DNA of 64,000 bases from an uncultured Candidatus Rokubacteria bacterium (GTDB lineage Bacteria; Methylomirabilota; Methylomirabilia; Rokubacteriales; CSP1-6): NCBI GenBank assembly GCA_963789955.1, contig CAWBMV010000022.1, positions 32,001 to 96,000 on the forward strand, in the 5' to 3' direction. Shown piece after piece: positions 1 through 64,000 of this stretch. The notes under the pieces are model-generated. The model was not told where the DNA came from. It was given only the letters and a program-made list of their open reading frames with translations, and searched no databases. The position numbers and the translations under genes are program-made. How positions within the stretch are numbered: position 1 is the first letter of the stretch; each line of letters starts with the position of its first letter.

Positions 1-393
1 CTTGCTGTAGACGGGCGGATTCGGCAGGTCGCGGGGCAGGAAGGTCGCGGCCGCGTTGATGGCCGCCTGCACCTGCTGCTCGGCGATGTCGATCGACAGC
101 GCCAGGTCGAACTGCAACGTCACGATCGACGACCCGCTCGAGCTGATCGACGTCATCTGCTTGAGGCCGGGGAGCTGGCCGAACTGCCGCTCGAGCGGCG
201 CGGTGACGCCCGACGCCATGACGTCGGGGCTCGCGCCCGGATAGAACGTGACGATCTGGATCGTCGGGTAGTCGACTTGTGGCAGCGCGGCGACGGGCAG
301 CTGCCGGTACGCCACGAACCCGGCCAGCACGATCGCCGCCGTCAGGAGCGACGTCGCGACCGGCCGGATGATGAACTGGCGGGAGAGGTTCAC
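1..393 (-). CDS. mdtB: RND efflux permease, MdtB/MuxB type (N-terminal part; runs off the window)
   Basis: Own translation from GTG at 393: [17 protein letters not shown]...[46 protein letters not shown] overlap with the adaptor gene stop. Confidence 0.9.
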
Positions 394-1667
394 GCTCCCG
401 GCCGGGGCGTGCGCGCCGGCGGAGTCGGGGTCCCCGTCGCGCCCGGGGTGGCCGGCGCGTCGGCGGGAGCCTTGCGCACGGTCGGCTCGACCCGCGCTCC
501 GTCCTGAACCTTCTCGGCGCCGTCCACGACGAGCGCCTCTCTGTCGGTGAGTCCGGTGCGGACCGAGATCGTCGCGCCCTCGCTCGGCCCGAGCTGCACC
601 CGGCGCATCTGCACGACCTTGTCCGGCTTGACCACGTAGACGTACGCGCCCTGCGGGCCGCGCTGGATCGCTTCCGCGGGCGCCAGGGCCGAGTCGTGCA
701 GCACGTCGATCAGGACCCGGGCGTTCACGAACTGGTTCGGGTAGAGGGCGCCGTCCGTGTTCCCGAACGACGCCTTCAGACGCACGGTGCCGGTCGTCGG
801 ATCGATCTGGTTGTCGATCGCGACCAGGGTGCCCGTGGCGATCTTCGTCTTGCCCTCACGGTCGAACGCGTCCACGGGAACCTTGTTGCCGACGCGGAAG
901 CGCCGCAGGATCGGCTGCAGGCTGTCCTCCGGCACGCTGAACACGAGCGCGATGGGCTCGAGCTGAGTGATGACGACGAGGCCGCCCGAGTCGGCCGCCT
1001 TCACGACGTTGCCCGGATCGACGAGCCGCAGGCCGACACGGCCGGTGATCGGCGCCGTGATCCGGCAGTAGGTGAGCTGCAGCTTGATCGCGTCGATCAG
1101 CCCCGCGTTCACCTTGATGGAGGCTTCGGCCTGGTTGACGACCATCTGCTGCGTGTCGAGCTGTTGGCGCGCGATCATTTCCTGCTGCGCCAGCCGCTGA
1201 TAGCGCTCGAGGTCGAGCTTCGCGTTCGCGAGGTTGGCCTGGTCGCGCGCCATCTGTCCTTCGGCCTGGGTGAGCTGCGCCTGGAAGGGGCGGGGATCGA
1301 TCTCGGCCAGCAGGTCGTCGGCGTGGACGACCTGTCCTTCCGTGAAATGCGTCTTCATCAGCTGGCCGTCGACGCGGCTCTTCACCGTGACGGTGTTGAG
1401 CGGGGTGACCGAGCCGAGCGCCGTGAGGTAAACGTTCAGGTCGCCGATGCGGACCGGCGCGACGACCACCGGAATCGGTCGCGCGGGCGCCGCGGAGCGG
1501 CCACCCGCGGTCTTCGCCGGCGGCTGCGTCTTGGCCTGGCGGCCGTAGGCGATCCAGGAGCCCGCGGCGAGGAGGCAGGCGAGGCCGAACACGATGACGG
1601 CGAGGCGACGGCTGCCACCACCACGGCGCGCGCTACCTTCCGGAATTGTTTCGCTTTCTGCTTGCAC
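390..1667 (-). CDS. mdtA: RND efflux periplasmic adaptor, MdtA/MuxA type
   Basis: [50 protein letters not shown] motifs. GTG at 1667 follows a GAGGGG RBS. Confidence 0.9.
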
Positions 1668-1815
1668 GCAGGCCCCCTCATGATGCCGACCGTTCGCCGT
1701 TCGCCGCCAGCATACCGCGGAATCCCGAAGAGGAGCCCATCGTCGAGCGGTACCGTCACTGGACGAAGGCAAGGGGCGCGTTCGTTGACGGGCGGCTCGT
1801 GTATGCTGCGTAGCC

Positions 1816-2998
1816 ATGCGTCTCCGTGGACTCTTCGCGCTCGCCGTCCTGGTGTTGATGGCCGCACCGGCCTGGGCCGATCATCCACGCTCGCCGGACG
1901 AGGTCGTGGCCGAGGTTCGTCGGGCCACCGAGCAGTATCAAGACATCGCGCGGGCCCGTGCCGACGGCTTCGTGCAGGTCAGCGGGATGGAAGCCCGCCA
2001 CGGCTATCACTTCATGAACATCAATGCGCCGATGCTCACGGCCGCGGGCATGGTCGCCAGCACGCTCGATCTCGCTCGGCCGCCGATGCTGCTCTACGTC
2101 GAGCGCGACGGGGTCTGGAAGCTGGCCGGGGTCGAATACGCGCTGACGACGCCCCCGCGTCCGAATCCGCTCCCCGGCTCCGAGTGGCACTGGCACGAAG
2201 CCTCCTGCCACTATCGAGACTATCGAGAGCAGCCCGCGCCGCGGGCATGCCGATTGCCCGACGAAGCATCCGGAGAGCAACGAGCCGTTCGTGCTGTGGC
2301 ATCCGGCCTTCGCCGTCGTCCACGTGTGGGCCTGGATCCCGAGCCCTGATGGCCCGTTCTCGGGGGAGAACGCGGCGCTCGCGCCCTACGGCGGGACGCC
2401 GGTGCCGCCGGGTCATCGCCATCCGCGCAGCGAGCCCGAGCTCGCGTATTCCCAGGTCACGCATCGCGTGGCGGGCGGGGTGCTGATCCTCGTGGCCGTG
2501 CTCACCGCGTGGGAAGCGTGGCGTCCCCGGCGATTTCCGTGGTCGGCGCTGTCCTCGATCGTCTTCATCCTGTTCGGGCTCTATCTGATTCCCACGTCCG
2601 ATCCGGAGTCGTGGCCGTGGGGGCCGGGCACCTTCATGGAGATCTTCACGGATCCGCTCGTCTTGCAGCACAAGCTCCTGGCGCTCGTGCCGCTGAGCTT
2701 CGGCGTCATCGGGGTCCTGCGCAGCGCCGGCGTGCTGGCGCGATCGTACTGGTACGCCGTGGTGCCGACCCTGGCGGTGCTCGCGGGCGCCTCGCTCTTC
2801 GTGCACTTCCACGACGGCCGCTTTCACGTGGACGCGGTCTACCTGCAGCACGCGGCGATGGGGCTGACGTCGATCGCGGCGGGCACCTTGATCTTCGCGG
2901 CCCGGCGCACCGCCGGCGGTGAAGCGCTGATCCGCTGGGGCTGGCCCGGACTCATCGGCGCGATGGGGCTGATCTTGCTCTTCTACGTGGAGCACTGA
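1816..2998 (+). CDS. Secreted His-rich domain fused to a multi-TM His-containing membrane domain (frameshift near 2245)
   Basis: ORF 1816-2349 (signal peptide, HGYHFMN, PPMLLY, LAGVEY, HWHEASC) continues in the 2291-2998 frame (WHP, VHVWAW, then about 5 TM helices with SDPESWP and QH motifs). Confidence 0.65.
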
Positions 2999-3035
2999 CG
3001 GCGGCGTGAACGCGCGGGGCAGGAGGTAGTCGGCG

Positions 3036-4254
3036 ATGAGCGATCTCTCACGTCGTGACGCGGCAAAACGCATCGCGCGATTCGGTGCGCTGCTGGCCGC
3101 CGGCGGCCTCGTGGGGCCTCGCGCTTCCGCGCTCGCCCAGGACGACCCCGTCCTCGCGGGACGCCCGCTGGTGCGGTATCCCGAGAAGACCGATCTGATC
3201 TTGCTGACGTCCCGGCCGCCGCAGCTCGAGACACCGATGAAGTACTTCGACCGCGCGATCACGCCGAACGAGGCGTTCTTCGTTCGCTACCACGTGTTCC
3301 CGATCCCGCTCGAGGTCGACCTGGCCACCTGGCGGCTCCGCGTGACCGGGCGTGTCGATCGGCCGCTCGAGCTGTCGCTGGACGATCTGAAGACGAAGTT
3401 CCCGCGCGCCGCGGTGACCGCGGTCAACCAGTGCTCGGGCAACAGCCGCGGGAGATTCGCGCCCCGCGTGCTCGGGGGGGAGTGGGGCGATGGCGCGATG
3501 GGCAACGCCGAGTGGGTCGGCGCACGCCTCAAGGACGTCCTCGCCGCGGCCGGGGTGCGCCAGGGCGCCGTGCAGGCGACGTTCGACGGCCTCGACAAGC
3601 CCGCGTTTCCGTCCGTGCCCGACTTCGTCAAGAGCCTCGACATCGCGCGGATCATGGACGACCCGGACATCCTGGTCGCCTATCAGATGAACGGCGCGCC
3701 GCTGCCGATGCTGAACGGCTTCCCCGCGCGCCTCGTCGTGCCGGGCTGGTACGCGACGTACTGGGTCAAGAACCTGTCGGAGATCGAGATCGTCGATCAA
3801 CCGTTCGAGAAGTTCTGGATGAAGCCGGCCTACCGCATTCCCGACAACGCCTGCGGCTGCGTGCCGCCGGGCACCGCGCCGGCGCGCACGGTTCCGATCA
3901 ATCGCATGACGGTCCGCTCGTTCATCGCCTCGCCGGGGTCCGGCACGCGCGTGCCGGTCGGCCGGCCCGTCACGCTCAAGGGCATCGCCTTCGACAGCGG
4001 CTACGGCATTCAAGAGGTGCAGATGTCGGTCGACGGCAGGCGCCACGTGGCGGCGGACCGACCTCGGCGGCGACCTCGGACGCTACTCGTTTCGTGAGTG
4101 GTCCGCGACGTGGACGCCGAGCCAGGCGGGACCGGCGCGCGTGATGGTGCGCGCGTTCAACCGGATCGGTGAGTCACAGGGCCGCGAGCCCCTCTGGAAT
4201 CCCGCGGGCTACCTCCGCAACGTGATCGAGCACGTCGATCTGCAGGTCGGATAG
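3036..4254 (+). CDS. sorA: Molybdopterin sulfite dehydrogenase subunit, SorA-like (frameshift near 4038)
   Basis: Tat signal SRRD; RPPQLETP, ITPNEAFFVRYH, Mo-ligand QCSGNSR, NGFPARLVVPGWY. The C-terminus (DLGRYSFREW...WNPAGYLRNVIE) resumes in another frame to TAG 4254. Confidence 0.85.
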
Positions 4255-4263
4255 GCGACCGCC

Positions 4264-4572
4264 ATGCGACGTCTCCTCGGGCCCGGTCTCCTGGTTCTGG
4301 CGCTCGCCGCGGCGGCCGTTGCCGCCGACAAGACGATCCCGATGCCGGCCGATCATGCCTACGCCACGCTCAAGCCCGGCGCCGGCGTCGAGGTCACGCG
4401 CCAGCAGTGCGTGTCCTGCCACTCCACCGACTACATCGTCATGCAGCCGCACGGCAACGCGAAGCAATGGGATGGCGTCGTGACCAAGATGATCAAGGTC
4501 TTCGGCGCGCCGGTCAGCGACCAGGACGCGAAGACGATCGTGGAGTATCTGGCGACGCAGTACGGCAACTGA
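4264..4572 (+). CDS. sorB: Monoheme cytochrome c, SorB-like
   Basis: Signal peptide, CVSCH heme motif, W..VVTKMIKVFGAP; directly follows sorA. Confidence 0.85.
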   Translation: MRRLLGPGLLVLALAAAAVAADKTIPMPADHAYATLKPGAGVEVTRQQCVSCHSTDYIVMQPHGNAKQWDGVVTKMIKVFGAPVSDQDAKTIVEYLATQYGN

Positions 4573-4610
4573 TCGACACGTCGAACCCGGCGTTCTCCTC
4601 GAGCTTGGAT

Positions 4611-4979
4611 TCAGCTGGGGGGAGCGTAGCGCGCGTCCACGTAGACCCAGGCCCGAGCGCCTGACCGGAGGATCGCGCCGATACGCTTGTAGGCCGCCAC
4701 CTCGTACTTGTCCGCGTTCTGGAGCTCTTCCGCGGTGATCCGGAACACGGTGCCGGCGACGGTGTCGGTCTCGCGCCCGGTGAACGCGACGATCGGGTGA
4801 TGAGTCTTTCCGCTCGTCGCGACGACCTCCGCGTCTTCGATCTTCATCATCGACTGCGCGAATCCGGGCAGCTCGTCCGGCGTGCCCTCCAGCTTCCGGC
4901 CGAAGGTGGACAGCTGCACCGCCTCGATCTGCAGGGTGCCGTACGAGAACAAGAGCTCGGTCGTGGGTTGTTCAGGCAT
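4611..4979 (-). CDS. Gamma-glutamylcyclotransferase family protein
   Basis: LFSYGTL N-terminal motif, ADKYE, AWVYV. Confidence 0.85.
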   Translation of the reverse strand: MPEQPTTELLFSYGTLQIEAVQLSTFGRKLEGTPDELPGFAQSMMKIEDAEVVATSGKTHHPIVAFTGRETDTVAGTVFRITAEELQNADKYEVAAYKRIGAILRSGARAWVYVDARYAPPS

Positions 4980-5029
4980 AGGGCTCGTCGAGGTAGGGTA
5001 TCACTCACGCGAAGCCCCGCAGCGCGGGC

Positions 5030-6064
5030 TCAGCGCTGGGGCCGCGCTCGATAGGTCTCGAACAGCGATTCCAGAATGGCCCGCTCGCCCGCGAAGAGCT
5101 CGAAGGTTCGCGTCGCCATCAGGTGGGCGCCCCGAACCAGACGCGCGCGCTCGATCGCGGTGCTGCCGACCGTCGAGTCGCCCTCGCACGGAGCGATGAG
5201 CGCGACGTTCACGCCGTCGACGGCCTCTTCGCCGGTGGCCAGGCGTCGGCCGCGGTTGAGCGCCTCGTGCATCGAGGCGAAGGCGCGCATGAGCGCGGGA
5301 TAGCGGCGGCCCATCATCATATAGAAGAGGCTCCGCTCCCAGAGGCGCGGCCTCGCCATCGGCGCATCGCACCGGCTGCTCGCCAGCACCAGGATGTCGG
5401 TGCAGCCGTTTTCGATCGCTCGCGCGACCGGCAGCGAGTCGGACACGCCGCCATCGACGAACTCCCGCCCGTCCAGGACGATCCGCCGGTTGTACAGCAC
5501 CGGAAGCGCGCTCGAGGCCTTGAGCAGCAGCGGGACCGGCTCCGATCGTGCCCGCACATCGAGCAGCTCGTTCAGGCCGGACCGCGCGTCGGTGACCGAG
5601 AGCAAGAATCGGACGCGCGAGGCGCGGATCGCGGCGTCGTCCAGCGGCTTGTGGAGCGAGATGATGCGATCGTAGGCGTAATCGACGTCGACGATCTTGA
5701 AGACGCGCCACGGGTTGATGAAGCGACGGTTGGCGATGTCGTCGAAGTAGACGGTCATGCCGAGCTTGCCTTGCCCGGAGAGAAAATACGCCGCGTTCAC
5801 GCCGCCGGCGGACGCCGCGTAGATCTCGTCGAAGATCTCCCGGAAGCCGAGGAGATCGAGCGCCAGGAGACTTCCGGCGGAGATGACGCCCCGCATGCCG
5901 CCGCCTTCGATGACGAGCCCGAGCTTGCGCGATGGGTCGGGTTTATTCCGGCCCGCCGGTGAAGCGCGCTCGAGGATGAGATCGATGACTCGCCGGGGAT
6001 GGGTGCCGGCAAGCGACGCAGCGCGCGGCGCGTTGGTCATGATGGCGCGCTCCAACTCTGTCAT
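5030..6064 (-). CDS. Patatin-like phospholipase
   Basis: EGGGMRG, nucleophile elbow AASAG, DGG motif. Confidence 0.85.
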   Translation of the reverse strand: MTELERAIMTNAPRAASLAGTHPRRVIDLILERASPAGRNKPDPSRKLGLVIEGGGMRGVISAGSLLALDLLGFREIFDEIYAASAGGVNAAYFLSGQGKLGMTVYFDDIANRRFINPWRVFKIVDVDYAYDRIISLHKPLDDAAIRASRVRFLLSVTDARSGLNELLDVRARSEPVPLLLKASSALPVLYNRRIVLDGREFVDGGVSDSLPVARAIENGCTDILVLASSRCDAPMARPRLWERSLFYMMMGRRYPALMRAFASMHEALNRGRRLATGEEAVDGVNVALIAPCEGDSTVGSTAIERARLVRGAHLMATRTFELFAGERAILESLFETYRARPQR

Positions 6065-6118
6065 TTTGCGACGCGAGGGCGGTCGCGGTCAACACGACCA
6101 CCGCGACGGGAGCGAATG

Positions 6119-7069
6119 TCAGCGGCCGCCGAGCGGCACGCGCTCGATCGTGAAGCCGCGTTCAGCCAGGAGCTTCTGCAGCGGCGCGTCGCCGACCATG
6201 TGCAGCACGCCCGCCGCCGCGAAGAGGCGCCGGCCGTCGCGATGCAGCTCGTCGATGCGCGCGGCGATGGCCGGGTTGCGCGCGCCCGCCATGCGTTCCA
6301 GCGCGGCCCGCGCCTCGGCGGGCTCGTAAAGGCGCGCCAGCGCGTCGAGGTCACCGCGGGCCCAGGCGTTCGCGATGACGGCCATGGCCTTACGGGCGGA
6401 GCCGTTCTCGACGGCCATGAGCCGCTGGTCGACCTCGACCGCCTGCTCGGCCGGCGAGCCCGCGACGATCGCGGCGCGCTGGATCGCGACCGTCTCGAGC
6501 GTCACGAGGTTCTTGCCCGTCTTTCGCGCGAAGCTCGCCAGCACCGCCTCGATCGAGTAGTCCGTGTGGAGCCCGTCCCAGCGGGCGTCGAGCAAGGTCA
6601 GCCGCGTGACCATCATCAGGGGCGGCATCGCCTCGAGGCTTTCCCAGGGCTCGCAGGCGCGGGCGGCCTGTGCGCGGAGACGGTCGAGCAGCCTGGGGGG
6701 AAGCGATGGAGCCTCGTGGGGCTTCTGGGGGGCGGCCATGCCCGCGCCCGTGGCCGGATCGCCGGGGTCGGCCTCGATCGCGACCGTCTCGGCGTCGCGG
6801 AGGGCGCGCCCGATCGTCGGGCCCGGCATCGCCCAGTCGAGATTCGCGATGTGGATGGTGCCGTAGAGGTAGCCGGCGCGCCCGTCCTTTTCGAATCGCC
6901 AGAGCGCGCCGTGATCCCGCGCGTTCCGACCCGCTTCCGCGAGCTCAGCCTGCGTGGGGACGACGACCGACGGCGGACAGGTGATCTCGGCCGACCGGGC
7001 ATGGATGCAGAGCGCGAGCGTAGGAAGGAAGACCGCGACGAGGACGCTCAGACGGGCCGGTCGAGGCAA
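6119..7069 (-). CDS. TraB/GumN family protein
   Basis: YLYGTIH, LET..Q, RN..IA.RI, AAGVLHMVG motifs; signal peptide. Start uncertain. Confidence 0.85.
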   Translation of the reverse strand: MPRPARLSVLVAVFLPTLALCIHARSAEITCPPSVVVPTQAELAEAGRNARDHGALWRFEKDGRAGYLYGTIHIANLDWAMPGPTIGRALRDAETVAIEADPGDPATGAGMAAPQKPHEAPSLPPRLLDRLRAQAARACEPWESLEAMPPLMMVTRLTLLDARWDGLHTDYSIEAVLASFARKTGKNLVTLETVAIQRAAIVAGSPAEQAVEVDQRLMAVENGSARKAMAVIANAWARGDLDALARLYEPAEARAALERMAGARNPAIAARIDELHRDGRRLFAAAGVLHMVGDAPLQKLLAERGFTIERVPLGGR

Positions 7070-7153
7070 AAGTCAGCTCCGCGGCCACGAGCATACGCCG
7101 CTACTGCCCATCGTCCGGAAAATAGCCAGGCGAGGATGCTGTGGATATGGATG

Positions 7154-7169
7154 AGCACGTGGTGTGCCA
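7154..7169 (-). promoter_or_regulatory. Putative sigma-54 (-24/-12) promoter for the traB-patatin-GGCT genes
   Basis: Minus strand TGGCACACCACGTGCT, with GG and GC at canonical spacing. Confidence 0.55.
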
Positions 7170-7318
7170 GATACCGAGCGCGCGGGGCGACCGACACTTA
7201 CGTGCGTTTCCGGCACGTTTCGTCGAGCGAGCGCGACGATTCTTGCCACTGATGTGGCCAAAGAGGCCGCGAAATCTGTGTCGTTCCGGAGATCAGGCTG
7301 CCGTATCGTAAAGATTGA

Positions 7319-8473
7319 ATGGGTGGTGCAGAGCTCCTCATCGCGATCGCGCACATCCTCACGACCGAGGCGGACCTCACCGAGGCGCTGCGCCTCGTCG
7401 TGCGCGAGGTCGTGCGCTTCGTCGGGGCCGAGACCGGCGCGGCGTACCGCGTCGATCCGGAGCGCCGTCTCCTCGTGCCGGTCGCCGCATATCGGGTCCC
7501 CCACCATGCGCTGTCGATCCTGACCTCGGCGCTCTTGCCGATCGACGAGCAGGGCTTCCGCGAGAGCGTGTTCGCCGGGGCCACCATCACGTCGAGTGAC
7601 GACGTCCAGAACGACCCGCGCTTCGCCTACGAGCTGTTCCACCAGTTCCCCCATCGCTCGGGCGTGATCGTGCCCATTCACCTCGGCGGCGACGTGGCGG
7701 GCGCGCTCTATCTGGTGTGGTGGGAGCGGGCGGAGCGCTTCGATCTGGCGCGGGTGGCGATGCTGGAGGCGGTCAGCCAGCAGCTGGCGCTGCTGCTGCG
7801 CTCGGCGCGGCTTCGCGCCGAGGCGCTCGCCGCCGAGGCGCGCTACCACGGCCTCGTCGAGCACGTCCCGGTCGGCATCTTCCGCACGACGCCGAGCGGT
7901 CAGATTCTCGACGCCAACCCGGCGATGCTCGAGCTCTTGAAGTTCAAGGATCGGGAGGCCCTGCTCGGCGTCAACGCCACGGCCCTGTACGTCGATCCCG
8001 AAGACCGCGAGCGGTGGCACCAGCTGCGGGATGCCGCGGGCGTCACCCGAGATTTTCACTGCGAGCTGCGCACGCATGACGGCGGGACCGTGTGGGTCCG
8101 GCTGAACGCGCGTCTCGTGCGGGACGGCGAGCACGAATACTGGGAGGGGACGGTCGAGGACATTACCAGCCAGCGCCGTGCCGACGAGGCCGAGCGGCGC
8201 GCCGAGACGCTGCGCGCCGTCGCTCAGCTCGCGAACGCGGCGGCCCACGAGATCAACAACCCGCTCGCGGTGATCGTCGGCCGCCTCGAGCTCCTGCGTC
8301 GCGATCTCACCACGGACCAGCGGGGAAGGCTCGCCCCGATCGTCGAGGCGTCGAAGCAGATCGCCAAGATCATCACGCACATGGGGCGACTGACCCGGCT
8401 GGAAACGCTCGACGACCTTCCGGCGTCCCCGATGCTGGACCTGCGTCGATCCGCGGAGCAGCTGACCAAGTAA
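7319..8473 (+). CDS. GAF-PAS-HisKA protein lacking a HATPase domain
   Basis: GAF, PAS (GQILDANPA, DGGTVWVRL, GTVEDIT), H-box AAHEINNPL; ends about 70 aa later. Confidence 0.8.
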   Translation: MGGAELLIAIAHILTTEADLTEALRLVVREVVRFVGAETGAAYRVDPERRLLVPVAAYRVPHHALSILTSALLPIDEQGFRESVFAGATITSSDDVQNDPRFAYELFHQFPHRSGVIVPIHLGGDVAGALYLVWWERAERFDLARVAMLEAVSQQLALLLRSARLRAEALAAEARYHGLVEHVPVGIFRTTPSGQILDANPAMLELLKFKDREALLGVNATALYVDPEDRERWHQLRDAAGVTRDFHCELRTHDGGTVWVRLNARLVRDGEHEYWEGTVEDITSQRRADEAERRAETLRAVAQLANAAAHEINNPLAVIVGRLELLRRDLTTDQRGRLAPIVEASKQIAKIITHMGRLTRLETLDDLPASPMLDLRRSAEQLTK

Positions 8474-8480
8474 GACCGCT

Positions 8481-10023
8481 CTAGCCTGCCGGCGCTCCTG
8501 GCGGATCCTTGAAGAAGGTCCCGGTGAACACGACGGAGTTGGGAAAGACGACGACCCGACCCGTCGGCTTCAGCGGCTCACCGGCCAGCTCGTGGAGCTT
8601 GACCCGCACGAGGCCGATCTCCGCCACCTCGCCGTGCACGTACCCGAACGGCCCCTGGAGGCTCACCCGATCGCCGATGCGGATCCCGTTCGGCGCGACC
8701 ATCGTGAAGTAGCCGGCGACCGCGAGGATCACATTCTGGAGCGCGAAGGCGATGCCGGCCGCCGCGAAGCCGAGCGCGGTCACGAGGGCGGCCATCTCGC
8801 TGGTGAAGTGAAAGATCAACACGAGGGCGACCGCCACGGTCAGGACGATGCTCCGAGCGGTCAGGAACAAGCGCCGGCGCGCGGCATCGGTCACGTACCG
8901 CGCGACGGCGACCCGCCACAGCACGCCGCCGACGAAGATCACGGCGAGCGCGACCAGGACTCCGAGGAGGTCGAGCGCCAACCCCTGCAGGACCTGCCAC
9001 GACTGTCGATCGACGACCTCGTTCCAGCCTTTGAGGTCGCTGGCGTAGCGCCGGGCGAGCGCAGCCTCGTCGCGCAGAGGCAGCAAGACCGCCGCCATGA
9101 GCTTGCGCCGCTCGAGCAAGTTGCGAAACTCGCGCTGGCTGTCGTCCAGTGACGTCCCGGAATCCGTGGGGTTCTTGGCCAGTGCTTCCAGGCGGGTGAG
9201 GATCGGTCGCAGGCCCGCGCGCGCCGCCTTGGCCTCTTCGTCGAGACTGCGGACCAGATTGTTGGTCGCCGTCTCGAGATCCTCCAGACGGCTCCGGCTG
9301 CGCTGCAGCGCGAGCAGTCGCTGGACCATCCCCCACGTACCCGATCCGGATCCCGAGGACGTCGCGGCGCCGGATTGGGGCGCCGTCGCGGACCCGAGCT
9401 CCGGCACGGCCTCCTTCATCCCGTCGATCTGATGCTCGAGATCGTCGTCGGCGCCCGAGCCCGAGGAGCTGAGCTCGCGAAGCTGAGCGAAAAACTCGAC
9501 GCGCGCGCGGTCGAGCTCGAGCTTGTTCTGCGCGGCGGCGAGCTCGACCTGGAGAGCCGATCGCCGCTGGGGCTCGGCACGGAGCCGCGCGCGCAGCTTC
9601 TCGACGTCCTGCTCGTCCTGGCGGATCGTCGTCTCGAGCTTCTTCAGCTCCTCGGCGCGCCGCCCGCTGGTCGCCGAGGCCAGCGCGCTGTCGCGGCTGA
9701 GCAGCGCGGCCTCGGCGCGCGCGACATCGAACGCGCGGCCGACCAGCCGGAGAGCGGTCTGCTCGTCGGCCGGGCCGAACACGCCGCTGCCCTCGACAGA
9801 ACGCATCACGATGCGCGCCTGGCGGTACCAGGTCATCGCCCGATTCAAGGACGCCAGGACCTGCTCCGGCGATGCGGGCCGCCGGCGGGGGCTGATTCGG
9901 CGGCGCCGCGGGCTTGGCGCCCGGTGGCGCGTCGTCGGCACTCGCACAGGGCCACGCGGTCCCGCCGAGCGTCATTCCGGCGACGGACAGCACGAGTAGC
10001 AGGCGGGCTAGCCGCGTGCGCAT
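8481..10023 (-). CDS. MscS-family mechanosensitive channel with a large coiled-coil N-terminal region (frameshift near 9875)
   Basis: GFAAAGIAFALQNVILAVAGYF, IRIGDRV, GEVAEIG, GRVVVFPNS. The signal peptide MRTRLARLLLV lies in another frame. Confidence 0.8.
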
Positions 10024-10103
10024 CGACACCATTATGTGTAGCTTACGACCTCGATCCGGTCGGCCGCCACCGAACGCGCGTTCGGCCGGCCGATCGCGGC
10101 GGC

Positions 10104-11012
10104 TCAGCTCGGTCCCAGACGCGGATCGAGCGCGTCGCGCAGCCCGTCACCGAGCAGATTGAAGCCGAGCACCGAGAGCATGATGGCCGCGCCCGGAAAG
10201 CAGAAGACCCACCAGGCGCCGCTGGTGAAGTACTTGTACGAGTCGGCGAGCATCGCGCCCCACTCGGGGGTCGGCGGCTGCGCGCCGAGCCCGAGAAAGC
10301 CGAGCGCCGCGGCCTCGAGGATCGCGAAGGCGATCGAGAGCGTCGTCTGCACGATCAAGGGCGGCAAGCTGTTGGGCACGATGTGGCTCGCGAGAACGCG
10401 CCAGCCGCTGCAGCCGAGGCCCTGGGCCGCCAGCACGAACTCCTGCTCGCGCAGCGCCAGCACCGAGGCGCGGCTCAGCCGCGCGTAGGCGGGGATCGAG
10501 ACCAGGCTGATCGCGAACAGCGAATTGCGAAGACCGGGACCGATCATGGCCACGATCGCGATGGCCAGCAAGGTCGCCGGGAAGGCGAGCACGATGTCCA
10601 TGCAGAACATCACGACCAGGTCGGCGCGGCCCCGGAGGTAGCCGGCGAGGAACCCGAGCGCCGAGCCGAGCACGGTGGCCAGCGCGACGGCGCTCATCGC
10701 CAGCCCGAGCGACACGCGTGTCGCGTGGAGAATGCGGACGAGGATGTCTCGGCCGAGGCTGTCGGTGCCGAACGGATGCGCCGCCGTCGGCGGCTTCAGC
10801 CTCACGGTGAGGTCGGCGTCCGTCCGCGCGTCGTAGACGTGCACGAGGGGCGTCAGCAGCGCCACCAGCACGAAGGCCACGACCATGATCAGTCCGGCGC
10901 GCGCCGCCGGGCTCGCCACGAGCCGTCGCCACGCCGCCGAGGCCGGGCTTCGACCTGGCTCCGCGACCGCCACCGCTGCGCGATCCACCGCGACTTCGTA
11001 CGTCGTCATCAC
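10104..11012 (-). CDS. dppC: Peptide/nickel ABC permease, DppC-like
   Basis: HPFGTDSLGRD, EFVLAAQGLG (EAA), LGFLGLGAQPPTPEWG, NLLGDGLRDALDP. Confidence 0.9.
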   Translation of the reverse strand: MMTTYEVAVDRAAVAVAEPGRSPASAAWRRLVASPAARAGLIMVVAFVLVALLTPLVHVYDARTDADLTVRLKPPTAAHPFGTDSLGRDILVRILHATRVSLGLAMSAVALATVLGSALGFLAGYLRGRADLVVMFCMDIVLAFPATLLAIAIVAMIGPGLRNSLFAISLVSIPAYARLSRASVLALREQEFVLAAQGLGCSGWRVLASHIVPNSLPPLIVQTTLSIAFAILEAAALGFLGLGAQPPTPEWGAMLADSYKYFTSGAWWVFCFPGAAIMLSVLGFNLLGDGLRDALDPRLGPS

Positions 11013-12013
11013 TCGTACTTGATGCGAGGGTCGACCGCGGCGTAGAGGACGTCGGTGACCAGATTCACGCCGACGACGATCACGGCGATGAAGAGGCTCA
11101 CGCCCTGCACGATCGCGTAGTCACGGGACTCGATCGACTCGTAGACCCAGAGGCCGATGCCGGGCCAGGAGAAGATCGTCTCGGTGAGGATCGCGCCCGC
11201 GAGCAGGCGGCCGACCTGGAGCCCGATGACCGTGAGCACGGGCAAGAGCGCGTTGCGCAGCGCATGTCTCAAGATCACCGCGCGGCGTGACAGCCCCTTC
11301 GCTTCGGCGGTGCGGATGTACTCCCGCGACAGAACCTCGAGCATGCTGGCGCGGGTCATCCTGGCGATAACGGCCAGCGGGATCGTCGCGAGCGCCAGCG
11401 CCGGGAGTATCAGATGGCGAAGCGCGTCGGCGAGGGAGGCCCAATCCCCTTGCAGCAGCGAGTCGAGAATGACGAAGTTCGTCCACGGAACGAATGACGT
11501 TCCGCTGGCGAGACGGAAGCCGGTCGGCAGGATGCGCAGCTGTACGCCGAAGAACCACGCCAGGACGAGGCCGAGCCAGAAGATCGGCATCGACACGCCG
11601 GTGAGCGCGCCCAGACGCGCGAGGCTGTCGAGCAGCGAGTTGCGCCAGACGGCGGAGGCGACGCCGATCGGGATGCCGCACGCGATCGCCACCACGATCG
11701 CCGCCACCGCCAGCTCGACCGTCGCGGGAAAGCGCCGCAGCAGGTCGCTCGCGACGGGATCGCCGCGAACGATCGACACGCCGAGGTCCCCCTGGAGTGC
11801 CTTGCCGATATAGAGGACGTATTGCTGCCAGATCGGACGATCGAGCCCCAGGCGCGCGCGCACCTCCGCCACCTTCTCGGGGGTCGCCCGCTCGCCGAGC
11901 ATGGTGAGCGCCGGGTCACCGGGAATCAGGTGGATGAAGCTGAAGACGAGGACGGAGACGCCGAGCAGGACCGGAACGATGGTGAGGCTTCGCCGGATGG
12001 CATACCGCCTCAC
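11009..12013 (-). CDS. dppB: Peptide ABC permease, DppB-like
   Basis: IPGDPA, RFPATVELA, RMTRASMLEVL..EYIRTAEAKG, DPRI. Confidence 0.9.
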   Translation of the reverse strand: MRRYAIRRSLTIVPVLLGVSVLVFSFIHLIPGDPALTMLGERATPEKVAEVRARLGLDRPIWQQYVLYIGKALQGDLGVSIVRGDPVASDLLRRFPATVELAVAAIVVAIACGIPIGVASAVWRNSLLDSLARLGALTGVSMPIFWLGLVLAWFFGVQLRILPTGFRLASGTSFVPWTNFVILDSLLQGDWASLADALRHLILPALALATIPLAVIARMTRASMLEVLSREYIRTAEAKGLSRRAVILRHALRNALLPVLTVIGLQVGRLLAGAILTETIFSWPGIGLWVYESIESRDYAIVQGVSLFIAVIVVGVNLVTDVLYAAVDPRIKYE

Positions 12014-12028
12014 CGCGCCGACTCCGCG

Positions 12029-13630
12029 CTACTGCATCTCGACGGTGTTGAAGTACTCCGAGCCCGTCGGGTGCGGCACGTAGCCCTTCACGCGCTTCGC
12101 GAACGCGAGGGGCGGCTGATTGTTGGCGATGAAGAGCCGCCCCGCGTCGTCGCGCAGCAGCTGCTCGGCCTGCCGGTAGAGCTTCGCGCGCTCCGACTGC
12201 TGCGTGAGCTTCTGGGCGCGCAGGAGCACGTCGGCCAGCGGCTTGTTGGTGTAGAAGCCCTCGCGCGCGACACCGGGCTGGCAGAAGAAGTAGCAGAGGA
12301 AGTTATCGGGATCGCCGTTGTCGCCGGTCCAGCCGAGCATGTAGAGCGGCATCTGCCCGTTCTTGCGCTTGTCGAGATAGACCGCCCACTCGATCGTCTG
12401 CAGCTGCGTCTTGATCCCGACCTTGGCGAGATCGGCCGCCATCGCCTCGGCGATCTCCTTCGGGCTCGGGAAGTACGGCCGCGAGCGCGACATGTACCAG
12501 AAGACCAGCGGCTCCTTCTTGCCGTCCTCCCACGTGATGTCCGACAGGCCTTGCGATTGCCCGGCCTCACGGAGCAGCGCCTGCGCCCGGCTCGGGCTGT
12601 ACTCGTAATCCTTCAGCTCGCGGTTGTAGCCCCAGAGCGCCGGCGGCTGGAACTGGCTGGCCACGAGCCCGGTGCCGCCGTAGAGGGCGTCGACGATCCC
12701 GCGCTTGTTGATGGCGTGGGCGAAGGCCTGGCGCACGCGCTTGTCCTGGAACTCCTTCACCTTGTAGTTGAAGGCGATGTAGCCCGTCGTGTTCGTCGGG
12801 CGCAGCAGCAGCTGAAGATTCGGGTCGCTCTTGACCACGCCGACGTCGTCGGGATTGAGTCCCTCCATGCCGTGGATCTCACCGGCCTTGAGCGCGCCCA
12901 GGCGCTGGGAATTGTCCTTGATGTTGCGCACGACGAGACGCTTGATCTTGGGCGCCTGACCCCAGTATTCGGGGTTCGCCTCGAGGACGACTTCCTGGTT
13001 CGGCTTCCACTCGACGAACTTGTAGGCTCCGGTGCCCGCCGGATGCTTGCCGAACTCGGTGCCCCAGCGCTCCACGGCCTTGGGGCTCGCGATGTCGAAC
13101 ACGAACATCGCGAGATTCGCGAGGAAGGGTGCCTGCGGCTCCTTGAGCGTGATGCGCACGGTGTGCGTGCCGACGGCCTCGACGGCGCTGACGACCGACT
13201 TGTCGTCGAAGCCGGCGAACTGCGCCTCCCAGTACTCGAAGGTCTGGCCCGCTTTCACCTGGTTGTCGTGCTGGGGATGAGCGGCCTTCCACCAGCGTTC
13301 GAAGTTCCACACGACCGCGGCGGCGTCGAACGGCGTGCCGTCGTGGAACTTCACCGATTTGCGAAGCTGGAACGTCCACACCTTGCCGTCGCGTGAGACC
13401 TCCCATTTTTCGGCCAGCGCCGGCTCCACCTCGGTGGTGGCGCCCCGGTACTTCACGAGCCCGTCGAAGATCTGGCGGGTGAGACGCGAGGAGATCCCGT
13501 CGGTGATGATCGCCGGATCGAGCTGGACCGGCTCGCCCTGCGCCCCGAAGACGAACGTCTGCGCCGAGGCCGGGGCCACGGCGCCGAGAAGAGCCGCGGC
13601 GGCCAGGTACGTCAGCGTGAGAAGGCGCAT
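12029..13630 (-). CDS. dppA: Peptide ABC substrate-binding protein (family 5), DppA-like
   Basis: PALAEKWEVS.DG..WTF.LRK.VKFHDGTPF, GTGAYKF, GWTGDNGDPDNF. ATG at 13630 follows AAGGAGG. Confidence 0.9.
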   Translation of the reverse strand: MRLLTLTYLAAAALLGAVAPASAQTFVFGAQGEPVQLDPAIITDGISSRLTRQIFDGLVKYRGATTEVEPALAEKWEVSRDGKVWTFQLRKSVKFHDGTPFDAAAVVWNFERWWKAAHPQHDNQVKAGQTFEYWEAQFAGFDDKSVVSAVEAVGTHTVRITLKEPQAPFLANLAMFVFDIASPKAVERWGTEFGKHPAGTGAYKFVEWKPNQEVVLEANPEYWGQAPKIKRLVVRNIKDNSQRLGALKAGEIHGMEGLNPDDVGVVKSDPNLQLLLRPTNTTGYIAFNYKVKEFQDKRVRQAFAHAINKRGIVDALYGGTGLVASQFQPPALWGYNRELKDYEYSPSRAQALLREAGQSQGLSDITWEDGKKEPLVFWYMSRSRPYFPSPKEIAEAMAADLAKVGIKTQLQTIEWAVYLDKRKNGQMPLYMLGWTGDNGDPDNFLCYFFCQPGVAREGFYTNKPLADVLLRAQKLTQQSERAKLYRQAEQLLRDDAGRLFIANNQPPLAFAKRVKGYVPHPTGSEYFNTVEMQ

Positions 13631-13736
13631 GGGGATGAACCTCCTTGATCCACGGCGCGGTGCGCGGCGCCGTGGGCGGGCCCCATTATCGCAGGTTGGC
13701 TCGAAGCACGAAAAGCGTTGTATGGTCGGTCCGCCC

Positions 13737-14867
13737 ATGAGCGATCCGTCTGACACTCGCCGGTACCTCGAGAACTGGCAGGACGAAGTCGACAGCGCGT
13801 CGGAGTATCGCGCGATGGCGGCCAGCGAATCCGATCCCCGCCTGGCCAAGGTGTACGCGAACCTGGCCGCGATGGAAGAAGGCCACATCGGCTTCTGGGA
13901 AGACCGCCTGCGACGCGCCGGCGCGACCGTGCCGCCGCGGCGCGCCTCGTGGCGCAGTCGAGTGCTGGCGGCCGTCGCGCGGCGTCTCGGCCCCGATCTG
14001 GTGCTGGCCACCATCGCGGCGAAGGAAACCGTCGACCAGAACGGCTACGTCAAGCAGCCCGAGACCGCCGGCACCGCGATGCCGGGCCACGAGCGCTGGC
14101 ATGCGAGAGTCCTGCGCCAGCTCGTGGCGACGCAGCCGCGCGGCCTGCAGGGCAGCTTCCTCGGCCGTCTCGAAGGCCGGCATCGATCGGTCGGCGGCAA
14201 CGCGCTGCGCGCGGCCGTCCTCGGCGCCAACGACGGGCTCTGCTCGAATCTGAGCCTGGTGATGGGCGTGGCCGGCGCCGCGATCGACAGCCACGGCATT
14301 CTCGTCACCGGCCTGGCGGGGCTGCTGGCGGGCGCGGGTTCGATGGCGCTCGGCGAGTGGGTGTCGGTGACGAGCTCGCGCGAGCTCGCGCAGCGCGAGA
14401 TTCGCATCGAGGCGAGCGAGCTGCGCGAGGATCCCGAGGGCGAAGGCGAGGAGCTGAGGCTGATCTACGAGGCCAAAGGGTTGAGTCCGAGCGAGGCCGA
14501 GACGATGGCCCGTCGCCTCCTCGCCGATCGCACGACCGCCCTCGATGCGCTCGCCCGCGAGGAGCTCGGCATCGACCCGAAGGATCTCGGCGGCTCGGCG
14601 TGGGAAGCGGCGGTGGCCTCGTTCGCGCTGTTTGCGCTCGGCGCCATCGTGCCGATCCTGCCGTTCCTCGTCTTGCGCGGGACGCTCGCGGTCGCGTCGA
14701 GCGCCGTCGTGAGCGCGCTGGCCCTCTTCGGGCTGGGCGCCGCCATCACGGTGTTCACGGGGGCCTCCGCGTGGCGGGCGGGGGGCCGTCAGCTCTTGCT
14801 CGGATTGGCGGCGGCCGGCTTGACGTTCGGCGTCGGCCGGCTGATCGGGATCGCGCTCGCCGGCTGA
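13737..14867 (+). CDS. VIT1/CCC1 transporter with an N-terminal ferritin/rubrerythrin-like domain
   Basis: N-terminal E..SA..Y...LAAMEEGH; LRAAVLGANDGL, SMALGEWVSV, EELGIDP. Confidence 0.88.
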   Translation: MSDPSDTRRYLENWQDEVDSASEYRAMAASESDPRLAKVYANLAAMEEGHIGFWEDRLRRAGATVPPRRASWRSRVLAAVARRLGPDLVLATIAAKETVDQNGYVKQPETAGTAMPGHERWHARVLRQLVATQPRGLQGSFLGRLEGRHRSVGGNALRAAVLGANDGLCSNLSLVMGVAGAAIDSHGILVTGLAGLLAGAGSMALGEWVSVTSSRELAQREIRIEASELREDPEGEGEELRLIYEAKGLSPSEAETMARRLLADRTTALDALAREELGIDPKDLGGSAWEAAVASFALFALGAIVPILPFLVLRGTLAVASSAVVSALALFGLGAAITVFTGASAWRAGGRQLLLGLAAAGLTFGVGRLIGIALAG

Positions 14868-15541
14868 TGAATCGCGCGCATCGATTCAAGGCGGTCATCT
14901 TCGACGCCTACGGCACGTTGCTCCGGAACGACGACCTGGCGCTGATCCCGAAGCAGATCGTGGCCGACCACGGATTGTCCGCGCCGGTCGACGACGTCTG
15001 GCGCGCGTGGTCGGAGCTCTACTTCGAGGCGACCCAGATCGTGCCGTTCCGCACGCTCCGCGAGATCGAGACGCACAACCTGACGCGCGTGCTGCGACAG
15101 TTCGCCGTCGGCGCGGACGCGGCGAAGTACGTGGAGCTCTTCTTTCAGGTGACGACGAAGATCGAGCTGTACCCGGAGACGCGCGAGGTGCTGAGCGCGC
15201 TGACGCCCGTCCGCTCCGCCATCGTCTCGAACGCCGACCAGGAGCACGTCGCGGCGTGGGACTTCACCTTGCCGGTGGAGTTCATCCTGATCTCCGAGAC
15301 GGTGCGCGCCTACAAGCCGCATCGGCTCGTGTTCGAGCGCGCGCTCCAGCAGCTGGGCCTCGCTCCCCACGAAGTGCTGCACGTCGGGGACAGCGAGGTG
15401 GACGACGTCAAGGGCGCGAAGGAGGCGGGGCTGAGCGTCGCGTGGGTCAACCGCGACGGGCGCCGCCGCCGCGCGGACGTCCCGGCGCCCGACTTCGAGA
15501 TTCGCGATCTCCGTCAGCTGACGCCGCTGCTGCGCTGCTAG
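14867..15541 (+). CDS. HAD-family hydrolase (haloacid dehalogenase-like)
   Basis: FDAYGTL, VSN, YKP, HVGDS..DV.GA; TGATG overlap with the VIT1 gene. Confidence 0.88.
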   Translation: MNRAHRFKAVIFDAYGTLLRNDDLALIPKQIVADHGLSAPVDDVWRAWSELYFEATQIVPFRTLREIETHNLTRVLRQFAVGADAAKYVELFFQVTTKIELYPETREVLSALTPVRSAIVSNADQEHVAAWDFTLPVEFILISETVRAYKPHRLVFERALQQLGLAPHEVLHVGDSEVDDVKGAKEAGLSVAWVNRDGRRRRADVPAPDFEIRDLRQLTPLLRC

Positions 15542-15841
15542 CCTCTCGAAGCCGCTGGTAGTCGGCGTTGCCCGATGCGATCTGGAGTGTATCGATCCAT
15601 ATATGGGATAGAGGGGCTCGTATGAAGCTCAACGGCCTCGGACGTCATGGTAGGACGCGACGTAGCTCGCGGGCAAGCCAAACCGCCGGGGGCTAGCGTG
15701 ATCGATCGGCCTGCGCACGTTGCTGCCGCTCGGTCGGACAAGCGGAGAACCGCCGTTGACACTGGCTGCGGCTCGGCCACATTCCGCTACGAGCGGCGCG
15801 CGGGCGCGCTCGGGACGATCTCGCGCGGCAGGAGGGTCTCC

Positions 15842-16630
15842 ATGCCCGTGTCTTTCGAGCAGCGCGGCGCGATCGGTATCGTCACCCTGAGTCGTCCAGA
15901 GGCGCGCAACGCGTGGGGCGCCGACTTCAACGAGGGCCTCGCGCGCCACTTCGCCGCCATGGAGGACGACGACGCGATCCGCTGCGCGATCCTCACGGGT
16001 GACGACGCGGGCGGCGCCTTCTCGGCCGGCGCCAATCTCAAGGATCCCCGCACGCACACGATGGAGTCGGCCGCCGACTTCATCAAGAGCATCTCGAAGC
16101 GACGCGGCCGCGCCTTCGAGGTCCTGGGGAGCTTTCCCAAGCCGATCGTCGGCGCCGTCAACGGCTTTGCCGTGGGCATCGGCTGCATCGTGACCTTCTG
16201 CTGCGATCTGCTGGTGGCCTCCGAGCGCGCGGAATGGCGGCTGCCGCAGGTGACGCTCGGCATCCTTCCCGCGTACGGCGGCAGCACGCGGCTCGCGCGC
16301 TGGGTGGGACGGGGCAACGCGATGCGCCTGGCCATGGGCTTTCCGCTGACGGCGCAGGAGGCGCAGCGCATCGGGCTCGCGCAGTGGGTGGTTCCGCACG
16401 GCAAGCTGATGGACCAGGCGATGGAAGTCGCCGGCCACATCGCGTCCTTGCCGCCGCTCGCCGCGCGTCTCACGAAGGAATCGCTCCTGACGGGGCTCGA
16501 CATCCCCAACCTGTCGGATGCCTCGCTCGTGGATCTGTATCGTTTTGCGACGCTCGAGCTGACCGAGGACAAGGCCGAAGGACACAAGGCCTGGCGCGAG
16601 AAGCGCAAGCCCGCGTTCCGCGGACGCTAG
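15842..16630 (+). CDS. Enoyl-CoA hydratase/isomerase family protein
   Basis: RPEARNA, AFSAGANL, PKPIVGAVNGFAVGIG; GGAGG RBS. Confidence 0.88.
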   Translation: MPVSFEQRGAIGIVTLSRPEARNAWGADFNEGLARHFAAMEDDDAIRCAILTGDDAGGAFSAGANLKDPRTHTMESAADFIKSISKRRGRAFEVLGSFPKPIVGAVNGFAVGIGCIVTFCCDLLVASERAEWRLPQVTLGILPAYGGSTRLARWVGRGNAMRLAMGFPLTAQEAQRIGLAQWVVPHGKLMDQAMEVAGHIASLPPLAARLTKESLLTGLDIPNLSDASLVDLYRFATLELTEDKAEGHKAWREKRKPAFRGR

Positions 16631-16643
16631 CTTCGAGGACGCC

Positions 16644-17465
16644 ATGACCTTGCGCGAGCGCATCGGTGTCGACCTGGGCGGCCGCCGGCGTCTGGAGGAC
16701 GGCCTCGCCTGGGCCGCTGCCAACGACGTCCACTACGTCGACATGTGTCTCGAGGGCGCGCCGGAGCATCCCAACGCCCCCGCCACGTGGACGGCCGAGC
16801 GCACGGCGGCGATGCGCGCCACCTGCGAGCGGCACCGCATCCGACTCGGGCTGCATTCGTCCTCCGCCGTCAACGTCGCCGAGACCTCGCCGCTCCTGGC
16901 CGAGGCGGCCGACCGATACCTCGAGACGTACATCGAGCTCGCGGGGCGTCTCGGCGCCGGCTGGATCGTCGTCCACGGCGGCTATCATTTCACCGGCGAC
17001 TACGCCGCGCGCCGCGCCGCGAGCCTCGAGCGTCTGCAACGCGCCGCCGCGCTCGCCGAGCGCGGCGGCGCGCGTCTCTTGCTCGAGAACCTCAATCGAG
17101 AGCCGGAGCACGCCGAGATCCGCTACCTCGCCCACAACCTCGAGGAGTGCCGCGAATACTTCGGCCGCATCCAGTCGCCGAGCCTCGGGTGGGCGTTCAC
17201 GGTGAACCACGCGCATCTCGTCCCGGAAGGCGTCGGCGGTTTCCTCGACGCGATGGATCTCGGCCGATGCGGCGAGGTGCGGGTGGCCGACAGCCACGGA
17301 CGCTACGAGGAGCACCTGCGCCCCGGCGAGGGCTCGATCGACTTCACGCAGATGTTCGCCCGCATCGAGGGCGGGGGATACCGCGGCCACTACATGATGG
17401 CGTTCGGCTCCCTGGACGACATGCTGAAGGGACGCGAGACGCTCGTGCGGGCCGCCGGCGCCTGA
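16644..17465 (+). CDS. Sugar phosphate isomerase/epimerase (xylose isomerase-like TIM barrel)
   Basis: VVHGG, LLLENL, EEHLRPGEGSIDF. Confidence 0.8.
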   Translation: MTLRERIGVDLGGRRRLEDGLAWAAANDVHYVDMCLEGAPEHPNAPATWTAERTAAMRATCERHRIRLGLHSSSAVNVAETSPLLAEAADRYLETYIELAGRLGAGWIVVHGGYHFTGDYAARRAASLERLQRAAALAERGGARLLLENLNREPEHAEIRYLAHNLEECREYFGRIQSPSLGWAFTVNHAHLVPEGVGGFLDAMDLGRCGEVRVADSHGRYEEHLRPGEGSIDFTQMFARIEGGGYRGHYMMAFGSLDDMLKGRETLVRAAGA

Positions 17466-17473
17466 TCAAAGAT

Positions 17474-18145
17474 CTAGATCGCGCCCGCGGCGATGTTGAC
17501 GGTGAGCGCGAGCAGTGCCGCGTTGAACAGAAACGACACGATGCCGTGGGCGGTCGCGGTCCGACGGATGAGCTTGCTGGTGATCGCCACGTCGGACACC
17601 TGCGACGTCATGCCGATCACGAACGAGAAGTAGACGAAGTCCAGGTAGTCGGGATGCGGATCGTCGCCCGGAAAGCTCATGCCGCGCCCGGCGGTCTCGT
17701 CGTAGAACTCGTGCGCGTAGTGCAGCGCGAACATCGTGTGGATGAACGCCCACGACAGGAGAATCGTCGACGCGGCCAGGATGAGATGGCTCCGCGGCCG
17801 CTCGGCGCCGGCCGCCGACATGCCGAGCTCGGCGAAGATCGCCGCCAGGCTCGCCAGCGCCGCCGCCACCGTGCACGTCAGAATCGTCAGCTGTCCGTCG
17901 TCCTGTCGGGCGGCATTGCGGCGGATGCGGCGGATATCGGAGGTCGCGCACACGTGGAACGCGAGCACGAGGTAGAGCGCGACCGCGATGTCCCAGCCGG
18001 TGAGCAGACGAGTCACGAACCGCCAGTCCGTCACGAACGCCGTCACGATGATCACCACGAGGCCGACGCCGGTCGCGACGAACAGGCGCGGGCGAGCGCT
18101 CACGACCCGGAACAGGAGCGGCATGCGGGACTGCCGAGGACTCAC
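17474..18145 (-). CDS. DUF1345 membrane protein
   Basis: SWAFIHTMFALHYAHEFY, PDYLDFVYFSFVIGMTSQVSD. Confidence 0.85.
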   Translation of the reverse strand: MSPRQSRMPLLFRVVSARPRLFVATGVGLVVIIVTAFVTDWRFVTRLLTGWDIAVALYLVLAFHVCATSDIRRIRRNAARQDDGQLTILTCTVAAALASLAAIFAELGMSAAGAERPRSHLILAASTILLSWAFIHTMFALHYAHEFYDETAGRGMSFPGDDPHPDYLDFVYFSFVIGMTSQVSDVAITSKLIRRTATAHGIVSFLFNAALLALTVNIAAGAI

Positions 18146-18224
18146 GGCGCGAACATATCATCAACCCCCGCGTCGGGCCGCACGATGCTGGCCTAGACCG
18201 TGAAGGTTTGGTAGGGTCCGAGAC

Positions 18225-19322
18225 GTGGAGTCGAGGCCCGAGCCGCGATTCGATTGGTTCATTCCCATCGACGGAGACGGCGCGCACATCGGAACGTGGC
18301 GCGCCGAGCGGCCGCCGACGTTCGACTACCTGCGCCAGGTCGTGGAGACGGCCGAGGCCGAAGGATTCTACTCGCTCCTGATCCCGACGCGGTTCGCGAA
18401 CGGGCTCTTCGGCGAGACGGCGCCGCTGGCGGAGACGTGGACGACGGTGACGGCGCTGGCGGCGGTCACCCGCCGCATCCGGTTCCTGGTGGCGATCCGG
18501 CCGGGATTCATCTCGACCGGCTTGTTCGCCCAGATGGCGGCGGCGCTCGATCAGATCAGCGGCGGGCGGCTCGACATCAACGTGGTGCCCGGCGGGATCC
18601 AGGGTGACTTCGAGCGGCTCGGCGTCACGATCGACCACGACAAGCGTTACGAGCAGGGCGAAGAGTTCATCGCCGCCTTGCGCGCGCTCTGGGCGAAGCC
18701 GGAGCCCGTGGTGTTCGAGGGGAGCACGGTGCGGCTGAAGGGCGCGGTCGTGTCGCCCGGACCGGTGGCGGGCGCACCGAGGTTCTACGTCGGCGGCGCC
18801 TCGCCGCGGGCGCTCGAATTCGCGGCGGCCGGCGCCGAAGTGTACCTGGCGTGGATCCAGCCGCTCGACGAGATCGCCAAGCTGCTGGACCGTGTGCGGT
18901 CGGCGTACGGCGCCAGGGGCCGCCGCCCGGTGTTCGGGCTGCGCACGCACCTGGTCGTGCGCGCGACCGAGGCTCAGGCCTGGGAAGCGGCCGAGGAGCT
19001 GATGTCGCGGGTCGACGAGCGGGTGGTGGCGCAGCGGCAGGCCGCGTTCGCCGGGACCCCGATGGTGGGCCAGCAGGCGCAGCTCCGCGCCGAGCTCCGC
19101 GAGCGGTCACCGCGCCTCTGGAACGGGATCTCGAAGGTGCGCGTCAATCTCGGGACGGCGATCGTCGGCGACCCCAAGCAGGTGACGGAGGAGCTCGCCG
19201 CGTACTGGCGCCTGGGCATCGACGAGTTCATCCTGTCGGGGTTCCCCCACGTCGAGGAATGCCGGCGAGTGGCGTCGGAGGTGCTGCCGGGCCTCCGCGC
19301 GGCGATCGAGCGGGAGCGTTGA
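18225..19322 (+). CDS. Luciferase-like flavin monooxygenase, SsuD-related
   Basis: WFIP..GDG, FLVAIRPG, LDQISGGRL.INVV, FILSGFPH.EE. Confidence 0.88.
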   Translation: MESRPEPRFDWFIPIDGDGAHIGTWRAERPPTFDYLRQVVETAEAEGFYSLLIPTRFANGLFGETAPLAETWTTVTALAAVTRRIRFLVAIRPGFISTGLFAQMAAALDQISGGRLDINVVPGGIQGDFERLGVTIDHDKRYEQGEEFIAALRALWAKPEPVVFEGSTVRLKGAVVSPGPVAGAPRFYVGGASPRALEFAAAGAEVYLAWIQPLDEIAKLLDRVRSAYGARGRRPVFGLRTHLVVRATEAQAWEAAEELMSRVDERVVAQRQAAFAGTPMVGQQAQLRAELRERSPRLWNGISKVRVNLGTAIVGDPKQVTEELAAYWRLGIDEFILSGFPHVEECRRVASEVLPGLRAAIERER

Positions 19323-19323
19323 G

Positions 19324-19851
19324 ATGATCACCGACATCGAATCCTATCTGCGCTTCTTCGACAGCGTCCGGCGGCGAACCGAGCGCGACATCGCCGCGCT
19401 TCCGGCGGCCGCCGCAACGTGGCAGCCGCCCGCGGCGAGCGGCGAGGCGGGCTGGGGCATCGGCCAGCTCGTGGGCCACATCGGGGCCACTCGTCTTTAC
19501 TTCGCCAGCGCCTACCGCGGCGAAGGCTGGATCCTGGCGGAGCCCGACATCGATCGCGCGAGCCAGCGCACGTGGGTGCCGTGGCTCGAGGCGTCGGCCG
19601 ACCGATTCGTCACCCTGCTTCGCGATACGCCGGCGGAATGGCTCTCGCGGCGGATCGAGATGATCGACACGCCCGGCACGCTTCCGGGATGGCGCCTTCT
19701 GATGATGATGCTCGAGCACGAGGTGCACCATCGTTCGCAGATCGACACCTACGCCGGCCTCCTGGGCTGGCCGGTGCCTCAGATCTTCGAGCGAACGTTC
19801 GAGAGCATCGCCGCGCTTCAACCCGAGCAGCGCGCTCGTCACCCGCGCTGA
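19324..19851 (+). CDS. DinB family protein
   Basis: IGQLVGHI and EHEVHHRSQI His triad. Confidence 0.85.
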   Translation: MITDIESYLRFFDSVRRRTERDIAALPAAAATWQPPAASGEAGWGIGQLVGHIGATRLYFASAYRGEGWILAEPDIDRASQRTWVPWLEASADRFVTLLRDTPAEWLSRRIEMIDTPGTLPGWRLLMMMLEHEVHHRSQIDTYAGLLGWPVPQIFERTFESIAALQPEQRARHPR

Positions 19852-19981
19852 CCTTCGCGTCCAGATTCGCGCCGGCGTGGACGCGGCGGGCGACCTTCGC
19901 TAGACTGGACGGCGCGATGAGAACGTTCCGCCCCGCCATGACTGCCGTGGCGCCGGCGACGTCACTGAAGGAGAGCTCGCG

Positions 19982-20915
19982 ATGACGACCACGGCGTCCG
20001 GGGCGAAGGCAGCGTTCGCGGCCGACTACGACGCGCCGATTCCCTATATGCAGCGGACGCGCGACTACTATCAGGTCCTCGGCTTCAACGCCGTATCGCT
20101 GGGCCCACTTCGTCGAGGTTCCGTTCACGCCGCTGCGGATGCCCCTCGACCGGGCGCGGGTCGCGTTGATCACGACGGCGGCACCGTTTCAGCCGGGCGT
20201 GGGCGATCAGGGCCCGGGGGCGGCGTACAACGCGGCGGCCAAGTTCTATCAGGTCTACTCGATTGCGGCCGACACCGTGCCCGATCTCCGGATCTCGCAC
20301 GTCGGCTACGACCGACTGCACACGACGGCGGCGGACATCAATACGTACCTGCCGCTGGCGCAGATGAAGGCAGCGGCCGCCGCGGGACGGTTCGGCTCGC
20401 TGGCGCCGCGGCTTCACGGAGCGCCGACGAACCGGAGCCACCGGGTGACGATCGAGACCGACACCCCGGAGCTCTTGCGGCGCTGTCGCGAGGACGGAGT
20501 CGACGCCGCCGTCCTCGTCCCGAGCTGACCCGTGTGTCACCAGACCGTGAGTCTGGCGGCGCGGTACCTGGAGGAGAACGGGATCTCCACGGTGATCATG
20601 GGGTGCGCCAAGGACATCGTCGAGTACTGCGGCGTGCCGCGGTTCCTCTTCAGCGATTTCCCGCTGGGCAATTCGGCCGGCCGGCCGTTCGACCGCGAGT
20701 CCCAGGCGCAGACGCTCGAGCTCGCGCTGCGAGTCCTCGAGAGCGCGCCGGGCGCACGCACGACGGTGCAGTCGCCGCTCCGCTGGAGCGAGGACGCCTC
20801 CTGGAAGTGCGACTATCTCGACCTGACGAAGCTCTCCCCTGACAAGATCGCCGAGCGCAAGAAGGAGTTCGACGAGGTGAAATCGATCGCGCGGGCGAAG
20901 CGCGAGGCTTCATGA
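19982..20915 (+). CDS. Glycine/betaine/proline reductase component B-like selenoprotein (Sec at TGA 20526-20528; frameshift near 20090)
   Basis: PIPYMQRTRDYY, PYRWAH...PFTPL, VALITTA, ISHVGYD, DGVDAAVLVPS-TGA-PVCHQTVSLAARYLEENGISTV, FPLG. The two track ORFs are in frame across the TGA. Confidence 0.85.
20536..20560 (+). promoter_or_regulatory. Putative bacterial SECIS hairpin
   Basis: GTC-A-CCAGAC/CGTGA/GTCTGG-C-GGC stem-loop. The apical loop starts 17 nt after the UGA and has G at position 2. Confidence 0.65.
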
Positions 20916-22106
20916 GCAAGCCGTTCTCCGGCGTCCGCATCCTCGACTTCACCCGCTATCTCGCCGGGCCATACGGCACCTACCAGCTGGCGCTCCTGGG
21001 CGCCGACGTCGTGAAGATCGAGTCGCACGAAGGCGACGACACGCGCAATCAGCTCGCCGACCGCACGTGGGCGGAGCGGAAGATGGCGCCGTCCTTTCTC
21101 GCGGTGAACGGCAACAAGCGCAGCATCACCCTCGATCTCCGGAAGCCCGAGGCCGTGACGATCGTCAAGAAGCTCGCCGCCACCGCCGACGTCGTGTGGG
21201 AAAACTTCCGCGGCGGCGTCATGGAGCGCCTGGGGCTCGGCTACGAGGCGCTCTCCGCGAGTGAACCCGCGACTGATCTACTGCTCGGTCTCCGGCTTCG
21301 GTCAGACCGGACCCGAGCGGACGACCGCCGCCTTCGACGGCAAGCTCCAGGCGATGTCGGGCATCATGTCGATCACCGGCGAGCCGGCGCACGGCCCGAC
21401 CCGCGCCGGGTTCGCCATCTGCGACACGATCGGCGGCATGACGGCGGCCCTGGCGGTGTCCAGCGCGCTCTATCAGCGCACCCACACCGGACGCGGTCAG
21501 CTCGTCGACGTCGCGATGCTGGACGCGGCGCTCGCCTTCATCCCCGGGACGGTGTCCGAATACACCGTGGCGGGCATCGAGGCGCGGCAGCTCGGCAACG
21601 GCTCCGTGAGCCGCAAGCCGACCGCGAGCCGGTTCCGCGCGCGCGGCGGCTACCTGGTGCTGGCGGTGCTCACCGAGAAGCAGTTCGCGGGCCTCATGAA
21701 CACGCTCGGGCGCGCCGACGCGCTCGCGGATCCACGCTTCAAGGATTGGGCGGCGCGGACGGCGAACGAGCCGGCGTTGCGCGAGATCATCGAAGCGGCG
21801 CTCGCGGCCGACGATCCCAAGAGCTGGGAGGCGCGCCTCACGGCCGCCGACGTGCCGTGCGGGTCCATCTGGAAGATCGACGAGATCGTCAAGCATCCGC
21901 AGCTCGAGCACCGCGACGTGCTGCAGACGATCGACTCGCGCTACGGACCGATGCGGCTGGTCGGCGCCGGATTCCGGCTCGAGCACGGTAGTCCCGGGCT
22001 CGATCGAGAGCCGCCGACCCTGGGCGAGCACACCGACGAGATCCTGAAGGAAGCCGGGTACGCGGCCGAGGAGATCGAGCGGCTGCGGCGCGAAGCGGTC
22101 ATCTGA
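20912..22106 (+). CDS. CaiB/BaiF class III CoA-transferase (frameshift near 21260)
   Basis: GVRILDFTRYLAGP, LGADVVKIE, NGNKRSITLDL, ENFR, NPRLIYCSVSGFGQTGP, PPTLGEHT. Confidence 0.88.
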
Positions 22107-22108
22107 TC

Positions 22109-22288
22109 GTGGCTCAAAAACCCGGTCTCGGCCTGATGATGGCGGGCGCGCTGATCGCGTTCGCCGGATTCTGCATCGTGCTGGTGAGGGTCTTCGAGGT
22201 GCCCGACTACGGCGTCTTGCTGGTGGTGGGGATTGGGCTGTTCGCGCTGGGAGTGGTACGCCGCCTCACCGGCAGCGGTCGCGAGTAG
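22109..22288 (+). CDS. Small two-TM membrane protein (59 aa; below the ORF track cutoff)
   Basis: Own translation MAQKPGLGLMMAGALIAFAGFCIVLVRVFEVPDYGVLLVVGIGLFALGVVRRLTGSGRE; starts 2 nt after the upstream stop. Confidence 0.6.
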   Translation: MAQKPGLGLMMAGALIAFAGFCIVLVRVFEVPDYGVLLVVGIGLFALGVVRRLTGSGRE

Positions 22289-22297
22289 CGCGCGAGC

Positions 22298-22418
22298 GGG
22301 CTGCTGAAAAGGGCCCATCTGCTTCGTTGGCGACTTCGGCCCTCCCTGCGGCGTATGCGGCATACGCCTCAGTCGGGCCTCAGCCGCCGCCTCGCATCTG
22401 GACCCTTTTGAGCAGCCC
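22298..22418. repeat. REP/MITE-like imperfect palindromic intergenic element
   Basis: GGGCTGCTGAAAAGGGCCCATCTGC ... GCATCTGGACCCTTTTGAGCAGCCC terminal inverted arms, with a central hairpin GGCGTATG-CGG-CATACGCC at 22350-22368. Confidence 0.7.
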
Positions 22419-22504
22419 CTCAGCCGGCATCACCCTTCAGCCACGATCAGAAGAGAATCAGGACGCCAGAAGAAAGCAGGACGCGACGACTTCGCCGGCG
22501 CCGG

Positions 22505-23431
22505 TCAGTGCGTGGCGAGGCCGGGCATCGTGAAGCGTTGGGTGTCGAGGTCTGAGATCAGGGCGGTCGACTGAGCCGGGGTCAGCGCGACCAGCGGCGG
22601 GCGGACCGTCGACCAGCCCGCGTCGCGGCCGTGGTGGGCGATCGCGGCCTTGAGCGCTGGGATCATCGGAAACTTCTGGAACACGCCGCGGATCACGTCG
22701 AGCCGTGCCTGCTGCGCGTCGGCGCCGTCGGCCCGCCAGGTGTCGAAGAGCTTCGCGATCGGTCCGGGGTGGACGTTGGCGGTGGCGCTGATGCAGCCGG
22801 CGCCGCCGTGGCGCATGTTCTGGAGCAAGAAGGTCTCGGAGCCGGCGAAGACGTCGAAGCCGGCCTTCGCGAACGCGTCGAGGAACGCCTTCGTGTTGCT
22901 CCACTCGCCGCCGCTGTCCTTCATGCCGGCGACCTGCCCGGGATAGGCCGCGAGGAGTCGCTCGACGAGCCCCAAGGTGATCGGAACCTGGGCGACCGGC
23001 GGGATGTGGTAGACGTACACGCGCAGGCGCGCGTCGCCGACGCGCTCGATGACTTCCGCGAAGCTCCGGAAGAGCCCGTCGTCGCTCACGCCCTTGTAGT
23101 AGAAGGGCGGCAGCATCAGCACGCCGCCGCAACCCACCTTCATCGCGTGGGCCGTCAGCCGCACGGAGTCGGGCAGCGCGCAGCAGCCGGTGCCCGGCAT
23201 CATCCGCGCCGGATCGAGCCCGGCGGCCACGAGCCGATCGAGCAGCTCGATCTTCTCTTCGACCGACAGCGAGTTCGCCTCGGAATTCGTCCCGAAGATG
23301 GCCAGGCCCACGTTCTGGGACAGGAGCCAGCGGCATTGACGGATGAAGCGATCGGCATCGGGCGCCAGATCCTTGCCGAACGGGGTCACGACCGGAGAGA
23401 GCACGCCGGTGATACGCGGGATGTCGGTCAC
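22505..23431 (-). CDS. Dihydrodipicolinate synthase/N-acetylneuraminate lyase family protein
   Basis: VVTPF, FGTNSEANSL, LPPFYYK, YHIP, Schiff-base GMKDS. GTG follows AGGAGG. Confidence 0.88.
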   Translation of the reverse strand: MTDIPRITGVLSPVVTPFGKDLAPDADRFIRQCRWLLSQNVGLAIFGTNSEANSLSVEEKIELLDRLVAAGLDPARMMPGTGCCALPDSVRLTAHAMKVGCGGVLMLPPFYYKGVSDDGLFRSFAEVIERVGDARLRVYVYHIPPVAQVPITLGLVERLLAAYPGQVAGMKDSGGEWSNTKAFLDAFAKAGFDVFAGSETFLLQNMRHGGAGCISATANVHPGPIAKLFDTWRADGADAQQARLDVIRGVFQKFPMIPALKAAIAHHGRDAGWSTVRPPLVALTPAQSTALISDLDTQRFTMPGLATH

Positions 23432-23561
23432 GTTGTCGCCTCCTGTCGGCGGCCTGGAACGCGGCGCCGCCGCTGCCTGCTGCACAAATATATCGGATTC
23501 CGGCGGAGCGAAGCCATTTGCGAAGGGCCCTGACTCCAGAGTACCCTCCGGCCCACCGCCG

Positions 23562-24449
23562 ATGAGACTCCAGGGATTTCCGGGCGCGGCCCTCGTCGCC
23601 GGCGCTGGCCTCATCCTCGCGCTGACCGCCCTCCTGGCCGCGTCGCACAACCCCGAGGACCTGCCGTCGTTCCGGCTCCGCGTGGAGGTGCCCGACCCGT
23701 TCTTGCTCGCGAGCGGCGCCGCGTTCGCGCTCGCCGTCGCCATCGTGATCGGGATCGCCTTCTCGCGAGACCGGCGGCGTCGCGAGACGGAGCTCCAGCG
23801 CGAAGAGGAGCCGTCACGGCTGCCGTGGTGGGCGAACGCGCTGCTGCGAGTGCTGCCGTTCCTGCCGCTTCTCGCGACCATCATCGTCTTCTCGTTCGGA
23901 TGGCAATACGTGGAGAGCTCGCTGCTCGCGTGGAGCCGCCTGATGATGCTGGGCGGATCGGACGGCGCCGCGCCGCGGCCCGACGTCCCGATCCTCTCGC
24001 TGCCGTGGCTCGGATGGCTCGTCGGCCTGCTGGCCCTGCTGGCCGGGCTCGCGACGCTCGCGATGGCGGTGCTGCTGCTCTTCGCCGAGCGCATCGCGCG
24101 CTGGTGGGAGCGCCGCCAGCGCGCCGAGCCGGACGAGCCGCTGGGCGAAGCGGTCCAGGAAGGTCTCGACGATCTCGCGAGCGAGCCGGATGCGCGCGTC
24201 GCGATCATCAGGTGCTACCGCCGCTTCGAGCGCGTCGCGGCGCGTGCGCAGGTGCCGAGGGCGCCCTGGCAGACTCCGGAGGAGTTCATGCGCGAGACGC
24301 TGCGGCGTCTGGTCCTTCCGCATCGCGCGGTGGATCGGCTGACGCGCCTGTTCGAGCTGGCGCGATTCAGCGTGCACCCGCTCGGGTCGACCGAGCGCGA
24401 CAGCGCGCGGGCCTGCCTCGAGGAAATCGGTGCGGCCCTTGGCGCCTGA
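23562..24449 (-). other. Shadow antisense ORFs only on the minus strand here (the real gene is on the + strand; see next entry)
   Basis: Minus-strand ORFs here are Arg/Ala-rich and carry no recognisable motifs. Confidence 0.3.
23562..24449 (+). CDS. DUF4129-domain membrane protein
   Basis: TM segments, then AIIRCYRRFE, WQTPEEF, LTRLFELARFS. Confidence 0.8.
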   Translation: MRLQGFPGAALVAGAGLILALTALLAASHNPEDLPSFRLRVEVPDPFLLASGAAFALAVAIVIGIAFSRDRRRRETELQREEEPSRLPWWANALLRVLPFLPLLATIIVFSFGWQYVESSLLAWSRLMMLGGSDGAAPRPDVPILSLPWLGWLVGLLALLAGLATLAMAVLLLFAERIARWWERRQRAEPDEPLGEAVQEGLDDLASEPDARVAIIRCYRRFERVAARAQVPRAPWQTPEEFMRETLRRLVLPHRAVDRLTRLFELARFSVHPLGSTERDSARACLEEIGAALGA

Positions 24450-24907
24450 GCGGAGTCGGGGTGCCGGTCTCGTCGCCGCGCTGGTGGTCGTGGTCGCCCT
24501 CGGCGCCGCGATCTCGCTGACCGAGCTCTTCGTCGCCCAGGCGATATCGCCCGACCGCGATCCGCCTGATCGGTGCCCTCGTGCTGCTGATCGCCGTCTC
24601 TCGCGTCCGCGCGATCGTCCAGGGCTTCCGTCGAGCGTCGGCCGGCGTGGGGCGTCGACGAGACGGGTGAGGGCGGGTCGGACGGGCGGGCCACCGATGC
24701 GCGCGCGACGCGCTTCGACGACGAGATCAGGTTCAGTGCGCGGAGCCAGTCGTACTTCGAGCATCTGCTGTGGCCGCGGCTCGTCGCGCTCGCGCGCAGC
24801 CGAGGCGGCTCGCCCGATACGCTCGAGAAGCCTCCGGGACGGACCTTCGGCCGCGGTCCGTCGCTCGCCGCGCTGGCCCGCGTCATCGCGTCGCTGGAGG
24901 CGCGCCG

Positions 24908-24911
<4 letters not shown>
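24430..24911 (+). CDS. Hypothetical membrane protein of the MoxR operon (several frameshifts)
   Basis: N-terminal TM helices; C-terminal [14 protein letters not shown]...[20 protein letters not shown] overlap with moxR. Confidence 0.5.
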
Positions 24912-25865
<954 letters not shown>

Positions 25866-25869
<4 letters not shown>

Positions 25870-27140
25870 TCACGCGGCTCACGCCGCTGGCCCTCTCGGT
25901 CGTCACGATCGGCGCGTGGGGGCTCGTGCTGGCCGTGCTGTCGGGCCGGGCCGAGCTCGCCGTCGCCGTGCTGCCGCTGCTGCTGGGGCTCGTTCGGATC
26001 GGTAGAACCCGGGCGGCGAGCGACTGGGCGCTCGGCCGCGTGGTGTCGTCGGCGCGAATCTTCGAGGGTGAGCGCGTCGCGGTGACCGTGACGGTGAGCG
26101 CGGGAGAGCCCGTCGCGCTCCTCGAGCTCTTCGAGCCGCTCCCGCCGAGCCTGCGTCTGGTGTCCGGTCACAATCGCGGCCTCTTCACACTCGGCCGCGG
26201 CCAGCAGGTCGAGTGGCGATACGAGGTCGAGTGTGTGCGCCGCGGACGCGTGGGTCTCGGCACGGTGCACGCTCGCGTCTGGAACCGCGCCGGGCTCGAA
26301 GCGGCTGAGACGTCGGTCCGCGTTCCAGCGGAGCTGCGCGTGTATCCGCGGCCGCTGCCGCTTCGGCGTCTGCCGAGCCCGCGGCGCATGCAGGCGTTCG
26401 TCGGCAACTACGTGGCGCCGAGCGTGGGCGAGGGGCTCGAGCCCGGCGACATCCGCGCGTTCGTCCCGGGCGACCGAATCCGGCACGTCAACTGGCGGGC
26501 GTCACTCCGATTTCGCACGCTCTTCGTCACGCGCTACCACCAGGAGCGCAACGCCGACATCGTGCTGATGCTCGACAGCTTGAGCGAGGCCGGGACGCCG
26601 CCGGCGACGACGCTCGACGCCTCGATCCGGGCGGCCGCCGCGCTGGCGACGAGCTACCTGGCTCGGAAGGATCGCGTGGGCCTCATCGAGTACTGCGGAC
26701 CGTTCCGCTGGGTTCGTCCGAGCTCCGGTCGCACGCACCACGAACGGCTCTTCGAGGCGTTGCTGCGTGCCGACGTGATGTTCAGCTACGTCACCCAGGA
26801 AGTCGCGCTGGTGCCCCGGCGCATCCTGCCGCCCCAGGCGCTGGTCATCGCGATCAGCCCGCTCCTCGATCCGCGCTTCGAGAAGGCGCTGGTCGATCTG
26901 GCGGCGCGGGGCTTCGACCTGGTGGTGCTGAGCCCGTCACCGATCCCACTCGTGCGGCGCGCGATGCGGCCGTCGGTGCGGGCCGACCTGGCGTGCCGGC
27001 TGTGGGCGCTGGAGCGCCGCGCCCGCGCCGACGCGCTCCATCGGCTCGGCATCACGATCGTCGACTGGGATCCCGATCAGCCGCTGGAGGCCGCGCTGGG
27101 CGGCCTGATGCCCTCGCGGCGGCGGGTCGCGGTGCGCTGA
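25866..27140 (+). CDS. DUF58 domain protein
   Basis: IRAFVPGDRIRHVNWRAS, QER, DRVGL; follows moxR with overlap. Confidence 0.85.
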
Positions 27141-27142
27141 CG

Positions 27143-27652
27143 ATGCGTCGCTTCGCCTCGGTGCTCGCCCTGGTCCTCGTGAGCTATCCGCTCCTCATCG
27201 CGTCCTCGCCCGCGGTCGTGGCCCTCGGCGGGGCCGCGCTGATCGTCTGCATCCTTGGAATCCTGGTCGCGACGCACGTGCTGGTCGCCGGCGTGGTGCT
27301 GGCTCTCGCGGAGTACACGCTGGCGCTCTGGATCGGCGCCGGTCCGCCGCGTCTAGCCGGTGGCGTAGTGCTCGGCGTGGTCCTGCTGCTGCTCGTGGAG
27401 ACGGCCGACTTCGGCCGCCGCGCCCATGGCGCCGTGATCGGGCCCGGCGTCGTGCTCGCCCAGCTCCGTGCGTGGGCGCTGTTCGGCTCGCTCGCGGGGG
27501 GAGTCGCCGTGCTCGCGAGCGTCGTGGCGAGCGTGGCGAGTGGGGCGGTCCGCTTGCCGTGGGCTCCCGCGGTGGCCGCCGCCGGCGCCGCCGTCGCCCT
27601 CGTCGGCGTGGCGCTCGCGCTGTCCGCCGTTCGCGTGCCCCCGCGCCCCTGA
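27143..27652 (+). CDS. Hypothetical polytopic membrane protein
   Basis: Highly hydrophobic ORF from ATG 27143, immediately after the DUF58 gene. Confidence 0.65.
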   Translation: MRRFASVLALVLVSYPLLIASSPAVVALGGAALIVCILGILVATHVLVAGVVLALAEYTLALWIGAGPPRLAGGVVLGVVLLLLVETADFGRRAHGAVIGPGVVLAQLRAWALFGSLAGGVAVLASVVASVASGAVRLPWAPAVAAAGAAVALVGVALALSAVRVPPRP

Positions 27653-27747
27653 CCTCCAAACGCTCCCTGCCGCCGTTGGGGGTCTCTCCACCCGGCGATG
27701 CAGGGATTTCCCTGATTGGGGATTGCCCGCTCGCCTCTTAAATTGCG

Positions 27748-28758
27748 TTGGCCCGAGAGCCCTCGATCGGAGACCGATTCGACTCGTTGGAGGAATGCGT
27801 GAGCAAAACTATGCTTCTCGGCGAAAGCGCTCAGATGCGCGCGATCGCACGGATCATCGAAGAGGTCGCGGACACCGACGCGACGGTGCTGATTCGCGGC
27901 GAGTGCGGCGTCGGCAAAGACCACGTGGCGAGGACCATTCATGCCGTCTCGTCGCGCCGGGACCGCCCGTTCGTCAAGGTCAACTGCGCCGCCATTCCCC
28001 TGGGACTGCTCGAGTCCGAGCTGTTCGGCCACGAGCGCGGCGCCTTCACCGGCGCGCACCGGCGCAAGTCCGGCCAGTTCGAGCAGGCGCAAGGAGGCAC
28101 GATCTATCTCGACGAGGTCGCGGAGCTGCCGCTCGCGCTGCAGGCCAAGCTTCTCCACGTGGTGCAGGACCTGCGATTCACCCGGGTGGGGAGCTGTGGA
28201 TCCGTCGACGTCGACGTGCGCATGATCGCCGCGACGAACCAGAACCTCGAGGACGCGATGGCGCGAGGCGAGTTCCGGCCGGATCTCTACTACCGCCTCA
28301 ACGTGGTCGAGATCACGGTGCCGCCGCTCCGCGAACGGCCGGAGGAGATCCCGGCGCTGGCCTTGGAGTTCCTGGCCAGATACAACGCGCAGTACGGACG
28401 GCACAAGGACATTTCGCCCGCGGGGATGGCGCGCCTTGTCCAGCACGCGTGGCGGGGCAACGTCCGCGAGCTGGAGAACGTGATTCGCCGTCTGGTGGTG
28501 CTCGAAGGCGAGCAGGCGATCGACGGCCTGATGAGCGGCCACGGCGGCGCGGTCGCGGCGAGCCGAGTCTTTGACCACGAAAGCCTGCGGGCCGTGGCGC
28601 GCCGCGGGGCGCAGGAAGCCGAGTGCCGGGCTCTGCAAGAGGTGCTCGACGGCGTGAGCTGGAATCGCGCCGAAGCCGCCCGCATCCTCAAGGTCAGCTA
28701 CAAGACCTTGCTCAACAAAATCGGCGAATGCCGGCTGCAGCGGATGAGTCGCGTCTAG
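27748..28758 (+). CDS. Sigma-54 enhancer-binding protein (AAA+ and Fis-HTH) with no N-terminal sensor domain
   Basis: [65 protein letters not shown]. Start may be 27811. Confidence 0.88.
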
Positions 28759-29537
28759 TTGCTGCCGGAGGGCAAGACCCGGCCGGTGCGCCGGAGCCAT
28801 CGGAACAGCGGCCGGCGCACCATGCGATAGGGCCGGTTGAGCACGCGATGAACCCGGATGAGTCCGCTGCGCTGGCGAACGCTGGCCAGCTCGGCGGGTG
28901 TCATCAATTCGCGCGCGAACCGCCGCTTGTGCTTGAGCACATGGTAGCGATCCTCGCGCTGCAGCCTCGCCAGCCACCAGCCTCCGAGCGCGTGTCCGGC
29001 GCGCGGCCCGCGTCGCCACGCGATCTGGAAGTCGAACAGATACGGCTGGCCATCGTCACCGACGAGCACGTTCTCCGGCTTGTTGGAGTCGACGTAGGCC
29101 ACCCCGCGGTCGTGCACCGCTCGCATCGCGGCGTCCAGCCGGGGCCAGAACTCGTCCGGCACCGGATGCTCGCGTGACAGCGGACGTCCGGGGACGAACG
29201 TCCGGAGATAGGCGGTGTCACTGACGCGGGCGAGCAGCGCCGGAACGCACGCGACCCCGGTCAGGTGCCGATAGAAGGCGACCTCTCGGCTGCATTGCCA
29301 GCGCCCGAGCCAGCGGAGCGGCGCGCCGGCGAAGCGGGTCGTCCGGTAGATCTTGAGTACGGCCCGCCGGCCGGCATCGTCCTCGTAGAATCCGGTCGCG
29401 GCCCAGAAGTCGTGCTTCGCGGTCGCCACGTGGCGCAGGGTGCGGCCCGAGATCTCCAGCCGAGCGGGGAGATCCTCTCGCCCGAGGGCCCGCATCCAGT
29501 AGGCGAGTCGTCCTGGCTGGGATTCCATGGGTGCCAT
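28755..29537 (-). CDS. RIO/Kdo-like kinase family protein
   Basis: [31 protein letters not shown]. Confidence 0.7.
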
Positions 29538-29618
29538 TCGCGAGTCGCTTCAGTTTACTCCTTGACCGGGCTCGTCCTCCCGCGGTATCCGTCGAGGCAA
29601 CCGAGGAGGACCACGCTC

Positions 29619-30599
29619 ATGGTGAGCCGGCGAGTCGTCAGATCCTACCAGGCGCGCTACAGCATGGGGGCCAACAAGGCGTCCATGTACGACCTCACGG
29701 ACGCGATCGACGTCCACGCCCACGCGCGCGGCCAGGACGAAGAAGAGCCCATGCATGCCGCGCAGGAGGCCACGCGCGCCGGCATGAAGGCCGTCCTGTT
29801 CAAGAGCATCTCGCCCGGTCGTCCGTGGGAAGTGGCGCGCCGCCTTCAGGACGACGTCGACCGCTGGGCGGAGCGCGAGAATCTCCGGCCGGTGAAGTGC
29901 CTGTCGGCGTGGATCGTCGGGATCCCGTTGAAGCCCATCGACTTCACCGAGATCAAGGCCGCCGTGGAGGGCGGCATTCTCGGCATGTGGATGCCGCCGG
30001 TGACGTCGGCATGGAGCATCTTTCGTCTCGGCGGACGCGGCGTGTGGTTCGACAAGACGCGCGGCTACGACGATCCCGTTCCACCGACGGCCTGGGAAGA
30101 CGCGCGCAAGACCGGCATCTACGTGCTCGACGACCACGGCCGGCTGCTCCCGGCGATTCGCGACACCGTGCGGCTCTGCGCCGACCACGGCGTCGCGCTG
30201 TCATTCGGCCATCTGTCTCCGCAGGAGATGGACGCGCTCGCCGAGGAGATCGCCGCCATCGGCTACCGCCGCGCGTTCATCGATCATCCGTTCAGCGAGG
30301 TGTTCGAATTCGACGTGCCGAAGATGCAGCGCTGGGCCCAGGCCGGCGTGCGCTTCGCGCTCACGTGGGACGAGCTCTCGCCGCTGCTCGGCGTGGATCC
30401 TCAAGACATGGTCGCGGCGATCCGCGCGATCGGGCCCGAGCACTTCATGCTGTCGAGCGACGCGGGCATCCCGCTGCTGCCGCAGACGGTCGAAGCCTAT
30501 CGCCTGCTGGCGGCGATGCTGCGCGCCTACGGGATGACCGAGGTCGAGATGCGACAGCTCATGACCGGCAGCGCGAAGGAGATGCTGACCCTGTCCTGA
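29619..30599 (+). CDS. Amidohydrolase-fold protein, DUF6282-like
   Basis: AIDVHAH, GMKAVLFKS, SFGHLS, IDHP, LSSDAG; GAGGAGG RBS. Confidence 0.7.
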   Translation: MVSRRVVRSYQARYSMGANKASMYDLTDAIDVHAHARGQDEEEPMHAAQEATRAGMKAVLFKSISPGRPWEVARRLQDDVDRWAERENLRPVKCLSAWIVGIPLKPIDFTEIKAAVEGGILGMWMPPVTSAWSIFRLGGRGVWFDKTRGYDDPVPPTAWEDARKTGIYVLDDHGRLLPAIRDTVRLCADHGVALSFGHLSPQEMDALAEEIAAIGYRRAFIDHPFSEVFEFDVPKMQRWAQAGVRFALTWDELSPLLGVDPQDMVAAIRAIGPEHFMLSSDAGIPLLPQTVEAYRLLAAMLRAYGMTEVEMRQLMTGSAKEMLTLS

Positions 30600-30602
30600 G
30601 CG

Positions 30603-31268
30603 TCAGGCGCGGCGCCGGCGCCGGCGCCGGGCCGGCTTTGCGCCGTCCTGGGCGCTCGCCAGCGCCTTCGTCCCGGCGACCGCCTCGGTGACCGTGGCGC
30701 GCACGGCGCGGCTCGCGGCCGAGCCGATGCGATCCGCCGCCTCCACCGCGCCACGCGCGGCGTCCTGCACCAGCGATCCGACGTCGGCGCCGAGCCGCAC
30801 CGCCGCTTCGGCCGTGCCCTGGATCGCCTGGCCGGCCACGCGGCTCACGTCCCCGCCCACGTCGCGAGTCGTCTTCACGGCGTCGCGCGTCGCCGAGCGG
30901 GCCGTTCCGCCCAGCTCGCTCCCGATCTGCTCGGCAGCTTCGATCGTGCCCATGATCGAGTAGCGGGCGACGGCGCCGAGATCCGCCCCGATCTCGCTGG
31001 CCGCGCGAATCGAGCCGCGCACCGCGGCGATCGCCGCCGTGCCCATCTCGCCGCCGACGTCGCGCGCGCCGGAGATCGCCGTCACGAGCGTGTTCTTGAC
31101 CAGGTTCACCACGCCGACGGAGACGGTCCCGCTTCCGCTGACCGCCTTCTGAATCGCCGCTTCGAAGTGTCCGTTGCGGCCACCGCGCGCGCCTCTCGCG
31201 CCGTTCTTGCCCGCTCCGCCGGTCTTCCGCTTCCTCGCCGTTCTTGCCGCGCGCTGCTTGGTTTCCAT
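30603..31268 (-). CDS. 22-aa-repeat amphipathic helical protein with basic termini (in frame with the upstream ATPase but has its own RBS and ATG)
   Basis: GAGGGG RBS, ATG 31268 (METKQR), six 22-mers, poly-Arg tail. Confidence 0.6.
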   Translation of the reverse strand: METKQRAARTARKRKTGGAGKNGARGARGGRNGHFEAAIQKAVSGSGTVSVGVVNLVKNTLVTAISGARDVGGEMGTAAIAAVRGSIRAASEIGADLGAVARYSIMGTIEAAEQIGSELGGTARSATRDAVKTTRDVGGDVSRVAGQAIQGTAEAAVRLGADVGSLVQDAARGAVEAADRIGSAASRAVRATVTEAVAGTKALASAQDGAKPARRRRRRRA

Positions 31269-34200
31269 TCCATCCCCTCGTGTGCTCGGCCGTTTCCGAT
31301 CGATCGTCGTCTCCGACGCCAGTACTCGTCTCAGTCCTCGAACGGCGAGCGGCACCGCCACGCCGCCGGCCACCAGCAGCCAGTCAGATCCGGACAGAAT
31401 CGTGGTGCCCAGGACTCGACGCAGCGGTGAGGCGGTCATCGCCGCGAGGTGAACCGCCAGGGTGCCGCCGACCGCGGTTTCCAGAGCCGGGAAGCCGTCG
31501 CGTCGCGAGAACCCCGACCGATAGTTGAGCGCGTGCACGAGCTGCGCCGCGGTCAGGGTGCAGAACGCGATCGTCGTGGCCTGCGGGCCGACGCCGTAGC
31601 GCGCGACGGCCAGACCGTGCACGCCGAGCGTGGCCGCCGAGAGGATCGCCGCGTCACCGCCGATCTCGACGAGACTCGCGCGGGTCAGGATGGGCTCGCG
31701 CGGGTCGAGCGGCGGGCGGTTCATGACGTCGGGCTCGGGCGGCTCCATCGCGAGGGCCAGGGCCGGGAAGACATCGGACAGGAGATTGATCCACAGATAC
31801 TGAATCGCCGACATCGGCCGAGCGACGCCGAGCGCCAGGGCGCCGAGCGTCACGAGGATCTCGCTGAAGTTCGTCGACAGCAGGAACCGCAGCGCCTTGC
31901 TGATGTTCGCGCGGATCGTGCGGCCTTGCTGGACGGCCTGCACGATCGAGGCGAAGTCGTCGTCCATCAGCACGACGTCGGCGACGTCACGCGCGACGTC
32001 CGTGCCCCGCGCGCCCATCGCGACACCGATATCGGCGGCGCGCAGCGCCGCGGCGTCGTTGATTCCGTCGCCGGTCATCGCCACCACGTGGCCGCCGGCC
32101 TGCAGCGCACGCACGATCTGATGCTTGTGAGCCGGCGAGACGCGCGCGAAGACGTCGACTTCGGCGACCAGCTCGACCAGGGCCGCCGGATCCAGGCCGG
32201 CGAGCTGCGAGGCCTCGATCACGCGCGGGATGCGCTGCCCGGTGGGATCGAAATCGCGATAGATCGCCGCCGCCGTCCGCGCCTGATCGCCCGTCAGGAT
32301 GACCGGCCGGATTCCGGCGCGCTCACACGCCTGGATCGCCTCGCGCACGCCCGGCCGCACCGGATCGCTCAGCGCGACCAACCCGACCCAGGTGAGATCG
32401 TCGTAGGTCGCTTCGGCGTTCGAGGAGATCTGCTTGAACGCGAACGCCAGCACGCGCATGCCGCCCGCGGCGATGCGCGCGTTGGCGGCCAGGATCTCGG
32501 CCCTCGATTCGCGCGTGAGCGGCTGGACCGTCTCGCCGTCGAGCCACGAGCTCGAGAGCGCCAGGACTTCCTCCGGGGCGCCCTTGACCGTCACGAGCCG
32601 CTCGATCGCGCTCTCCTTGTGAACGGTCGCCATCCAGTTGTCGCCGTTGCGGCGCGGACGAAGCTCCTGCAGCGGGTACTGGCGGCGCAGGGCTCGACAA
32701 TCGATACCGAAGTCGAGCGCGGCGGTGAGGAGCGCGGCTTCCGTCGAGCTGCCGCTGATGTCGTCGGAATCCTCGGCGAGCTCGGCCTCGTTGCAGAGGA
32801 CGCCGACCGCGAGCGCGCGCGCCAGGAGCTGGTCGAGCTCGCGCTCGCCCCGCGTGCCCCTCGGCGGCGCGAGATACTCGCGGCGACCGAGATGCCAGGC
32901 GGTGACGGTCATGCGGTTTTCGGTGAGTGTGCCCGTCTTGTCGAGACAGATCACGGTCGTCGCGCCGAGGCTCTCGACCGCCGCCAGGCGGCGCACCAGC
33001 ATCCGCTGGCGCATCATGCGGTGCATGCCGAGCGCCAGGGTGGTGGTGGCCACCGCCGGAAGGCCCTCGGGCACGGCGGCGACGGCCAAGGACAAGGCCG
33101 ACCGCAGCATCTCGATCGCCGGGACGCCGCGCAAGAGCCCGAGGCCGAGCGCCAGACCGCAGAAGCCGAGCGAGGCGGCGACGAGCTGGCCGCCCATGTG
33201 GTCGAGCTGCCGCTCGAGCGGCGTCGTCACCGTCGTCGTCTCCGCCACGAGCGCCCGGACGCGACCGATCTCGGTCTCCCGGCCGGTGCCGACGACGACC
33301 GCGATCCCCGAGCCCTCCGCCACGACGGTGGCGGCGAAGACCATGTTGAGCCGGTCGGGCAGCGGCGCCTCGGCGCCGCAGATGAGCGCCGCGATCTTCG
33401 TCACCGGCATGCTCTCGCCGGTCAGGGTCGACTCATCGACGCCCAGGTGATCGGCCTCGACGATGCGCGCGTCGGCCGCGATCGTGTGACCGGTCTTGAG
33501 GAGCAGGATGTCGCCCGGCACCAGCTCGTGAGCCGAGACCATCATCTCGCGCCCGTCCCGGCGTACGAACGCCGACGGTAGGCCGCCGTTCTGGAGCGAG
33601 GCGAAGACCCGCTCGACACGGCGCTCGGTCACGTAGCCCACGGCACCGTTGGCGGCGATCACTGCGCCGATGATCACCGCGTCGACCACGATACCCATGC
33701 CCAGCGACAGCACGGCGGCGACGCCGAGCAAGAGCACGGGGAGCGAGGTGACGTGACCGGCGAGGATCTCGAGCGCGGTCTTCGGCGCCGGCGTGGGCAG
33801 GCTGTTGTCGCCGAGGGCCGCCAGCCGTCGCGCGACCTCTTCGGCGCCGAGTCCGACTTCTGGGTTCGCGCCGAGCTCTTGGACGATCGCCGCGGCCGAC
33901 CGCGTATGCCAGACGCTGTCGACGCGCGCGGCTACCCGGGAATCGCCGTTGCGAGCCTCGCCGGCGTGGCGCGCGACGGCGGCGATGAGGGACCGAAGGT
34001 CGATCTTCGCGGTATCGAACAGGACGAGGATGTTGCCGGTCGTCGAGCTGGCGTGAACCTGTCGGATGCCAGGCGCTTCGGCGATACGCGCCTGGAGACC
34101 GGCGGCACTCGCGGGCCGGCCGCGGATGCCCTCGACGCGCAGACGCGCGCGACCGCGAACGGCGACGAAGACGATCTTGACGGTGGCCGGAGCGGTCGGG

Positions 34201-34286
34201 CGCGCGGATCTAGCGGACGGCCGGCCTCGCTTTGCGGTCGAGAATGAAGCCTTGCGTCTCGAGGTAGCGGTCGACCTCCGCTTCAT
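31269..34286 (-). CDS. P2-type (Ca2+/cation) P-type ATPase with an N-terminal HMA2-like domain
   Basis: VRGRARLRV...TTGNILVLFD N-domain; TGES, AAVPEGLP, DKTGT, KGAPE, TGDGINDA, LWINLLSD. No stop before the downstream repeat protein; start uncertain. Confidence 0.88.
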
Positions 34287-34359
34287 ACGAGCGATTCCGC
34301 GATGCCGCCGCCTCGAACAGCAAATCGGCGATCAGGCGCATCAGGAGTCGAGCGAGCAT
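34210..34359 (-). CDS. Small hypothetical protein (49 aa)
   Basis: GGGAGGGG RBS before ATG; MLARLLMRLIADLLFEAAASRNRSYEAEVDRYLETQGFILDRKARPAVR. Overlaps the predicted ATPase start. Confidence 0.45.
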   Translation of the reverse strand: MLARLLMRLIADLLFEAAASRNRSYEAEVDRYLETQGFILDRKARPAVR

Positions 34360-34460
34360 CACATCCCCTCCCAATCCATAGTCCGGGGGGTGTTCCCCAA
34401 TAACCACAGTATGAGACGAGTATGTCAGGTCGATGTCGCCCGGCATACATTCTAGTAACG

Positions 34461-36578
34461 TCACTCGGCCGGGGCAGAGGAGGCCGCGGCGCCGCGCGCC
34501 GCCGTCACGACGGCCGCCGCTACCGTCGTGCCGTGGCTCAAGAGGATGCTCGTGAGCGGTCGCGCCCAGCCGAACGACGCAAGCCCCACGACACCCAGAT
34601 TGGCACGCGCGGCGACCCCCAGAGTCTGACGCACCGCAACAATGCTTTCGCGCGCCAGATCGATGGCCCGTACCACCCGGTCGAGCCCGCCCGAGAGCAG
34701 GACGATGTCGGCGGCTTCGGCGGCGACCGCGGCGCCGCCGGGCACCGCCATCCCGACGTCGGCGGCCTGCAAGCCCAGCGCGTCGTTGACGCCGTCGCCG
34801 ACCATCGCGACGACGCGACCCTCGGCCTTGAGCTCGCGCACCAGACGTGCCTTGTCCTCGGGCAAGAGCTCCGCGTAGTAGTGTCTGAGCCCGAGCGACT
34901 CAGCGATCACCCGGGTCGGCTCGGGGTGGTCGCCGGACAGCATGATGACGTTGCGCATCTTGCGGGCTCGGAGGGCGCGCACCGCCTCCGGCGCGTCGTC
35001 GCGCAGCTGATCTTGGAGCTCGAGCATTCCGGCCAGACGATCGTCGATCGCCACGAAGATCGGCGAGGCGCCGACCGCGTGCGCCGCGGTCTCGTCCTCC
35101 CGGCCGCGCTCGAGCCGGATGCGCTGCTGCTCCATGAACCGCCGACTGCCGATGAGCACGCGGCGGCTTTCGACACGAACGTCGATGCCGAGCCCGAGAG
35201 CGGACTCGATGGTGGTGGCCGGCGGCACGACGATTCGGCGGTCGCGCGCGAGCCGGCCGACCGCTCGGGCCACCGGGTGTGTGAACCTCTGCTCCGCGGC
35301 CGCGCTCAGGCGGATCAGCTCGGCCTCGTCGAGTGCGCGCTCGTAGGAGACGATGCGAGTCACATGGAGTGTCCCGGACGTCAAGGTGCCGGTCTTGTCG
35401 AACACGATCGTGTCGACGCGTGCGAGGCGCTCGAGTGCCCGCGGCCCCTTGACGAGGATGCCTTCGCCCGCCGCTCGCCGGAGCGAGGTCAGGATGGCGG
35501 TCGGGATTCCCACGCGCGCCGCGGTGCCGTAGTCGGCGACGAGGATCGCCAGCGCGGCGTCGAAGCTTCGCGAGAACGCGCCGCCAAGACCGGCCAGCGC
35601 GAGGGTGCGCCAGACTTCGCGATCGGCCAGCCGCTCGGCGAAGAGCTGGATGTCCGGCTTCTCCCCGGCGGCGACCTCGATGGCGCGCACGATCCGGCCC
35701 ACCGCCGTGTGGGGCCCGAGCTGCTCGGCGCGGATCTCGATCTCGCCCTGCTCGACCGTGGTGGCCGCGAAGACGCGGTCGTCCGCGAGGCATTCGACCG
35801 GCAGCGCTTCGCCGGTCATCGACTGCTGATTCACCATCGCCTCGCCGCGGACGATCGTGCCGTCGACCGGGATTCGCTGACCCGTCGTGACGACCACGAT
35901 GTCTCCCGCCTCGAGCGTGCCGACGTCGACCGATTCGCGGTGGTCGCCGGTCCGCCGCGTCACGACCCGCTCGGGCATCCCGACGACGTCGCTGAGCGAT
36001 GTCCGTGCTTTCACGATGCTGCGCGCCACGACGAGCTCGCCCACGGCGCGCACCCACGTCAGGAGCGCGGCGGACGTGAGGTTTCGCCGCGCGATCAGGA
36101 GCCCGAGCGTCGAGGCCTCGAGCACGTCTCCGTTCAGCCGCCGGCGAGTGGCGAGCGTGGCGCCGGCTCGGAGAAACGCCGGTGCAGCCGACGCCAGCAG
36201 GAGGCCGGCGGTGACGGCCTGCGGCACCGGCAGGCAGCACGCGGTGACGAGCAGCGAGGTCGCGCCGATCACCTTCAGCACCGGCGCCGACGGGAGTGTC
36301 TGACGCTGTCGCCGAGGGGCGTGCGCCAGGATCGATTTCGACGGCGCGGCCAGCTCCGCCATCATGCGGTCGAGCCGGTGGATGATCGCGTCGGCGGCGA
36401 GGCTGTAGGGATCGTAGTCGATGCGCAGGCTGCCGGTCAGCGGGCGACCCTGCACCGCTCGAACACCTGGCAACGTCTTCAGCTCGGACTCGATCACCGA
36501 GTAGCGCGGCTGCAGCCACTGCGCCGGGTAGCGGACGCGGAGACGCCCGCGGACCGAATGGACGATCGTGCGGTGCAT
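34461..36578 (-). CDS. P1B-type heavy-metal ATPase, FezB/P1B-6-like, with an N-terminal HMA2 domain
   Basis: HSVRGRLRVRY N-terminus, MTGE, DYGTA in place of CPC, FDKTGT, HP, GDGVNDA. Confidence 0.85.
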   Translation of the reverse strand: MHRTIVHSVRGRLRVRYPAQWLQPRYSVIESELKTLPGVRAVQGRPLTGSLRIDYDPYSLAADAIIHRLDRMMAELAAPSKSILAHAPRRQRQTLPSAPVLKVIGATSLLVTACCLPVPQAVTAGLLLASAAPAFLRAGATLATRRRLNGDVLEASTLGLLIARRNLTSAALLTWVRAVGELVVARSIVKARTSLSDVVGMPERVVTRRTGDHRESVDVGTLEAGDIVVVTTGQRIPVDGTIVRGEAMVNQQSMTGEALPVECLADDRVFAATTVEQGEIEIRAEQLGPHTAVGRIVRAIEVAAGEKPDIQLFAERLADREVWRTLALAGLGGAFSRSFDAALAILVADYGTAARVGIPTAILTSLRRAAGEGILVKGPRALERLARVDTIVFDKTGTLTSGTLHVTRIVSYERALDEAELIRLSAAAEQRFTHPVARAVGRLARDRRIVVPPATTIESALGLGIDVRVESRRVLIGSRRFMEQQRIRLERGREDETAAHAVGASPIFVAIDDRLAGMLELQDQLRDDAPEAVRALRARKMRNVIMLSGDHPEPTRVIAESLGLRHYYAELLPEDKARLVRELKAEGRVVAMVGDGVNDALGLQAADVGMAVPGGAAVAAEAADIVLLSGGLDRVVRAIDLARESIVAVRQTLGVAARANLGVVGLASFGWARPLTSILLSHGTTVAAAVVTAARGAAASSAPAE

Positions 36579-36585
36579 GAGCCGG

Positions 36586-37116
36586 CTATCGCCCGGGAGG
36601 CGGAGCGGTGTAGTCGCGGAAGAGCCCGTGGGCGTACCAGAGCGCCGACGTCCACGAGAGCGATGTGACCGGGCCGCGCAGGAGCTGCCGGCCCGCCCAG
36701 AGGACCAGGCCGACGGAGACCAGCATCCCGAGATCGAGCCGTCTGCGTGTGCGCTGCGTGACGCGCTCGTTCAGGCTGCTGAACGTGCCGACGATCGCCG
36801 TGGCTACCGGGGACTGGCCTTCTTCGGCGCGGGAATCGGCGCTGGGCGCCGGCGGGTCCACATCGGCGTGCTCGGCCACCGCTCGCACGATCTCGGCCGG
36901 CGTGAGCACGCCGGCCTCGTAGCAAATCAGGAGGCTTCTCGTGCGCGGCGACCAGACGGAGCTCTGCGCTCCGTGCAATCCGTCGATCACCCCCTGAAGG
37001 CCGGTGGTGCTCGCGCCTGGCGGCAATCGCAGCCGCAGGCGCCCGGGGATGTCGTGGACGATGCGAATCGCGCGAGGGGCGTCCGCCCACTCGTCCAGGC
37101 GCGTTACCGCCGACAT
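36586..37116 (-). CDS. HMA2 domain plus TM protein, FezC-like
   Basis: VHDIPGRLRLR...PRTRSLLICY; C-terminal DLGMLVSVGL..W..RQLLRG....SWTSALWYA. Confidence 0.7.
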   Translation of the reverse strand: MSAVTRLDEWADAPRAIRIVHDIPGRLRLRLPPGASTTGLQGVIDGLHGAQSSVWSPRTRSLLICYEAGVLTPAEIVRAVAEHADVDPPAPSADSRAEEGQSPVATAIVGTFSSLNERVTQRTRRRLDLGMLVSVGLVLWAGRQLLRGPVTSLSWTSALWYAHGLFRDYTAPPPGR

Positions 37117-37117
37117 C

Positions 37118-37444
37118 TCAGGAGACGCGACGCCGGCCGCCGTTGCCCCGCCGCCGCGTCCCGACCCGCTCGGCCTCGTCGCCGACACTCGCGACTTCGT
37201 CCGCGGCCTCGACGTGATGGCCGTTGCCCCCGGCGAGCAGCTGCTCCTCGCGTCGCGCCCGGGCTTCAGCGACGATGTCCTCGAACGTTTCCATCTGTTC
37301 GGCGGCGAGACGGCGCCCCTCCTCGATCACCCCCATGCCCGCGACCGCGGCCTCGACGGCCAGCGGGCGGAGGACCCGGGTGAAGAGCGGAACGACGAGC
37401 GCGGCGCCAAGCCCGAGAAGAAAGGACGTCGGATGGATTTGCAT
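37118..37444 (-). CDS. DUF5132/FezA-like small membrane protein
   Basis: Gly-rich hydrophobic N-terminus FLLGLGAA, LRPLA, then AAEQMETFEDIVAEARA. Confidence 0.75.
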   Translation of the reverse strand: MQIHPTSFLLGLGAALVVPLFTRVLRPLAVEAAVAGMGVIEEGRRLAAEQMETFEDIVAEARARREEQLLAGGNGHHVEAADEVASVGDEAERVGTRRRGNGGRRRVS

Positions 37445-37507
37445 CGGGGCCCTCCTGATCTGGCGTGGAGGCTACCAGCCGGGCTACCGTGTAATTGCTA
37501 CGTTTGT

Positions 37508-37525
37508 GTTACGCCCTTGCGTAAC
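37508..37525. promoter_or_regulatory. Palindromic operator candidate in the divergent promoter region
   Basis: GTTACGC-CCTT-GCGTAAC perfect 7-4-7 inverted repeat in an AT-richer intergenic region. Confidence 0.45.
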
Positions 37526-37637
37526 TCGTTTCGCGGTGTGAAAAACGTCATGCCGCGTGCCGAGCGAGCGTTTGACGGGCCCGCGCCGAGCTTCCACAAT
37601 GTCACTATCTCACGAGGTGCTAGAGGGGGGTTCACCG

Positions 37638-38129
37638 ATGCCAAGACGAGCCACGAGTCGCACGCGTATAGCACCCACGTCGGTTCCCGCCACCAGGATT
37701 GTCGACGACGCCCGCATACCTGAAGCCCTGCGCACGACGTTCCGGGGCGCGGAAGCGCTCTCGACCGGCCTGGTTCACGCCCTGACCGAGACGGTCGTCA
37801 GCGCGGTTCGAGGCGCCCAGGAAGTCGGCGCCGAGCTTGGAACGACCGCGGTCAGCGCCGTTCGCGGATCGATTCGCGCCGCCGAGGAGATCGGCGGCGA
37901 TCTCGGACGACTCGCGATGAGCGCGACCAGCGGGGCCGTCGGCGCCGGCCGGGAAGTCGGCGGCGAGGTCGGCCGAGCGGCCGCCGGCGCGGCACAGAGC
38001 GCGGCCAGCGCCGTCCAGCGAGCCGGCTCGGGCGCCGCTCGGATGATCGGGTTCTCGGCCCGGCGTCCGCTGCAGAAGGTCGAGCGCCCGCGGCGTCGCC
38101 GCCGGGCGCGTCGCGTCTCAGCGGCGTGA
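37638..38129 (+). CDS. 22-aa-repeat amphipathic protein, paralog of 30603-31268
   Basis: Shares AVRGSIRAA.EIG.DLG; GAGGGGGG RBS; poly-Arg tail. Confidence 0.7.
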   Translation: MPRRATSRTRIAPTSVPATRIVDDARIPEALRTTFRGAEALSTGLVHALTETVVSAVRGAQEVGAELGTTAVSAVRGSIRAAEEIGGDLGRLAMSATSGAVGAGREVGGEVGRAAAGAAQSAASAVQRAGSGAARMIGFSARRPLQKVERPRRRRRARRVSAA

Positions 38130-38137
38130 GCTGAGCG

Positions 38138-39544
38138 CTACGCCATCGCGGCCAGGCGCGCCAGCAGCGCCCGCAGGGCGGGATCGTCCGCGCCCTTGGG
38201 TTTGATGCGCGCGAACTCGTCGCGCTCCTTCTTTCGCCAGAGGGGCGGCTTGGTGGCATCGATCGCCATCTTGCCGCCCACGCGCATCACCGTCACCTCG
38301 GAGCGGTCGACGTTCGGCGCCGAGATGTCGAGCGGATGGATGCGCTCGTGCGGGATCATGATGACGTCCCGCTCGGGGTTCACGCGCGTCGAGATCGCCC
38401 AGAAGAGCTCGCGCGGGTCGTAGATGTTCACGTCCTCGTCGACCGCGATCGCGATCTTCGGGTGCAGATACGGGCTCGACAGCACGCCGAGCAGCACGTC
38501 GCGCGCCTGACCGTCCCAGCGCGGCGTCATCTGCACGAACACGGTGAACATCGTGACCCACGGCGGAATGTAGACGTCGTGGATCTCGCTGCGGCCGTGG
38601 ATCTCGCTGAGCCGCCGGTAGAGGCTCGCCTCCATCGGCACCGAGACCAGCGGCTGGTGGTCGGTGAAGACGGTCGCCTGCATGTGGCGATAGATCGCGT
38701 CGCGGCGCCGCGTGATGCCGGTGACCTCGAAGACCGGCGCCGGCCCCTCGGCGCCCTTGCTGTAGCCGGTGAATTCGCCGAACGGCCCTTCGGGCTCGCG
38801 CACGCCCGGCGGCACGACGCCCTCGATCACGATCTCGGCCTGCGCGGGGACTTCCAGGTCGATCGTCTCGCACTTCACGAGCTCGACCGTCTCGCCGAGC
38901 ACGCCCGCGCCCATCTCGAGCTCGTCGTAGCCCTCGTGCCGGCCGCTGAAGTTGGCGAGGATCTCGTAGCCGGGATGCAGGCCGATCGCGAACGCCATCG
39001 GCGCCGGCAGGCCGCGCTCCTGGTATCTCATGAGGTGCGCCCAGTTGTGGCGCGCGGCCATCCAGAAGCCCATCTTGCGCGGCCCGCGAACGAGCGCCCG
39101 GATGATCGCCTCGTTGCGGACGCCCGTTTCGGGATCGCGGGTGATCGTGACGCCGGAGCCGAGGTAGCGGCCCGCGTCGCCCTCGGAGTGGATCGGGATC
39201 GGGAGCTTGGTGATGTCGGCGTCGGCGCCGAGGAGCTTCACTTCCTTGCACGGTCCGTCGGGCACGAGCTTCGAGCCGCCGGGTACGCGCGTGAACATGC
39301 GGTCGGAGAGCTCGCGCACGACGTGCTTGGGCGTGGTGCCGAGGGCCTTGGCCTGGCGCGCACGGTCCTTCACGAGGATGTCGCAGAGCGACCAGCCCCG
39401 GAAGCCCTTGAGCCGGCTCAGCATGATCGGCCGGGGTGCCGCCGAGCAGAGCGCGCCGGCCTGGGTGATCGGGTCGATCTCGTCGTCGACACGGATCAGG
39501 TCGTCGCCGAGGGATGCGAGGAAGTCTCTCAAGTTCAGCGCCAT
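38138..39544 (-). CDS. UbiD-family (prFMN-dependent) decarboxylase
   Basis: LPIPIH...DAGRY, EIVIEG, EGPFGEFTGY, VDEDVNI.D, WAISTR, KMAIDATKP. GGAGG RBS before ATG 39544. Confidence 0.9.
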   Translation of the reverse strand: MALNLRDFLASLGDDLIRVDDEIDPITQAGALCSAAPRPIMLSRLKGFRGWSLCDILVKDRARQAKALGTTPKHVVRELSDRMFTRVPGGSKLVPDGPCKEVKLLGADADITKLPIPIHSEGDAGRYLGSGVTITRDPETGVRNEAIIRALVRGPRKMGFWMAARHNWAHLMRYQERGLPAPMAFAIGLHPGYEILANFSGRHEGYDELEMGAGVLGETVELVKCETIDLEVPAQAEIVIEGVVPPGVREPEGPFGEFTGYSKGAEGPAPVFEVTGITRRRDAIYRHMQATVFTDHQPLVSVPMEASLYRRLSEIHGRSEIHDVYIPPWVTMFTVFVQMTPRWDGQARDVLLGVLSSPYLHPKIAIAVDEDVNIYDPRELFWAISTRVNPERDVIMIPHERIHPLDISAPNVDRSEVTVMRVGGKMAIDATKPPLWRKKERDEFARIKPKGADDPALRALLARLAAMA

Positions 39545-39628
39545 GGTCGCCTCCTCTGACTTCAGGTGCCTTGTAACACGCCACATCGCGAAGTCAATCC
39601 GGCCCGCCGGAAGTGATATCGTCAGTCG

Positions 39629-40926
<1,298 letters not shown>

Positions 40927-41103
40927 TCTGGAGATGTCTCGACAGGTTGTAGAATTCTCCGCACGCGACCCGGCGCGTCGTCGACAAGCCGACGCTCTCC
41001 GCCAAGCGCGCTCGAGCGCCACGATCCTTGTCATTTCAGCAGCTTGCGGAGCGAACAGTCGACGGGCGCGCTTGCGATCGCGAAAGACCTGAGAAAGGCC
41101 GCG

Positions 41104-41345
41104 ATGAGCCAGCGTGCAGTCGAGCAGGCGCTGGGGCAGATGGTGACCGACGAAGCATTTCGCCGTGAATTCTTCCGCGATCCGGAGCGCGCGAGCCTGG
41201 CAGGCCGGTCTCGATCTCTCGCCCGCCGAGGTAGAGCGCCCTCCAGCGCGTGCCTCGCGCGATGCTGGCGCAGCTCGGCGCGAGCCTCGAGGGCCGCATC
41301 TGCCGGCTCGCGATGCCGGAAGAGACGCAGGAGGCGCACTCGTGA
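41104..41345 (+). CDS. Os1348-like / NHLP-clan (nitrile hydratase leader-like) small protein (frameshifted)
   Basis: MSQRAVEQALGQMVTDEAFRREFFRDP....AGLDLSPAE..ALQR...LEGRICRL, reconstructed across 2 indels. Confidence 0.6.
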
Positions 41346-42602
41346 TGATGCGGACGACTCGCAGACACTGGACTCGGCGCGCCGGCGCCGGGCTGACGCT
41401 CACTCGCGGCGTGGCCGCTGGCCGCGTGCACGAGCTACCGAAGCCGATAGCCGCACGACGGCGCCCCGCGTCCGCTGGCGATCGTGATCGAGATCGGTCG
41501 CGGCCGAAGCGCGTGCGCTTCCGCGCGCGCTCGAGGTGACCGGCACCTTGAACGCCGACGCCGAGACCGACGTCGCGGCCGAGACGTCAGGCCCGTGTGC
41601 TGCGTGTCGACGCCGAGCGAGGTCAGGTGGTCGATGCGGGCGCGGTGCTCGGCGAAGCTCGACGAGCGAAGATGCGCCGCAATCAGCTGGCCGAAGCCGA
41701 GGCGGTCGAGGCGCAGACGACGGCGAAGCTGGGTCTGGCGCCCGGTCAGCCGTTCGACGCGCTCGTGACGCCCGAGGTGCGCCAGGCGCGCGTGATGCTC
41801 GAGCGCATGGAGCTCGAGTACCAGCGCTACGAGCGACTCGCGCAAAGACGATCTCGTCTCGCATTCGGACCACGATCTGCAGCGCGCCGATTATCTGGCG
41901 CAGAAGGAGCAGTTCAACGCCGAGGTCAACGAGCGCGCGCCAGATCTACCAGACGCTGCTGGCGCAGCGGGCCCGGGTCGCGATGGCGCGCAAGGCCGTG
42001 GCCGACACCGCGGTCCGCGCGCCGTACGCGGCGGTTGGTCGCCGAGACGTCACGTGCACGTCGGCCAGTACGTGCAGCGCGGGACGAAGATCGCCACGCT
42101 CGTGCGCGTCGATCCGCTGCGCGTCGAGCTGGCGGTGCCGGAGGCCGCCGTGCCGTCGGTGCGGCGGGGCCAGAAGGTCGCCTTCGCCGTGCAGACCTAT
42201 CCCGGCCGGACCTTCGAGGGAACCATCGCCTACGTCGGGCCCGCGCTCAAGGCCGAGTCGCGCGCGCTCGTGGTCGAGGCGCTCGTGCCGAACGCGGCGC
42301 GGAGCTGCAGCCCGGCCTCTTCGCCACCGCGCGAATCGAGCTGCCGGCCGGCGCTCCGACGCCGTTCGTGCCGGTGTCGGCCGTGCGGACCGAGAGCCGG
42401 GTCTCGCAGGCTGTTCGTGATCAAGAACGAGCGCGCCGAGCTGCGACTCGTGCAGCTCGGGCAGCGGACGGGTCAAGCGCGGCAGTTCGAGATCGTCGCG
42501 CGGCCTCGTCAGCGGCCGGCGAGGGCGTGGCCGTGCGCGGCGGCCCGCCAGCGCTGAGCGGACGGCAGTCGCCGTGTGCGGGGCCCGAGAGGGAGGCGCT
42601 AG
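41345..42602 (+). CDS. RND efflux periplasmic adaptor (heavily frameshifted)
   Basis: VTGTLNADAETDVAAE, VRAPY, GQYVQRG, DPLRVELAVPE, LQPGLFATARIEL fragments. Confidence 0.7.
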
Positions 42603-42604
42603 CG

Positions 42605-45600
42605 ATGCAGTGGCTGGCCGAGATCTCGATCAAGCGCCCGGTCTTCGCCTCGGTGCTGGTGCTCTCGCTCGTGGTGGTCGGGGCCTTCTCCTACTTCAAC
42701 CTGGGCGTCGACCGGTTCCCGAAGGTCGACTTCCCGACGGTGTCGATGACCACCCGGCAGCCCGGCGCGGCGCCCGAGGAGGTGGAGACCGAGATCACCG
42801 ACCGGATCGAGCGCGCGGTGAACACGATCTCCGGCATCGACGAGCTGCGCTCGATCTCGACCGAAGGCGTCTCGCAGGTCTTCATCCAGTTCAAGCTCGA
42901 GAAGAACGTCGACGTCGCCGCCCAGGAGGTGCGGGACAAGGTCAACCAGATCCTGGCCGACCTGCCGCCGGGACATCGACCGCGCCGATCGTCGACAAGG
43001 TCGACCCGGACGCGGCGCCCGTCCTCTATCTGGCGCTGTCGGCCGAAGCGGCCGATCCGCGAGATCACGGAGTTCGCCGACAAGACCGTGCGGCGCGAGC
43101 TGGAGGCGTCTGCGCGGCGTCGGCCAGGTGCACGATCGTCGGCGGCCGCGCCGCGCCAGGTCAACATCTGGCTGGATCCGGCGCGGCTGCGGGCCTACAA
43201 CCTCACGGTCGCCGAGGTGGCGCGCGCGCGTCGGCAACCAGAACCTCCAGCTGCCCGGCGGCACCGTGAGCCAGGGCCGCGCGAGCTGACCGTGCGCATG
43301 AAGGGCCGGGTCGAACACCGTACGCGAGTTCGACGGCGCTGGTCGTGGCCGACGCGGAACGGCACCCAGATCACGCTCGCGCGACGTCGGCGCGGTCGAG
43401 GACGGCACCGAGGACGTCGAGACCGCGGCGCAACATCGACGGCAAGCCGGCCGTGCGTGCTGGCGATCCGCAAGCAGTCCGGCACCAACACGGTCGCGGT
43501 CGTCGACGCGCGTCAAGGAGCGGCTCGCCGAGATCGAGCCGCGGCTGCCGGCCGGCTACGCGCTCGCAGGTCGTCCGCGACGAGTCGGAGTACATCAAGG
43601 CGTCGGTCGACGACGGTCCAGGAGCACCTGGTGGTCGGCGCGTTCCTGGCGGCGCTGGTGGTGCTGCTGTTCCTGCGGCAACTGGCGCTCCACGGTGATC
43701 GCCGCCATCGCGATCCCGACCTCGATCATCGGCACCTTCGCGCCTCATGTGGGCGATGGGCTTCACGCTCAACATCATGACGCTGCTCGGCGCTGACGCT
43801 GGCGGTCGGCATCGTCATCGACGACGCGATCGTGGTGCTCGAGAACATCTACCGCCTCATGGAGGAGAAGGGGCTGCCGCCGATCGCAGGCCGCGCTCGA
43901 GGGCACGCGCGAGATCGGCCTGGCGGTGCTGGCGACGACGCTGTCGCTCGATCGCCGTGTTCCTGCCGGTGGCGTTCATGGGCGGCATCGTCGGCCGGTT
44001 CATGAACTCGTTCGGGCTCACGATGGCGTTCGTCGATCGTGGTCTCGCTCGCTCGTGGCCTTCACGCTCACGCCGATGCTGGCCAGCCGCTGGCTCTCGG
44101 TCGACCGCACGGCGCGCCGCGCGCTCGCGGGACTCGCGGATCTTCGGCCGGCATCGAGCGCGGCTACGCGACGCGTGCTCGCGTGGTCGATGGCGCACCG
44201 CTGGGTCATCGTGCTGGCGAGCGTCGCGCACGCTGCGTCTCGGTCGTCCCGCTCTTCATGCGTCGCCGGCAAGGACTTCCTGCCGAAGAACGACGAGTCG
44301 CAGTTCGAGGTGAGCCGTGCGCGCGCCCGAAGGCACCACGGTCGAGCAGACCGAGCTGATCGCCGCGCGGGTCGAGCCGCGAGGTCAAGCGTCTGCCCGG
44401 CGTGGCCTACACGGTCGTGCTGGTCGGCGACGACGAGCAGTCGCACCGCCAACGTCGGCCGGGTCTTCGTGAAGCTGGTCGACCGTGCAGGAGCGCAAGC
44501 AAGCCCAGTTCCAGATCATGGACGCAGGTGCGCACGAGGTGCTGCCGCGATTCGCCGCCGAGAGCTGCGGACCAGCGTGTCGCAGGTGGCCGCGATCGCC
44601 GGCGGCGGCTTCACCAACAAGGAGGTCGCGTTCTTCGTCAGCGGGCCCGATCTCAGAAAGCTCGCCGAGTTTTCCCAGCGGATCGCCGCCGCGCTTGAAC
44701 AAGACACCGGGCGTGGTCGACGTCGACACGACCCTGGTGCTCGGCAAGCCCGAGCTGTCGGTGAAGCTCGATCGCGCCAAGGCCGCCGACCTCGGCGTGC
44801 AGGTGGCCGACGTGGCCTCGACGCTCCAGACGATGGTCGCCGGCCAGAAGATCTCGACCTACAACGAGGGCGGCGAGCAGTACGAGGTCCACGCGCGCGC
44901 CGTCCCGTCATGGCGCACGAGCTCCGAGAGCCTGAGCCAGATGAACGTGCCGTCGACGCGGCTCGGCGCCGTCAGCCTCGAGCACGTGGCCTCGTTCGAG
45001 GAGAGCCAGGGACCCTCGCAGGTCGACCGGCTCGGCCGGCGGCGTCAGGTCACGATCACCGCGAACATGCGTACCGGCTACTCCCAGCAGGCGGCGATCG
45101 AGGCGATCGAGCGCGAGGTCAGGGCGCTGAAGCTCGACTCGACGTACGCGACCGGGACGACCGGGACCTCCAAGGAGATGGGCAAGGCCGCCAAGAATTT
45201 CCTGCTGGCCTTCGTGCTGTCGATCATTTTCATGTACCTGGTCCTGGCGGCCCAGTTCGAGTCGTGGCTCCACCCGGTCACGATCCTGATCGCGCTGCCG
45301 CTGACCTTGCCGCTTCGCGCTACTGTCGATCGTGGCCTTCGGGCAGTCGCTCAACATCTATACGGCCCTCGGCCTGCTGGTGCTCTTCGGCGTCGTCAAG
45401 AAGAACGCCATCCTCCAGATCGATCACACGATCGCGCTGCGGGCGCAGGGGATGCGCGCGCGAGGCGGCGATCCTACAAGCCAACCGCGATCGGCTCCGC
45501 CCGATCTTGATGACGACGCTCGCTTTCGTGGCCGGGATGCTCCCGCTCCTGATTTCGCGAGGCGTGGGCGCCGGCGACAATCGGGCGATCGGCTCGGTGA

Positions 45601-45776
45601 TCGCCGGCGGCCAGATGCTGTCGCTCCTCCTGACCCTCCTGGCGACCCCGGTGTTCTACTCGCTGTTCGACGACGCGGCGACCCGCTTCGCTCCGCGCGT
45701 GTGGCTCGGGCGGCTCTTCGGCCGGCGCGCGCCGCGCGGTGACCGCCGACGGATTTCGGTCTTGACCGAACCCTGA
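42605..45776 (+). CDS. AcrB/SwrC-type RND permease (heavily frameshifted)
   Basis: [85 protein letters not shown]. Confidence 0.85.
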
Positions 45777-45829
45777 TCCCTGGTGTTAGTGGGGGGCGGT
45801 TCGGGGTCGAATCCTCAGGGGGTGTGACC

Positions 45830-47428
45830 ATGGCTGGAGCCGCCAAGCCGAAAGCCGCGAAGCGGGCCGAGGCCGCACCGCAGGCCGCCGCAAAGACGCC
45901 AACGCTTCCGTACACCGGCCGGGAGTTTCTCGAGAGTCTCGACGACGGCCGCGAAGTCTGGATCTACGGCGAGCGCGTCAAGAACATCACGAAGCACCCG
46001 GCCTTCCAGAACTGCGCCCGCATGCTCGCGCGGCTCTACGATGCGTTGCACGACGACCACGCGAGCGGCCGGAACGTCCTGACCGAGCCCACGGAATGGG
46101 GCGGGTTCACGCATCGATACTTCCGCGCTCCCACCACGGTCGAGGAGCAGGTGGCGGGGCGCGACGCCATCGCGGCGTGGGCGCGGATCACTTACGGGTG
46201 GCTCGGGCGCTCGCCCGACTACAAGGCGGCGTTCCTGGGCACGCTCGGCGCCAACGCCGAATTCTATGCGCCGTATCAGGACAACGCGCGGCGCTGGTAT
46301 CGGTTCTCGCAGGAGCGCGTGCCATTCATCAATCACGCGATCATCCATCCTCCCGTCGACCGGAACCTGGCCCCCGGCGCGCCGGGCGGGCCGATCGACA
46401 TCTGCGCGCACGTCACCAAGGAGACCGACGCCGGGATCTACGTCTCCGGCGCCAAGGTCGTCGCGACCGGCTCGGCGCTGACGCACTTCACGTTCGTCGC
46501 GCATCACGGGCTCATTCCGGTCCAGGGCAAGAACTTCGCGATCGTGTTCATGGTGCCGACGAACGCCAAGGGCGTGAAGCTCATCTGCCGCGTGTCGAAC
46601 GAGATGCGCGCGGCCCTGCTCGGCAGCCCGTTCGACTACCCGCTGTCGAGCCGACTCGACGAGAACGACGCGATCTTCGTGATGGACAACGTGTTCGTGC
46701 CCTGGGAAGACGTGTTCGTCTACGCCGACGTCGAGAAGGCGAACAACTTCTTCCCGCGGACCGGCTTCCTGCCGCGCGCCCTCATCCACGGCTGCACGCG
46801 CCTGGCGGTCAAGCTCGACTTCATCACCGGACTCATGATCAAGGCGACCGAGATCACCGGGGCGCGCTCGTTCCGGGGGGTCGAGGCGAACATCGGCGAG
46901 GTCATCGCCTGGCGCAACATGATCTGGGGGCTCTCCGACGCGATGGCCAAGAGCGGCGATCCGTGGACGGGCGGCTGCATCCTGCCGGCCATGGAGCCGG
47001 CGGCCGCCTACCAGGTGCTGGCGCCCGAGGCTTACGTGCAGATCAAGAACCTGATCGAGAAGACCGTCGCCAGCGGGCTCATCTACCTCAACTCGCACGC
47101 GCGCGACTTCAAGAACGCGGATCTGCGCAAGTACCTCGACCTGTATATGCGCGGCTCGGGCGGAGTCGACGCCGTCGAGCGCGTCAAGCTCATGAAGCTC
47201 CTATGGGACGCGGTCGGCACCGAGTTCGGCGGCCGTCACGAGCTCTACGAGATCAACTACTCGGGCAGCCACGAGGAGATCCGGCGCTATGCGTTGCTCG
47301 GCGCGCTCGCCTCGGGCCAGTACGATCGCTGGAAGCAGTTCGCCGAGACCTGCATGGCCGAGTACGACATCGACGGGTGGACGGCGAAGGACCTGATCAA
47401 CGTGAACGGGCTCGGCGCGCCGCGCTGA
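45830..47428 (+). CDS. hpaB: 4-hydroxyphenylacetate 3-hydroxylase family, oxygenase component
   Basis: [64 protein letters not shown]. Confidence 0.88.
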
Positions 47429-47488
47429 CGGGCGCGGCCGGCGGTCGAGCCGTCGGCAGAGGCCCACGGGGTGTTGTATGGTCTGGGC

Positions 47489-48376
47489 ATGAGCGCGACG
47501 TCGGCGGGGGCGCAGTTCCGGGCGGCCGTGAAGGACGAACGGCCGCTGCAGGTGGTCGGATGCATCTACGCGTATGCCGCGCGGATGGCCGAGCGGGTTG
47601 GGTTCAAGGCGATCTATCTGTCCGGTGGTGGCGTCGCGGCGGGGTCGCTTGGTGTGCCCGATCTGGGGATCACGACGCTCGAGGACGTGCTGACCGACGT
47701 GCGACGGATCGCCGGCAGCACGCGGCTGCCGCTCCTGGTGGATGCGGATACGGGATTCGGAGGCGCGTTCAACATCGCCCGGACCGTGCGATCGCTGATC
47801 GCGTCGGGCGCCGGCGCGATGCATATAGAAGATCAGGTGCAGGCCAAGCGGTGTGGGCACCGGCCGGGCAAGGCCATCGTCGCGAAGACCGAGATGGTCG
47901 ACCGCATCAAGGCCGCGGTCGACGCGCGAACCGATCCGGCGTTCGTCATCATGGCCCGGACCGACGCGCTGGCAGTCGAGGGAGTCGAGCCCGCGATCGA
48001 GCGTGCCGCGGCATGTGTCGAAGCCGGCGCCGACATGGTATTTCCGGAGGCGGTCACCGAGCTCGCGGTGTTTCGGCGGTTCGCCGATGCGGTCCGTGTT
48101 CCGATTCTCGCCAACATCACCGAGTTCGGTGTGACGCCGCTGTTCTCCGTCGACGAGCTGGCCGGCGCCGGAGTGGGGATCGTCCTCTATCCGCTGTCGG
48201 CGTTTCGCGCGATGAATGCGGCGGCGCTCTCCGTCTACGAGACCGTCAGACGAGACGGCTCACAGAAGCGCGTCGTCTCCTCGATGCAGACACGCGCCGA
48301 GCTCTACGAATTCCTCGACTACCACGCCTACGAGGGCAAGCTCGACGAGCTCTTCTCGAAGGACCAGAAGGAGTGA
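47489..48376 (+). CDS. prpB: 2-methylisocitrate lyase
   Basis: [56 protein letters not shown]. Confidence 0.92.
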
Positions 48377-48380
48377 CGCC

Positions 48381-49227
48381 GTGCCGAAGATCCTGACCGA
48401 GGCCCAGGTGCAGTCGTTCCAGCGCGACGGATTCCTGTCGCCCGTGCGCGCGATGAGCGCGGAGCGCGCCGGCCACTATCGCGAGCGGTTCGAGTCGCTG
48501 GAGGCGCGCGTGCTCGGACATCAAGAAGATGAAGACGAAGTCGCATCTTCTCTGTCCGTGGGTGCTCGACATCGCCGAGGACCCGTACGTCCTGGACATC
48601 TTCGAGGACCTGATCGGGCCGAACCTCCGCTGCTGGAGCATGGCGTGGCGGGTGAAGAAGGCCGACGGCGAGACCTTCGCGGGCTGGCATCAGGATTCGT
48701 TCTACGGCTCGGCCGTCCCGGTGGTGCTGGGCGCGCTCGCGCTCTCCGAGTGCGGCAGCCGGCAGGGCTGCTTGCGCGGCATTCCCGGCTCGCACACGTG
48801 GGGCATCCTGCGCCACGAGGAGACCGACGACCCGAAGAGCATCCTGGCGCGCGGCCAGTACATCAGTGAGCCGTTCGACGAGTCGAAGGCGGTCGACTTC
48901 GCGCTTCAGCCGGGCGAGATGGCCATGTTCGACAACTCGCTCGTCCACGGCTCGGCGGGAAACTTCGGACCCGACCGGCGATTCCTCCTGCTCGTCGAGA
49001 TGCTGCCGACGTGGGCGAAGCCCGCGAAGGTGCGCCAGCCCGCGATGCTCATGCGCGGCGTCGATACGTACGACAACTTCGACGACGAGCCCAGGCCCGA
49101 CGCGGAATGGTCCGAGACCGCGCTCGCGAACTGGAGCCGTGTCGTCGGGGCGCGCGCCAGGCTCCTCTTCGAGGACAGCCGCTACGGCCCGAGCGAGGCG
49201 TACGGCGGGTCACGGCCGGCGACATGA
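48381..49227 (+). CDS. Phytanoyl-CoA dioxygenase family Fe(II)/2OG enzyme (frameshift near 48510)
   Basis: LTEAQVQSFQRDGF, WHQD, IPGSH, LQPGE....H facial triad. Confidence 0.85.
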
Positions 49228-49290
49228 GCGGTCGCCCGGAGCAGCTCATATAGCTCATATAGTTTGACCGGCTCCGGTCGGGACGGTACC

Positions 49291-51216
49291 GTGGTTTCCC
49301 TGGCCACTTTCTCGTCTCTCGCTCGAATATTCCGGCGCCGTCCTCCGTTCACCCTGGCCCTCGTGGGGCTGGTGGTGCTGCTCACCGGTCTCACCGGCGC
49401 CATCATCGGCGGCGTGGCCTGGCGCGATCAGCGAGCGCGGTCGCGCGCCCTCCTCGACGCGGCGATGTCCCAGGCCGCCCGGTTGACCGCGGCCCACGCC
49501 GACCGCGTGCTCGAGGACGCCTCGGCGACGGCGCGTCTGGGCGCCGAGATGGTGCAGCAAGGGCAGCTCGATCTCGGAGATGATCGCGCGCTCGAGCGGT
49601 TCACGTTGGCGGTGCTGCGTGCCCACCCGCACCTGAGCTGGGTGAGCTACGGCGACCGGCTCAACCGGTTTCTCGGCGCGTGGCGCGATCCTCGCGACAA
49701 CGTCTACATCAACAAGAGCTTCCCGTATCGAGGTCGCATCCGGCTCGAGGAAGATCGCATGCTCCCGGACGGCCGCCGGGAGCCGGTGCGCCGCACCGAT
49801 GACCATCGCTACCGTCCGACCGAGCGGCCGTACTTCCGCGCTGCGGAAGCTCAACGAGCGCCGGTATGGACCGAGCCGTACGAGTTCTACGCCGGCGGCG
49901 GACTCGGCATCACCTGCGCCGCTCCTGTCCTCGACGTGCTCGGCGGCGTGAAGGGCGTCTTCACCGTGGATTTCTCGCTGGACCGGCTGGCGAGCGCCTT
50001 CAAAGACCTGCAAGTGTCTTCGCGCGGGCGCGTGTTCGTCGCGACGGCGCAGGGCGCGCTGCTGGTCGGGCGCGGGGGCTCCGGCGCCTCGCGTCGAGAG
50101 GTCATCGACGCCGAGCTCGCCGCCGCGGCGATGCGACAGACCCCGGTGAGCGACGCCACGTACGAATTCGAGCACCAGGGCGAGACGTATCTCGCCCGCG
50201 CGGTGCCCATCTCGGTCGGTGATCTGCAGTGGGTGGTGGAGGTCGTCGTCCCCGCGACCGACTACACCGAGCACGTCGACGCCGAGGCCCGCGTCGCGCT
50301 CGCGCTCGGCCTGGTGGCGCTGCTGCTCGCCGTGGCCGGCGGCGTGATGCTGGCGCGGTGGATCGCGCGGCCGTTGCAGGAGCTGGCGCGACACGCGCGC
50401 CGGATCCGTCACGGCGATTTGGCGGTGACCGTCGTGCCCAGGAGCCGGGACGAGATCGGCGTCCTGGCCCGGGCGATGGGCGACATGGTGCAGGCCCTGC
50501 GCGACCGCGATTTCATCCGCGAGACTTTCGGACGCTACGTCAGCCCGGAGCTCGCCGAGCAATGCCTGCGCGACCGCGACGCGTTGCAGCTCGGCGGCGA
50601 GGTGCGAGAGGTCGCGATGCTCATGTCCGACCTCCGCGGCTTCTCCGAGCTCTCGGAGCGTCTCGGCGCGCGGGCGATGATCGGCCTGCTCAACGAATAC
50701 CTGGCCAAGATGACGCCGGTGATCATCCAGCACGGCGGCACGATCAACGAGTTCATCGGCGACGCGATCTTCGTGCTCTTCGGCGCACCGTTCGGCCGTC
50801 CGGACGACGCCGAGCGCGCCGTACGTTGCGCCCACGCGATGCAGCAGGCCCTGCGCGCGTTCAACGCCGACAGCCGGCAGCGCGGCTTGCCCGAGCTCAG
50901 CATGGGCATCGGGCTCCACGTCGGGTCGGTCGTGGCCGGCAACATCGGGAGTACCGAGCGCGTGAAGTACGGCGTGGTCGGACCCGCCGTGAACCTGGTC
51001 GCGCGCATCCAGGCGCTGACACTCGGGGGCGAAGTGCTCATGTCCGACGCGATCCGGAATCTGGTGGCGTCCAGGATCGAGGTCACGCCGGGGCGGCTCG
51101 AGCGGTTCAAGGGTGTCCGCGACGCGGTGTTGGTGTACCGGCTCCTCGCGGTCGCCGACGGGCCCGATCGTTCAGGCGCCGAGCCGCGGATCACGCACCT
51201 CGACGCTGTCGACTAG
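49291..51216 (+). CDS. Membrane class III nucleotidyl cyclase (Cache-HAMP-CHD), probable guanylate cyclase
   Basis: Two TMs, WTEPY Cache, HAMP (RDEIGVLA), SDLRGFS, NEFIGDA, KYGVVGPAVNLVARIQ. Confidence 0.88.
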   Translation: MVSLATFSSLARIFRRRPPFTLALVGLVVLLTGLTGAIIGGVAWRDQRARSRALLDAAMSQAARLTAAHADRVLEDASATARLGAEMVQQGQLDLGDDRALERFTLAVLRAHPHLSWVSYGDRLNRFLGAWRDPRDNVYINKSFPYRGRIRLEEDRMLPDGRREPVRRTDDHRYRPTERPYFRAAEAQRAPVWTEPYEFYAGGGLGITCAAPVLDVLGGVKGVFTVDFSLDRLASAFKDLQVSSRGRVFVATAQGALLVGRGGSGASRREVIDAELAAAAMRQTPVSDATYEFEHQGETYLARAVPISVGDLQWVVEVVVPATDYTEHVDAEARVALALGLVALLLAVAGGVMLARWIARPLQELARHARRIRHGDLAVTVVPRSRDEIGVLARAMGDMVQALRDRDFIRETFGRYVSPELAEQCLRDRDALQLGGEVREVAMLMSDLRGFSELSERLGARAMIGLLNEYLAKMTPVIIQHGGTINEFIGDAIFVLFGAPFGRPDDAERAVRCAHAMQQALRAFNADSRQRGLPELSMGIGLHVGSVVAGNIGSTERVKYGVVGPAVNLVARIQALTLGGEVLMSDAIRNLVASRIEVTPGRLERFKGVRDAVLVYRLLAVADGPDRSGAEPRITHLDAVD

Positions 51217-51383
51217 CGCTCGTTCTCCCGGGTAGCCCAGCTTTTCGGAAAGTTTGGGAACCTGCTGTGTCCTGAGAGGAAAGTCGCCGACCTGATCAGA
51301 AACTGACCGGCTCGGGCCCGGTCAGCGGACCGGTCCTTCCGTAGTCTTACCGGAATTTCAGCCATTTCCGACGCACCCAGGTC

Positions 51384-51399
51384 TGGCACCACGCGTGCT
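51384..51399 (+). promoter_or_regulatory. Putative sigma-54 promoter for the GAF-GGDEF and response regulator genes
   Basis: TGGCACCACGCGTGCT; upstream inverted repeat CTGACCGG-N7-CCGGTCAG at 51303-51325. Confidence 0.55.
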
Positions 51400-51413
51400 T
51401 TCTCTAACGTGTC

Positions 51414-52520
51414 ATGGACATCCCGGGCGCGAAGATGGGGAATCTGAGCTTGACCGGGGTCATGGGTGCGACCACCAAGGAACACGGCGCCCAACTGGTC
51501 GAAGACCTCCTGCAGCTCGGGATCGCCATCAGCAGCGAGGGCGAGCTCGCCCCCGTGCTCGAGCGCATCGTGACCCAGGCGCGCCGCTTCACGGGCGCCG
51601 AGGCGGCGACCCTCTTCCTGCGGGAAGGCGCGCATCTGCGCTTCGCCGTGGTCCAGAACGAGATCACCAACCGGCGGCTCGGCGACTACGAGCTGCAACA
51701 GCGACTCGATATCGAGCGGCTGCCGCTCGACGTGCCGAGCCTCGCGGGCTATGTCGCGAACTCCGGCGAGGTGGTCAATGTGCCGGAAGCCTACGACATC
51801 CCCAGTGACGCGCCCTACGCCTTCAACTGGCGCGTGGATCTGACGACGGGCTATCGAACCCATTCGGTGCTGGCGGTCCCGCTGCGAGACGCGTCACAGC
51901 GAAACCTCGGCGTCCTGCAGCTGATCAACGCGATCGGGAGCGACGGTCAGGCGGTTCCGTTTCATCCGCGCCTCGAGGACGTGGCCAGGGCCTTCGCCGC
52001 CTACGCGGCGATCGCCGTCCGCAGCGCACGGCTGGAGGAGCTGTCGTTCAAGGATCCGCTCACCGACGGCTACAACCGGCGCTATCTGATGCTGCGGCTC
52101 TATGAAGAGGTGAGCCGCGCGGCCCGTTATCAGCAGCCGCTCTCGCTGATCCTGCTCGACCTCGACGGGTTCAAGGCCGTCAACGATCGCTACGGCCACG
52201 GCGCCGGCGACGACGTGCTCAAGCAGGTCGTGCAGCTCCTGGCGAGCCAATCGCGGCGGGACTCGGTCGTGGCGCGCTACGGCGGGGACGAGTTCATCGC
52301 GCTGCTGCCGAGCACCACCAAGGCGGCGGCCCTGGTGTACGCGGAGCGGATGCGCGCGATCATCGAGCGCTATCCGTTCCAGCACGGACCGCTGACGGCG
52401 AGCTTCGGCGTCGCCGGCTATCCCGACGATCCGGGGAACGTCACCGACTTGATCAAGCGCGCGGACCACGCCCTCTACGACGCCAAGCGACAGGGACGCA
52501 ACCTCGTGGGAGGTCTCTGA
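51414..52520 (+). CDS. GAF-GGDEF diguanylate cyclase
   Basis: GAF (GYRTHSVLAVPL, GVLQLIN), DPLT..YNRR, DLDGFK.VND.YGH..GD, RYGGDEF. Confidence 0.92.
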   Translation: MDIPGAKMGNLSLTGVMGATTKEHGAQLVEDLLQLGIAISSEGELAPVLERIVTQARRFTGAEAATLFLREGAHLRFAVVQNEITNRRLGDYELQQRLDIERLPLDVPSLAGYVANSGEVVNVPEAYDIPSDAPYAFNWRVDLTTGYRTHSVLAVPLRDASQRNLGVLQLINAIGSDGQAVPFHPRLEDVARAFAAYAAIAVRSARLEELSFKDPLTDGYNRRYLMLRLYEEVSRAARYQQPLSLILLDLDGFKAVNDRYGHGAGDDVLKQVVQLLASQSRRDSVVARYGGDEFIALLPSTTKAAALVYAERMRAIIERYPFQHGPLTASFGVAGYPDDPGNVTDLIKRADHALYDAKRQGRNLVGGL

Positions 52521-52521
52521 G

Positions 52522-52938
52522 ATGAGCACGCTCGCCGGCACCGCGCGCGCGACCAAGCGCGTGCTGATCGTCGATGACGACGCGGCGGTGGTGCAGGTGC
52601 TGCACGACGCGCTCGGCCTGTTCCGTCACGACCACGCCTACTCGGTCGAGATCGCGCGCGACGGCGCCGAAGGCTTCGCGGCGCTCGAGCGCGCCGAGTT
52701 CGACCTGGTCCTGCTCGACATGTACATGCCGCGCATGACCGGTCTCGAGCTGCTCGCGAAGATGCGGCAGCGCGGCCTGCGGACGCCGGTTTTGATGCTG
52801 ACGGGCAACGAGGACAACCGATCCGCGGCCAATGCGCTCGCGGGGGGCATCTTTGCCTACGTGCCCAAGCCGTTCGATCTGCAGCATCTCGAGATGCTGA
52901 TCTCGCTCGCCGCCTCATCGCGTCCAGCGGTCGCCTGA
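52522..52938 (+). CDS. Stand-alone response regulator (CheY-like)
   Basis: LIVDDD, LLDMYMP, LTG, KPF. Confidence 0.9.
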
Positions 52939-52984
52939 GCCGAGTTTCCCCGACCGGGTACCGCCCGAGCGGCGGCCGCGCGCC

Positions 52985-53459
52985 TCAGCGTCCGAGCCAG
53001 TGGATGACGGTGCCGATCACGCCGGCGCCGGCGATGAGCCACACGGAATTGATCCGCCACCGCAGCAGCAGAATTGTCGCCACCAGCGCCAGGGCGGCGC
53101 TCGGCCCGTCGATCACGGCGCTGCGTCCGAGCTGCCAGGTGACCGCCAGCATGAGCCCGATCGCCGCAACGTTCACGCGAGCTGCGGAGGCGGGGCACGA
53201 GCGGATACACGATCGCGACGAATACGAACGACGGCAGGAAGATCGCCAGCTCGGTCGAGGTGGGGCCGGGGATGAGATTGCTGGCGCCGAGCAGATCGAG
53301 GAATTGCTGCTCGGTCACCCAGCGCCGCCGCGTTACGACCTCGTCGCGCATGAGCGCGATGTGCGCCGCGGGCCCGCCGAATGCGACGAAGCCGAGCTTC
53401 AAGAAGAGCGCGGCGACCTCGCTCAGCGATCCCGCGTGAGACGGTCCGGCGTCACGCAC
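52985..53459 (-). pseudogene. chrA: Internally deleted chromate transporter (ChrA) remnant
   Basis: [26 protein letters not shown] joined directly to FLPSFVFV; frameshift before the VNVAAIGLM...INSVWLI C-terminus. Confidence 0.75.
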
Positions 53460-53563
53460 CCGCCGATGATACTCAAACCCGATCGAGCCCGATGTCGCGC
53501 GGTCCTGTGACCGCTCGCCAAGCGAGTTGACCCCGGCGATCCGATCGCGTAGATCTGATGGCT

Positions 53564-55204
53564 ATGAGCGATCCGGTCACGGTGTCGGTCCTGACGCATC
53601 GCCTCGAGGCCATCGTGCAGGAGATGGGCGAAGCGATGCTGCGCACGGCGTACTCCCAGATCCTGAACTCGAGCCGCGACTTCTCGACGGCCCTCTGCGA
53701 CGCGGGCGCGCGGCTGATCGCACAAGCCGAGCACGTGCCGATCCACGTGGGCGCGATCCCGTGGGCGGTCGAGTCCGTGCGCGACTCCTTCAAGGGACGG
53801 GTGAGACCGGGCGACGTCTATCTCCTCAACGATCCGTATCACGGCAACAACCACCTTCCCGACCTGACGGCGTTCGTGCCGGTGTTCGTCGGCGACGAGG
53901 TCGCCTTCTGGTCCATCAATCGGGCCCACCAGAGCGACATCGGCGGCTCGACCCACGGCGCCTACAATCCGGGCGCTACCGAGATCTGGCAGGAGGGGCT
54001 GCGCATCACGCCGCTGAAGCTCTACGACGCCGGAGAGCTGCGCGACGACGTGCTGCGCATGATCACCACGAACGTCCGCCACCCGCACGACTTCATGGGC
54101 GATCTGCGCGCGATGATCGGCTCGGCGCGCGTCGGCGAGCGGCGGCTGCTCGCGCTCATCGCGGAGTACGGCGCCTCGACGGTGCTCGAGGCGATCGACG
54201 AGATCCTGGACGGCGCCGAGCGCCAGGCGCGCGCGTGCGTCGCCACGTGGAAGGACGGCGTCTATCGCGGCGAGACGATCCTGGACGACGACGGCCACGA
54301 GTTCACCGACATCTGGATCCGCGCCACGGTGACCAAGCGGGGCGATGGGCTGACGGTCGACCTCAGCGACTCGCATCCTCAAGTCACGGGATTCGTGAAC
54401 TCGTCGTTCCCGAACACGATGTCGGCGGTGCACATGGCCTTCGCGTATCTCATCGATCCGCGGACGCCGAAGAACTCGGGCACGTTCCGGCCGGTCAAGG
54501 TGATCGCCAAGCAAGGCACGATCGTCTGGCCGTTTCCGCCGGCGCCGGTGACCCTGGCGACGAATCACTGCGCGCAGGAGATCGCCGAGGCGATGATCCG
54601 GGCGCTGGCGCCGGCGTGCCCCGATCGCGTGCTCTCGGGCTGGGGCCGTCGATTCCGCATCGCGATCAAGGGTGTGAATCCGCGGACCCGCAAGCCGTTC
54701 ATCTGGCACATGTTCCACGCGCGGCCGGGCGGCGGCGCCAGCGTCGCGGGCGACGGGTGGGAGACCGCGGGCGAGGGACAGGCAGCCGGCGGCATCAAGT
54801 TCGGGAGCGTCGAGGTCGCCGAAGCACGGTTCCCGCTGACGTTCGAGCGCCACGAGTTCAGACCCGACTCCGCCGGCGACGGCATGCATCGCGGCGGCGT
54901 CGGCGCGGTGCTGCGCCTGCGGGTCGACATCGAGGATCCGGCGGTCGCCAATACGGCCGGCGACGGCGTGCGCCACGCCCCGTACGGCCTCCTCGGCGGC
55001 AAGGACGGCTTGCCTCATCGCTACCGGCTCGAGTCGCGCGGGCGGGCGAGCCGCGTCTTGAAGACCAAGGAAGTCGGCGTGCCCGTTCGGAAGGGCGACG
55101 TGTTTCTGATCGAGTCTTCGGGGGGAGGCGGCTATGGGCCGCCGTCGAAGCGTGCCCGGCAAGCGCGGGCGACCGATCGCGAGAATGGATTCGTGAAGAA
55201 GTAA
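53564..55204 (+). CDS. Hydantoinase B/oxoprolinase family protein
   Basis: DPVTV, RTAYS...SRDFS, NDPYHG.NHLPD, HQSDIGG, EIWQEG, GGGGYG. Confidence 0.92.
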   Translation: MSDPVTVSVLTHRLEAIVQEMGEAMLRTAYSQILNSSRDFSTALCDAGARLIAQAEHVPIHVGAIPWAVESVRDSFKGRVRPGDVYLLNDPYHGNNHLPDLTAFVPVFVGDEVAFWSINRAHQSDIGGSTHGAYNPGATEIWQEGLRITPLKLYDAGELRDDVLRMITTNVRHPHDFMGDLRAMIGSARVGERRLLALIAEYGASTVLEAIDEILDGAERQARACVATWKDGVYRGETILDDDGHEFTDIWIRATVTKRGDGLTVDLSDSHPQVTGFVNSSFPNTMSAVHMAFAYLIDPRTPKNSGTFRPVKVIAKQGTIVWPFPPAPVTLATNHCAQEIAEAMIRALAPACPDRVLSGWGRRFRIAIKGVNPRTRKPFIWHMFHARPGGGASVAGDGWETAGEGQAAGGIKFGSVEVAEARFPLTFERHEFRPDSAGDGMHRGGVGAVLRLRVDIEDPAVANTAGDGVRHAPYGLLGGKDGLPHRYRLESRGRASRVLKTKEVGVPVRKGDVFLIESSGGGGYGPPSKRARQARATDRENGFVKK

Positions 55205-55229
55205 TCGGGGGAGCCGAAGCTCCCCCGAT
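55204..55229. terminator. Hairpin between convergent genes (possible bidirectional terminator)
   Basis: ATCGGGGGAGC-CGAA-GCTCCCCCGAT perfect 11-bp stem; weak U-tail. Confidence 0.6.
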
Positions 55230-55241
55230 GTTGCGACGCCG

Positions 55242-55451
55242 CTACGAGGCGGCCGAGGCGCCGGTCGCCGGAGCTCCGACCGCCGCGTGGCTGCCCTGCA
55301 GCTTCCGTCCGACGTTGATCAGCGCAAGACCGAGCGCCACCCGGAACGGCGGCCGTTGCCGCACCGAGCCAGCCAGCTGCTCGCGCACCATCGCGGCACG
55401 GATCTCGTCCAGACGCTCCTTGGCCCACCACTCCACCAGATACACGTTCAT
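55242..55451 (-). CDS. Small hypothetical protein (about 69 aa)
   Basis: MNVYLVEWWAKERLDEIRA...ALGLALINVGRKL; ATGA overlap with the upstream ORF. Confidence 0.55.
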   Translation of the reverse strand: MNVYLVEWWAKERLDEIRAAMVREQLAGSVRQRPPFRVALGLALINVGRKLQGSHAAVGAPATGASAAS

Positions 55452-55861
55452 GTCCATGACACCGATCTCCCTCTCGGCGTCGCCGCCGGAACCGTCATGG
55501 GGATTCGTCGTGGTACGGGTTGCTCCTGCGGCGTCAGCACGATCTCGAAGTGCCGCGGGCTCGTCCGCTCCGCGGTGCTGAAGGCGCGGTACGCAGCGCT
55601 CAGCACCTGCATGATCGTGTCGGGCCGATCGAGCGGCACCGGGATCGAGAGCCGCCAGCCCCGCCCGAGCTTCCGGCGCACCACCGGCGACACGACGGCG
55701 CCGAGCTCCGCGTGGATCGCGTCGGTCACCGCGATCTGGCGCGCGATCTCGGCGAGCCGCACGTGCTGCCGCCAGTTCGAGATCTTCAAGGCCGCGATCA
55801 GCAGTCCGAATGGGAACAGCGCCACCAACAGCGACAGCGTGCCAAGCGTTACGGATTGCAT
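55448..55861 (-). CDS. Hypothetical protein with an N-terminal TM helix
   Basis: GGGAGG RBS; RQIAVTDAIHAELGAVVSPVV. Confidence 0.6.
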   Translation of the reverse strand: MQSVTLGTLSLLVALFPFGLLIAALKISNWRQHVRLAEIARQIAVTDAIHAELGAVVSPVVRRKLGRGWRLSIPVPLDRPDTIMQVLSAAYRAFSTAERTSPRHFEIVLTPQEQPVPRRIPMTVPAATPRGRSVSWT

Positions 55862-55927
55862 GTCGACCTCCCCTTCTGCTCCCTATGACACCGCGGGGAG
55901 GGCGGCGTGAAAACGACGAGAGAAGTG

Positions 55928-56899
55928 CTAGGCGGCGAGCGGGTGGAGATCCGGCCGGCAGCTCGTACAGGGGACGAGGCCGAGCGAGCCGGCGAGCTCG
56001 CGCGACGCCAGCAAGGTGACAGGCCCGATCGGACGGCGCGCGATGTCGCCGCACGTCGGCAGGCAGTACTCGTGCTGGTCGTTGCGCTCGTAGTGGTAGA
56101 GCGTGTTGCGCGCGACTCGCGAAGCGCCACGCTTGCCCATCGCCTGGATGCCTTCGACGGCGAGGAGCTGCTGCTTGAGCCCGACCTTGTCGCCGGAGTA
56201 GCCGGTGAGCGCGCCCGAGGTTCCGATGATGCGGTGGCAGGGCACCACGATCGGCAGCGGGTTCCAGCGCAGGGCCTGCGCGACGGCGCGCGTGGCCGCC
56301 GGCTTGCCGATCTCGGCGGCGATGCCGGCGTAGGACGTGACGGCGCCGTAGGGGATCGCGGCGGTCGCGCGGAGCACCGCGCGGTGGAAGTCGCTGCGCG
56401 CCAGACGGAGGTCGAGCGGCCACTCCAGGCGCGTGCGGTCGCCGCGCAGGTACTCGAGCAGCTCACGATAGAGCGTCTCGACTTCGGCGCCGTCCTCCTG
56501 CAGATCGACCCCGGCGACCCGGCCGAGCCGGGAGGCCTTCACATCGGCGCGGCCGTGCAGATATTCGACGAGCGACACGCCGTGCTCCGAGCGCGCGATG
56601 AGAATGTGTCCCAGCGGCGACGGGAACACCCGGTACGACACCAGCCGCGATTTCAGGTCCGCCAGCTTCGACTCGAGACCCTCGCGCGCCCGCGCCGCGC
56701 TTTCCGCCCCCGCCGGCGTCCGCCGGAGCGCGCCCACGACGCCCTCGATCTCGCGATAGCGGTGGAACTCGCCGCGGCATGCGCCGCAGGAGTCGATGTG
56801 ATGCTCGACCCGCCGCGCGGTCGAGGGCTCGGCGTCGCCCGTGGCCGCGGCGATGAGGTCGGGTTCGATCTCGAGGCACACTCGTGCTTTGCGCGTCAT
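55928..56899 (-). CDS. Fusion of zf-HC2 anti-sigma domain, O6-alkylguanine-DNA alkyltransferase and Ada-type Zn-binding domain
   Basis: HIDSCGAC (HxxxCxxC), IPYGAVTSY, RAVAQAL..NPLPIVVPCHRII, C-terminal YCLPTC...PCTSCRP. Confidence 0.85.
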   Translation of the reverse strand: MTRKARVCLEIEPDLIAAATGDAEPSTARRVEHHIDSCGACRGEFHRYREIEGVVGALRRTPAGAESAARAREGLESKLADLKSRLVSYRVFPSPLGHILIARSEHGVSLVEYLHGRADVKASRLGRVAGVDLQEDGAEVETLYRELLEYLRGDRTRLEWPLDLRLARSDFHRAVLRATAAIPYGAVTSYAGIAAEIGKPAATRAVAQALRWNPLPIVVPCHRIIGTSGALTGYSGDKVGLKQQLLAVEGIQAMGKRGASRVARNTLYHYERNDQHEYCLPTCGDIARRPIGPVTLLASRELAGSLGLVPCTSCRPDLHPLAA

Positions 56900-57477
56900 C
56901 GCGGTCGCTCCATGCCGAACGGGCTGGTCTCGGCAGGCGATGCCCGCCTTTCGACGCCTCCGGGGGCCGGAAGCTCGTGACCGTTGAGACTCAGCCGGAT
57001 CTTGCGCAGGGCTTGAAAGACGTGCGCCCGTGCGCTCTCGGCCGAGCAGTCGAGGCTTCGGCCGATCGCTTCGTAGTCGAGATCGTGGATCTTGCGCATG
57101 ATGAACGCCAGGCGCTGCTTGAGGGGAAGGCTCTGGACGGTGCTCTCCACGAGCGTTCGGGCCTCGCCGAACCGCGCCTCGTCCTCCGGTCCCTCCAGAT
57201 CGGCTTCGCGGCTCTCCACCGATACGGCCTGGTGGGCGACCCGTCGGCGTTTTTCCGACCGGAAATGATTGCGACTCAGATTGGTGGCGATCGCGAAGAG
57301 CCACGCCCGCACGTTGGCGTCCGGGCTCAAGGTTCGGTAGGCCCGATAGGCCCGGAGGAACGTCTCCTGGGACAGGTCTTCCGCCTCCGTCGGTCGAGAG
57401 GTGACTCGTCGGAGGTAGCGATAGATCTCGCCGTGATGCGCGCCCACGATCGTCTCGAACGGTTGTGCACCCATCAT
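56896..57477 (-). CDS. ECF RNA polymerase sigma factor
   Basis: AEDLSQETFLRAY, WLFAIATN, LPLKQR.AF, YEAIG..L....ESARAHVFQALRKIR; ATGA overlap with the downstream gene. Confidence 0.9.
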   Translation of the reverse strand: MMGAQPFETIVGAHHGEIYRYLRRVTSRPTEAEDLSQETFLRAYRAYRTLSPDANVRAWLFAIATNLSRNHFRSEKRRRVAHQAVSVESREADLEGPEDEARFGEARTLVESTVQSLPLKQRLAFIMRKIHDLDYEAIGRSLDCSAESARAHVFQALRKIRLSLNGHELPAPGGVERRASPAETSPFGMERPR

Positions 57478-57547
57478 CTGTGAAAACACCGCCGGAGCCT
57501 GGTTGTGAAAACCTCCGGCGGGCTCAGCACATGATAAGGTATTCCGC

Positions 57548-58730
57548 GTGAGCGAGATAGCCGACGTCGTCGTCGTCGGAGGCGGGGTCAACGGCGTGAG
57601 CATCGCGTATGCGCTCGCCGCGCGAGGCGTCGGGCGCGTCGTGCTCTGCGAGCAGGCTGCGCTGGCCAACGGCGCCTCCGGGCGCTCGAGCGCGCTCGTC
57701 CGCATGCACTACACCAACGAGTGGGACGCGCGTCTCGCGTTCGCCAGCTTTCCGATCTTCCGCCATTGGCCCGAGATCATGGGCGGGCCGTCCGTCTTCA
57801 CGCACACCGGATTCGTCAACGTCGTCGCCCCGCCAGTACGCCGACGCGCTCCGGAAGAACGTCGAGATGCTGCGCGGCATCGGCGTGAATACCGTGGCGA
57901 TGACTCCCGGCGGGCTCCGCGATCTCCAGCCCTTCGCCAACGTCGATGACATCGGCGCCGCCGCGTGGGAGCCCGAGAGCGGGTACGCGGATCCGGCCAC
58001 GACGGTGGATGGATTCGCGCGCCGGGCGTCCGAGCTCGGCGCGCAGATCCGCCAGTGGTCTCCGGTCCGGACGATCCTGCGCCGCGAGAGTCGTGTGATC
58101 GGTGTCGAGACGAGCGCCGGGCGCATCGACGCCGGTGCCGTCGTCGTGGCCGCGGGCGCGTGGGCTCCGCGGATCTGCCGCGAGATCGGGATCGAGCTTC
58201 CGGCACGGCCGAAAGGGATCGACACGGTGCAGGTCACACGCCCGCGGGCGCTGGCGCAGCCCCACGTGATCTTCATCGACAACGTGCTCGGTACCTACTT
58301 CCGGCCCGAGAGCGGCATCCGCACGATCGTCGGCGTGCCGTGCCAGGAGTGGGATCTCGATCCCGACGCGCCGATGGTGCTGGCGCCGAGCGCGCCGAGC
58401 GTCGGTGCCCAGATGTTGACGCACCGGATCCCGGCCATGGAAGGCGCCACGCTCGCGCGCGGCTATCGCGCCGTCGATTGCTATAGCCGCGACCGACACG
58501 CGATCCTCGGACGCGTGGACGGCATCGACGGCCTCTATCTCGCGACCGCGTTCAGCGGCTCGGGCTTCAAGATCGCGCCCGCCGTGGGCGTGTGCATGGC
58601 CGAGCTGATCGTGGACGGTCGGGCGAAGACGGTCGACATCGACGCGTTCAGTCTCCGGCGGTTCGCCGAGGGGAAATCGCCCGAGGGACCGTATCCGTAC
58701 GCGATCCGGCGCGACCACACCGACCGTTGA
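57548..58730 (+). CDS. FAD-dependent oxidoreductase, DAO/sarcosine oxidase family (frameshift near 57830)
   Basis: VVVVGGGVNG, GASGRSSA, EPESGYADP, VAAGAW, FSGSGFKIAPAVG. Confidence 0.88.
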
Positions 58731-58815
58731 CTTGCTCGTGGGCGCCGACTACTTTGGCTGAGCGACGGTCGCCCGGCGTCGCGCGTGGAGCCCGTGACCG
58801 GCGAGGAGGATTCAC

Positions 58816-59439
58816 ATGTTCAAGCGGACGATAACTTCCGAAAAAGAGCTGCGCGATCTGATGGGCACGCCGAGTGAGCGGGCAATCAAGAAGGAATCGC
58901 CCTTCATCGACGCGCCGAGCCGGGAGTTCATCGCCCACGCGCCGTTTCTCCTGCTGGCCACGTCCGACGCCACGGGCCGCTGCGACGTCTCGCCCAAGGG
59001 CGACGCGCCTGGCTTCGTGCGTGTGCTCGACGAGCGGCACCTGGTGATTCCCGATCGTCCGGGCAACAAGCGCCTCGACGGGCTGCGCAACCTCATCGAC
59101 AATCCGCACGTCGGCCTGATCTTCCTGATCCCCGGGCGCGAGGAAACGTTGCGCGTGAACGGCCGCGCCTCGATCGTGCGCGACGAGGACGTGCTGGACT
59201 CGCTGGCGGCGAAGGGCAAGCGGCCGCTCGTCGCCATCGGCGTCCAGGTCGAGGAATGCTTCCTGCACTGTCCCAAGGCGTTTCGGCGCTCCCAGCTCTG
59301 GGAGCCCGAGGCGTGGCCGGATCGCTCCGTTCTGCCGTCGATGGCGTGCGTGCTCTACGACAAGCTCCAGCCGGAAGGTAAGAGCCTCGAGGACTACGTG
59401 CGCGAGAGCGAGGAAGGCATCCAGAGGACGCTCTACTGA
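58816..59439 (+). CDS. Pyridoxamine 5'-phosphate oxidase-like FMN-binding protein
   Basis: DVSPKGDAPGFV, PDRPGNKR.D.L.N, IPG..ETLRVNG, FLHCPKAF.RS. Confidence 0.88.
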   Translation: MFKRTITSEKELRDLMGTPSERAIKKESPFIDAPSREFIAHAPFLLLATSDATGRCDVSPKGDAPGFVRVLDERHLVIPDRPGNKRLDGLRNLIDNPHVGLIFLIPGREETLRVNGRASIVRDEDVLDSLAAKGKRPLVAIGVQVEECFLHCPKAFRRSQLWEPEAWPDRSVLPSMACVLYDKLQPEGKSLEDYVRESEEGIQRTLY

Positions 59440-61481
59440 GCCGACGCTACCGTATCGGTATCGACGTCGGCGGTACCTTCACCGACCTGGTCGCGGTCGA
59501 CGAGCGTGGCTCGCTCGCCATCGCCAAGTGCGCCTCGACGCCGCCAGACCCGTCGCTGGGCCTGATCGACGGGCTCGGGCTCCTCGCCGCCGAGGTCGGC
59601 ACGGACCTGCACGGGCTCCTCGAGCAGACCGAGTCGATCGTGCACGGCACCACGGTCGCGACCAACGCGCTGCTCGAGCGGAAGGGCGCGAAAGTCGGTC
59701 TGCTGACGACCGAGGGCCACCGCGACGTCATCGAGATGCGCGAAGGCCTGAAGGACGACCGCTACAACCTGCGCATGCCGCCTCCGGTGCCGCTCGTCCC
59801 GCGCGCTCGCCGACTGGGCGTGCGCGAGCGCCTGCGCTTCGACGGCACCGTCGCGATCCCGCTCAGTGCCCGTTCGCTCCAGGCGTCGATCGCGGCCCTG
59901 GAGAAGGCGCGCGTGGACGCGGTCGCCGTCTGCTATCTGCACTCATACCGCAACGATCGGCACGAGAAGCTGACCGGGCGTGCGGTGGCGCGCCGCCTGC
60001 CGGGCGCGTACGTCTCGCTCTCGTCCGAGGTTCTGCCGCAGATCAAGGAATACGAGCGCGTCTGGACCACGGTGGTGAACGCGTACGTCGGACCGGCGCT
60101 CGCGAGCTATCTGAAGAATCTCGCGGCGCGCCTCGCGAGCCACGGCTATCGCGGTGACGTCCTGATCATCCAGTCTCACGGCGGCGTGGCGCCGGTGCGC
60201 GAATCGACGCGCCTGGCGGCGGGGGCCGTGCTGTCGGGGCCGGCCGGCGGTGTCGCCGCCGGGCGCTACTGCGCGCGGCTTCTCGACGAGCCGAACCTGA
60301 TCACGTTCGACATGGGCGGCACGTCGACCGACATCGCGCTCCTCCAGGGCGGCGAGCCGCAGCTCACCGGCGAAAAGACGATCGGCGTCGCGAAGGTCGC
60401 GCTGCCGGCCATCGACATCCACACGCTCGGCGCCGGCGGCGGCTCGGTCGCCTCGGTCGACCCGGGAGGGATTCTCCACGTCGGACCCGAGAGCGCCGGC
60501 GCGCAGCCGGGCCCGGCCTGCTACGGCAAGGGCGGCACGCGCGCGACGGTGACCGACGCGAACCTGGTGCTCGGCTTCCTCGATCCCGCGAACTTCCTCG
60601 GCGGTCGTATCGCGCTCGACACCCGCGCGGCCCGGACCGCCGTCGACGCGGTCGCGCGAGACCTGGGCACGACGGCGCTCCGGGCGGCCGAGGGGATCTC
60701 GCGCGTCGTCAACACCAACATGGCGGAAGGGATCAAGATCGTCTCGGTCCGTCGTGGCGTGGATCCGCGCCGGTTCGCGCTGGTCTCGTTCGGCGGCGCC
60801 GCGGGACTGCACGTGACCGAGGTCGCGCGCCTCCTCGAGATTCACCGGGTCGTCGTGCCGTCGGTGGCCGCGGTGCTCTCGGCGTGGGGCATGCTGGCGA
60901 CGGATCTGCGCTACGAGCTCGTGCGCTCCCACGTGAGCGAGGTGGGACGAATGACGGCGGCGGGCCTGCGCAAGCTCTTCGCGACGCTCGAGCGCGAAGG
61001 GCGAAAGCGGCTCGCCCGCTTCGACGGGCCGGTCACGGTGCGCCGCGCGCTCGACATGCGCTACGGCGAGCAGATTTTCGAGATCCAGGTGGACCTCGAC
61101 GGGGTCGAGCTCCAGGCCGGGGACCTCCTGGAGCAGGTGGCCGAGCGCTTCCATCGGCGGCACGAAGAGCTCTACGCCTACAGCGCGCCGGGGCAGGAGG
61201 TCGTCATCGTCAACGCCCGCGTCGCGGTCGTCGGCGCGCTGCCGGTGCTGCCGGCCGGCGCCGGTGCGATCGGTCGAAGCGCCGCCGCGTCTTCCGCGCG
61301 CCGTCGCGTCTGGCTGGGCGACTGGGTCGAGGTGCCGCTCTACCGCATGGAGACGCTCGCGGCCGGGCTCGAGGTCAAGGGCCCGGCGATCTTCGAGTCG
61401 GCGACGACGACGGTGCTGGTGCGCGAGTCCGAACGCGTGACCGTCACGCCGCACGGCTGGCTCGACATCCGGCTCGGCTGA
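59436..61481 (+). CDS. Hydantoinase A/oxoprolinase family protein (apparent CTG start)
   Basis: Frame open from CTG 59436: YRIGIDVGGTFTDL, HGTTVATNALLE, SGPAGG, DMGGTSTD, GAGGGS, GP.SAGA.PGPACY. Confidence 0.9.
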   Translation: MSRRYRIGIDVGGTFTDLVAVDERGSLAIAKCASTPPDPSLGLIDGLGLLAAEVGTDLHGLLEQTESIVHGTTVATNALLERKGAKVGLLTTEGHRDVIEMREGLKDDRYNLRMPPPVPLVPRARRLGVRERLRFDGTVAIPLSARSLQASIAALEKARVDAVAVCYLHSYRNDRHEKLTGRAVARRLPGAYVSLSSEVLPQIKEYERVWTTVVNAYVGPALASYLKNLAARLASHGYRGDVLIIQSHGGVAPVRESTRLAAGAVLSGPAGGVAAGRYCARLLDEPNLITFDMGGTSTDIALLQGGEPQLTGEKTIGVAKVALPAIDIHTLGAGGGSVASVDPGGILHVGPESAGAQPGPACYGKGGTRATVTDANLVLGFLDPANFLGGRIALDTRAARTAVDAVARDLGTTALRAAEGISRVVNTNMAEGIKIVSVRRGVDPRRFALVSFGGAAGLHVTEVARLLEIHRVVVPSVAAVLSAWGMLATDLRYELVRSHVSEVGRMTAAGLRKLFATLEREGRKRLARFDGPVTVRRALDMRYGEQIFEIQVDLDGVELQAGDLLEQVAERFHRRHEELYAYSAPGQEVVIVNARVAVVGALPVLPAGAGAIGRSAAASSARRRVWLGDWVEVPLYRMETLAAGLEVKGPAIFESATTTVLVRESERVTVTPHGWLDIRLG

Positions 61482-61485
61482 CCGC

Positions 61486-62734
61486 GTGAGCGGAAACCTC
61501 CGCCACAACCTGGCGGCGCTCGGCGCCGACTATGCGCTCTTCGTCGTGGGGCTCGCGTTCGCGTCGCAGTCCACGATCTTGCCGGCCTTCGCCGTCTATC
61601 TCGGCGCGCCCAACGTCGTCATCGGCGCGATTCCGGCGGTGATGACCCTCGGCTGGTTCATGCCGTCGCTGTTCGCGGCGGGTCACACCGAGACCCTCGA
61701 GCGGAAGCTGCCGTTCGTGATACGCCACACGATCTGGGAGCGCGTGCCGTTCGTCGTCCTGGCGCTCGCCGCGTTCTTCCTCGCCGACCGCGCGCCGGCG
61801 CTGACGCTCGGCGTGATGCTCCTGGTATTGCTCGTGGTGACCGGCGTCGGCGGCGTGCTCATGCCGGCGTGGATGGACCTGATCGGTCGAGTGGTCCCGG
61901 TGACCCTGCGCGGACGGTTCTTCGGCTTCGCGAATCTGGCGGCCAGCGCGGGGGGGCTGGCCGCCAGCGTCGCGACCGCGAGCATCCTGGCGACGGTTCC
62001 CGCGCCGGCCAGCTACGGTTGGTGCTTCCTGTTGACGTTCGTGTGCCTGGCGCTCTCGTTCGGTGCGCTGGTGGTCGTCCGCGAGCCTGCCTCGGGCTCG
62101 TCGGCGCCGGCCGTACCGCTCCGCGAGTATCTCGCGCGGATCCCGGCGCTCCTCGGCCGCGATCCGAACCTCGCCTGGTATCTCACCGCGCGCGCCTTCG
62201 GCGTCGTGGGATCGATCGGGAGCGGCTTCTACACCGTGTACGCGCTACGCGCGTGGGACGCGCCGGCCGCGCAGGTCGGCGTGTTCACCACGCTCCTTTT
62301 CGTCGGCCAGATGGTGGGCAACACGCTGCTCGGGTGGCTCGCCGACCGGCACGGGCATCGCCTGGTGATCATCCTCGGTCTGAGCGCCACGCTCGCCGGC
62401 AACCTGATGGCCATCGCGGCGCCGACGCTCGGCGTGTTCGGCGCCGTCTTCGTGATGATGGGAATCCAGATCGCCGCGATGAACGTGTCGAACCTGAGCG
62501 TGATGCTGGAATTCGCGCCGGCGCCGTCCGAGCAGCCGACCTACGTCGGTCTCGGCACGACGCTTGGTGGCGCCGATCGCCTTCGGGGCGCCGCTGGCGG
62601 CGGGGCTGCTGGCGGACGCGCTGGGCTTCCTCGCGGTCTTCGTGGTGGCGGCGATCGCCGTCAGCGTCGCGCTCGGTCTCCTGATCGCCCGCGTGCGCGA
62701 CCCGCGTGCGATGGTCGCGCCGCGCGTCGCCTGA
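61486..62734 (+). CDS. MFS transporter (frameshift near 62567)
   Basis: About 12 TM helices, RGRFFG, GWLADRHGHR. The C-terminal helices continue in another frame to TGA 62734. Confidence 0.82.
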
Positions 62735-62737
62735 GCG

Positions 62738-63080
62738 CTACTTCGCGCGCTTGACGCGCTCGATGGCCGGGTCGTCGACGACCGGCGCATCGCTCGGCAG
62801 CGACAGCGCGATCGTCGCCCCCGGCTCGACCAGTAGATCGATCTCGGCGACCCGCTTCGAGAACGCCGCGAGGATCACACCCTGGTCGGTCTGCACCTTC
62901 ACGAGCACCCGATTGCCCTCGCGCTGCTTCTGGAGGACCTGCCCCTCGACGACGCGCGACTTCAGGCGCAGCTCCTTCGGCAGATAGGGATCGACGCGCG
63001 GCGGCACGTAGATCGTGCCGGCCACGCCGAGCGCGGCGCCGACCAGCAAGCGTCACGATCAGGACGATCCAGCCTCTCAT
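62738..63080 (-). CDS. Small membrane-anchored hypothetical protein (frameshift near 63050)
   Basis: MRGWIVLIVT plus LLVGAALGVAG...EGQV..KQREGNRVLVKVQT; ATGA overlap with tatA. Confidence 0.65.
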
Positions 63081-63259
63081 TTGGCCTCAGGCTTCTCGGG
63101 GGTCGGCTCCGGGGGCTTCTGGTCCGGCGTTTCCTCGATGCCCTTCTTGAATTCGCTGAGGGCTTTGCCGAGCGAGCGAGACAGCTCGGGAAGCTTCTTG
63201 GCCCCGAAGAAAAAGACGCCGATGGCGAGCGCGATGAGCAAATCCTGCGTGCCGATCAT
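63077..63259 (-). CDS. tatA: Twin-arginine translocase TatA/E subunit
   Basis: MIGTQDLLI...FFGAKKLPELSRSLGKALSEFKKG; AAAGGAG RBS. Confidence 0.92.
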   Translation of the reverse strand: MIGTQDLLIALAIGVFFFGAKKLPELSRSLGKALSEFKKGIEETPDQKPPEPTPEKPEAK

Positions 63260-63261
63260 GG

Positions 63262-63357
63262 TCGTGCTCCTTTGTCCGTCCGCGGACTAGCAAGTGGTGT
63301 CCGTCAATTCCGGCGTTGTCGTCGCCTCGGACCACTCACGCGGACGGTGGAGCACGA
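63262..63357 (-). promoter_or_regulatory. RBS-sequestering stem-loop pairing the uORF RAPP codons with the tatA Shine-Dalgarno
   Basis: Two perfect 9-bp inverted arms (63262-63270 with 63349-63357; 63276-63284 with 63339-63347) plus an inner bulged stem. Confidence 0.75.
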
Positions 63358-63638
63358 ACAGCGGGCGCGGTGAGCGCGAACACACGCTCGGCCGGCCGCG
63401 CCGGGAGCGCGACGGAGCCGAGGCGGATCGCGTGGGGCTCGACCGTGACGACCGGCGCCAGCGGCGGCGCCGGATCCATGCCGGTGACCGCCAGGACCAC
63501 GTCGTCGTAGTCGGCCGCATCGTAGAAGCCGCCGATCCAGCCGGGATCGGGCGGGCTCGCGCTGGCCAACGGTCCGAGAGCGGACAGCACCAGCACGAGG
63601 AGGGCGGTCACGGAGAGCCGCGGAATCATCGGTGCCAT
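63336..63638 (-). CDS. Secretory leader peptide with a C-terminal RAPP motif (putative ribosome-arrest peptide)
   Basis: Signal peptide ending ASA, PPDPGWIGGFYDAADYDDVV, Pro-rich linker, VRAPPSA-stop. Confidence 0.7.
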   Translation of the reverse strand: MAPMIPRLSVTALLVLVLSALGPLASASPPDPGWIGGFYDAADYDDVVLAVTGMDPAPPLAPVVTVEPHAIRLGSVALPARPAERVFALTAPAVRAPPSA

Positions 63639-63661
63639 TGTAGCCCGTGCCCGCGCGTGCC

Positions 63662-64000
63662 TCAGGCGTCCGGCTTCGGCCCGAAACGATAGACGCTGGT
63701 ATCGCGAACGTGAAAGCCGGCCTTTTCGTAGAGACGGTGCGCGGCCTGCCTCGATCGGCGCGACGTCAGATCCACCGTCTTGGCCCCTCGCGCCTTCGCC
63801 AGCTTCACGGCCGTCAAGGTCAGCGCTTCGCCGACGCCGCGGCCGCGGGCCGCGCCATCGACGACGACGTCTTCGATCCAGGCGCGCGTCGCCGTCGGGA
63901 TGCGGAAGATCACGAGCGTCAGGGTGCCGACGATCTGGCCGCCCGCGCTCGGGTCGCGCGCCAGGAGCACCGTGTTGTGCGGCGCGGCGATGATCTCGGT
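63662..64000 (-). CDS. GNAT N-acetyltransferase (5' end outside the window)
   Basis: WIEDVVVD..ARGRGVG, VDLTS...R.AAHRLY.KAGF. Confidence 0.88.
   Translation of the reverse strand, partial: TEIIAAPHNTVLLARDPSAGGQIVGTLTLVIFRIPTATRAWIEDVVVDGAARGRGVGEALTLTAVKLAKARGAKTVDLTSRRSRQAAHRLYEKAGFHVRDTSVYRFGPKPDA

Follow-up and report, generated by a model that had tools for sequence, protein, structure and literature searches.

The locus described here raises the question of how an ECF sigma factor could be tied to a soluble protein that combines, in one chain, a ZAS zinc site, an O6-alkylguanine alkyltransferase (AGT) and an Ada-type zinc module. Both genes lie on the minus strand of the window (the whole stretch of 64,000 nucleotides that was analysed), which comes from the Rokubacteria genome of a soil bacterium. 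The first (56896..57477) codes for an ECF sigma factor of 193 aa, with Pfam Sigma70_r2 and r4_2 above cut-off, that belongs to an ECF122-like clade, and the second (55928..56899) for the ZAS-AGT-Ada_Zn fusion of 323 aa, whose ATG overlaps the TGA of the ECF gene (ATGA). The answer favoured here is that alkylation of Cys221, in the AGT active site, probably destabilises the fusion and so frees the sigma factor to transcribe from promoters of the form TTTCAC-N14-GG(T/G)GT(C/T). An earlier note on this DNA had described the ATGA overlap, a soluble protein with an N-terminal HxxxCxxC motif, an intact PCHR site and the absence of an AraC HTH, all of which were confirmed: the fusion is free of transmembrane stretches (its best hydropathy over 19 residues is 1.18) and of HTH_18 or HTH_AraC matches at E up to 1, and in the structure model the other parts account for all 323 residues. 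Long ORFs in other frames (e.g., 55928-57304, 458 aa) were considered as ECF-AGT fusions and rejected, because Pfam finds no sigma domain in them, as were the database proteins P0105, P0112 and P0182, which have out-of-frame N-termini and no Pfam sigma domain.

The N-terminus of the fusion resembles a class I anti-sigma factor, as the earlier note had proposed. Its three-helix ZAS part (residues 6-60; 56720..56884, minus strand) matches zf-HC2 at residues 8-42 with 24.2 bits (Pfam cut-off 22.2) and holds the ligands C8, H34, C38 and C41 (Cys-x25-His-x3-Cys-x2-Cys), which are invariant, together with C221 and the four C-terminal cysteines, in 49/49 aligned sequences. The modelled fold matches ChrR (Z 8.0), RslA (Z 6.9) and RsiW (Z 5.7). 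It is followed by helix 65-85 (56645..56707, minus strand), the equivalent of anti-sigma helix 4 and a feature beyond the earlier note, which in the model joins the ZAS part to the AGT and enters the first AGT strand without a linker. In class I anti-sigma factors, sigma4 is contacted by helix 1 and sigma2 by helix 4 (PMC7406223). A prediction of the complex, the check that the earlier note had proposed, places the N-terminal 86 residues of the fusion on the sigma factor with an ipSAE of 0.75 (best of three controls 0.00), a mark attained by 116/157 solved complexes and 2/215 mismatched pairs, counts that are roughly valid for the alignments used; the score may pass through resemblance to solved ZAS-sigma structures. 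At least 93% of the contacts agree between runs, and the partner pLDDT is at least 85. The ZAS helices are predicted to contact sigma region 4 and helix 65-85 sigma region 2, with AGT residues 134-139 also in the predicted interface, in which neither the catalytic domain (166-251) nor the Ada-type module has a named residue. According to this model, the N-terminus is predicted to bind the ECF sigma factor and likely inhibits it.

The coupling of the two genes extends to relatives. The ECF gene is directly upstream in 54/54 three-domain loci with upstream sequence, overlapping as ATGA or GTGA in 46/54; the set includes the window's own locus and two apparent duplicates, 2 of its 56 loci are at contig edges, and kin genomes in these counts are not independent. 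Among 80 metagenome AGT loci, an ECF gene was found directly upstream in 28, and all 28 AGTs have an N-terminal extension of 19-88 aa, against 0/31 extension-less AGTs with at least 600 nt of upstream sequence. The 52 ECF-less loci also include 11 with long apparent extensions (likely wrong start picks, left unjudged), 7 with a ZAS or helix near contig edges, one canonical Ada and a short one without room, and an ECF122-type AGT with the helix (L178) has no ECF within 2.5 kb upstream. Coupling and extension are kept in the 17 of the 28 ECF-coupled AGTs that have no ZAS motif; most of their ECFs are in the same clade as the window ECF, and the ZAS-less ECF122-type AGTs keep a helix homologous to 65-85. 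The window ECF and the actinobacterial ECF122-like sigma factors form one clade (100/99, with a small outgroup only), which keeps an SH-aLRT of 99, with the same small outgroup, once the ECFs of Rhodococcus and Arthrobacter are added. The Ada-type module is also optional: by pattern, among 150 representatives, it is lacking in 27 ZAS-AGT relatives (a number that includes about 6 with frameshifts or truncations) and present in 9, and it is absent from ECF122-type AGTs. The constant core is the anti-sigma helix plus the AGT, with the zinc site of the ZAS and the Ada-type module taken as accessory parts, which makes the earlier description of the protein as a rearranged Ada misleading. The closest named relatives are from Rokubacteria or Methylomirabilota; the range outside Methylomirabilota is based on metagenome contigs, Atlas cluster labels and two plasmid records, and a plasmid search with the window ECF gave matches of only 25-34% identity.

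An AGT takes the alkyl group from O6-alkylguanine irreversibly onto its active-site cysteine. The AGT of the fusion (residues 86-251; 56147..56644, minus strand) covers both domains, with Pfam Methyltransf_1N at 88-164, DNA_binding_1 at 170-251 and TIGR00589 above cut-off, and aligns with 4zye over 152 residues (Z 17.6, rmsd 1.9). Y190 (the Tyr), R204 (Arg finger), N213 (Asn hinge), P220-R223 (the PCHR motif, 56231..56242, minus strand, with Cys221 and His222) and E249 are invariant in 49/49 cognate loci and, judged by its residues, the enzyme is intact in all these elements and in its two-domain fold. Cys221 is proposed both to accept the alkyl group and to act as the sensor. The unmodified fusion would clamp the ECF through the predicted contacts of the ZAS helices with region 4 and of helix 65-85 with region 2 and, as expected from its family, the AGT domain would move the alkyl group irreversibly to Cys221. 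Alkylation of AGTs has been reported to lower their stability and to break interdomain contacts (PMC10779285), and the alkylated fusion may likewise become less stable and open between its two domains, so that the opening, or later proteolysis, dislodges the sigma factor. Because the catalytic domain is unnamed in the predicted interface, the coupling of Cys221 to it would be indirect, and since helix 65-85 runs into the first AGT strand without a linker, domain opening would dislodge sigma. The free ECF would then transcribe, as its candidate promoters suggest, the operon that encodes it, the gene of a small membrane protein and DinB/DUF1706 genes, joined in some genomes by a separate ogt, until fresh unalkylated fusion recaptures it, so that the circuit would measure the rate at which its repair protein is consumed.

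The candidate promoter, also beyond the earlier note, occurs twice in the window (0.01 matches expected). The first copy (TTTCAC-N14-GGTGTT; 57485..57510, minus strand) ends 7 nt ahead of the ECF start codon, and the ECF transcript from it is likely to be leaderless and autoregulatory; the motif precedes the ECF gene in 52/53 loci (reversed control 0/53). The second (TTTCAC-N14-GGTGTC; 55887..55912, minus strand) is a match downstream of the fusion gene, a position where a copy is found in 41/53 loci, and is followed by a gene (55448..55861, minus strand) for a 137-aa protein with a single N-terminal hydrophobic segment, likely co-regulated, that matched no Pfam or NCBIfam family. A 71-aa ORF that overlaps it (55242..55457, minus strand) is kept in relatives and gave no Pfam family in a scan from its second Met. 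Contigs from four metatranscriptome runs span both the ECF and the fusion gene but, carrying no strand, start or level, count as evidence neither of expression nor of where the transcript starts. Elsewhere, the motif is found ahead of a separate ogt or a DUF1706-ogt pair in 7/16 genomes, in two arrangements, and also ahead of DinB/DUF1706 genes, and the inclusion of alkylation-repair genes in the candidate regulon is supported. As a mark of the whole classical adaptive regulon in this genome the motif was rejected, since none of its five exact sites there precedes alkA, alkB or adaA. In 10 genomes lacking the three-domain gene the motif occurs 10 times, once before a small membrane-protein gene, suggesting that another sigma factor may also read it.

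The same regulon bears on the nature of the signal. Among 77 motif sites examined, genes of the DinB superfamily, which includes thiol S-transferases (PMC10693628), are the commonest unlinked targets (18/77), well ahead of sites where ogt comes first (2/77), so that a thiol or electrophile signal would fit equally. It could accordingly be the zinc thiolates of the ZAS site that sense the signal, in the manner of RsrA or ChrR, with oxidants and electrophiles (alkylators included) ejecting zinc and freeing sigma, and with the AGT delivered alongside as a repair payload. This seems unlikely, even if sensing of redox state is frequent among soluble ZAS proteins (PMC7406223) and the four ligands are invariant in 49/49 sequences, because the 17 of 28 coupled AGTs without a ZAS motif, mostly next to ECFs of the same clade, show that the constant part is the AGT and not the zinc site; moreover, the role of zinc in a ZAS can be a structural one, of which RsiW is an example (PMC7406223).

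The C-terminal module (residues 263-318; 55946..56113, minus strand), which the earlier note took for the methylphosphotriester-repair zinc site of Ada, is a divergent Ada-type Cys4 site, C279xxxC283...C311xxC314, and that identification stands for the four cysteines and the N-Ada fold (1u8b: Z 6.8, rmsd 2.0, 54 residues) and fails for the consensus and the basic residues. Of the domains that the note expected a search to find, zf-HC2 and DNA_binding_1 were recovered, but Ada_Zn_binding reached only 14.1 bits, below the Pfam cut-off of 23, with relatives of the fusion scoring up to 49 bits. A Protein Data Bank sequence search with the C-terminal 60 residues returned no match at E up to 10, so the link to Ada rests on the fold, the cysteine pattern and the relatives. 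Where the Ada consensus is CRPSC and PCKRC (PMC10779285), the module reads CLPTC and PCTSC, and the TT (replaced by acidic residues), CRP, R43/R45 and K70/R71 of E. coli N-Ada are lost. In a second alternative this module would be the sensor, with Cys279, the equivalent of the Cys38 that is the switch of E. coli Ada, taking the methyl group of a methylphosphotriester and a charge switch releasing or remodelling the complex. The four cysteines are invariant (49/49), the first ligand is a Cys (His takes its place in the Ada-Zn-like tail that a Tat-subunit-like protein of the same genome carries), the fold is that of N-Ada and a separate Ada_Zn gene is present in the Rhodococcus operon. Against this, most ZAS-AGT relatives and the ECF122-type AGTs lack the module, the Rokubacteria versions, without the TT, CRP, R and K-R residues, have a mean net charge of -0.5 (about 0 in the window), and the module falls under its Pfam cut-off and is unnamed in the predicted interface, all of which makes a sensor of this kind distinctly improbable. 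The proposal that methylation of either acceptor cysteine releases sigma is accordingly weakened, since one of the two sits in an optional module without Ada's basic residues.

In a third alternative, the N-terminus inhibits sigma and the signal is non-covalent, the binding of the AGT to lesion DNA pulling the complex apart in the manner of an ATL protein. AGTs bind and flip damaged bases (PMC10779285), residues 134-139 of the AGT N-domain touch sigma in the model and one distant representative (P0127) has PSHR instead of PCHR, but Cys221, His222 and Glu249 are invariant in 49/49 cognate loci and the genome encodes a separate ATL-type protein with PWHR (C17), so that little probability is given to this mechanism. 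About as improbable is a fusion that, once alkylated, stays on sigma or DNA as a conditional co-activator and helps the holoenzyme to fire, in loose analogy to Cada2, which is activated through its PCHR cysteine and makes contact with RNA polymerase (PMC10957082). The predicted interface does leave the DNA-binding HTH of the AGT unnamed, but in the model the fusion lies over the sigma-2 surface used in class I complexes for binding core polymerase, and it has no sequence-specific DNA-binding domain.

Release of sigma by alkylation of Cys221, the preferred reading, sets the pair apart from the systems to which it is closest. ECF122 is described as 100% actinobacterial, with no putative anti-sigma factor and with an O6-methylguanine methyltransferase at +1 (Casas-Pastor et al. 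2021, PMC7826278), and the available text names no tested member. The window shares the +1 methyltransferase, whereas its host belongs to Rokubacteria and its +1 protein contains a complete ZAS as well as an Ada-type module; the published ECF122 promoter (CTCAC / CGTCTAC; PMC7826278), found exactly ahead of the Rhodococcus antarcticus ECF, has the TCAC core in common with the window and a related but different -10 (GG(T/G)GT(C/T) here). ECF203, confined to Actinobacteria, with its regulation ascribed to a TetR repressor and with no anti-sigma factor recognised (PMC7826278), also has a +1 O6-methylguanine methyltransferase, with Ada_Zn_binding domains nearby, but the window host is not actinobacterial and the scanned flanking genes (an FAD oxidoreductase, a PNPOx-like protein and hydantoinases) are not TetR or MFS. 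ChrR-SigE, RslA-SigL and RsiW-SigW are similar in zinc site, helical fold, predicted dual interface and position of the gene directly after sigma, but where they have a cupin, a transmembrane segment or the zinc site alone, the fusion would have a suicide DNA-repair enzyme as its sensory part. E. coli Ada/AdaA resembles the fusion in having both alkyl-acceptor modules in one chain, ogt-type targets and autoregulation by self-methylation (proposed here); the fusion, in contrast, has no AraC HTH, its Cys4 module is C-terminal, optional and without the basic residues of Ada, and its proposed output is sigma release, not activator binding. Methylation of the PCHR cysteine is the activating signal in Caulobacter Cada2 (Kamat et al. 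2024, PMC10957082), as proposed for the fusion, but Cada2 is a sequence-specific activator; in the available text of that paper "sigma" appears only in the reference list.

The pairing of an ECF with ogt is already catalogued, and the anti-sigma role of the AGT is the new part. Literature searches found no report of an alkyltransferase anti-sigma factor, and the original ECF122 description (Huang et al. 2015) and the group tables of Casas-Pastor may bear on this novelty. Texts of 2023-2024 on SOS-independent or adaptive responses (including PMC10957082) present the methylated activators Ada and Cada2 and, in their available parts, mention no ECF or anti-sigma control. On balance, it is slightly favoured that the pair represents a third widespread adaptive response beside Ada and Cada2, with a suicide alkyltransferase as the anti-sigma factor whose consumption frees the ECF, with ECF122 as a minimal version in which one helix of Ogt inhibits, and with a Rokubacteria regulon extended by DUF1706/DinB proteins, whose role may be to break down alkylating toxins that occur naturally in soil. 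A canonical AdaA (Ada_Zn plus AraC) is encoded elsewhere in the genome, and "parallel" is therefore a better term than the "alternative" adaptive response of the earlier note. If the reading is correct, an anti-sigma factor whose own consumption provides a count of DNA lesions would represent a different regulatory logic that includes its own shut-off, would explain how ECF122 (perhaps also ECF203) is controlled without a recognised anti-sigma factor, and the ECF-fusion pair could be used as a genetically encoded alkylation sensor. With the motif, targets and residues at hand, it is directly testable in cultured hosts of the related pair, Rhodococcus antarcticus and Arthrobacter sp., where relatives of the pair share their operons with genes for AlkB-type oxygenases and Tag, with a separate Ada_Zn gene and with ogt.

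The ECF sigma factor (193 aa; 56896-57477, minus strand) is encoded directly upstream of a 323-aa fusion protein (55928-56899, minus strand), and its stop codon overlaps the start codon of the fusion gene (ATGA), as had been read from the sequence. Most of the anatomy proposed in the earlier note was recovered by Pfam: an N-terminal zinc anti-sigma (ZAS) domain (zf-HC2, residues 8-42, above cut-off), both domains of an O6-alkylguanine alkyltransferase (AGT; residues 88-164 and 170-251) and no AraC HTH. The Ada-type zinc site that it also described is kept in its four C-terminal cysteines but matches Ada_Zn_binding only weakly (residues 278-317, 14.1 bits against a cut-off of 23). No transmembrane stretch was found in the fusion. 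Its AlphaFold model (mean pLDDT of 88) aligns with AGTs (Z 17.6, rmsd 1.9, 152 residues), with the anti-sigma factors ChrR, RslA and RsiW over residues 4-83 (Z of 8.0, 6.9 and 5.7) and with N-Ada (Z 6.8, rmsd 2.0, 54 residues), the last four values being middling and carrying weight only jointly with the sequence motifs. The nearest named relatives of the pair belong to Rokubacteria or Methylomirabilota, and when 201 genomes of the phylum were searched, near full-length matches came up across the family and order of the host. Among 56 three-domain loci inspected (30 of them from this search and 20 picked for spread; own locus and two apparent duplicates included), the ECF gene is directly upstream in 54 of 54, the other two lying at contig edges, and the four-base overlap is present in 46 of the 54. 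All ZAS ligands and the four C-terminal cysteines are invariant across 49 aligned fusions, and the AGT residues Y190, R204, N213, C221, H222, R223 and E249 are unchanged in them.

By sequence pattern, the best 150 representatives of a search of 1.8 billion proteins comprise 9 with ZAS, AGT and Ada-Zn, 27 with ZAS and AGT (about six being frameshifted or truncated three-domain genes), 14 with AGT and Ada-Zn without ZAS (some of them fragments), 66 with AGT only and 34 missing an in-frame PCHR. An ECF lies directly upstream in 28 of a metagenome sample of AGT loci (the best 80 of 596, from one sixty-fourth of the collection), and every one of these 28 AGTs is extended at its N-terminus by 19-88 residues (ZAS is present in 11 and absent from 17); in the same 80 loci, no ECF was found upstream of the 31 extension-less AGTs with at least 600 nt of upstream sequence. 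Because the ECF-coupled AGTs are all extended and both ZAS and Ada-Zn are variable, the constant core is an N-terminal helix plus the AGT, coupled to an ECF. One locus with a helix-bearing AGT (L178) yielded no ECF. Residues 74-85 of the fusion have an aligned counterpart in the extension of L204, an AGT of actinobacterial type with a 78% relative labelled Streptosporangiaceae. In this AGT (L204:2420-3043) and its relatives, the ECF122-type helix often reads RLHE or RLHD, which resembles the RLHD motif described for Cada2, a methylation-activated regulator of Caulobacter (PMC10957082, in part), and may be coincidence. In genomes of family f6 (L058-L062), AGT-Ada_Zn genes are shortened at the N-terminus and no ECF was seen upstream of them; they may be relics following sigma loss.

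The complex prediction that had been proposed as a check was carried out with ECF residues 1-168 and the full fusion (three runs, three controls), giving an ipSAE of 0.75 in the three runs versus 0.00 for the best control. Solved complexes attain the pass mark in 116 of 157 cases and mismatched pairs in 2 of 215, a calibration roughly valid for the alignments used, and, since similar complexes are already solved, the score speaks for likeness and not for binding. Contacts agree between runs by at least 93%, with a partner pLDDT of at least 85. Sigma region 2 is placed on the fusion helix 65-85 (L75, L79 and L82, each at least 90% conserved) and region 4 on the ZAS helices, with AGT residues 134-139 also in contact, which matches class I anti-sigma factors, whose helix 4 masks the core-binding surface of the sigma factor (PMC7406223, in part). 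No catalytic-domain or Ada-type-module residue is named in the predicted interface, which is not proof of absence.

The fusion is thus modelled as binding its sigma factor, which methylation of an acceptor cysteine was earlier suggested to free. Alkylation of Cys221, in the PCHR of the AGT, is a fairly likely trigger, because AGT alkylation destabilises the protein and breaks interdomain contacts (PMC10779285, in part), the switch of Cada2 is methylation of its PCHR (PMC10957082, in part) and, in the AlphaFold model, the sigma-2-binding helix runs without a linker into the first AGT strand. Alkylated Cys221 would then lead to sigma release, and autoregulatory resupply of the fusion would close the loop. 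The Ada-type module appears a weaker candidate sensor than Cys221, since it is optional, lacks residues of E. coli N-Ada (TT, CRP, R43/R45 and K70/R71) and has a mean net charge of -0.5; the TT, CRP, R and K-R residues are better kept in distant relatives. Within class I anti-sigma control, the system would be a variant; support for its anatomy and context is strong, and its mechanism is a proposed one.

The window holds two copies of the predicted ECF promoter motif, TTTCAC-N14-GG(T/G)GT(C/T), against 0.01 expected: one 7 nt 5' of the ECF start, the other just 3' of the fusion gene. Of 53 loci, 52 have the motif ahead of the ECF (one base differs in the remaining locus; reversed control, 0), with its end at most 12 nt from the start codon in 48 of them, and 41 have it after the fusion gene. 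Each of the five exact sites in the host genome lies 7-38 nt 5' of a gene. Two of these genes are the ECF and, at 55448..55861 (minus strand), the 137-aa gene; the others encode a second ECF, a DUF2652-type protein and a DUF1706 protein whose gene is coupled to a separate ogt. Fifteen other genomes, picked for having the module, contain 81 sites versus 2 in the reversed control. Of these, 77 were inspected for the gene that they precede: the cognate ECF and the linked small membrane gene account for 15 each, a DinB-superfamily gene for 18 (assigned by Pfam in 17 and by likeness in 1, with ogt next in 4), related small genes at other places for 6, ogt directly for 2, DUF2652 genes for 5, a second ECF for 1 and other genes for 5, and 10 have no plausible target. 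Counting the host, 7 of the 16 genomes have an ogt under the motif. ClbS, which detoxifies colibactin, belongs to DUF1706, and thiol S-transferases fall within the DinB superfamily (both from part of PMC10693628). Ten control genomes without the three-domain gene (cognate ECF confirmed absent in five) hold 10 sites in about 37 Mb (reversed, 6), none found with ogt or DinB 3' of it and one preceding the small membrane gene; therefore, part of the unlinked sites is chance, and another sigma factor may share the motif.

The 137-aa membrane-anchored protein and a 71-aa ORF (55242-55861, minus strand) form a lineage-specific pair with no protein family found, and paralogs of the pair sit under the same motif. 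In two genomes the motif also precedes the gene of a protein of about 190 aa (L113:857-1432 and L154:913-1500); the two proteins look alike and have no Pfam or NCBIfam family. A GATACCTTATCATGT-like stretch (57530-57545), conserved in same-genus loci some 20-30 nt 5' of the ECF motif, probably serves the divergent gene as its housekeeping promoter. A frameshift near 57832 interrupts this gene, for a FAD-dependent oxidoreductase (57548-58730, plus strand); contigs of three soil runs have one base missing there, so that the frameshift is likely either strain-specific or an assembly error.

Groups ECF122 and ECF203 are described in the relevant part of PMC7826278, an account echoed in part of PMC8999054, as actinobacterial, encoding an O6-methylguanine methyltransferase at +1 and lacking a putative anti-sigma factor; the same source gives CTCAC / CGTCTAC as the ECF122 promoter. 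In a tree of 55 ECFs, whose bootstrap is not fully settled and whose outgroup consists only of two further AGT-coupled lineages and the remaining ECFs of the genome, the window ECF and 33 AGT-coupled ECFs form one clade (100/99), with ZAS or helix-only AGT partners. A quick rerun with three long branches removed placed the ECFs of Rhodococcus antarcticus and Arthrobacter inside this clade (SH-aLRT 99). The former locus has the exact CTCAC...CGTCTAC and the order ECF, extended AGT, 2OG oxygenase and separate Ada_Zn gene; the latter has ogt, ECF, extended AGT, AlkB-type oxygenase and Tag. Related TCAC motifs lie 5' of many distant ECFs. The window system would be kin to ECF122 and similar in working, although it is not assigned to the group. 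The ECF-ogt pairing is already catalogued in the literature, and what is added here is the proposed anti-sigma role of the alkyltransferase, of which no report was found in the openly accessible literature; the available part of a 2023 review of SOS-independent responses (PMC7617703) makes no mention of ECF or anti-sigma factors.

The "alternative" adaptive response of the earlier note would be an ECF-fusion circuit parallel to the classical response, because the genome also encodes AdaA and a second ECF with a ZAS-less AGT-Ada_Zn protein. The canonical AdaA, with an Ada_Zn match of 100 bits and an AraC HTH, lies elsewhere on the window's contig (C22, about 616000-616770; L159:1354-2121). The second ECF overlaps its AGT-Ada_Zn gene (C34:968624-969794; L157), falls in a separate clade and is conserved across the phylum, and the coupling of an AGT to an ECF may have arisen repeatedly; in some loci of this type, the next gene encodes a 2OG oxygenase or an HhH-GPD glycosylase. 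A further protein (contig C7; L161:1495-1659, minus strand), Tat-subunit-like by eye at its N-terminus only, carries a C-terminal Ada-Zn-like module in which His replaces the acceptor Cys.
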